This document shows, piece after piece, positions 1 through 35,696 of a stretch of 35,696 bases of DNA; position 1 is the stretch's first letter; each line of letters begins with the position of its first letter. The notes under the pieces were generated by a model. The model did no database searches, had not been told where the DNA came from, and saw only the letters and a list, made by a program, of their open reading frames with translations. This DNA is from a virus (lineage: Duplodnaviria > Caudoviricetes): positions 1 to 35,696 of IMG/VR virus record IMGVR_UViG_3300005403_000111, one strand, 5' to 3'. A program made the position numbers and the translations under genes.

Positions 1-1461
<1,461 letters not shown>

Positions 1462-1569
1462 TTATAAATTGCAATGAAGGTAATCCCTCATTATTTGTTC
1501 ATAAAAGGAGTGTATCCTTTTATTTTGCTCTACACCGCTAAATGGGCTAAAGCACTACACACTCTTGTA

Positions 1570-1833
1570 TCAAAATTTTATAATTCCAAAAATATCATCA
1601 GTTTCTAAAACTAGAAACTTCTCGCCGTCAAGTGAAATTTCATTGCCTGAGAATTTTCCAAAAACTACAACTTCACCGCAAGCCAACTCACTAACCTCTG
1701 CGCTTACTGCTATAACCTTCCCTTTTGAAGGTTTTTCTTGTGCATTATCAGGAATAATAATACCACTGCTTGTAGTATTTGCCTCTTCTTCTCTTTGTAC
1801 TAGGACTCTTTTGCCTAATGGTTGAAAATTCAT
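1570..1833 (-). CDS. groES: Co-chaperonin GroES
   Basis: [12 protein letters not shown]...[15 protein letters not shown]...DIFGII; SD AAGGAG upstream. Confidence 0.98.
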
Positions 1834-1868
1834 ATAAAACTCCTTAAATAATATTGTTTACGCGCGCA

Positions 1869-1897
1869 ATTTTACATAAATAAGGTAACAAAGTCAA
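1869..1897 (-). promoter_or_regulatory. Sigma70 promoter of groESL
   Basis: TTGACT (1897-1892), 17-bp spacer, TAAAAT (1874-1869) on the minus strand. Confidence 0.75.
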
Positions 1898-1900
1898 TAT

Positions 1901-1921
1901 CCTTAGTCGCAGAGACTAAGG
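1901..1921. promoter_or_regulatory. HAIR-like inverted repeat (putative HspR heat-shock repressor operator)
   Basis: Perfect IR CCTTAGTC-N5-GACTAAGG, i.e. CCTTAGT-N7-ACTAAGG, the same length and AGT-N7-ACT core as HAIR (CTTGAGT-N7-ACTCAAG). Lies just upstream of the groES -35. Confidence 0.6.
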
Positions 1922-1946
1922 CTTGTTTATAGAATATTGTACAAAC

Positions 1947-2035
1947 GCTTATGAAATGTTAGTAATTTGCTTATGAAATGTTAGTACGCAGATAAATCAA
2001 CTCTTTTTATCCTATTTCACTCACATTTCATAAGC
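1947..2035. repeat. Transposase-binding sites at the mom/dam-side (R-like) end
   Basis: GCTTATGAAATGTTAGTA at 1947-1964 and 1969-1986, plus an inverted copy GCTTATGAAATGTGAGTG at 2035-2018. Same layout as Mu R1, R2 and inverted R3. Confidence 0.85.
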
Positions 2036-2039
2036 AAAA

Positions 2040-2684
2040 CTAAAACTTTTGAAACAACCCTTTTACCTCTCCAACTACTTGAAACTCATCCAACTTTACA
2101 TTATTGTACTCTTCGTTGGTGCTAGACATATAATAGTGTGGACCTTGAGCTTTTATTCTCTTTACATGTAAGCCGTCTGAAGTATGGATTAGATAAACAC
2201 CTGGTCTATTTATGTCCACCTTACTTTTATCCACAAACACCAAACTTCCGTCTTTAATATCAGGCTCCATGGAGTCTCCAAACACCTGTAAGACTTCAGT
2301 GTATTTATAGCTGCTATTTATGTAATCTATCAGCTGCTTATCTATGACCAATGAGGTTAAATCTATTTCATAGTTTATAGCACCGCCTCCAGCTGAAGCG
2401 ATGATGGATTTTTGATACTTGAGTATGATGTAATCTGATGTGGCTTCAATGAGAGTTTCTGGCAGTTGATTGAAGAAAAACCAATTTATAGATATTTTTC
2501 TTTTTGCTAAAAATATCATTATTTCAGGGTATGGTATCAAACCGTTGCGGCTCTTTTGCTTTCTGAATCTGTCATAATTTATCTCAAGAGCTTTGGCAAT
2601 ATCCTTATCTAATATCTTTTTATTGTCAAGCTCTTGTGACAAGATGTCTTTTAATTTTTCTATAATTTCATCAATTTTTATCAT
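2040..2684 (-). CDS. HTH + S24 peptidase (CI/LexA-like) transcriptional regulator
   Basis: N-terminal HTH-like helices; ASAGGG cleavage-site region; catalytic motifs GDSMEP and VKRI. Confidence 0.85.
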   Translation of the reverse strand: MIKIDEIIEKLKDILSQELDNKKILDKDIAKALEINYDRFRKQKSRNGLIPYPEIMIFLAKRKISINWFFFNQLPETLIEATSDYIILKYQKSIIASAGGGAINYEIDLTSLVIDKQLIDYINSSYKYTEVLQVFGDSMEPDIKDGSLVFVDKSKVDINRPGVYLIHTSDGLHVKRIKAQGPHYYMSSTNEEYNNVKLDEFQVVGEVKGLFQKF

Positions 2685-2696
2685 GCAAAATTATAT

Positions 2697-3479
2697 TCAA
2701 TAGTTTGTAATAAACACCTCTTTAACGCTCTTATTTTTTCCATGCACATTTTTCCCTAGCGTATATTCAATCTCTTTTGTGGCTCTTATATTGAAGTCTT
2801 TATACAGCTCTCTGACTAGCTCACAGTCATTATATGAGAGTAAAAATTTGCCTTTCATATTTGATAAAAGTGTTGCCAACTGTTTGTGTTCTTCTACTCC
2901 GAACCCACCCGTATTTTTATAGTAACTCTCGGTTGAAACATAAGGAGGGTCTATATAAAAAAATGTCTCTTGTTTATCATAGAGTGGGATAAGCTCTTGA
3001 AAAGATTTGTTTTCAATCGTCACACCTTTAAGTCTATCCGACCATTTTTTATAGGACTTGTATATATCCTTTGGTCTGCGTCCGGACTTTGCACTCATCG
3101 CAAAATTGTCGCCCTTTGAACCGAAACTCTGCACTAGTTGATACAGATAAAAAGCTGCCGCTTCAATGTTATTTCTCGGCTTTAATCTTTTATATCTAAT
3201 GTCTTCAAATATTTCTCTTGAGATAAGCATTTGATTTAAATAAAAAGAGAGTGTTTGAGGATTTGTTCTTATAGATCTATGTAGATTGATTAGATCAGAA
3301 TTAATGTCATTCACGACTTCTAGTTTTGATTTATCTTTGGCATAAAACACACTGAGTGCGCCGCCAAATACTTCTACATAGGTCGTGTGATCATGAGGAA
3401 TTAAATTTACTATATCCGTAGCAAGTTTAGACTTACCACCTACCCATCCAAAGGGTGCTTTTAACTTTGTTGACTGCAT
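2697..3479 (-). CDS. D12-class N6-adenine DNA methyltransferase (Dam-like), at the Mu mom position
   Basis: PFGWVGGKSKLA, YVEVFGGAL and YIDPPY motifs. ATG 3479 follows SD AAGGA (the ORF track starts at 3497). Confidence 0.9.
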   Translation of the reverse strand: MQSTKLKAPFGWVGGKSKLATDIVNLIPHDHTTYVEVFGGALSVFYAKDKSKLEVVNDINSDLINLHRSIRTNPQTLSFYLNQMLISREIFEDIRYKRLKPRNNIEAAAFYLYQLVQSFGSKGDNFAMSAKSGRRPKDIYKSYKKWSDRLKGVTIENKSFQELIPLYDKQETFFYIDPPYVSTESYYKNTGGFGVEEHKQLATLLSNMKGKFLLSYNDCELVRELYKDFNIRATKEIEYTLGKNVHGKNKSVKEVFITNY

Positions 3480-3602
3480 CGCTTTTCCTTGTACCAAAAA
3501 GTCACTTTTCCTTAAGTAAGTGTATATTCTTGGTTAAAATTTTTGTATCAGTCAGCTTAGGGATGGGTTGGCTGTGGCTTTATTCTTCTTTAGATTTAAA
3601 AA

Positions 3603-3851
3603 CTATCTGCAAATCTCACTATTGATCTTCAATGTTCTTGCATAGTTCTTTTGAGCTTCATAATTTTTCAATACCTTTGATACGATACATCCGTAGTCAT
3701 TGTCTGCACACGGTTCGTAATCAATCTCAGGTTCTGGAGTCTGAGGCACTATACACTTTTGCGGAACTAATACAGGCTTACACTCTTTTTCTGCACATCC
3801 GCTAAAAGTTATAAGTGTTAAGATAGCCAAGAGCATCGTTACATGTCGCAT
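3603..3851 (-). CDS. Lipoprotein, probable o-spanin (Rz1-like)
   Basis: Signal peptide with lipobox FSG-C, Pro/Cys-rich, overlaps the end of the upstream i-spanin-like gene. Confidence 0.7.
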   Translation of the reverse strand: MRHVTMLLAILTLITFSGCAEKECKPVLVPQKCIVPQTPEPEIDYEPCADNDYGCIVSKVLKNYEAQKNYARTLKINSEICR

Positions 3852-4149
3852 TGTTTTCCTTCCATTTTTCTATGATTTTTACTTTTGTTTTGTACTCTAT
3901 TTTTACTCTTTGTTGTTGCTCTTTGGCAGTTTGTAGGTTTGCCTCGTAAGTTGCACGGCTTGTTTCTATTATAGATGATTGAAGTGCTAGAGCGTTTTGT
4001 ATCTCTCTTCGCTCCGACTGCTCTACTTTGATATCTGCTTTAAGCAGATAGACCCAACCTGCTAACGACATCGATGTCGCTACCAAAATGCCAATAATCC
4101 ATAATGACCCTTTACCAGTAGCGAAACTGAGCAGATTGAATGCTCCCAT
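3802..4149 (-). CDS. Probable i-spanin (Rz-like)
   Basis: N-terminal TM segment (WIIGILVATSMSLAGWVYLL) followed by coiled coil. Likely start is ATG 4149 after GGAGGGG. Follows the endolysin. Confidence 0.65.
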   Translation of the reverse strand: MGAFNLLSFATGKGSLWIIGILVATSMSLAGWVYLLKADIKVEQSERREIQNALALQSSIIETSRATYEANLQTAKEQQQRVKIEYKTKVKIIEKWKENNATCNDALGYLNTYNF

Positions 4150-4687
4150 AATCCCCTCCATATTTATAGATCTTCTGTGAGTAGTCGTAGTTGATTTCGC
4201 AATTACTTCTACATGTCTTTTTGCCTTTATAAGTAAAACACGATTCTCCTCTGCGGCATTGTTCCTTTGCCTTTTGCCAATCCTCAATGCCGGCACGGTT
4301 TATCTCTTTGAGAACCAAACCGCCGCCGTTGTATTTCTGGTAAGTAACCCACAAGCCCTGTTTAGAATTATGCAAAGAGTGCATGATGATCGCTTGAGCC
4401 TTGAGCTGGTCGCCTATGGCTTTTATCCCGATTATCCCTGCCTCTTTGAGCGGTTTTTGCCACACTCTGTAGGTTATCTGAGGTAAACCCTCACTTCCTA
4501 CACCGTCAAAAGATAAAATGTTTCTGCATCCGCTCTCTTGAACGAGTTGCGCTACACCGTATTGATAAGGATAGTTCACTCCAAAGACGGTGTAGTGAGC
4601 CTTTCGTACATCTTGCACATAACTTGCGCATCTATCCGCAAACAGGGTGACCGATAATAAGAACAAAAACAAAAGAGTTTTCATCAT
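4112..4687 (-). CDS. Endolysin, SLT-type lytic transglycosylase with N-terminal signal peptide
   Basis: QLVQESG, GLPQI and YNGG match SLT motifs I-III. Start MMKTLLFLFLLSVTLFA overlaps the holin stop (ATGA at 4687-4684). Confidence 0.8.
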   Translation of the reverse strand: MMKTLLFLFLLSVTLFADRCASYVQDVRKAHYTVFGVNYPYQYGVAQLVQESGCRNILSFDGVGSEGLPQITYRVWQKPLKEAGIIGIKAIGDQLKAQAIIMHSLHNSKQGLWVTYQKYNGGGLVLKEINRAGIEDWQKAKEQCRRGESCFTYKGKKTCRSNCEINYDYSQKIYKYGGDYGSIQSAQFRYW

Positions 4688-4959
4688 CCGCCAATCGCAA
4701 AACAAGAAGGAATGACTAAGTAAAATCCCAAAGCAAAGAGCGAGAGCTGCCACTTCTCATCGTTCTCGAAATCAACTTTTGGAAGAAAACTCACAACTGC
4801 TATATGCCCCAAAAGAAACCCAGCAGATACAAGCAACACCTTCATCGCCACCAACTGCAACGGAGGCAAAAGCAACTCATAAATTCCACTCACAAATGTG
4901 ATCAACGCCAATACCGATAAGATGAGTAATACACCTACTTTTTTAATTTCTTGTTTCAT
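4684..4959 (-). CDS. Putative holin
   Basis: 91 aa with three hydrophobic segments, immediately upstream of the endolysin. Confidence 0.7.
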   Translation of the reverse strand: MKQEIKKVGVLLILSVLALITFVSGIYELLLPPLQLVAMKVLLVSAGFLLGHIAVVSFLPKVDFENDEKWQLSLFALGFYLVIPSCFAIGG

Positions 4960-5347
4960 CTTTCACCTCCGTAAAATTAAATGAACTATCCCCAAACTCA
5001 ACTACGAAGTTGTAGTAGGTTATAGCTCTGTGTCTCGCCAACCAATGCGGATACACCGCACACTTTAGTTTGTCAAGCCGTCCGACTTGCTTTACTATCG
5101 TGTAGCTGTTTATGATCTCTAATGTATTTTCAAGCAGCTCAAGGTCTGCGATATCTTTATCCTCTTGCGTACCTCCGATTCCATAACGGTGGTCGTGAGG
5201 GCAGCACGCTTCTCTTATGGGTAGCATGTAGATAGTATCCGGAACTAGCTTCTTGTTCCATCCGCTGCCACATCCGTCGCACTCCGCCTTTGGAGTATAG
5301 TCGGGGTGAACGCTTAAAACTGCGCCTGAGGGGAATTTATAATTCAT
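4943..5347 (-). CDS. Phage protein with phospholipase A2-like C-x-x-H-D-x-x-Y motif
   Basis: DGCGSG...EACCPHDHRYGIGG...DKDIADLELLEN. Confidence 0.55.
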   Translation of the reverse strand: MNYKFPSGAVLSVHPDYTPKAECDGCGSGWNKKLVPDTIYMLPIREACCPHDHRYGIGGTQEDKDIADLELLENTLEIINSYTIVKQVGRLDKLKCAVYPHWLARHRAITYYNFVVEFGDSSFNFTEVKDETRN

Positions 5348-5715
5348 CCTGCCACCACCTTGCTTGCTTCAATGAAAAACTCGTCTATATACGCATCATC
5401 CCAACCCATAACAGAGGCTATGGCTGCGATAAGGGTGTTGTCTCTCTCAAAGTCGGTTACATTTTTATAGATGATGTTCATCTCAGGACTTTGTACGATT
5501 ATTGCTTCAACTTGCTCAAGTAGATCGCGACGGTGGAGTACGACTTGCCCTCTCCATTTCTTTATAGATTGAGGGATATCCGGAGTAATTTCTAGTGTAT
5601 ATGCTTTTTCAGGGTCACACCATCCTCCAAGGGAGCTATACCAGCTTCCGTCGATGTAAGTAATTTCTTCGTGCGTTTTGGCTAGCAGATCCGTACCATT
5701 CTTTAATATATACAT
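5344..5715 (-). CDS. Tail-fibre-associated hypothetical protein
   Basis: Directly after the tail fibre/RBP gene. The C-terminal pattern (F.R...LI..IA..MGW.D..IDEFF..A) is common beside phage tail fibres. Confidence 0.5.
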   Translation of the reverse strand: MYILKNGTDLLAKTHEEITYIDGSWYSSLGGWCDPEKAYTLEITPDIPQSIKKWRGQVVLHRRDLLEQVEAIIVQSPEMNIIYKNVTDFERDNTLIAAIASVMGWDDAYIDEFFIEASKVVAG

Positions 5716-5718
5716 AGG

Positions 5719-7278
5719 TTACACCTTAATCCCAAACATAGTAGCTTTATTTCCTACTACTACTCCACGATTGCCATAGGGAACTGCTGCTCTTAAATCA
5801 AACGCACCTATAAGAGAATAGTTGCTATTTAGCGTTGCTTCTCCCTCGACCAGCACGCCAACATCTCCGCCAGCAGCTGCCGTTGAAGTAGCTACCCCAA
5901 TTACAGATTGCTTACCTGCATTTATAACTCGTCTGCAAAGGTTATAAGAGTTTGCCGAATAAGCCCCGGACAAATATAGTTCTCCTTTATGTCTAATTAC
6001 AGAAGAAGCAATTGGTGACCCATTACTTGATACTATTGTTAAAGCTACTCCTGCACTTACGAATGTAGGAGTAATAAAGTACACCCTTAAATTAAAAGAA
6101 CTGTCATAAAGTTGACAGAACACTACATAGCCATTTGGAACCTCAGAAATAAATAAATTGGACGAGATATATCCTGTAGATGCAGAAATAGTAATATCAA
6201 AATTTCCAGATTTTATCAAAGCCAAATCTTGAGTAAACAACCCGAAATAAACAATAGAGCCATATACACACGATACCAATAGATTGCCCTCAGCCGTAAG
6301 CAATATATCCGCAACGAGTGCAAAATAGGTATATACAACCTTTGAAGAGATAAGCGTATTGGTAGGCGATATTTTATAAATCTTAACAGTTGAAGCATTA
6401 TTTGCAACAACATAGATATTTGCTCCTACACTTTGAATGTTTCGTATCGTGGAGGCTTTTAACAACAACCAAGAATTTGCTGTAGATATTTGCAACTCTG
6501 CTCCGATAGCTACTCCCTCCTTGGTGAACTGCTTTGTAAATGTCGTTAAACCGGCTTTGGCATATAGCGCTAGAATATTTCCATTTGCCAAAAATTTTAC
6601 TCTTGAGTAATTACCGCCTGAGCTTGTTGATAATTGTATTGCAGTACCTATCACATTCCCGGAGTAGTCCAAGATTGTTAAATAATTTCCCGATGCCGTA
6701 TCATAGGAAATTGCAATGCGGTCAACTCCGTTAGATGATACTGAAACCCCTCCTTCGCCTATGACAAAAGTTCCCAAAGAAGTTAATGCCTTTATAACAG
6801 TTCCGTCTTTGCCTCTGATCGTAAACTGAAGCGCAGCATTGTTTGTTGTCGTTGATAGATGGATAAAAGAGGACTCATTTAGTTTTTCCAACCCAGATAA
6901 TGTCAATCCCGTGCCTGTAGTCACATTGGTTTTCGTATCAGTACCAAAGCTATAAAACCCAGCGTTTGTAGTGGTTGTTGTACCATTGCCTGTATATGCC
7001 AAAAACTCGTTACCATCAGCGAAAAGAATATGATTTGACAAATAACGATTATATTCAGGGTGCATATACCCAGTTGTTCCAAGCGGAGTGACTACCGTAG
7101 AGCTTACAACATCATCCACCGTTCTGTTTGGTACATTATTTGTTGAAGATACAAACCCAACCTTTCCACTTGCTCCGCTAGCTACAATATCTCCTATGGC
7201 TAAATCGTCCATAGTTTTCATTGTTACGATGTTTGCAGGTACTGCACCTGCTGCGGTTTCGCTTAAACTTCTTCCCAT
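5719..7278 (-). CDS. Tail fibre / receptor-binding protein, beta-rich
   Basis: 519 aa, S/T/G/N-rich beta-strand repeats; last large gene of the tail module. Confidence 0.65.
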   Translation of the reverse strand: MGRSLSETAAGAVPANIVTMKTMDDLAIGDIVASGASGKVGFVSSTNNVPNRTVDDVVSSTVVTPLGTTGYMHPEYNRYLSNHILFADGNEFLAYTGNGTTTTTNAGFYSFGTDTKTNVTTGTGLTLSGLEKLNESSFIHLSTTTNNAALQFTIRGKDGTVIKALTSLGTFVIGEGGVSVSSNGVDRIAISYDTASGNYLTILDYSGNVIGTAIQLSTSSGGNYSRVKFLANGNILALYAKAGLTTFTKQFTKEGVAIGAELQISTANSWLLLKASTIRNIQSVGANIYVVANNASTVKIYKISPTNTLISSKVVYTYFALVADILLTAEGNLLVSCVYGSIVYFGLFTQDLALIKSGNFDITISASTGYISSNLFISEVPNGYVVFCQLYDSSFNLRVYFITPTFVSAGVALTIVSSNGSPIASSVIRHKGELYLSGAYSANSYNLCRRVINAGKQSVIGVATSTAAAGGDVGVLVEGEATLNSNYSLIGAFDLRAAVPYGNRGVVVGNKATMFGIKV

Positions 7279-7280
7279 AA

Positions 7281-7592
7281 TTATTCCTCCATTCCGTGTA
7301 ATCTAAATGCGACATTTGTAGCACTTGCGTAAACCACAACATTCTCTCCGGCTTCTAAAGCCAATGCACTTCTCTCAAGTACTCCATTCGCAGGAATACT
7401 TACATCGTACTCCACATACTCACCTATTGTCGGTGTTGCAGTAGCACTTATAGCTACTCGCACTGTTACGGCAGTAACATTTGTGTTGCACACATTTAGT
7501 ACGGCTACAGTGCTTTTTAGTGCCGGAACTGTGTAAAGTGTTGTATTTGTTGTTGCAGCTGGTGCAGCCACTCCTAATTTTTTTGTTGCCAT
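7281..7592 (-). CDS. Small virion structural protein
   Basis: All-beta composition (TTLYTVPA...VLNVCN...YDVSIPANG); tightly coupled within the tail operon. Confidence 0.6.
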   Translation of the reverse strand: MATKKLGVAAPAATTNTTLYTVPALKSTVAVLNVCNTNVTAVTVRVAISATATPTIGEYVEYDVSIPANGVLERSALALEAGENVVVYASATNVAFRLHGMEE

Positions 7593-8243
7593 TTAAAAAC
7601 CTCCATAGAAAAATGATTTAAAGCTTAGAGCCTGAATTGATGTATCGACTTCTGTCTTTGTGTATGTTGTGGTTTTATCAGCTTTTAAAATAAGTTGTGC
7701 CGGACTTACCGCTTCTATGAAATTCCACTGCGGTGTATTTGTCTGTGTTATGGGAGAAGTAAGGTTATTGCCTATTTTAGACACATAGTTAAAACCATCC
7801 GTAAAAGTTACACTATCTCCTAAACTGTATCCTTGGATATCATACTCAGCGCTCCAATCCCCTTTATATTTTATAGAATACGCTGCAATAGCTGATGCTT
7901 CAAGTGCTATCTGTGCATTGGCATTAGCATTTTGAATATCCGTTATGTTTAAAACTATTGTATTTATGCTTGCTATATTCTCTGAAACAGTATCTATGTT
8001 TGAATAGTGTGGACTTAATAAAGCTTCCTTGGCTGTAACCATGCCCGCCGCCGATTGCGCCGTTTGCGTAAAACCCTCTATTGCAATAACTGCAGCACCT
8101 ATTTCATCTACGACCGTATTCATTTGTGGCGCATGCGTTACGCTTATATAAGCTAGCCAATTATGTACGCTTAACGCGAAAACTGTCTTATTCATCGTTT
8201 TTTTATCAGGTACAGAACCTTGATATACCGTTAATTTTGTCAT
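7593..8243 (-). CDS. Tail protein with small carbohydrate-binding-like module
   Basis: YKGDW...YSLGDSVTF...YVSK..NN...P...W motif, coiled-coil N-half, tail context. Confidence 0.55.
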   Translation of the reverse strand: MTKLTVYQGSVPDKKTMNKTVFALSVHNWLAYISVTHAPQMNTVVDEIGAAVIAIEGFTQTAQSAAGMVTAKEALLSPHYSNIDTVSENIASINTIVLNITDIQNANANAQIALEASAIAAYSIKYKGDWSAEYDIQGYSLGDSVTFTDGFNYVSKIGNNLTSPITQTNTPQWNFIEAVSPAQLILKADKTTTYTKTEVDTSIQALSFKSFFYGGF

Positions 8244-9184
8244 TGTTTGGATACTCCTATCATTGTGATTTGTGTGTCGATGACATTCGGATTATCGACG
8301 GGAAGAGAGAATTTTTCTATGTATGCGATGTTGTTCATCTCGTTAAACTCATCCATATTTGTCGGTATAAAAAGCATATTTTTCCCTATCATTTTTGAGA
8401 TTTTTTGAGATGTAAGGTTGAACTCCTCTACATCAAAAAGCACTTTTGCGCTAAGTACTCTGACTTGTCCGTATCTTAGAACTTTTCTTGTATGTGTAAA
8501 TTCATCCTCGGCGATGAGGCTTCTATCTTCAAATTCTAGATTTGTTCCATAGAGAGTTATGCCAAGTTCCTTTGCATTTCCAACCGTAAAAGTTCCTATC
8601 TCTACCTCACCCGTAAATGAAAGTTTTAGAGTTGAATTTGGATGCCATGTGAAGTTGTCTATGATCACTCTCGTCACATCTGCGGACTCTGTAAAAAAAT
8701 ACTCTTCAAGACTTAGGCAGTCGATATCTTTGCCGTCAATATCCAGCTCATTTAGCACTTCATCCGTATCGTTGTCTACTTGCTCTATATGTAGTGTTAC
8801 AAACTGAATGTCTATTGTTCCTATCGTGTCCAGCTGGTTAAACTCTAGCTCCATGTATATATCATTTCCTAACGTAGCCACACCGATGCCCTCGTCTATG
8901 GCGAACATTTTGTAACTATTTACAGGTCCAAAGTCAAACCATTTCTTTTTATCCGCAGGCGGAAAAACACCGCTTATGTTGTTGTCGGCACATTTGTAGA
9001 TTCTTTTCAATTCAGGAACGATCACATACTCTTCGGTATTGTAAATTGCACTTGGATCATACGAAGGATATGCTTCATCGGTTATGCCACTCAAAACGGT
9101 TGGAGGTTTGTAGTATTTAACACTGTAAAGAAGTCCGTTATCAAATACGGTAAAAGTCTGCACTAAAGGTTCTGCGTACTTCAT
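8240..9184 (-). CDS. Tail tip / distal tail-like protein
   Basis: Immediately after the tape measure (ATGA overlap); YPSYDPSAIY...RIYKC...W.DFGP.N...MF pattern. Confidence 0.55.
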   Translation of the reverse strand: MKYAEPLVQTFTVFDNGLLYSVKYYKPPTVLSGITDEAYPSYDPSAIYNTEEYVIVPELKRIYKCADNNISGVFPPADKKKWFDFGPVNSYKMFAIDEGIGVATLGNDIYMELEFNQLDTIGTIDIQFVTLHIEQVDNDTDEVLNELDIDGKDIDCLSLEEYFFTESADVTRVIIDNFTWHPNSTLKLSFTGEVEIGTFTVGNAKELGITLYGTNLEFEDRSLIAEDEFTHTRKVLRYGQVRVLSAKVLFDVEEFNLTSQKISKMIGKNMLFIPTNMDEFNEMNNIAYIEKFSLPVDNPNVIDTQITMIGVSKQ

Positions 9185-12100
9185 GATTCGTACCTGCTTG
9201 CTGCAGTATTTTTAGAGATTTGCGCTTGGTTTTTGTTACTCTCTTTTAGAAGCATTGCGACTTGATTTTTTAAGTCTCGAATCTCTTTTACCAGCATTCC
9301 CATACTAAGTGGATCATCGGGATTTTTAAGAGGCAATATAACTTCGTCATAATCTTTTTCTCCTATTAGCCCTATTGTTCCACCCATTCCACCTTTAACT
9401 AATCCACCGTCAGCAAAAGCGTGAATTGTTTTATACTCATTAGATTGTTTAAACAAATCATCAATCTGCTCAGCTTGAACCGCACCCGATGTTAGCTGTT
9501 CTGTCCAGTATGCCAAGCCCTCAGGGTCTGGTGCTCTGCCAAGAAGCGTGCTATACAGTTCAGGTAGCGCTGCCACGCCTATTGCCGTGGTTAAATTTGT
9601 CGGATTTATCGCACCACTGGAGACTTGTGTCTCCCAATAAGAAGCTCCTGCAGTTTCCGCTTCTCTACCTAAAATTGTTGAGTAGGCATATTGAACACTT
9701 GGGTCTACCGTAAAGCCTGTATCTTCCATTCCTTTAGGTAGCACAGATTTAGAGGCTGCCAAAGAGGCTGCTAGCGAATTACTAATATTTATACTCAAAG
9801 AGTTCATAGCAGCCACTAAGGCACTAGCTGTATTTGCAGTATTTACCTCAATTTTTTCTAAGTAATCCACCTCTTTTAAGGTTACATCTTGCAAACGTTC
9901 AAATTGATTTGCTGCCACGAGCTGATTAAATTCCATATCTCGTTGTGCTGAGAGCATATCCATATCAGGGGTGGTTTGAAATGTACTTATGTCAAACAGT
10001 ACCGAAGAAGCGTCTGTTACTCTTTTGATTGCGTTTGCATACTCTTCGTATTGGTCAGACAGGGAGAGCGCTTGAGCATCTGCCATTGCATCATAAAAAT
10101 CTTGCAGACTTCGTTCTGATGTTTTTGAAGCTCCTCGTAGCTTATCAACGGTGCTTGTGATAGTTCCTAGTGCTCCCTCAAGGGTAGATATACCGTCTGA
10201 TGCATCATCAAGCGTAATGTTTAAATCATCTATTTGCGTTTGATAAGCATCCGTATTTTCTAAAAGTGCCTTATTCGCATTTAGTAAATCAAGATCTGAG
10301 TCTGTTAAGCCGTCCATATCTTCACTTAAATTATAAAATAAAGCGGCTAGTCCATCTACGCTTGTTGCCAAAGAGACTCCCAGAGAAGACGCCAAGTTTT
10401 TAGCAAGCTGATCATCACTTAGCAGGCTATCGGTAAAGCTCTTTATGTTCTCTCTGCTCTTTGCCATCGCTTCTGCTACAAGTTCTATGCTCTCAAGATA
10501 GTTTAACGCTTCTCTCGCACCGCCATCGAAAGTCTCGCCTGTAACTTTTCCTAACTCTTCAACGGCTGCTATCTGTGCTTCTATATCTTCTTTGTTGTTA
10601 CTCATAAGAAGTGCAAAAGTTTCTTCAGTAAAAAATGTTTCAAGTGCTTGTATATCTTCGATACTTGTCTTTAGATAATCCGCAAAGCTTGCACCGCCTC
10701 GCAATTTATCAACATCGGCAAAAGCCTCGTTTAGCCTTTGCGTTTCGTAGAACATAGAGCCTGTTATGTCGTCATAAAAACCTTTAAAGTCTTTTGCTGC
10801 ATCTTTCAAATCCGACATTGAATCTATTACGCTTAAAGACCATTCAGAGGCTAAGTTTTGATACTCATTTATATCTCTCTCAATCTCTGCGTCTATAAAA
10901 GTTAGCATATTTTGCCAGTTGTACCCAGCTTCTAAAGCCGCACTTTGGTAAAGCGTTCCCGAGTAACCAGAGGTTGGTGTTATTTGTTCTGACATCGTAA
11001 CGAGGGTTTTTATTAGGTTTGTACCCTCTCTTAAAACATCTGCGTTGTACCCTATTTTAGTGCCTTGCGTTTGCCAAATATCTATGCCGTAGGTTTGTTG
11101 CCCTTGCAGATCTACGGCTGCTGTTTGGGTGGCGTTCATTCCTGCACTAACCAAGCCTTGTCTAGCTTTTTCTAAAACATCCTCTATCCAAAGAGAGGCT
11201 TCCTTTTTGAATGTTGTAGCAGCCAAGCCTATGCCCAGTTGAGATGCCGAGCCTTGTCTGTCGATAGATTCCAATAGCTCAACTTGTCTTTTAAGAAGGT
11301 CTGTAATAGGTGTGTATTTTGCTTCAGTTAGATCTCTGTTTTGGTCAAATGTAAATCCGGTTGATGTTACCGGAACACCGCCGCTGCCTCCGCCTGATTT
11401 ACCGATTGAAGACAATAATGCTCCGGTAGCGGCAACCGTTGCCGGAACTGTAATAAGGTTGAGCGGAAAAGGGTCGCCCCATGCACGGATTACGGCTCTA
11501 ACCGCCTGCACTACGGCGAGTCCCTTTTCTGCCGCTTGAGCGGTTTTTGACGCATTGTCACTTTGGCTCGCATAGTTGCTTACCGCACCAGACAAAGAGC
11601 CAAACGCACCGATATAGCTATCCATCTCTTGTTCTCGCAATACAGCTTGTTTCGCATCAAAATCCGAAAGAGCTACTTTTTCCTTTTGCTCATCCCCTTT
11701 TGCACTTATAAACGCTTTTGCATAATCTTCTTGAAATTTGATATCTGATTTTTCTAGTTTTAACCTATCTACATAAAACTTTTTAAAAGAGTTTCCAACC
11801 TCTGAAAGTGCTGCCGATTGTCCGCTTAGACCACTCGCCCAATCCTTGCCGCTCTCACTGAGCGCTATTTGCATATCTAACATATCTTGCATAGCGTTTG
11901 TAGATTCGGTTATGCTCTCAAGCAGAGCGTTTCGCTCCAGCATCTTATTTTGTTCATCTATTTTTACATTGACATCATTAAGTGCCGAACCTTGAAGATT
12001 TCGTAATGCTTCCTCCGCCCCTGCAACCTCAGAGTACTTAGCTATCAAGTTTTCATAATGCGTGTATGTTTCTAATGCCTCTTTTGTTAAACCATCTAAA

Positions 12101-13557
12101 AAATAAGAGTTCTTTTTATCAACTAGAGCATTTATATCATCAACGAAGTTCTCTTCTAGCTTTTTATGTTTTTCTAATGTTTTTGCTTTGTCATCCTCAG
12201 CTTTTTTGAGTGCATCAAGTTTGTATTTTGCTTCGATATCTACAAGAGCTTTATCTTGCAGAGTGCCAAGATTGCCTTTTGCACCTGCAACATCTTTGTA
12301 TTTTTCCTTAAGATCTTCATAATGTTGATAAACCGCCAATGCCTCTTTTGCCAAACCATCAAGAAAAAAAGTATTGCTGTCATTGTCTAGTTTTTTGACT
12401 TCATCGTAAAAACTTTTTTTTAATTTCAGGGCATCTTCATCTTCTTTTGTTTCTTTTGTGACAAGGCTACCCGTGCTTGAAGCACTTTCAAAATCCTTGA
12501 TTGCTCCTGTGGTTAGATGATCTACGTCTCCTTGTAGTTCCTTAATCTTGTTTTTTATAATTGCAATTCTTCTATTATCAAGTCCAAACCAAAGAACACC
12601 GTCATTTTTGTTTAACTCGTCCTGCGACTTAACAATCTGTCCTGCTAAATCTGCTATTTTAATGCTTGCTTCGGTTGTATTTTTAATCTGATTTATAGGT
12701 ATAGCCGCAATCCGAGCATCGTTAATTTTCTTTGTCCATGTGTCAAAAAGCCCTACGGATTCGTTCAGTCCCTTTTTCAACTCATCAAAAAGAGGTTCGG
12801 TTAGCGATCCTGCAAGCTTTGAAAAAGAGTTTTGCGCATTGCTCATAGCCTCGTCAAAGCTGCCGAATCCGCCTTTGATATCGACAAGTGCATCGTTGAT
12901 AGTTTTATAGATATCTTTTGAGTTTTTAAGGGCAGCGTTTGTGAGTCCCATATTTGCTAAAAAGCGCCCAAACTCACTATTCGCCTCAACCTGACCCTTT
13001 GCAAGTCCGTCCACGCCTGCCAAAAGCTGTTGAAACTCAACCCCCGCACTTCCTGCAGCGATGGATACTTTTTTGGTAAGCTCAACCATTTGGTCAGTAG
13101 ATACTCCCGACATCTTCATCGAAGAATACATAGACTTATATATCTCTACCGTTTGGCTAAGCGTGTGCGGTGTATCGGCGTTGATTGCCGCTAGTCTCTC
13201 CATCGCCTCACTTGCTTCACCTGCTGCAAGTGCATACTTTTTTGTTTGGTCGATTACTACGCCTGTCGTCGTTACATTGCCTGATGTAGCCACAGCAAGA
13301 GTAGTTAGAGAGTTTTTGAGATTTTCGGTGTTTTTGTTAAACTCGATACCGGAGGAAGCAACCGCCATAAACGCTTCTTTTAAAGCATAAACACTTACGG
13401 CGCCTGCAGCGAGAGTTTTTAGTTTTGTTCCAAAGGCAGAGACACTATTGTCGGTTTCTTTTACTTTTTCAGAGAGACCATTAAACTCCCTTCCTACAAC
13501 AGAGACGGCACCTGTATCTTTGTCAACAGATATTTTTATTTTTAGCGTCTTATCCAT
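9181..13557 (-). CDS. Tail tape measure protein with C-terminal DUF4214-like repeats
   Basis: 1458 aa, Ala/Leu-rich and helical; LKIKISVD start; C-terminal HAFADGG...IGEK..EVILPL; follows the tail chaperones. Confidence 0.9.
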   Translation of the reverse strand: MDKTLKIKISVDKDTGAVSVVGREFNGLSEKVKETDNSVSAFGTKLKTLAAGAVSVYALKEAFMAVASSGIEFNKNTENLKNSLTTLAVATSGNVTTTGVVIDQTKKYALAAGEASEAMERLAAINADTPHTLSQTVEIYKSMYSSMKMSGVSTDQMVELTKKVSIAAGSAGVEFQQLLAGVDGLAKGQVEANSEFGRFLANMGLTNAALKNSKDIYKTINDALVDIKGGFGSFDEAMSNAQNSFSKLAGSLTEPLFDELKKGLNESVGLFDTWTKKINDARIAAIPINQIKNTTEASIKIADLAGQIVKSQDELNKNDGVLWFGLDNRRIAIIKNKIKELQGDVDHLTTGAIKDFESASSTGSLVTKETKEDEDALKLKKSFYDEVKKLDNDSNTFFLDGLAKEALAVYQHYEDLKEKYKDVAGAKGNLGTLQDKALVDIEAKYKLDALKKAEDDKAKTLEKHKKLEENFVDDINALVDKKNSYFLDGLTKEALETYTHYENLIAKYSEVAGAEEALRNLQGSALNDVNVKIDEQNKMLERNALLESITESTNAMQDMLDMQIALSESGKDWASGLSGQSAALSEVGNSFKKFYVDRLKLEKSDIKFQEDYAKAFISAKGDEQKEKVALSDFDAKQAVLREQEMDSYIGAFGSLSGAVSNYASQSDNASKTAQAAEKGLAVVQAVRAVIRAWGDPFPLNLITVPATVAATGALLSSIGKSGGGSGGVPVTSTGFTFDQNRDLTEAKYTPITDLLKRQVELLESIDRQGSASQLGIGLAATTFKKEASLWIEDVLEKARQGLVSAGMNATQTAAVDLQGQQTYGIDIWQTQGTKIGYNADVLREGTNLIKTLVTMSEQITPTSGYSGTLYQSAALEAGYNWQNMLTFIDAEIERDINEYQNLASEWSLSVIDSMSDLKDAAKDFKGFYDDITGSMFYETQRLNEAFADVDKLRGGASFADYLKTSIEDIQALETFFTEETFALLMSNNKEDIEAQIAAVEELGKVTGETFDGGAREALNYLESIELVAEAMAKSRENIKSFTDSLLSDDQLAKNLASSLGVSLATSVDGLAALFYNLSEDMDGLTDSDLDLLNANKALLENTDAYQTQIDDLNITLDDASDGISTLEGALGTITSTVDKLRGASKTSERSLQDFYDAMADAQALSLSDQYEEYANAIKRVTDASSVLFDISTFQTTPDMDMLSAQRDMEFNQLVAANQFERLQDVTLKEVDYLEKIEVNTANTASALVAAMNSLSINISNSLAASLAASKSVLPKGMEDTGFTVDPSVQYAYSTILGREAETAGASYWETQVSSGAINPTNLTTAIGVAALPELYSTLLGRAPDPEGLAYWTEQLTSGAVQAEQIDDLFKQSNEYKTIHAFADGGLVKGGMGGTIGLIGEKDYDEVILPLKNPDDPLSMGMLVKEIRDLKNQVAMLLKESNKNQAQISKNTAASRYES

Positions 13558-13560
13558 CTC

Positions 13561-13806
13561 TTACCTTTCATTTACTTCACCGACTATTCTACGCAGTAGC
13601 TGATATACTTCCAAGTGCTCCACAGAGTGCTTTTTGCAATAATCTTTAACTATTGTGTAATTTACTTTCATACCGCCAAACCCGGTACCGCCAACAGAAA
13701 GTAAGAATAAATTTACTATAAAATATTCCCACTCTCCTTGCAGTTCCACTGCAAAAATCCCATTATTCTTACCTCTTGACTTAAGGTAAGTGATAATGTT
13801 TCTTAC
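13561..13806 (-). CDS. Tail assembly chaperone GT extension (-1 frameshift frame)
   Basis: The frame is open from the slippery site (VRNIITYLKSRGKNNGIFAVELQGEW...) to the stop at 13561. Confidence 0.75.
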   Translation of the reverse strand, partial: VRNIITYLKSRGKNNGIFAVELQGEWEYFIVNLFLLSVGGTGFGGMKVNYTIVKDYCKKHSVEHLEVYQLLRRIVGEVNER

Positions 13807-14282
13807 TTTTTTTCTTTAGCTTCACCTGCCAACTTTGAAAAGTTTTCAAAAAGCAGTAAATATGATACTCCTTTCTCTTCTACTACTTTTTTAAGAGCAC
13901 TTTTACCTGCACCGCTAACCAACAAATCAAATCTTTTGGCATAGAGACTATCTAGAACACTGGAAGCATCTTTTAGAGATTTATCAACTTGCTCAATCTC
14001 TCTTTTTAGTTTGTTTATCTCAGCGTTAATCTTTTTTTGCTCAAAGAGTAAAGTGAGTTTGTCGACTAGAGAGCTGCAACTTATAAGCTCTTTGTTTATC
14101 TCAAATTCGCAGTTCTTTTCTTTTAGAGTAGTAGCGAATTCGGCTCTCTTCTCGTAAAGCCCTATGTTCTCCTTTGAAAGTTCGGCAAGTTCCTCCCTTT
14201 GTGCCGAATTCGGCTCTTTGAGAGTTACGCTAAAGTTTTCACTATCTATTTGAATTTCGATGTCATACTGTGTTTTAATCAT
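13803..14282 (-). CDS. Tail assembly chaperone G
   Basis: Between the tail tube and tape measure genes; ends GAA AAA AAG TAA (A-AAA-AAG slippery heptamer). Confidence 0.8.
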   Translation of the reverse strand: MIKTQYDIEIQIDSENFSVTLKEPNSAQREELAELSKENIGLYEKRAEFATTLKEKNCEFEINKELISCSSLVDKLTLLFEQKKINAEINKLKREIEQVDKSLKDASSVLDSLYAKRFDLLVSGAGKSALKKVVEEKGVSYLLLFENFSKLAGEAKEKK

Positions 14283-14845
14283 TACGCAGCCTTATCTAAA
14301 AAATACTCTTTGAAGTATCCATCGGCAGTCTCTAAGATCTCCCCGTCAAAACCGATTATTGAGTGTTTATCTGCAAAATAATCCCTTACATCGCCGCTCG
14401 GAGTGACAACCGCATGATGCACGACCAAAACAGGGTCTTTTGTTCCGGTTATGTTTTTGCCGATAATCTTGATCTTGCCCTCTATCTTTGTACTCGTTGC
14501 GCCGTTGATCACATCCACCACGGTTTCAACCGTAGCCACCGTTCCATCTGGAAGCGTCGCACCGATTGCAAAAGTTTCCGTTGCCTCCGTACCAAACATT
14601 GCCATAGCCATATTTGCTTTGTTTACATTCTGCGTAGTAAACGAGATGCTGGCTTCCGTAGTAGTAGCCACCTTGTCTACCTTTTTACTCAAACCGCTAT
14701 CTTTAGAGTACGCATCCGCATAAGATTGCGTAATCTTTAAAGTAGCCGTTTGAATCTCCCCTATCTCAACCTCTGCTTCATACGTTGAACCGTTGTATTT
14801 TGAGAAGAAAAGCTTTCCTCCTCCGATGTATCTTTCAATTACCAT
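14282..14845 (-). CDS. Major tail (tube) protein, siphoviral type
   Basis: RYIGGGKLFF...EIGEI..ATL pattern; position before the chaperones; no sheath gene present. Confidence 0.75.
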   Translation of the reverse strand: MVIERYIGGGKLFFSKYNGSTYEAEVEIGEIQTATLKITQSYADAYSKDSGLSKKVDKVATTTEASISFTTQNVNKANMAMAMFGTEATETFAIGATLPDGTVATVETVVDVINGATSTKIEGKIKIIGKNITGTKDPVLVVHHAVVTPSGDVRDYFADKHSIIGFDGEILETADGYFKEYFLDKAA

Positions 14846-14846
14846 G

Positions 14847-14990
14847 TCATGCTCCCTTTACAAGCTCAGCTTGTTTATTTTTCACTAAAATATCCGCCGT
14901 GCTTTTGAATATTTCTATGCTCTCACCGACCTTAACAAGCTTGCTTCCGACTCTTAAGGGTTGCAGGGCTTTTACAGTTACTTTATCCAT
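14847..14990 (-). CDS. Small protein (47 aa) upstream of the tail tube, missed by the ORF track
   Basis: MDKVTVKALQPLRVGSKLVKVGESIEIFKSTADILVKNKQAELVKGA; fills the gap exactly and has a GGAG SD. Confidence 0.6.
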   Translation of the reverse strand: MDKVTVKALQPLRVGSKLVKVGESIEIFKSTADILVKNKQAELVKGA

Positions 14991-15331
14991 CACTCTCTCC
15001 TAAAATCTAAATTGTATGCTATGCTGCACGCTACTATGTAGAGTGTATTTGTCTCAAACGAGACGCTCTTTGTCTCTTCCCAATCCAAGAGACTCTCTTC
15101 AATAACCAGACTTCTAAACTCATCTACTTTGCCCATAACGCTATTTTCGCCCTTTAGGCTGTTTGCCGCTATGGCTATCGTAAAGTAGAGTTTGTCCTTT
15201 GCGCCTGAAATGCTCTTAGAGCCGTCAAAAAACAAGTAAATACCGTCTTGCTTTATAAAACTTGGATGAGTTATCGGCTTTGCTTCACTAAAGAGTTCCC
15301 CGACTTTTGCGAATGCTTCTACATATCCCAT
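14990..15331 (-). CDS. Putative tail terminator / head-tail joining protein
   Basis: Position equivalent to Mu gp37; function from synteny only. Confidence 0.45.
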   Translation of the reverse strand: MGYVEAFAKVGELFSEAKPITHPSFIKQDGIYLFFDGSKSISGAKDKLYFTIAIAANSLKGENSVMGKVDEFRSLVIEESLLDWEETKSVSFETNTLYIVACSIAYNLDFRRE

Positions 15332-15642
15332 TCGCTCGTCCTTGTCCCATAAGCAAAAGAGCTTACTTCCGCTCCGGCTTCATCTACTTTTATAGACTCA
15401 GCTTTTTTAAGTATGAGAAGCTGCTGTTTTTCTTCATACTCGCTTAGTTCCACTTTTAGGTTTAGCTTTAGCCTCATCATTGCCAAGTCCAGTAGCATCG
15501 TCTGCGGTATCGGTTTGTTCTGCGTCAGCTCCATCGCCTCCGTTAGACTCTCCAGACACGATTCCGTCGTCACCTCCGTCTGGTTGTAAAGACTTCTCTG
15601 AGCTTTGATCAGCAGCTTCTGCGATAGTTCCTCTTGTGTCAT
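15319..15642 (-). CDS. Putative head-tail adaptor
   Basis: Position equivalent to Mu gp36; SD GGAGG before ATG; helical. Confidence 0.5.
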   Translation of the reverse strand: MTQEELSQKLLIKAQRSLYNQTEVTTESCLESLTEAMELTQNKPIPQTMLLDLAMMRLKLNLKVELSEYEEKQQLLILKKAESIKVDEAGAEVSSFAYGTRTSEWDM

Positions 15643-15748
15643 CTAACCCTCCATTCATCTCATCGTCGCCCTCAAGCTCTTTTGGCTCGGCTGGCGGGGC
15701 AATGAGAGTCTTTTTTTCTCTATATTTATCTACTGTAAAATGTCCCAT
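15434..15748 (-). CDS. Low-complexity protein directly after the capsid gene (possible Mu gp35 position)
   Basis: ATG 2 nt after the capsid stop with a GAGGTGG SD; overlaps 15319..15642 by 209 bp. Confidence 0.4.
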   Translation of the reverse strand: MGHFTVDKYREKKTLIAPPAEPKELEGDDEMNGGLDDTRGTIAEAADQSSEKSLQPDGGDDGIVSGESNGGDGADAEQTDTADDATGLGNDEAKAKPKSGTKRV

Positions 15749-15750
15749 AA

Positions 15751-16611
15751 TTACGCCACCTCACCGCTGAATTTAAATGCCAACTGCCATAAGCCATAAC
15801 CTGCATTCATAAAGCTTTTTGTACCAAAGAGTGCGTGATCTTTCATAAACTTATCGTCGTTTGAACTCTCAAAAATTCCATCTTTAGCAATTTGCAAGAT
15901 GAACGGCTTGAGCGGTTTTGAAGTGTCGAGCATAAACCATTCAAGACCTTCAATCTCAGGAAGTATCAGATAGTCCATCATCTTGTAAGTCGTGTTTGTC
16001 TCGCCGCCGGCTTTGTACTCTTTGCCTAAAGCCGTGATAACATTTGCCAAGTTCGCCGGACCGCAAACGATTAAGTTCGGCGCAATACGCATAGTTTTAC
16101 CGCCCGTATTTTTGATGCTCTGCATAAAAGTACGCCCTGCGATAATGTTCTCACTGTTTAAAACACCGGGTGCTTTGTTGTCGTAAGTATCAAGACCCAT
16201 AGCATGGTCATCCGCAAAGAAAGCTTTTCCGTCATAACAGAGATTTACATGCCCGTTAATAAGAACATCTGCCACCAGTTCGCTTCCAAAGAGTTTGGCA
16301 TTTTGAGCCATCTGCTCAATCGCAGGTTTGTAAAGTCCAACTTTGTCGTACTCAATATGAAGATTTGGAACAGTAACTGAGGCTTCAAAGAGTTTGTTAT
16401 CCAGTGCATAACCGAAGTTGCTTAATGCTTTTACATCACGCTCACCGATCCACTCTTTCATGTTTGGGAAATTGCCCAACCATGCATACTTCTCGCTCAA
16501 ATCGTTTGATTTTACTTCCGTCGCCAAAACTTTCGCTTCGGCATTTGTGTCGTTGTATGTTTTTTGAAAGATAGATTTAAAACCTATGCTTGTTTCTTCA
16601 AATGTCGCCAT
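15751..16611 (-). CDS. Major capsid protein, Mu gpT family
   Basis: YAWLGNFPNMKEWIGER, CYDGKAFFADDH, W.MLDTSKPLKPFILQ and AGYGLWQLA motifs. Confidence 0.95.
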   Translation of the reverse strand: MATFEETSIGFKSIFQKTYNDTNAEAKVLATEVKSNDLSEKYAWLGNFPNMKEWIGERDVKALSNFGYALDNKLFEASVTVPNLHIEYDKVGLYKPAIEQMAQNAKLFGSELVADVLINGHVNLCYDGKAFFADDHAMGLDTYDNKAPGVLNSENIIAGRTFMQSIKNTGGKTMRIAPNLIVCGPANLANVITALGKEYKAGGETNTTYKMMDYLILPEIEGLEWFMLDTSKPLKPFILQIAKDGIFESSNDDKFMKDHALFGTKSFMNAGYGLWQLAFKFSGEVA

Positions 16612-16614
16612 TAG

Positions 16615-17343
16615 TTACGCTCCTACTTTTTGTGCTAAAAAATCGGCATGTGCAATGCCTAAAAGGTCTGCCACCTTTTTCTCATTTTCGCTTAGAACGA
16701 CCTGCTTGTCATTTGGGTCTAAGTCGACTTTTTTAAACATCGTCGTCATCTTTGAGTTCATCTCTTTTACGGCATCTTTTAGAACTTCAACTTCTTGTTT
16801 GAGGTTCTCTTCCGTTTTTGCTTTGTCGTCACTTGAGGTTTTTGTCTCTTGTAGCGTTTTTAGTTCGCTTTTTAAAGACTCTATCTCCGTTTTTAATTCC
16901 TGCAACTCTTCCAACTTTTTCTCCTTATTTGTTTTTTCGTTTAGCTCGTTATTGAGCAGGTTTGGGCGGTTTACCAGCCCTACGCTGTCGAGTTCCGCTA
17001 CTTCGTTGTTTGCACCCATTACAAAAACAGGACTCATGTAGCGGTATGCTTTTGTATCTACAAGTCTCTTACCCTCGTCATTGAGTTCGAGTGAAGCGTA
17101 TAAACCGTCTTCTCTTACCTCAAAGCTGTTTTTTTCAAACCAACCTACCGCCGCACCGAAATAGTGGTTTTCATCAAGGGGAATGTGTATGTCATTTTTC
17201 ACAATAGTCTCAGCAAGTGCCTGACCATCTATTTTAAAAGTACGACCATCCAAGCCTACCACATCACCAACAGGTGAAACCTTTACCTTTTCACCGTCTT
17301 TATAGTTAAGACTTAAAACCTTTTTGAGTCTTCCACCGTTCAA
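16615..17343 (-). CDS. Prohead protease/scaffold, Mu gpI family
   Basis: DGR, IPLDENH, AVGW, YRYMSPVF and VGLVNRPNL motifs; TTG start after AGGAGG. Confidence 0.9.
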   Translation of the reverse strand: MNGGRLKKVLSLNYKDGEKVKVSPVGDVVGLDGRTFKIDGQALAETIVKNDIHIPLDENHYFGAAVGWFEKNSFEVREDGLYASLELNDEGKRLVDTKAYRYMSPVFVMGANNEVAELDSVGLVNRPNLLNNELNEKTNKEKKLEELQELKTEIESLKSELKTLQETKTSSDDKAKTEENLKQEVEVLKDAVKEMNSKMTTMFKKVDLDPNDKQVVLSENEKKVADLLGIAHADFLAQKVGA

Positions 17344-17376
17344 AAAAAACCTCCTGATTAGTGTTTTGTGAAGAGC

Positions 17377-17452
17377 ATTTTAGAGCGAAAAAAAAGGCGT
17401 TTCGTCCAGATATGCGTATATGGAAAAATGCAAAAAGAAATTGAGCCAAAAT
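17377..17452. promoter_or_regulatory. Divergent late promoters sharing a central palindrome
   Basis: Minus-strand TAAAAT (17382-17377) and plus-strand CAAAAT (17447-17452), each 22 bp from the imperfect palindrome TCCAGATATG|CGTATATGGA (17405-17424). Confidence 0.6.
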
Positions 17453-17485
17453 GCGGCTATATATAAAGATAAGGTATAGCGAACG

Positions 17486-17968
17486 ATGGCAAAAGATACG
17501 AAAAAGCATGGAGTAAAGAAGCTCTTTTTAGATGGTAAAACCATTTCCTATATAGCGACCGCTCTCTCCATAAGCCGTGCCACGATTTATGCTTACAAAA
17601 AAGAGGATTATGAGAACGGAATTGATTGGGATGAACTAGCCTTTGCGCAAGCTATAGATCCAAGCGGCACAAAGCTAAATGAAAAAGAGTTTTTGGCAAC
17701 GCTTATAAGACAGTTTGAAGATGCCTTAAAATCGCTTGACAATTTAGACAACCCTGCAGAAAAACTAATGCTCCTAAATGAGTATGCAAAAAGCTACTAC
17801 CGTTTAAAAGCTCCTCTAAAGAACGACTGCAAAAGTGCCGTGCTTGAAGCTTCAAGCAAAGCCATCTATGCCATCAGTCAATTAGCACTAGAACATGACG
17901 CAAAAGAGACGCTCGCATTTTTAAGTAAAAACTCCGACCGCATTATTGAGCAGGTGCTTAAAAAATGA
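17486..17968 (+). CDS. Terminase small subunit (DUF1804-like, N-terminal HTH)
   Basis: HTH TISYIATALSISRATIYAYK followed by GIDWD; overlaps the terL start. Confidence 0.75.
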   Translation: MAKDTKKHGVKKLFLDGKTISYIATALSISRATIYAYKKEDYENGIDWDELAFAQAIDPSGTKLNEKEFLATLIRQFEDALKSLDNLDNPAEKLMLLNEYAKSYYRLKAPLKNDCKSAVLEASSKAIYAISQLALEHDAKETLAFLSKNSDRIIEQVLKK

Positions 17969-19500
17969 CGACTAAACTCTCCATAGAAGAGCTTCGCTCT
18001 CATCTTAAAAGCCTCACACGATTAAGTGATCATGAGAGACCTGCAAGAGTAGAAAGAGCACAGTCGGATTTTCGCTTTGCGGTGCAGACCTATTTTGCTC
18101 ATCATGTAAGCCAAATAGAAACCTCTAAGTTTCGTAATGAGTTTTATGAAAAGTGCGAAACCCTTTTAGAGGAAAATAGAAAAATGAGCTTTGAGGCATA
18201 CAGAGGTGCGGCAAAAACCACTCTGCTCTCAAGACTCGCAACGCTTTGGCAGAGTGCCATCAGAAGAAAAAAACGCCACACTATCATCATCAGCTCTACG
18301 GTTGATGTCTCAAAAGAGACGCTTGAATTTATAAAAGCAGAGCTAGAAGACAACGAATGCCTCATCGGGGATTTTGAAATAAAAACAGGTGATATCTGGA
18401 ACTCTGAAGAGATAATCTTTTATAGCGGTGAACTCAAATTTCGGATTAAAGTTTATGGTGCAGGGAAGAAAATAAGGGGTGCAAACTGGTTAGGATTTAG
18501 ACCTGATCTCATCATTTGCGATGATATCGAAAACGATGAGAATGTCGAGAGCGAAGACCAAAGAAAAAAGCTCTACAATTGGTTTATCAAAGCCATTATG
18601 AAACTGCCTTCCAGACAAAGCAGAGACTACAATATCATAGCAGTCGGTACAAAACTCCATCATGACGGTTTTATGAGTCGCTTACAACAAAGAAGTGATT
18701 TTATAAGTTTCAGGTATCCGCTTGTTTTAGAGTTTCCCTCTAATTTAGATGAAATCGAAAAAGAGAGTGTAAGTGCTGCAGACAGAAAAGATATGGTTCT
18801 CGACGATGAGAGCCTTGACAAACTAGAACTGCTCAAAGAATATCTTGAAGATAAAAACTCTTTTATGTCCGAGTTTCAAAATGAACCGCTCAGCAAAGAC
18901 GGCACAACTTTTAGCGATTTTTTATCGTACGAGACACTTCCAAAGCCTCAGAGCATTACGCTAGGCATCGACCCGGCATTAGGAAAAAGGGCCGGAGACT
19001 ACTTCGCAATAACGGCACTTTTTTATGACGGCAAAAAGTTCTATGCCTCAACTAAGATGTTTCGCATCAAAGCAACGCTTATGATTGACAAGATCATGAG
19101 TCTCTATATAGATTTGCTCAAGTATAATGTACCTATAAAGATAGCCATAGAAACGGTGCAGTTTCAAGAGTTTTTTAAAGATGTGCTTGATGAACGATGT
19201 AAGAGTATCGGGCTGCATCTACCCATAGTCCCACTTAAGAACACGATAAACAAAGAGCTTCGCATAGATTCCGTAAGTCCGCTTGTAAATAACCACACTA
19301 TTTTGATTGACAAAAAAAGTCTCTTACTCATAGACGAACTAGAGACTTATCCGAAGTCGGCACACGATGACGGGCTTGATAGTTTAGAGATGGCGTATCG
19401 CATCGCAAAGAAACCAGCATTTGACTACAAAGAGGCTCATAAACACCTCAAAAACAAAGAAGCTAAAAATAAAGCCCTACAAAGACTTTTAGACGGCTAG
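17965..19500 (+). CDS. terL: Terminase large subunit
   Basis: AYRGAAKTT Walker A, RPDLIICDDIE Walker B, GIDPALG and HDDGLDSLEMA nuclease motifs. Confidence 0.93.
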   Translation: MTTKLSIEELRSHLKSLTRLSDHERPARVERAQSDFRFAVQTYFAHHVSQIETSKFRNEFYEKCETLLEENRKMSFEAYRGAAKTTLLSRLATLWQSAIRRKKRHTIIISSTVDVSKETLEFIKAELEDNECLIGDFEIKTGDIWNSEEIIFYSGELKFRIKVYGAGKKIRGANWLGFRPDLIICDDIENDENVESEDQRKKLYNWFIKAIMKLPSRQSRDYNIIAVGTKLHHDGFMSRLQQRSDFISFRYPLVLEFPSNLDEIEKESVSAADRKDMVLDDESLDKLELLKEYLEDKNSFMSEFQNEPLSKDGTTFSDFLSYETLPKPQSITLGIDPALGKRAGDYFAITALFYDGKKFYASTKMFRIKATLMIDKIMSLYIDLLKYNVPIKIAIETVQFQEFFKDVLDERCKSIGLHLPIVPLKNTINKELRIDSVSPLVNNHTILIDKKSLLLIDELETYPKSAHDDGLDSLEMAYRIAKKPAFDYKEAHKHLKNKEAKNKALQRLLDG

Positions 19501-19582
19501 GTACATAAAGATATAGAAAAACAAAGAAAATGATTTTTAAACAGGTTTTAAACGGCAATAACAACGCAATAAAGGATTATAA

Positions 19583-20896
19583 GTGAATGTAAAAGAGATG
19601 AGAAGCTTGCTCGCCACAAAAGGCGAATATGCAAAAACAGAGGAGCAGAGTTACTCGGAACTCAGCAGCGGAAAAATCAAAGCGGCGATAAGCTACAAAA
19701 AAGCGCAATACTATATGCCTCTTTTTGATTTGCTTGAGGACAAAGATACAAGCGTTGGTTCAGAGTGTGAAAAGAGAACTGCATCCATAGAGAACAAGTT
19801 TTTTACCTCAAACCTTAAAGGCTATGATAGTTCTATAGAAGAGATTATAAAAGCATCTCTGCATGCCAGACTTTTTGGCGTAAGTGTTGTAGAACTCTAC
19901 ATCAACGACAAAGGCGACTTTGCATTTTCGTTTGTGCCTAGAGAGAATTACTACTATGAAGAGGACAGCATCACCCTCAAAAAAGGCAAAACAAAGTTCA
20001 CGCCTAAAGAGCCGAAGTTCTACATACTCAGAGCGAAGCCTGTACTCTTAAAGGTGCTTTGGATTGCGTATGCGAAACATTTTGTGCTTAGTCACTACAT
20101 GAAGTTTGCCGAGTTTTTAGGTGTGCCTCCACTTATAGGAAATGCAAGCAGCTCATCAATAGAGACCATCGACCAAATGTCAGAGGCACTCAAAAATATC
20201 AAATCAGGCGGCTATGCAGTTTTAGGACCCCAAGACATCCTCAAAGTTTTAGAGGGGCGTGGGAGTCTCTCAGACTTTATGGGATTTGTGCAGTATGCAG
20301 ATACGGAAATAGCAAAAGTCATCAACGGAGCATCACTCGGCTCAAATGTTGCAAAGAGTGGAAGCTATGCACAAAGTAAATCCCACGAAGAGAACCGTGC
20401 AGAGATAGTACGAGGTGATGTCAAGTTTGCAACAAGAACGGCGATAGAACTCTTTAGCAAAATCGGCATGTCTCTTGAGCTGAACATCCAAGTAGAAAAA
20501 GATGTTGACCTCTACCAAAGAGCACAGACACTTCAAATCTTAAACGGTATGGGTTACAATATGAGTCCCCAAGATATTGCAGTGGAGTTTGACTTCCCGA
20601 CTCCAAGTCTCAAAGCTCCAAACATCCGCCACTTTTCAAAAAATGCAAAGGATTGGCCTCTTGATGCTATTGATGCAAACCTAAGTTCAGCGGAGTTTCT
20701 CAAAAGGAGTAAAGAACAAGAAGAGGAGATTTTAGAAGTCATAACGGGTCTGGCTGCTCACTGCAGCTCTTACGAAGAGGTGCATGAACTGCTTATTCAA
20801 AACTACTCGACTACCGAGTTTGCAAAACTCGACGAGATGATGTTTAAAGCCATAGCAAACAATCTTATAGTAGGGGCGGTTGATGATGGAAAGTAG
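19583..20896 (+). CDS. Portal protein, Mu gp29/DUF935 family
   Basis: FAEFLGVPP, EIAKVING...GSYAQSKSHEE.R motifs; follows terL. Confidence 0.88.
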   Translation: MNVKEMRSLLATKGEYAKTEEQSYSELSSGKIKAAISYKKAQYYMPLFDLLEDKDTSVGSECEKRTASIENKFFTSNLKGYDSSIEEIIKASLHARLFGVSVVELYINDKGDFAFSFVPRENYYYEEDSITLKKGKTKFTPKEPKFYILRAKPVLLKVLWIAYAKHFVLSHYMKFAEFLGVPPLIGNASSSSIETIDQMSEALKNIKSGGYAVLGPQDILKVLEGRGSLSDFMGFVQYADTEIAKVINGASLGSNVAKSGSYAQSKSHEENRAEIVRGDVKFATRTAIELFSKIGMSLELNIQVEKDVDLYQRAQTLQILNGMGYNMSPQDIAVEFDFPTPSLKAPNIRHFSKNAKDWPLDAIDANLSSAEFLKRSKEQEEEILEVITGLAAHCSSYEEVHELLIQNYSTTEFAKLDEMMFKAIANNLIVGAVDDGK

Positions 20897-21101
20897 AGTG
20901 GTACGAATAGAAGTGAAGCTGGAAATGATAGAAAAAACTTTAGAAAAAACCACCGACATCTTAGAAGAGCTGGTTAAAAGCGAGATACAGCAGCGAGAGA
21001 TAGAAAAACGCATAGCAAAGGTAGAAAACTCTCTTTCAAAACTAAACTGGATGGTCGTCTCAGCCGTTGTCGGCGGAGTGCTCTCTTTAGTTCTCAAATA
21101 G
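20880..21101 (+). CDS. Small coiled-coil protein with C-terminal TM helix (XhlA-like architecture)
   Basis: Heptad-rich N-terminus ending WMVVSAVVGGVLSLVLK. Confidence 0.65.
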   Translation: MMMESRVVRIEVKLEMIEKTLEKTTDILEELVKSEIQQREIEKRIAKVENSLSKLNWMVVSAVVGGVLSLVLK

Positions 21102-21110
21102 GCAGAGACG

Positions 21111-22352
21111 ATGGGCATATCCTACGACTTTACCAAAGAGCCTAAAGAACTTGTAGAGTACCTAAAGCAAAAGGGTCTAGAACTTACATTTAACTATGAG
21201 GAGATGATGCATGAAGCACATCACAAAGCATTTACCGTTGCCAAAGTTACTAAGCTTGATTTGCTTTTCGATATTCACACTTCCTTACAGGAGGCACTTA
21301 GTGAGGGCAAGCCATTTGAACGGTGGCAAAAAGAGATCCGCCCGACACTACAAAAGAAAGGGTGGTGGGGCGAGACGGAAGTTACAAACCCTCAAACGGG
21401 GGAAATCAAAAACATCTTTGTAGGCTCAAGACGGCTAAAAACTATCTACGATACAAATATGAGAGTGGCATACGCACAGGGTCGCTACAAAAGCCAGATG
21501 CAAAGTGACGGAGAATACCTATACTACTCATCCGTACTAGATAGACTAACCAGACCCGCTCATTCTAAAATGCACGGAACTCTGCTGCCCAAAACACACA
21601 AGTGGTGGGATACGAATTATCCGCCAAACGGCTGGCGTTGCAGGTGCAAAGTAAGAGTTTATACAAAAGAAGAATTAGAAGCCAAAGGACTAAAACCCTC
21701 AAACTTCACACCGCCTAATATAGCAGATAAAGACTGGGCGTATAATCCCGGCAAAACGGACAACATAGAGCAGATTTATAGCGAGAAGATAGGAAAGATT
21801 GAGGATAACTCTTTTCAAAATGCAGTAGAACTTACTCGAAAAAAAGACGAAGTAACAAAAAATAGAGTAATAGCGAATAAGCTGCTAAATGAGATGATAG
21901 ATGAAGTAATAGTAAAAAAGAATCAGAAGTATTTAGCAAACAGTGTACTAGTCGGAGAAATCTCACAGAGCGTAAAAAAACAAGCAGAGGATATTTTAGG
22001 CAAAGAGATCGTAGCGGATGGTATTGTGCTGGAAAAGAACAGACTCCTTCACGCAAGTCCCGATAGAAAAGAAGTCTACGGACAAGCTCTAAGAGTAGAA
22101 GAGATGAGGCAGATAGTGGATGTGATTGATAAGGCGGAGGATGTCTATATTGACACTTCAAGCAATCATCAAAACATCATCTATGCTTTTGAAGACACAA
22201 AAGATAAAACAAAGATAAACCTTATCCCCGTAGAGATATTAAAAAAGATAAAAAAGTTTGGCAAGGATTGTTTTATCATAACTTTTGATAAGCAAAATAT
22301 GAGTGATTTTGAGGCGAAAATAAAAGGGAATGTTATAAAAAAAGTGAAGTGA
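21111..22352 (+). CDS. MuF (gpF) minor head protein with C-terminal BECR/PBECR-like nuclease extension
   Basis: MuF motifs AFTVAKV, RRLKTIYDTN, D..TRP.H, YPPNGWRCRC and DWAYNPG, then ~200 extra aa with LLH...RK..GQAL..EE..I..VI....VYID...NIIY.F...IITFDK. Confidence 0.85.
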   Translation: MGISYDFTKEPKELVEYLKQKGLELTFNYEEMMHEAHHKAFTVAKVTKLDLLFDIHTSLQEALSEGKPFERWQKEIRPTLQKKGWWGETEVTNPQTGEIKNIFVGSRRLKTIYDTNMRVAYAQGRYKSQMQSDGEYLYYSSVLDRLTRPAHSKMHGTLLPKTHKWWDTNYPPNGWRCRCKVRVYTKEELEAKGLKPSNFTPPNIADKDWAYNPGKTDNIEQIYSEKIGKIEDNSFQNAVELTRKKDEVTKNRVIANKLLNEMIDEVIVKKNQKYLANSVLVGEISQSVKKQAEDILGKEIVADGIVLEKNRLLHASPDRKEVYGQALRVEEMRQIVDVIDKAEDVYIDTSSNHQNIIYAFEDTKDKTKINLIPVEILKKIKKFGKDCFIITFDKQNMSDFEAKIKGNVIKKVK

Positions 22353-22447
22353 GCGGCGGCAAGACTTGCACTTGCAATACTAGTGCCAAGATTTTAGTCT
22401 CGGTCTATCTGCTTACTATATTCGCACTATCAACCGCTACTTCACTT
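22337..22447 (-). ncRNA. tRNA-like structured RNA antisense/convergent to the MuF 3' end
   Basis: Folds as a cloverleaf: closing stem, D-like arm, extended anticodon-like arm with CUAAAA loop, 5-nt variable loop, T-arm GCAAG-UGCAAGU-CUUGC, then U7. G-U pairs form only on the minus strand. Confidence 0.75.
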
Positions 22448-22452
22448 TTAAA

Positions 22453-22461
22453 ATTATACCA
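22453..22461 (-). promoter_or_regulatory. Extended -10 promoter of the tRNA-like RNA
   Basis: TGGTATAAT on the minus strand, about 6 nt upstream of the 5' arm of the closing stem. Confidence 0.75.
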
Positions 22462-22474
22462 CAAAGGCTAAAAC

Positions 22475-22948
22475 ATGTCCATCGAAATAACAGGCTTAGA
22501 AACCATCCAAAAGAGCCTAAACACTCTATCTCAGAGCTTAGGCAAAACAGAGATGAAAAGCACGATGACTACTATCGGGAATATGATAACAAACACGATA
22601 GAAGAGAGTTTTGAGAGAGAGCAGAGTCCATGGGGAGAAAAATGGCGAGAGTTAGATCCAAAAACAAAAAAACAAAAGCAGCGTAAAGGTAAAAGCAATC
22701 TTATCTTAAGAAGCAGCGGCGACTTAGCTGACGAATGGCAAGTCACGGCAAGTAGTGAGAGTGTAGAAGTAAGCAGCAATGCCAAGAGTGAAAAGGAGTT
22801 TGCGTATGGTGCAGTACATCAATGGGGAAGCAAGAAAGTAGCGGCAAGAAAGTTTCTGCCTATAAGTGAAAGTGGGGAGCTTGAGCCGAAGCTGCAAAAG
22901 CAGATAGAGGGATATTTGGATAGCAAGATTGAGCAGGCTATAAAATAA
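22475..22948 (+). CDS. Virion morphogenesis protein, Mu gpG family
   Basis: FEREQSPWGEKW..L...T, IL..SG.L, YGAVHQWG and ARKFLPI motifs. Confidence 0.9.
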   Translation: MSIEITGLETIQKSLNTLSQSLGKTEMKSTMTTIGNMITNTIEESFEREQSPWGEKWRELDPKTKKQKQRKGKSNLILRSSGDLADEWQVTASSESVEVSSNAKSEKEFAYGAVHQWGSKKVAARKFLPISESGELEPKLQKQIEGYLDSKIEQAIK

Positions 22949-22950
22949 GC

Positions 22951-23169
22951 TTACTCTTCTCTTAAAGCTCTAAGCCTAACGGCATGCTCCACTTCGCCGA
23001 TATCTTCAAGATAGTCGTTATACTCTTTAGAGAACAAATCCTCTTTTACGACCTCTTTAGTCATAAACTTGAAGTTGCAGTGCTCACATACTCTAAAACG
23101 AACATTGCTAAGACCTTTGCGTGTTCCGTAAACTTTAGTAGAAGCATTTGCACACTTTGGACAGTTCAT
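22951..23169 (-). CDS. Ogr/Delta-like zinc-finger regulator (putative late activator)
   Basis: MNCPKC...T.V..TR...RFRVCEHCNFKFMTKE; sits where Mu has mor/C, after gemA. Confidence 0.7.
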   Translation of the reverse strand: MNCPKCANASTKVYGTRKGLSNVRFRVCEHCNFKFMTKEVVKEDLFSKEYNDYLEDIGEVEHAVRLRALREE

Positions 23170-23555
23170 ACCTTTAGCCTTTCAAGAGCCACTATGAGCT
23201 TAGTAGCCTCATCTTTCTTTAGCGTAAGTATATCATATATAGTTCTTTTACAAATGCGATTAGCAAAAACCAAAAGAGCCATAGAGCTTTTGTCCCTAGC
23301 TTTTACACTCCAAAGTTTTTCGATTTTATGCACTTGCGGTTCGGTTATAATGTTTGGCACAACATCACTCACTTTTCTCAAGCAAAAATCAAGAAGTTGT
23401 TTGAGTTGTGCGATGCTAAGTTTAGTCGTGCTCTCCACGCCAAAACGACTGAGCATAAACTCTCTTCTTTGTTCATCGTCTAAGAACACATTTCGCTTGT
23501 TGATTTGAATATCTTTTATAAGTGCTTTTTTGTAGGCGGTTTGTTTTGGCGTCAC
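23166..23555 (-). CDS. GemA / Mu gp16 (DUF1018) family protein
   Basis: LI..I..NK...LDDEQRR......G.ESTTKLS..QL, Q..KI..LW and EATKLIVALE patterns. Confidence 0.8.
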   Translation of the reverse strand: MTPKQTAYKKALIKDIQINKRNVFLDDEQRREFMLSRFGVESTTKLSIAQLKQLLDFCLRKVSDVVPNIITEPQVHKIEKLWSVKARDKSSMALLVFANRICKRTIYDILTLKKDEATKLIVALERLKV

Positions 23556-23577
23556 TGTGGGTTTCCTTTTTGAGTTT

Positions 23578-23703
23578 ACTACAACTTTACGACATGTGCG
23601 ACTATTACGACCATTGCCATTAAAAGCCCTCTTTATGGCATTTTAAAGCTTGTTGATTTGTCGTAAGTTTGTTCTATGTTGTAGTTGTCGTAGTTGTCGC
23701 AGT
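23578..23703. repeat. Head-to-head clusters of 9-bp iteron-like repeats (consensus nnTRCRACA)
   Basis: Plus copies at 23578, 23586, 23595 and 23604; minus copies at 23659-23667, 23677-23685, 23686-23694 and 23695-23703; central IR TGCCAT...ATGGCA. Confidence 0.75.
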
Positions 23704-24614
23704 TATATCAATGAGTAGAGTTTTGAATTACCTTTTTCTGTAAAATTCCAATACCTTCCACTATATTCGGCTAATAATTCTGAAGATGTTTTGTCTCTTT
23801 TGTCTTTGCCAATCGCTTCAAGCAGTTTGGTTTGATTTAAAGGCTCTTTAGCTTTTGTCAAAGCCACCTTAATATCTCGTATAAATTCACGAACATGATG
23901 AGGCATACAAACATCATCATAGTTGAGTATCTCAAGAGTAAAATCATCGCCCTTTAAACTAAAAGCACAATTTCTTACTTTAAATCTTCCAGCTTCAACA
24001 TTTAAGATAAAGTTGCTCTCATTTGAGTTTACAATCTCGGCTTCTAAACTAAACATATTATCACTTGCACTTCTAAAGACTGATGAGCCTTTGTATGAGC
24101 TTTCATTTTTATTTGAATGATGAAGCAAGATTATTGTAGCTCCTGCATTTCTAAATGTCTTCATCTTATTCATAAAAGCACTTGAAGCACTATCACTCAT
24201 TACATCCACAAAGTCAGCAACACTATCAAATATCATCACATAATTTTTATAAGCATTTGGTGCTGCGTTTTTTAAAAGTAGCTCAAGTGCTTGGTTTGAT
24301 GATATAGCCACCTCTTCAGGATGTATGTAATCAAACCCATTTACATAATACTTGATAATCTTATCTGCTCCTCTATCTGCTATAGCTGCAAGTGAATTAT
24401 CAAAATCAAAGTATTGAGGATGTAAATCAGAGTTGTTAATTAGATATTTACATAATCCCATGGCAAAACGGCTTTTACCTTTTTTTGGTGGTGCAACAAT
24501 AAGTGTTATAGCTCTCTCAACTAAAAAATCTTCTATCACATATTTTGTCTGTATTTCAAAGTGTTCAGCTCGTAAGCCTCTGCCTCTAAATGGATTTTTG
24601 ACTATTTCTTTCAT
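23703..24614 (-). CDS. AAA/RecA-fold ATPase (helicase/RepA-like) with C-terminal wHTH-like region
   Basis: APPKKGKS Walker A, MIFDS Walker B, TIILLHHSNK and YKGSS motifs. Confidence 0.8.
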   Translation of the reverse strand: MKEIVKNPFRGRGLRAEHFEIQTKYVIEDFLVERAITLIVAPPKKGKSRFAMGLCKYLINNSDLHPQYFDFDNSLAAIADRGADKIIKYYVNGFDYIHPEEVAISSNQALELLLKNAAPNAYKNYVMIFDSVADFVDVMSDSASSAFMNKMKTFRNAGATIILLHHSNKNESSYKGSSVFRSASDNMFSLEAEIVNSNESNFILNVEAGRFKVRNCAFSLKGDDFTLEILNYDDVCMPHHVREFIRDIKVALTKAKEPLNQTKLLEAIGKDKRDKTSSELLAEYSGRYWNFTEKGNSKLYSLI

Positions 24615-24915
24615 TTACTGCCCTCCTTTTTTTTTCTAAGCTCCCTCTCAGCCACTCACGCAACTGTTCTCTCTCGGCATCATTAACAGCCTCAAGCAAC
24701 TTATCAAAGTCATGTTTGTCTTTGGTCTGCTTGAGATACACAAACAGCACTTTCAAAAGCCATTTGTTGATCACCGCCAAGTCATCTGTTTTTGCTATGT
24801 GTTGAAAGTAGGTGTTGAAGCTGTTAAAGTCGTCAAAACTTGCTATATGCACCTGCATAGTGGCATAAGCTTTGTCCATCTTTTGATTACCTGTTTGGGG
24901 TGTAAATAAATTCAT
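24586..24915 (-). CDS. Hypothetical protein coupled to the AAA ATPase
   Basis: Strong SD AAGGAG; overlaps the ATPase start. Confidence 0.7.
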   Translation of the reverse strand: MNLFTPQTGNQKMDKAYATMQVHIASFDDFNSFNTYFQHIAKTDDLAVINKWLLKVLFVYLKQTKDKHDFDKLLEAVNDAEREQLREWLRGSLEKKRRAVNERNSQKSI

Positions 24916-24972
24916 AATTTTCTCCTTTTTATAATCTCAATAGAGCCTACCTAGGTAAACTCTATGAAACTA

Positions 24973-25389
24973 TTATTTGACTACCGTTACCGCTGGAGCT
25001 TTCTCTTTTATACTTAGGCACGCTTTGAGTCCGTCATCGTCTAGTGCCATCTTTCTCAGTTTCTCGTCTGGCTTGAAGTTAACTGTTGTTGTAACTAAGT
25101 CTTGAAATCTCTCACCGAGTATCTCTTGAAGTACTCCTTCGTCACTTACCTTTACATCCCAGCTAAAGCTTACTTTAACCGCCTCTGTATCTACTCTAAA
25201 AGTTATGGTAGAGACTTCATCCTCGCCAAGTATTGTTCTAGCTTTTTCAATCAGCACCGCCTTATGTTCGTTCATGCGTTTTGTCATTTCATCAATGTTT
25301 AGTTTGAGTTCTACAAACGAACAGAGTGCAAACTCTGCATGTGGGTCTTTTACTTCTGTCTCATTTTTTGCGATTTTTACTTTTAGCAT
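24973..25389 (-). CDS. Hypothetical Mu-like early protein
   Basis: Likely start is ATG 25389 (the ORF track extends to 25449); coiled-coil N-half. Confidence 0.65.
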   Translation of the reverse strand: MLKVKIAKNETEVKDPHAEFALCSFVELKLNIDEMTKRMNEHKAVLIEKARTILGEDEVSTITFRVDTEAVKVSFSWDVKVSDEGVLQEILGERFQDLVTTTVNFKPDEKLRKMALDDDGLKACLSIKEKAPAVTVVK

Positions 25390-25477
25390 TTTTCTTTGCT
25401 TCCTTTTTTCTTTTTTTATCTTCTGCAATAACAGCGCAGGCTGCAACACTTAACGCCAACTTTTTATTTGTACTCAT
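25361..25477 (-). CDS. Small basic peptide (38 aa)
   Basis: MSTNKKLALSVAACAVIAEDKKRKKEAKKNAKSKNRKK; fits operon packing. Confidence 0.4.
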   Translation of the reverse strand: MSTNKKLALSVAACAVIAEDKKRKKEAKKNAKSKNRKK

Positions 25478-25656
25478 GCTTTACACCTTTTCCCAATATA
25501 CATATCCGTACTTTGTAGCAACTGCCACTTTCTTAACCTTTTTGACAATTCTAAATGCCATCTTTTAAACCTTTGTCTGCCACTCGTCAGCGGCATGTGG
25601 AATTTGGAGAACTCCATAAAGTGCATCATCAAAAATCATTAAATTTGATATGCACT

Positions 25657-25893
25657 CTAGGAACACTTCATAACTATCTTCATCGGGTCAAGCCCGCATC
25701 TGTCGCAAAACAAGATTATCTCTCTAAGCGGCGGTTTATTTCGTTTTTTCAGTATTGAGAGATGATTATCACTTATGCGCAAGACATAAGCGACATGCTT
25801 ATCTCTTGTCCTCTCGACACTGGGACACAAAGAAAGCGTATCTTTTATCCGCTCTATCATCTCTGCAACGCTGCACAGCTCATTCACCGCCAT
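25657..25893 (-). CDS. Stand-alone HTH protein paralogous to the N-terminus of 2040..2684
   Basis: EMIERIKDTLS/DKHVAYVLRI/KKRNKPPLREIILF aligns with EIIEKLKDILS/DKDIAKALEI/KSRNGLIPYPEIMIF. Confidence 0.7.
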   Translation of the reverse strand: MAVNELCSVAEMIERIKDTLSLCPSVERTRDKHVAYVLRISDNHLSILKKRNKPPLREIILFCDRCGLDPMKIVMKCS

Positions 25894-25991
25894 CTCCCCT
25901 CTTTTTTATGCTTGTAAAGCGCATAGATCTCATTGCCAACCCAGCCGACTATAAATCCTGCCAACGACATTATTATCGAATGCTCAATCAT
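25884..25991 (-). CDS. Small membrane peptide (35 aa)
   Basis: MIEHSIIMSLAGFIVGWVGNEIYALYKHKKEGRWR; AGGAG SD; abuts both neighbours. Confidence 0.5.
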   Translation of the reverse strand: MIEHSIIMSLAGFIVGWVGNEIYALYKHKKEGRWR

Positions 25992-26306
25992 CTAAAAACT
26001 CCTCTCACATGTTTTGCATACACTTTTCACTTGCATATAGAGCCTGTCCTTATGAACAACTCCGGTTTCAGCCCATGTTCTGTAACGCTCACAAACATCG
26101 GGATGTATCACTCCAAGGATGGGACACGCCCACTCGCCGCTTTCTAGGTCACCAAACTTCTGTGCCACAATCGCCAAAACTCTTTGCGGATTTGGGTAAG
26201 AGCCTCTTAGTATCTGGTTTATGGTTGTAGGACTTTTACTAAGCAGTCTTGCCACGCCTCTTTGACCGTGCAATGTGACGGCTCTTACTAAGATCTCTCT
26301 ACTCAT
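25992..26306 (-). CDS. HTH + Cys-motif protein
   Basis: GQRGVARLLSKSPTTINQILRGSYP HTH; CPILG...C...C..C. Confidence 0.75.
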   Translation of the reverse strand: MSREILVRAVTLHGQRGVARLLSKSPTTINQILRGSYPNPQRVLAIVAQKFGDLESGEWACPILGVIHPDVCERYRTWAETGVVHKDRLYMQVKSVCKTCERSF

Positions 26307-26883
26307 TTAAAGCACCTTTGATTTTAAAAGTTCCGTTTTGGATGTCTCTTTTAAGCTGCTCCGCTTTTTCTAAGTCAATCACAAATGCTTTTGTGCCGTC
26401 AACCCTCTCTATAGGATATATTTCACTTATGATTTCTAGTTCACTCAGCTTTGTGAACCATCGTTTCGCCACCGCAAAACTCACCCCTGCATTTGTAGCT
26501 ATGGTATGTTTACTCATCTTTGGTTCATTCATATGTGCTAAGAGCTTTGCGAGAGGAGGCGTAGTCTCTATCTTTATCTCTTTGTTTAAGTTGTAGTCAA
26601 ACACTACACCGTTTATGATAGATGGACTCTTTGCCCCGGTGCTTTTGATAAGCGTAAACTGCGTTTGACTATAGGGTTTAGTTTTTTCAACCATCTCTAC
26701 ATACCCGACTCTTGTGAGATGCCAGATAATGGCTTTGAGATAGTTATGTGTCACACCTGTGATCATCATCACATCACCAAATCTAAAAGTGCGGTTGCGT
26801 CTCATGTAATCCCATACTTTTTTTAAAGCACTTGAATTTCTTTTGTATCTAAGTGGTGTATTTGTCTTATTTTTTGTCGCCAT
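26299..26883 (-). CDS. Tandem winged-helix DNA-binding protein
   Basis: KVWDYMRR.RTF...DV...GV and a second HTH TIATNAGVSFAVAKRWF; follows MuB. Confidence 0.65.
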   Translation of the reverse strand: MATKNKTNTPLRYKRNSSALKKVWDYMRRNRTFRFGDVMMITGVTHNYLKAIIWHLTRVGYVEMVEKTKPYSQTQFTLIKSTGAKSPSIINGVVFDYNLNKEIKIETTPPLAKLLAHMNEPKMSKHTIATNAGVSFAVAKRWFTKLSELEIISEIYPIERVDGTKAFVIDLEKAEQLKRDIQNGTFKIKGALNE

Positions 26884-27571
26884 ATTCCGCTCCGCTCATT
26901 TTAAAAGTTTTAAGGTCCACCTCTTCAATATCATTGAGTGAACAATATTTCTCAAGACGGATAAGAAGTACTTTTATCTGTCTTAGATTTGGAAACTTCT
27001 TTATGAAGTATTCAACGACATCTTGTTTTATGACAACATCGCTAAGCATGCAAAAACTCTCTATGTCCTCTTTATGTATAGGTTGGAACTCGACAAACTC
27101 GACAATGCGGCTATAAAAGTGCTTATGTTTTTTAAGTTTACGGTTGCTCTCTTCCATCCCCACAAAGAAGATAACTACACCTGTTTCATCGTGAAAATCT
27201 CTAAACATCTCAAGCACTTCAAACTTGCTTGAGCGAAGCAATGCGTCTATCTCATCGACTATGATTACTCTAGGCTCTGACACCAAAGATTCAATGGCTC
27301 GTTTGTACTTTATGGGTCCATTTCCGTTTGTATCTACTCCAAGCTCTTCACAAAGGTCGCTCAGAACGCTCGACTTCGTCCAAGTTTGTGCAGCTCTTAA
27401 AAGTATCGCATTTTCCATTGCGGCTATTTTTTCCAAAGAAAAGGTTTTGCCAAGTCCAAAATGCCCAAACCCTAAACCCATCTTTGGTGCGCTTCTCGGC
27501 AAGCTCTTTAAACTTTGCACCGCCTCGTATAATGTGCTATAATTCACAGTTGTAATAAACTCCTCTTTCAT
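26867..27571 (-). CDS. MuB-like transposition ATPase
   Basis: GHFGLGKT Walker A, IIVDEID Walker B, RDFHDETG and YSRI; follows the transposase. Confidence 0.9.
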   Translation of the reverse strand: MKEEFITTVNYSTLYEAVQSLKSLPRSAPKMGLGFGHFGLGKTFSLEKIAAMENAILLRAAQTWTKSSVLSDLCEELGVDTNGNGPIKYKRAIESLVSEPRVIIVDEIDALLRSSKFEVLEMFRDFHDETGVVIFFVGMEESNRKLKKHKHFYSRIVEFVEFQPIHKEDIESFCMLSDVVIKQDVVEYFIKKFPNLRQIKVLLIRLEKYCSLNDIEEVDLKTFKMSGAEYGDKK

Positions 27572-27652
27572 CTCTTATCCTTAGTTTTATTAGTCTTTTT
27601 TGCCAAAGACTTAAGCGATAAGTAAGAGGAACTCCTACTTATCTGTTAAACC

Positions 27653-29800
27653 TTATCCTGCTTTTCTTCTCGAAAAATCATCATATGCCATAGCCGCAAT
27701 CTCTGGATTTTCCTCTTCTATTTTCGTATCTTTAGCCGTTCTTTGCTCCGGATGTTCTAACACCCAAAGTATCCGCTCCCTAAAACTGTTAAACGGCGGT
27801 CTGCCGTTCGCAAGCACTTTAGGCGGCAAACCCTCCTCATCTCTTTGTGTAAAGTCATAGTGGTTTGACTCTTTAAGAGCCTTTTTGTCCATTTCCTCAA
27901 GCTCTTTACCCGTCCTTACGACTCTGTCTATCGCTTCGGTATGCTTAGTTACGGCAAAGGTTTTACTCTCCACGATGTCGCACGCAGCATCAATGCGATC
28001 TAAGATAGTCGCATCTTTGATACTCTCCGCCTCTTTGACTATCTTCTCCATCTGGCGCATCATAGATTGCGACTTTTTGCGTGCTTTTCGTGCGACATAG
28101 CGGCTCTCGCCCATATGCTCGACATCTTCGGCTATGCAGACGAGTTCCATCTTTTGGTTATAGACAATTATTTTTCCCATATCATCGGGAACCATGACCG
28201 ACACATAGTGACCGCTATACTCAACCAGCTCTTCGTGGATGTAGTTGCACCCGTCAAAACTGATACCTTTTTTGCCTACTTTGCGAATAAAGCTTTCGCC
28301 TAAAAGCAAGTCAAGCATTCGTATATCAGGCACGCTCTGCACCGTTGAAGCGTTTGCGTTCCAAACTTCTATAGGCTTCTTGCCTTTTAGTCCGCCATGC
28401 TCTCTTTGCTCATACATCCGTTCCACCCATCTGTCAATTACATCTTGCAGTTCATCCGGAGTAAGAAGCACGGTAAGCTTGAGACCGATATTCTCTTTTT
28501 TTATCTTCCAAGCATCACGCCACGCCTTTTTTTCTTCATCGCTTTTTGTCTTTTTTTCCTCAAGCCACTTTTGCTGAGAAGCTATCTTATGTGCAAAACT
28601 CTTTCTTGCTTGAAGTTCGCTCTTTTGCGCAACATTGTGACCTATGTATCCGGGGAGTTGCTCAAAGAGTTCTCTGCTTTGAGTTCCAAACATCCTCTCT
28701 ACATGCGGCTTGCATTCTCCGCTAAACGGCGGCACAACAACCATATTGATACCAAGGTTCAGACACACGCTCTCAAAGTGAGCTGAAGTGTAGTCCTTGC
28801 CGTTATCTATAACCACATTTTCAGGGATACCAAACTTGATGATGCCCTTTCGCAAAAGCTGGCTGATGGTATAACCGCTTGAACTCTCACACACATGAAA
28901 AACAGGTCGGCGAGAGTAAACATCGATGGCACAAAGGACAGCGTAGCGTTTGCCGTCACTGCACATAACATCCGCAGGCGTGCTATCAAGTTCCCAATAG
29001 TGGTTTTTGTACTTCGCCTTTTCGCTTTCACTGCCATAAGCACTAAGGTATTGGTTTTTTGCACCGTCTGGCGATTTGCTAAAGGCATACAAAACAGGGT
29101 TTAAAAGCTTCCACTCATGCCAATAGCTGTTAAGAACATCATAACTAGGCATCGCATCGCCGAATGTGTGACACATATTTCTATATATCTCACTGATAGT
29201 CGGTCGGCTTGTTTTCAAAAAGTACCGCTTTGCACTCTCTTTTTGGTCGGCACTTAGTGCTTTTACACCACTAAACGCTCCTCTTGTATCTATAAAAGCC
29301 TCTACGACATTGATACCTTTTGCTTTAGCGTCTCTGTACTTCTTGAGCCAATCATAAAGCTGCTTTAGCGATACGCTTCCAAGCTCATCAAACTCTAACG
29401 AGTTTTTCAAAGTCTGCTCTAACCACTTTTGAGTGTTTAAAAAGCTCTCTTTTTTTATGTAAAACTCAACGAGTTTGCACTTCAAAACCGCCGCTCTTTG
29501 TTTGTCAGGATGAGCCAAAAGATAAACTTTTGTAAAATTTGCTTTTAAAATGTGAGTGGGTTTGTTTTCTTTGTCACTCTGAACTTGATCCAGAATCTCA
29601 AAGCCTTTTTCTTTGAGTTTATCTTTGTATCGCTCAGGCAGATCTTCTATTTTGTAGTGCTTTACTTTTTTAGCAGAGCCTTCAACTTCTTTTAGTTCAT
29701 AATCAATGCTTTCTAAGGCTTTCGAGATGTTATTATGTTTAATATTCAAAAGCTTTTCAAGTGTTTTGATTGTGCATTCCGATTTCAGCCCCTCCATCAC
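27653..29800 (-). CDS. MuA-like DDE transposase
   Basis: WELDSTPAD, IDVYSRR, IDNGKDY and KPHVERMFGT (D-D-E triad); C-terminal RKVGKKGI...Y. Confidence 0.95.
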   Translation of the reverse strand: MMEGLKSECTIKTLEKLLNIKHNNISKALESIDYELKEVEGSAKKVKHYKIEDLPERYKDKLKEKGFEILDQVQSDKENKPTHILKANFTKVYLLAHPDKQRAAVLKCKLVEFYIKKESFLNTQKWLEQTLKNSLEFDELGSVSLKQLYDWLKKYRDAKAKGINVVEAFIDTRGAFSGVKALSADQKESAKRYFLKTSRPTISEIYRNMCHTFGDAMPSYDVLNSYWHEWKLLNPVLYAFSKSPDGAKNQYLSAYGSESEKAKYKNHYWELDSTPADVMCSDGKRYAVLCAIDVYSRRPVFHVCESSSGYTISQLLRKGIIKFGIPENVVIDNGKDYTSAHFESVCLNLGINMVVVPPFSGECKPHVERMFGTQSRELFEQLPGYIGHNVAQKSELQARKSFAHKIASQQKWLEEKKTKSDEEKKAWRDAWKIKKENIGLKLTVLLTPDELQDVIDRWVERMYEQREHGGLKGKKPIEVWNANASTVQSVPDIRMLDLLLGESFIRKVGKKGISFDGCNYIHEELVEYSGHYVSVMVPDDMGKIIVYNQKMELVCIAEDVEHMGESRYVARKARKKSQSMMRQMEKIVKEAESIKDATILDRIDAACDIVESKTFAVTKHTEAIDRVVRTGKELEEMDKKALKESNHYDFTQRDEEGLPPKVLANGRPPFNSFRERILWVLEHPEQRTAKDTKIEEENPEIAAMAYDDFSRRKAG

Positions 29801-30066
29801 GCACTCTTTTGGGCTTGTGCCTCTTTGTACTCATCCTCCCATGGAAAAAACTCCTCAGTCCAAATCCCGTCTCGCTTAAAACACTTAAATATCTTAAAGC
29901 TCCCCGCACCGCCTTTCTCAGCCGAAACCTTGCCATTAAGTATCTGACTAAGCAGACTGGCACTAAGCTCATTGCGAGTAGCATAAGCTTTAACCGCCCC
30001 ATAAGCCACCTCGTCAAACTTCACACGAAGCGGCGTGAGCTTCTTAACATTCCCTACTTTTTTCAC
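29797..30066 (-). CDS. Ner/Cro-like HTH protein
   Basis: VKAYATRNELSASLLSQILNG HTH. GTG 30066 follows AAGGAG (the ORF track starts at 30144). Directly upstream of MuA. Confidence 0.6.
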   Translation of the reverse strand: MKKVGNVKKLTPLRVKFDEVAYGAVKAYATRNELSASLLSQILNGKVSAEKGGAGSFKIFKCFKRDGIWTEEFFPWEDEYKEAQAQKSA

Positions 30067-30175
30067 TTCTTTTATCTCCTTTTTTTTATGGAAGTGGGGT
30101 TTCAACCCCGCCCTCTCTAGCTTACATGGATACCGCATATCCACATCAAAGCCCTACGAATAGAGCTTTATGTAG

Positions 30176-30355
30176 TTACTTTTTTTTCATATATACACTC
30201 AATAAAAATAAAAACAACATTCCAAACCACGACACGATGTCATATACATATACTTTATGCGGTATGTCTAAGTATTTTTCAATAAGCTTAAAGCTGATAT
30301 TTATAAAAAACCAAACTATCATCACAAAAACAAAACTCTCAAGTATTGTTTTCAC
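30176..30355 (-). CDS. Small two-TM membrane protein
   Basis: GTG 30355 after GGAGG; two hydrophobic stretches. Confidence 0.55.
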   Translation of the reverse strand: MKTILESFVFVMIVWFFINISFKLIEKYLDIPHKVYVYDIVSWFGMLFLFLLSVYMKKK

Positions 30356-30551
30356 TAGCCCCCTCCACCTCAAAACCGCAAATGTTGAACACATCAAAAT
30401 TACACTCCCAATCCGGACAGTCAAAATCATTCTCAACCTCTTTGCCGTTTACTTCACAAAAGATTTTTTCATCATCCGACTCATCCATAAATGACTTTTG
30501 GCACGATAGACAAGAAGCATCTACTTTTATTTTTACCGTCTCTTTTCTCAC
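30339..30551 (-). CDS. Small acidic Cys-rich protein
   Basis: CLSC...FC...CPDW; GTGA overlap with the upstream gene. Confidence 0.6.
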   Translation of the reverse strand: MRKETVKIKVDASCLSCQKSFMDESDDEKIFCEVNGKEVENDFDCPDWECNFDVFNICGFEVEGASENNT

Positions 30552-30769
30552 GCATACATCCTTAAACGCATAGGCTTTTCCATGCTCTTCATATTTACCC
30601 TCGCTTGTAGCACATGAAGTTCTTTAACCTGCTTTTGCAAAGCTGCATGCTGGTCACGGATGACAGAACGCAAAAGCATCAAGTCGCTCACATCCGCCTC
30701 CACCTTTTTCATCCCGTCCATATCTGCCATGTTGATGGCTTTGAGCAGTGTTTCAATCTCCGCTTTCAT
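30548..30769 (-). CDS. Hypothetical coiled-coil protein
   Basis: Likely start is ATG 30769, overlapping the upstream stop (ATGA). Confidence 0.6.
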   Translation of the reverse strand: MKAEIETLLKAINMADMDGMKKVEADVSDLMLLRSVIRDQHAALQKQVKELHVLQARVNMKSMEKPMRLRMYA

Positions 30770-30867
30770 CTCATCACCCTCACGATTTGAGCAAAACACC
30801 CGCTACTCACAGCAGGATTGATTCGCAAAACCTCTCGTATAAGGTTTTTATACTTTTTGTAGTTCAT
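30766..30867 (-). CDS. Small protein (33 aa)
   Basis: MNYKKYKNLIREVLRINPAVSSGCFAQIVRVMR; GGAGGT SD; ATGA coupling to the next gene. Confidence 0.55.
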   Translation of the reverse strand: MNYKKYKNLIREVLRINPAVSSGCFAQIVRVMR

Positions 30868-30962
30868 ATTTTTACCTCCGATATTGAGCGTTTTTCACTC
30901 TAATATGCCCTTGTGATATAATCATGTCGCAACACAAAATTCACACACAAGGACACATTACA

Positions 30963-31181
30963 ATGCAAGACGATTTTTTAAGAAATACTCTTCCGTTCCC
31001 GGAGATTAAAGACTATGGACGAATGCTAGAAAACATAGATGCAGGTGTCAAAAGCCTAGAGCCGATTCTTCGTGAAATGATTGAAGCGATGAAGGAACAA
31101 AATGCGGCTATTGAAACGATTTTTAAATCAAATCAAGAGCTGCATGAAAGACTAAAGTCTTTTGCTCCCGTAAATAATTAG
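30963..31181 (+). CDS. Counter-oriented moron gene 1 (72 aa, coiled coil)
   Basis: Own TGATATAAT promoter (30914-30922) and AAGGA SD before ATG 30963. Confidence 0.7.
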   Translation: MQDDFLRNTLPFPEIKDYGRMLENIDAGVKSLEPILREMIEAMKEQNAAIETIFKSNQELHERLKSFAPVNN

Positions 31182-31330
31182 TCTTTTAGAGGTGCCTCTT
31201 GTTTTGGCACTTCTACCTTTTGCCCTTCGTCTCCCAATGCTTGAAGCATTGCTCCATGAGCCAAAGCCATTTGTGTTCTGAGTTGTTTCAACTCTTCTAA
31301 TATCTTTTCAAACTTTTTATTATTGTTCAT
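31178..31330 (-). CDS. Small protein (50 aa)
   Basis: MNNNKKFEKILEELKQLRTQMALAHGAMLQALGDEGQKVEVPKQEAPLKD; starts 1 nt after the upstream stop. Confidence 0.5.
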   Translation of the reverse strand: MNNNKKFEKILEELKQLRTQMALAHGAMLQALGDEGQKVEVPKQEAPLKD

Positions 31331-31331
31331 C

Positions 31332-31466
31332 TCACACTTCCATATTTCCAAACATATATATAGCTATTCCGGCTACCGCCATATCTGTATACCCGACAAA
31401 CGCACTTCCTATAGCCACGCCTAAAACCACCATGTTTAAAGCTCTCTTCATCTTAGCTCTCTCCAC
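31332..31466 (-). CDS. Small hydrophobic membrane peptide (44 aa)
   Basis: GTG after AAGGAG; ...MVVLGVAIGSAFVGYTDMAVAGIAIYMFG... Confidence 0.5.
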   Translation of the reverse strand: MERAKMKRALNMVVLGVAIGSAFVGYTDMAVAGIAIYMFGNMEV

Positions 31467-31748
31467 AAGAACTCCTTTTTACTAAAATATTTACTAAAAG
31501 CTCTGCGAACAAAGCTCTAAAATAAATACTTGCCCCCTATATCACAGTCCTACTTTGGGGTGTACGGTTTGGCTAGACGACATGGCAGATGCCATTCGTT
31601 TGCGTGATTTCTAGCTGAGATTGCAATTGCCACTGCTGATGTTTACTCAAGTTCCAAAGCCTCACGGCTCGCCTCATACCCACGGTTAAGTCTCCAAGGT
31701 GCTATAATAGAGGTGCAAAAACAAAACAACACTCAAGGAGACTTAAGT

Positions 31749-32327
31749 ATGGATACATTTTTTGAAAGCTATTTTTACGAAGACGAGTTTATTAATGTAG
31801 AGGGTAGTATCTTTGAGATTCTGAAAAATAAACACCCCAATCTTCAAAAATGTTATGAGTATATAGCTCCGGAACTTGAAGCAATTAACAACTTAAGAGA
31901 TATGTTTATGAAAAACCACAAGCTCGTGATCTCTTTTCATCCCTACTATATGCTATATAAAAATATTCAAAATCCAAGTTTATCTATACGAAAATCTAAA
32001 GATAGATTTTTAAAAAGTAACTTATCTTTTTCAATTTCAAGCAAATCAAAAACTTTGCTTGTTGATTTTGAAGATGGAGAGTTTGTATATATACCAAAAA
32101 GCTTAAAGAACAAAATGATACAGATACAGCCGCTTGATGAGTTTAAATCTAGCACTGCATCATCCATCTTTCATACTAAAAAACCGACAAAAGGAGAATT
32201 AATCCCTTTGATAAATGAGCTAATTAAGCTCAACAATAAGCTTGATGTTTTTAACGAGAGGAAAATACCCTTTACTTTCTCAGAGCATTCATTGTGCTGG
32301 AGTAGAGTCTTCTTTCAAATGAAGTAG
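31749..32327 (+). CDS. Counter-oriented AT-rich moron gene 2 (192 aa), unknown function
   Basis: Own TGCTATAAT promoter (31700-31708) and AAGGAG SD before ATG 31749. Confidence 0.75.
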   Translation: MDTFFESYFYEDEFINVEGSIFEILKNKHPNLQKCYEYIAPELEAINNLRDMFMKNHKLVISFHPYYMLYKNIQNPSLSIRKSKDRFLKSNLSFSISSKSKTLLVDFEDGEFVYIPKSLKNKMIQIQPLDEFKSSTASSIFHTKKPTKGELIPLINELIKLNNKLDVFNERKIPFTFSEHSLCWSRVFFQMK

Positions 32328-32577
32328 ACTTTCTAGCCATTCTTTTTGCACATTTTTTTGAAGCTCCAAGTTTCATAAACATTTTCATATTCTCTATCTC
32401 TATTGCATATAATTTTTTGTTTTTTTCGAGCCAAATCAAGTCAAGATTAATCTCGACATTTTCCATAATATCTACTTTTATAGCTATTGATTTCTCATGC
32501 CCATCAAAGTCATACTTATCTATAATTAATCCTTTTACTTTAAGAGTAAACATCAACAATGGCAATTTAAAGAACAT
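32272..32577 (-). CDS. First gene of the early operon, hypothetical
   Basis: Just downstream of the early promoter; start uncertain; 3' overlap with moron 2. Confidence 0.45.
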   Translation of the reverse strand: MFFKLPLLMFTLKVKGLIIDKYDFDGHEKSIAIKVDIMENVEINLDLIWLEKNKKLYAIEIENMKMFMKLGASKKCAKRMARKSTSFERRLYSSTMNALRK

Positions 32578-32631
32578 AATTAATAAACCTCTTAACCGTT
32601 TTAGGCTATGGTTTTATTAATTGATTTGAGA

Positions 32632-32661
32632 AGTATAGTTAAAATTCTTAACCTTTGTCAA
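32632..32661 (-). promoter_or_regulatory. Early lytic promoter (Pe-like) with an operator in its spacer
   Basis: TTGACA (32661-32656), 18 bp, TATACT (32637-32632); the spacer holds GTTAA-N5-TTAAC (32638-32652). Confidence 0.75.
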
Positions 32662-32703
32662 GGACTTAGTGAATATTTTTAACTTTTTAAAGGGGAATCA
32701 TCA

Positions 32704-33411
32704 ATGGAAGAGTTAAAAGACAGAGTTAAATATCTAAGAATAGCCCTAAAAATAGGCTCTCAGGAAAAACTAGCAGAAATTTTAAATGTTAATGGTGCAA
32801 GAGTAAAAAGCATTGAAACGGGGCGTGTTAAAGACTTAACAGCCCAAGAAGCTAATATTTTAGTTAAAAATTTTAACCTAGATATTGATTGGCTCCTAAC
32901 AGGCAATGGCGAGATGTTCCTACATAAGCAAAAAGAAACTTTATCAAAGCCGCATGAGCAAAAAGAGCAAGTTGCTTCAAGTTTGGTAAATATTCCATAC
33001 TTTGAAGATACTTATGCAGCAGCTGGTGTGGGTGGGTACAGCTATGACGATAAACCTACCGTTATGGCATTTGACTCTACATTTCTCAAATCTACACTTG
33101 GTATATCTGAGTTTAAAAATCTCCATATCATCACAGCGGTCGGTGACTCCATGACACCAACTATCACATCAGGTGAGCTTTTGTTTATCAACCCTTTTGA
33201 GAATGAGAATAACACTATAAAAGATAAAGGCGTTTATGTACTAAGCACTCCAAATGGGCTGCTTGTAAAACGCATTAAAATATATCCTATAAAAAAGATG
33301 TGGACGCTTATAAGTGACAATCCAAAGGATGATGATATAGAACTTATGGAGGATGAGATTGATTCGTGTAGAGTAGTCGGTAGAGTAGTCGGTCATTTTG
33401 ATAGGATATAA
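32704..33411 (+). CDS. Prophage repressor, XRE HTH + S24 peptidase
   Basis: SQEKLAEILNV...IETGR and IDWLLTGNGEMF; AAAGVG, GDSMTP and VKRI; divergent from the early operon. Confidence 0.9.
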   Translation: MEELKDRVKYLRIALKIGSQEKLAEILNVNGARVKSIETGRVKDLTAQEANILVKNFNLDIDWLLTGNGEMFLHKQKETLSKPHEQKEQVASSLVNIPYFEDTYAAAGVGGYSYDDKPTVMAFDSTFLKSTLGISEFKNLHIITAVGDSMTPTITSGELLFINPFENENNTIKDKGVYVLSTPNGLLVKRIKIYPIKKMWTLISDNPKDDDIELMEDEIDSCRVVGRVVGHFDRI

Positions 33412-33413
33412 AT

Positions 33414-33719
33414 ATGGGTAAAGGTATAAATCTTGTAATAAAAATCGTAAAAGAAGTAGACAAGGCAAATAAGCGTGCAAAGAAAGAAGCAAGTAGAAAT
33501 CATCTTATGCAGCAAAAAGAACAAGCCAAACGCTTTAGAGAAGCAGAAAGAATGCAAAAACTTTATGTTCAAGAAGAAAAAGTACATGATAAACGCATGA
33601 AGCAAATAGCCAAAGAAGAACTAGAACGCTTAAAAAATAAAGAAAATAAAGTGTTTGAAAAAAGATGCAAAGAACGACGAGACGCTAAACAAAAAATCGT
33701 AAATTCAATATTAAGGTAG
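33414..33719 (+). CDS. Highly charged helical protein co-transcribed with the repressor
   Basis: K/E/R-rich; begins 2 nt after the repressor stop. Confidence 0.7.
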   Translation: MGKGINLVIKIVKEVDKANKRAKKEASRNHLMQQKEQAKRFREAERMQKLYVQEEKVHDKRMKQIAKEELERLKNKENKVFEKRCKERRDAKQKIVNSILR

Positions 33720-33725
33720 TGAGAT

Positions 33726-35123
33726 ATGGAAAATAGTTTTTTACTAATAAGTGGTTTGTTGATTTTGCCTTTAATAGTAGGCTACTTAGTGTACTACGCA
33801 ACATCGAAAAAATTCACTAAACAGGTCTCAGAGTATAAAAGTCTTGATAAAGCTTTAAAAGAGCATACCGTGCTTCTTGATGCTAAAAAGTCAGAAATCA
33901 ACGAAGCAACAGTATTGTTAGAACAATTAAAACAAGAGTCTAAAGATATTTTTGCACTGCGAGACAGAGCAGATGAGCTTACTAAAATCGTAACAGAAAG
34001 AACTAGTGAACTTGAAGCTATGCAAGAGGCTTATAATGAGCTACAACAACTAAAAAGTGAGCTTGATTTATACTCACGCATTGAAAAATTTGTTGATTAT
34101 GGGCTATTTGAAGAACCAGAGTATTTGTATGAGACATCGGAAAGATTTGCGATTGAGATTCAAAGAGTTCGAGAACAACAGAAAAAACTTATTAGTCAAA
34201 ATATTGCTATTGAACTTCCAGATGATGATATTAGTGTTGACGGAAGTTCCAAAAACGGTAAAGCAATATTAGATGGACAATCAAAACTTATGTTAAAAGC
34301 GTTCAATATCGAATGTGACTATTTAATTGGAAAACTAAATATTTCTAACTTTGACAGAACTATGGAACAAATAGAAAAAAGTGCCGAGAAGCTTGAAAAG
34401 TTATCAATGACTTTGCTTTGTGGTTTCAATATAGAGTATGTTAATTTAAAATTTGAAGAGTGTAAATTGCAGTATCAATTTAAGCTTAAGAAAAACGCTG
34501 AACTTGAAGAGCAGAAAGCCATTAAAGAGCAAATGAGGGAGGAAGAAAAAGCGAGAAGAGAGTTTGAAAAAGCTATCAGAGATGCAGAAAAAGAAGAAAG
34601 AATGTATGCAGACTTACTCGAAAAAGCTAAAGCACAGATAGAAACTGCTGCGGAAGATGATAGAGCTATTTTGGCTGCAAAAATAGAAATGCTTCAGCAG
34701 CAATTGCTTGAAGCTCAAGAGAAAGAAACTAGAGCTAAAAGTATGGCAGAACAAACCAAAAGAGGTCATGTCTATGTTATTAGTAATATAGGTTCTTTCG
34801 GTGATGATGTTTACAAAATAGGGCTTACTAGAAGATTAGAACCTATGGATAGAATAAAAGAACTTGGTGATGCAAGCGTACCTTTTCAATTTGATGTCCA
34901 TGCGATGATTTATAGCGAAGATGCACCAGCAATGGAAGCAACTTTACATAGAGAATTTGATAAATACCGAGTCAATGCAGTAAACAGAAGAAAAGAATTT
35001 TTCAGCGTATCATTAAGTGAAATTAAAATTACAGTCGAAAAACTACACGGTCAAGAAAAAGATTTCAAGATGACAGCTTTAGCTGAAGAGTATTATGAAA
35101 CATTGCGGTTGCTTGGAAGATGA
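33726..35123 (+). CDS. Membrane-anchored DUF4041 + T5orf172 (GIY-YIG-like) protein
   Basis: N-terminal TM and coiled coil; LMLKAFNIECD and EQMREEEKA (DUF4041); GHVYVISNIGSFG..VYKIGLTRR.EP.DRI.ELGDASVPF.FDVHA and RKEFF. Confidence 0.9.
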   Translation: MENSFLLISGLLILPLIVGYLVYYATSKKFTKQVSEYKSLDKALKEHTVLLDAKKSEINEATVLLEQLKQESKDIFALRDRADELTKIVTERTSELEAMQEAYNELQQLKSELDLYSRIEKFVDYGLFEEPEYLYETSERFAIEIQRVREQQKKLISQNIAIELPDDDISVDGSSKNGKAILDGQSKLMLKAFNIECDYLIGKLNISNFDRTMEQIEKSAEKLEKLSMTLLCGFNIEYVNLKFEECKLQYQFKLKKNAELEEQKAIKEQMREEEKARREFEKAIRDAEKEERMYADLLEKAKAQIETAAEDDRAILAAKIEMLQQQLLEAQEKETRAKSMAEQTKRGHVYVISNIGSFGDDVYKIGLTRRLEPMDRIKELGDASVPFQFDVHAMIYSEDAPAMEATLHREFDKYRVNAVNRRKEFFSVSLSEIKITVEKLHGQEKDFKMTALAEEYYETLRLLGR

Positions 35124-35162
35124 CTTGCCTTATGGTTGCTGTAAAATTAAATATTTTTTTTT

Positions 35163-35522
35163 GCTTTTGAAATGTGAGTACCTTTTGCAGTATTAGGGTA
35201 TATTGCAAAAGGTACATTGGGTACATTACTAAGGGTACATTGCACAACTTTACAACAACTCTCATTTCTAAAAATTTGCTCATTTCGTAAAAATAAACTA
35301 TACACTCATCACAGCGTAAAACTCCGCAGATAAGGCACTTACAAAAGATTTTAAATTAAAAAATAGACAGAGTTGAACAAAGCAGAAAAAGAAGTGTAAA
35401 AAAAGTCTAAAAAAGTCCAGCACTCACTTTTTTACAACTACTAGAAAAAACCCACAAAAACCCCACAAAATAGGCACCCCAAAGAAAAAAAGCTCAAAAT
35501 TTCTCACTTACATTTTATACAC
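35163..35522. repeat. Transposase-binding sites at the repressor-side (L-like) end
   Basis: Terminal site 35505-35522 (minus GTGTATAAAATGTAAGTG) is 9 bp from the end, as at the other end. Weaker minus copies at 35257-35274 and 35275-35292; plus copy GCTTTTGAAATGTGAGTA at 35163-35180. Confidence 0.75.
35178..35241. repeat. 12-bp inverted repeat plus four GGTAYATT direct repeats
   Basis: GTACCTTTTGCA (35178-35189) / TGCAAAAGGTAC (35204-35215); GGTAYATT at 35197, 35211, 35220 and 35234. Confidence 0.7.
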
Positions 35523-35654
35523 TTCCTTACAAATATACTCAATATTATTGATAGTAACATCTGCTTTCATGTAGGTAATTTTCTTTTTACTGACTTGTTT
35601 CGTTTCTTAGGTTATTTAAAGTTTTAAATATGTATAATTCTGCCTCTTAAAGAT

Positions 35655-35696
35655 GTCAGGGTAGCTCAGCTGGTTAGAGCACTGGTCTCATAAGCC
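35655..35696 (+). tRNA. tRNA-Met (anticodon CAT), truncated by the window edge
   Basis: GTCAGGG-TA-GCTC-AGCTGGTTA-GAGC-A-CTGGT-CTCATAA-GCC...; TATAAT at 35633-35638 upstream. Ile2 identity cannot be excluded. Confidence 0.9.

What the first reader, a model, noticed from the sequence alone, without database searches (positions are those of the whole stretch)
21754..22461. MuF-fused BECR-like RNase paired with a convergent tRNA-mimic RNA: candidate toxin / tRNA-decoy antitoxin system
Seen: MuF has a ~200-aa C-terminal extension, and the next gene is the structural gpG, so there is no protein immunity ORF. The 122-bp gap instead holds a perfect minus-strand TGGTATAAT promoter (22461-22453). It points at a ~111-nt RNA: AAGUGAAGU AGCGGUUG AUA GUGC GAAUAUAGUAA GCAG A UAG A CCGAGA CUAAAA UCUUGG CA CUA GUAUU GCAAG UGCAAGU CUUGC CGCCGCU C ACUUCACUU UUUUU. 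This has tRNA arm order: acceptor-like stem, D-like arm, anticodon-like arm, 5-nt variable loop, and a 5-bp/7-nt T-arm abutting the acceptor 3' strand. It cannot be a working tRNA. There is no CCA, the acceptor is prolonged by a perfect 11-bp IR (22340-22350 / 22439-22449) ending in U7, and the anticodon arm is lengthened. Its loop is CUAAAA, one base short of a Leu/Phe-type CU-NAA-AA loop. The D-loop has AG instead of GG and the T-loop UGC instead of UUC, changes at the partnered 18/55 positions that suggest the elbow is retained. G-U pairs work only on the minus strand. Established: MuF proteins carry polymorphic C-terminal toxins, and the BECR fold includes the tRNA anticodon nucleases colicin E5 and colicin D. 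Inference: the extension is a PBECR-type tRNase delivered with the virion, and the lysogen constitutively makes a decoy tRNA that neutralises it. The RNA might also protect against superinfecting relatives. I know of no description of this pairing, but could not search.
Basis: partly seen in the sequence, partly recalled or inferred. Interest (0 to 1): 0.92.

Follow-up and report, generated by a model that had tools for sequence, protein, structure and literature searches.

The report
tRNA-shaped RNA immunity for phage toxin
A phage head-protein gene ending in a predicted RNA-cutting toxin domain is followed, where a protective protein gene normally sits, by an oppositely oriented predicted gene for a small tRNA-shaped RNA; the pairing recurs across many related phages, so the RNA likely serves as the antidote, a form of toxin immunity we did not find described.

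Summary
MuF (21111-22352) ends in a BECR-fold, PBECR3-related domain that keeps the His and beta-4 Thr of colicin-D-like RNases. The 122-bp gap before gpG holds a convergent extended -10 promoter and a ~110-nt tRNA-like RNA; Rfam and ARAGORN give no real match. A tRNA-type T-arm lies within 20 nt of the stop codon in 37 of 43 de-duplicated homologous loci, and in 0 of 9 controls (short MuF, peptidase-like tail, degenerate active site). Of 23 pairs, 20 show compensatory changes, and the D-loop/T-loop elbow positions are conserved or co-vary. The RNA is polymorphic and also occurs in orphan 'toxin tail + RNA' cassettes, like CDI immunity arrays. RNA type follows toxin clade only partly. Expression, toxicity and binding are untested. 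Best reading (~0.6): an RNA immunity factor for virion-delivered PBECR RNases.

The parts
21111..21752 (+). MuF N-terminal head-morphogenesis region (Phage_Mu_F, residues 54-181)
   Evidence: Pfam PF04233 E=5.6e-21; phrog_220 minor head/DNA pilot
21870..22352 (+). C-terminal BECR-fold, PBECR3-related predicted RNase domain (residues ~254-413); K309, H314, R319, K320, N370, T391, K394 invariant in the 8 closest homologs
   Evidence: AF2 model pLDDT 93; VIA top rows CdiA-CT, colicin E5, RelE, colicin D; PBECR3 hits in 4 of 26 homologs
22050..22052 (+). His314 codon, end of the pre-alpha helix (predicted catalytic)
   Evidence: Pham et al. section 10
22281..22283 (+). Thr391 codon, end of beta-4 (predicted catalytic)
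   Evidence: Iyer et al. section 19
22453..22481 (-). Predicted sigma-70 promoter with extended -10 (22461-22453); the -35 box overlaps the gpG start
   Evidence: an exact extended -10 in 23 of 43 de-duplicated family loci
22337..22447 (-). Predicted ~110-nt tRNA-like RNA (family type A)
   Evidence: CM 63 bits, training member
22431..22449 (-). 5' strand of the extended acceptor-like stem
   Evidence: helix 1: 9 of 10 pairs compensatory
22410..22426 (-). D-like arm; A18 at 22417, G19 at 22416
22381..22407 (-). Middle (anticodon-position) arm; stem present, length and loop not conserved
22359..22375 (-). T-arm, 5 bp plus 7-nt loop (U54, G55, C56, A58)
   Evidence: 100% of cells paired, 3 of 5 pairs compensatory; U54/A58 and G19/C56 in 19 of 19
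22337..22358 (-). 3' acceptor strand and U7 tail, antisense to the last 5 codons and stop of MuF; no CCA
22475..22948 (+). gpG-like virion morphogenesis gene (not an immunity protein)
   Evidence: Pfam PF05069 E=2.4e-16

Best explanation
The MuF gene carries a predicted colicin-D-like RNase domain and sits tail-to-tail with a conserved, predicted tRNA-shaped RNA gene under its own predicted promoter, and this RNA likely acts as the domain's antitoxin by binding it through a tRNA-like elbow and acceptor/T helix. Shown: the gene arrangement, the conserved fold, co-occurrence with intact active-site residues, RNA polymorphism, and orphan cassettes. Inferred: the RNA is made constitutively by the lysogen and during late infection; MuF is packaged and delivered with the DNA; the domain cuts RNA (most likely tRNA); the RNA occupies its substrate site without serving in translation (no CCA, no conserved anticodon); and extra RNA copies give immunity to rival phages' toxins.
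For: (1) T-arm within 20 nt of the stop in 95 of 103 family loci (37 of 43 de-duplicated) versus 0 of 9 controls. Four of the 8 misses have a variant RNA (L019, L023, L142; L153 at 30.6 bits). (2) 87.3% of cells paired vs 66.2% shuffled; 20 of 23 pairs compensatory, 0 of 500 shuffles; slid controls 35-50%. (3) Tertiary elbow positions: G19/C56 and U54/A58 in 19 of 19; 18/55 is A/G in 16, G/U in 2, C/U in 1. Antisense pairing would not need these. (4) L120 (lost His and beta-4 Ser) and L047 (lost beta-4 Thr and an Arg) have no room for the RNA (gaps -4 and 10). Phage Mu gp30, called inactive by Iyer et al., overlaps gpG by 4 nt. (5) The 3 peptidase-like MuF tails are followed by an 80-95-aa ORF instead. 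(6) Orphan arrays: L191 has three orphan C-terminal pieces, each followed by a different RNA; L192 and L193 have tail+RNA cassettes with their own promoter. An orphan clade-B tail carries a type-B RNA. L102 keeps, one place further out, an RNA 99% identical to the proximal RNA of L168, which has a near-identical tail. (7) Reverse test: 8 of 10 CM hits in 151 Campylobacterota genomes abut the domain or its tail. (8) The domain at the end of polyvalent proteins (L003, L194/L195, L196) also has a convergent T-arm RNA.
Against: No expression, toxicity or binding data. RNA type follows the toxin tree only partly: clade B has B/B2 RNAs in all 10 of its representatives, but near-sister domains carry different types (L017 A vs L021 D; L104 A vs L103 C; L163 A vs L192 C, differing in the last ~13 residues), and types C and D occur with two protein clades. 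Physical linkage alone would explain tail-RNA co-travel. One rearranged lineage (L027 = L107, L117, L119) keeps the core residues but has no RNA within 1.2-1.4 kb; its last ~5 residues are replaced. One strong RNA hit (L212) stands alone without the domain. Structural match Z is modest (4.5), Foldseek PDB gave nothing, and the window's domain itself has no PBECR Pfam hit. The A18/G55 switch may be a single evolutionary event.
Confidence: 0.6

Rival explanations
1. Cis-antisense / type-I-like control: the convergent RNA or its transcription silences leaky muF-gpG mRNA, and the tRNA fold merely stabilises it.
For: The RNA is fully complementary to the muF-gpG intergenic mRNA and overlaps the last codons. 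Convergent 3' overlap is the classic type I layout (recalled). RNAs swap among near-identical toxin cores. It would also be dispensable for dead domains.
Against: Conserved tertiary elbow positions. Distal foreign RNAs are kept in arrays, and diverse types are kept by one phage. The complementary bases are locked in the acceptor helix.
Confidence: 0.15
2. The RNA is a cofactor or cargo of the domain rather than an inhibitor (for example an RNP packaged in the virion, or a processed substrate or guide); the RNA is the diversifying specificity element.
For: The exchanged unit is often only the last 13-40 residues plus the RNA while the core stays the same. The middle arm is hypervariable.
Against: Orphan RNAs with only a tail fragment persist as relics (L200-L202). 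The predicted constitutive promoter is independent of the late operon. The middle arm is a closed hairpin with no obvious guide segment.
Confidence: 0.14
3. The RNA is an independent anti-defence decoy that soaks up host tRNA-binding or tRNA-cutting defence proteins and merely shares an insertion hotspot with MuF.
For: tRNA mimicry; polymorphism; a solo copy at L212.
Against: Absent in 0 of 9 control MuF loci at the same hotspot; follows the domain into polyvalent proteins and orphan cassettes; other PBECR classes have different, non-T-arm RNAs.
Confidence: 0.07
4. A degenerate tRNA remnant or an elaborate bidirectional terminator without an RNA product.
For: IR plus U-run; ARAGORN copies of one family member tRNA-Lys.
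Against: Dedicated promoter conserved; compensatory changes in all four helices; no CCA or conserved anticodon.
Confidence: 0.04

Closest known systems
MuF polymorphic toxins (Jamet et al. 2017, PMC5576092; passages and section 8 read)
   Same: N-terminal MuF plus an exchangeable C-terminal toxin domain in the head module of a temperate phage.
   Different: There, 89.4% of toxin genes are followed by a small same-strand ORF taken as immunity. Here that slot holds a convergent RNA gene. The passages seen mention no RNA partner.
PBECR / MuF-C domains (Iyer et al. 2017, PMC5512222, passages and section 19; Pham et al. bioRxiv 10.64898/2026.08.28.747851, abstract, passages and section 10)
   Same: BECR fold, His in the (pre-alpha) helix and Thr/Ser in beta-4, MuF fusion, polyvalent-protein context in Helicobacter phages.
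   Different: The parts read name no inhibitor or RNA partner for PBECRs ('ncRNA' and 'non-coding' occur 0 times in Pham et al.). This family scores below the PBECR3 cut-off.
Type III toxin-antitoxin systems (ToxIN, CptIN, TenpIN, AbiF, AvcID; definition from abstracts in the listing, other details recalled)
   Same: Protein toxin, often an RNase, predicted to be held by a non-coding RNA.
   Different: ToxI-type antitoxins are upstream, co-transcribed repeat arrays cut by the toxin. This RNA is single-unit, downstream, convergent, separately promoted and tRNA-shaped, and the toxin is a virion-protein fusion.
CDI / Rhs orphan toxin-immunity arrays (recalled)
   Same: Downstream orphan C-terminal fragments each paired with their own partner, anchored at a conserved motif.
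   Different: The partner is an RNA, not a protein, and the swapped protein part may be only the terminal tail.
Bacterial Y RNA YrlA and other tRNA mimics (recalled)
   Same: D/T elbow and acceptor-like helix kept, anticodon function lost.
   Different: No Rfam match; no Ro60 gene among the window's Pfam hits.

Membership tests
MuF polymorphic toxin | N-terminal Phage_Mu_F domain in a head module | tested here: met
MuF polymorphic toxin | Exchangeable C-terminal domain | tested here: met
   four PBECR-like classes, peptidase-like and short forms on related MuF
MuF polymorphic toxin | Small downstream immunity ORF | tested here: not met
   next gene is gpG; the gap is the RNA
MuF polymorphic toxin | Toxic activity | not testable with these tools
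   needs an expression assay
PBECR / Colicin-like BECR | BECR fold (pre-alpha, alpha, meander sheet) | tested here: met
   AF2 elements; the 16 top VIA rows are BECR-type RNases or RelE-family toxins, Z 3.3-4.5 (fold labels recalled); Atlas structure rows are MuF_C/PBECR clusters
PBECR / Colicin-like BECR | His in helix and Thr/Ser in beta-4 | tested here: met
   H314, T391; both motifs matched in 99 of 103 family loci by a loose pattern
PBECR3 (PF18812) | Score above the curated cut-off | tested here: inconclusive
   window domain has no hit; 4 of 26 homologs hit, best E 5.6e-5
Type III TA | RNA binds and inhibits the protein toxin | not testable with these tools
   genetic association only
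Type III TA (ToxIN-like) | Antitoxin is an upstream, co-transcribed tandem-repeat array | tested here: not met
   downstream, convergent, own promoter, single unit
Type I TA | Convergent antisense RNA overlapping the toxin mRNA | tested here: met
   16-nt CDS overlap plus the whole intergenic mRNA
Type I TA | Acts by base-pairing to block or degrade toxin mRNA | not testable with these tools
   the conserved elbow argues for a protein-facing fold
tRNA | Cloverleaf arm order, T-arm, elbow contacts | tested here: met
tRNA | 7-nt anticodon loop, 7-bp acceptor with CCA end | tested here: not met

The most novel reading that the evidence does not exclude
PBECR domains across bacterial phyla form a polymorphic toxin system whose immunity factors are structured RNAs. 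Each PBECR class has its own RNA fold (tRNA-elbow mimics for this class). Phages collect foreign RNAs in orphan arrays to resist RNases injected by competing phages, giving RNA-based superinfection immunity.
Probability: 0.45. Interest if true: 0.95.

Novelty: categorically new. Interest (0 to 1): 0.87.

Why it matters
PBECR domains are reported in up to 26% of polyvalent proteins (Iyer et al.), yet the texts read give no account of how a phage carrying one avoids poisoning its host. If true, this supplies the missing immunity factor and shows polymorphic-toxin immunity encoded as RNA, with tRNA mimicry as an inhibition strategy. It also adds several uncatalogued RNA families. The test is direct: one domain, one 110-nt RNA, a plate assay. 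Named cultured phages carry the pairing (Campylobacter CAM-P21) or a candidate of it (Haemophilus SuMu, RcapMu, Meiothermus MMP17).

Tried and rejected
Anticodon-decoy reading: rejected, loop not conserved. Rfam gave no family for the pairing RNA in the window, in 5 loci (E <= 1) or in two sets of 20 loci at gathering score; the only gathering hit was a separate tRNA at L065:4240-4324. BLASTN of the gap against phages: no match. Foldseek against PDB: no match at E <= 0.001, inconclusive. Expression: no RNA holder listed, and 0 reads laid from 4 RNA runs on L090; this is no test. My 'closing helix >= 7 bp' measure passed in every class including controls, so it is uninformative; the loose -10 pattern also passed 3 of 3 peptidase controls. 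Folding z-scores of the six gaps behind PBECR-type tails in cultured-phage or prophage records were weak (+0.2 to -2.2), so those RNAs are candidates read by eye, without covariation. Thermodynamics favours the T-stem (p > 0.5) in only 8 of 16 homologs. The diverse alignments A2 and A4 were too divergent for some collection scans. A whole-record search for a remote RNA in the L027 lineage was not possible because the records were not held. Literature: 8 searches listed no paper on this pairing; 'PBECR' occurs in only 4 papers of the library. Subscription journals, supplements of the three papers read, and large RNA-motif catalogues' supplements were not seen and may hold the motif.

Full report
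Context. The window is a single 35.7-kb virus record with Mu-like transposase, terminase, portal, gpI, gpT and GemA. Its MuF relatives lie in Campylobacter, Helicobacter, Sulfurovum and kin. MuF is 21111-22352 (+) and gpG is 22475-22948 (+).

Observation. The promoter, IR, U7, arm order and lack of CCA are all as reported. The RNA folds better than shuffles (z -3.09). The cloverleaf is 1.5 kcal/mol above a rod-like MFE, so comparative data were needed. ARAGORN and Rfam find nothing real in the window.

The protein. Residues ~254-413 have no Pfam hit themselves. Homologs hit PBECR3 (4 of 26) and MuF_C (3 of 26) weakly. Atlas neighbours by features and structure are PBECR2/MuF_C/LPD3 clusters (feature scores under 0.9, a lead only). 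An AF2 model (pLDDT 93) gave no Foldseek PDB match. It matched viral polyvalent 'nuclease' and MuF-C proteins in BFVD. In the VIA search its best rows were a Klebsiella CdiA-CT (Z 4.5, rmsd 4.1, 94 aligned), colicin E5 (Z 4.2), RelE-family toxins and colicin D; the Z values are modest but the top rows are of one fold. His314 ends a helix and Thr391 ends the last core strand; both are invariant in the 8 closest homologs and at least 90% conserved in 19 diverse ones. This matches the active-site layout given by Iyer et al. (section 19) and Pham et al. (section 10). RNase activity and a tRNA target are inferred from that.

The RNA is a conserved family. I gathered 160 loci. I dropped 3 (the window's own contig, a duplicate, a polyvalent gene treated separately) and 8 truncated ones, added the window, and analysed 150. 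For counts a further 7 were dropped (3 with under 130 nt downstream, 4 frameshifted or fragmentary), leaving 143, some fetched twice. A T-arm lies within 20 nt of the stop in 95 of 103 loci of the window's domain family (37 of 43 de-duplicated) and in 4 of 4 of a second class. It lies there in 0 of 4 short MuF, 0 of 3 peptidase-like and 0 of 2 degenerate loci. On 17 hand-picked relatives of the window's RNA, 87.3% of cells pair (shuffled 66.2%, slid 35-50%) and 20 of 23 pairs change on both sides (the structure was derived from these sequences, and relatedness inflates such counts). The elbow positions G19/C56 and U54/A58 hold in 19 of 19, and position 18 switches with position 55 (A/G 16, G/U 2, C/U 1). 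The middle arm varies in length and its loop (3-8 nt) shares no sequence. What is conserved is therefore the elbow and the acceptor/T stack, not an anticodon.

Tie to the domain. A covariance model hit 10 of 151 Campylobacterota genomes. Eight hits abut the domain or its last ~40 codons; one strong hit stands alone and one weak hit lies in another phage context. The domain at the end of polyvalent proteins also has a convergent T-arm RNA. Other C-terminal classes, including PBECR2 above the Pfam cut-off, have convergent promoters and differently shaped candidate RNAs (read by eye). Where predicted catalytic residues are lost (L120, L047), the next gene abuts the stop, as in phage Mu. Peptidase-like tails have a small ORF instead. 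Among 17 annotated phage records (an 18th was unannotated and left out), the 5 with PBECR2/3 above cut-off (SuMu, 3927AP2, MMP17, RcapMu, Lsp-JY19) and one Helicobacter prophage have gaps of 92-185 nt. Five of these six show a convergent promoter-like box and a candidate RNA by eye; one is unclear. Four long MuFs without a PBECR hit and three short ones overlap or abut the next gene, and four records are uninformative.

Polymorphism and arrays. At least eight RNA types occur. L030, L032, L102 and L142 carry two in tandem. L191 has three orphan C-terminal pieces, each followed by its own RNA; L192 and L193 have promoter-bearing tail+RNA cassettes; L200-L202 are tail+RNA relics. This is the layout of orphan immunity arrays (recalled). 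Cognate pairing is clear for clade B, including an orphan B tail, and suggested by L102/L168. It is not strict in the main clade, where RNA type changes with only the last ~13 residues. Either the tail sets specificity, or the RNAs cross-react, or the RNA is not an inhibitor. One rearranged lineage lacks a nearby RNA.

Verdict. The feature is real, widespread, and not found in eight literature searches or in Rfam. An earlier unchecked scan note (e1-6788319) saw a convergent RNA beside another MuF; it is not independent support. Best mechanism: RNA immunity by tRNA-shape mimicry (0.6). Rivals: antisense control (0.15), RNA cofactor or cargo (0.14), independent decoy (0.07), remnant (0.04). No expression data were obtained. 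It works like a type III antitoxin in a polymorphic-toxin setting, but fails a defining feature of each family.

Noticed in passing
L083:3742-4962: The MuF tail and RNA are duplicated around two inserted ORFs (77 and 148 aa, no Pfam hit); the distal copy has the promoter and scores 48.7 bits on the model, the proximal 21.7.
   Followed up: partly
L027:3709 onward (also L107, L117, L119): The same junction replaces the last ~5 codons of the toxin and removes the RNA; the genes upstream differ between contigs, suggesting a recombination hotspot or inversion.
   Followed up: partly
L212:1501-1600 (G029): A type-A RNA stands alone in a chromosome after a hemC-like gene (named by eye), preceded by other structured sequence; a possible host-captured immunity RNA.
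   Followed up: no
L065:4240-4324: A separate tRNA-like gene (Rfam tRNA 35 bits, long variable arm, no CCA) lies after gpG in a PBECR2 phage.
   Followed up: no
L009, L010, L020, L121, L015, L152, L222, L225 (gaps after MuF): A further RNA family with an expanded T-loop-like hairpin appears shared between Campylobacterota class-2 tails and Pasteurellaceae PBECR3 phages.
   Followed up: partly
L065, L068, L071, L075, L076, L080, L072, L077, L084, L154 (gaps after MuF): PBECR2 tails pair with short non-T-arm RNAs of several types, which were not modelled.
   Followed up: no
L081, L145, L148: MuF with a peptidase-like tail (motif judged by eye) is followed by an 80-95-aa ORF of no known family: a candidate protein immunity pair.
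   Followed up: partly
window 9181-13557 (-): The 1458-aa tape-measure-like protein ends in DUF4214 repeats.
   Followed up: no
window 33726-35123 (+): DUF4041 / T5orf172 (MUG113) protein next to the repressor; a possible defence or cargo gene.
   Followed up: no
window 1570-1833 (-): A host groES gene at the left end suggests a prophage junction or Mu-type packaged host DNA.
   Followed up: no
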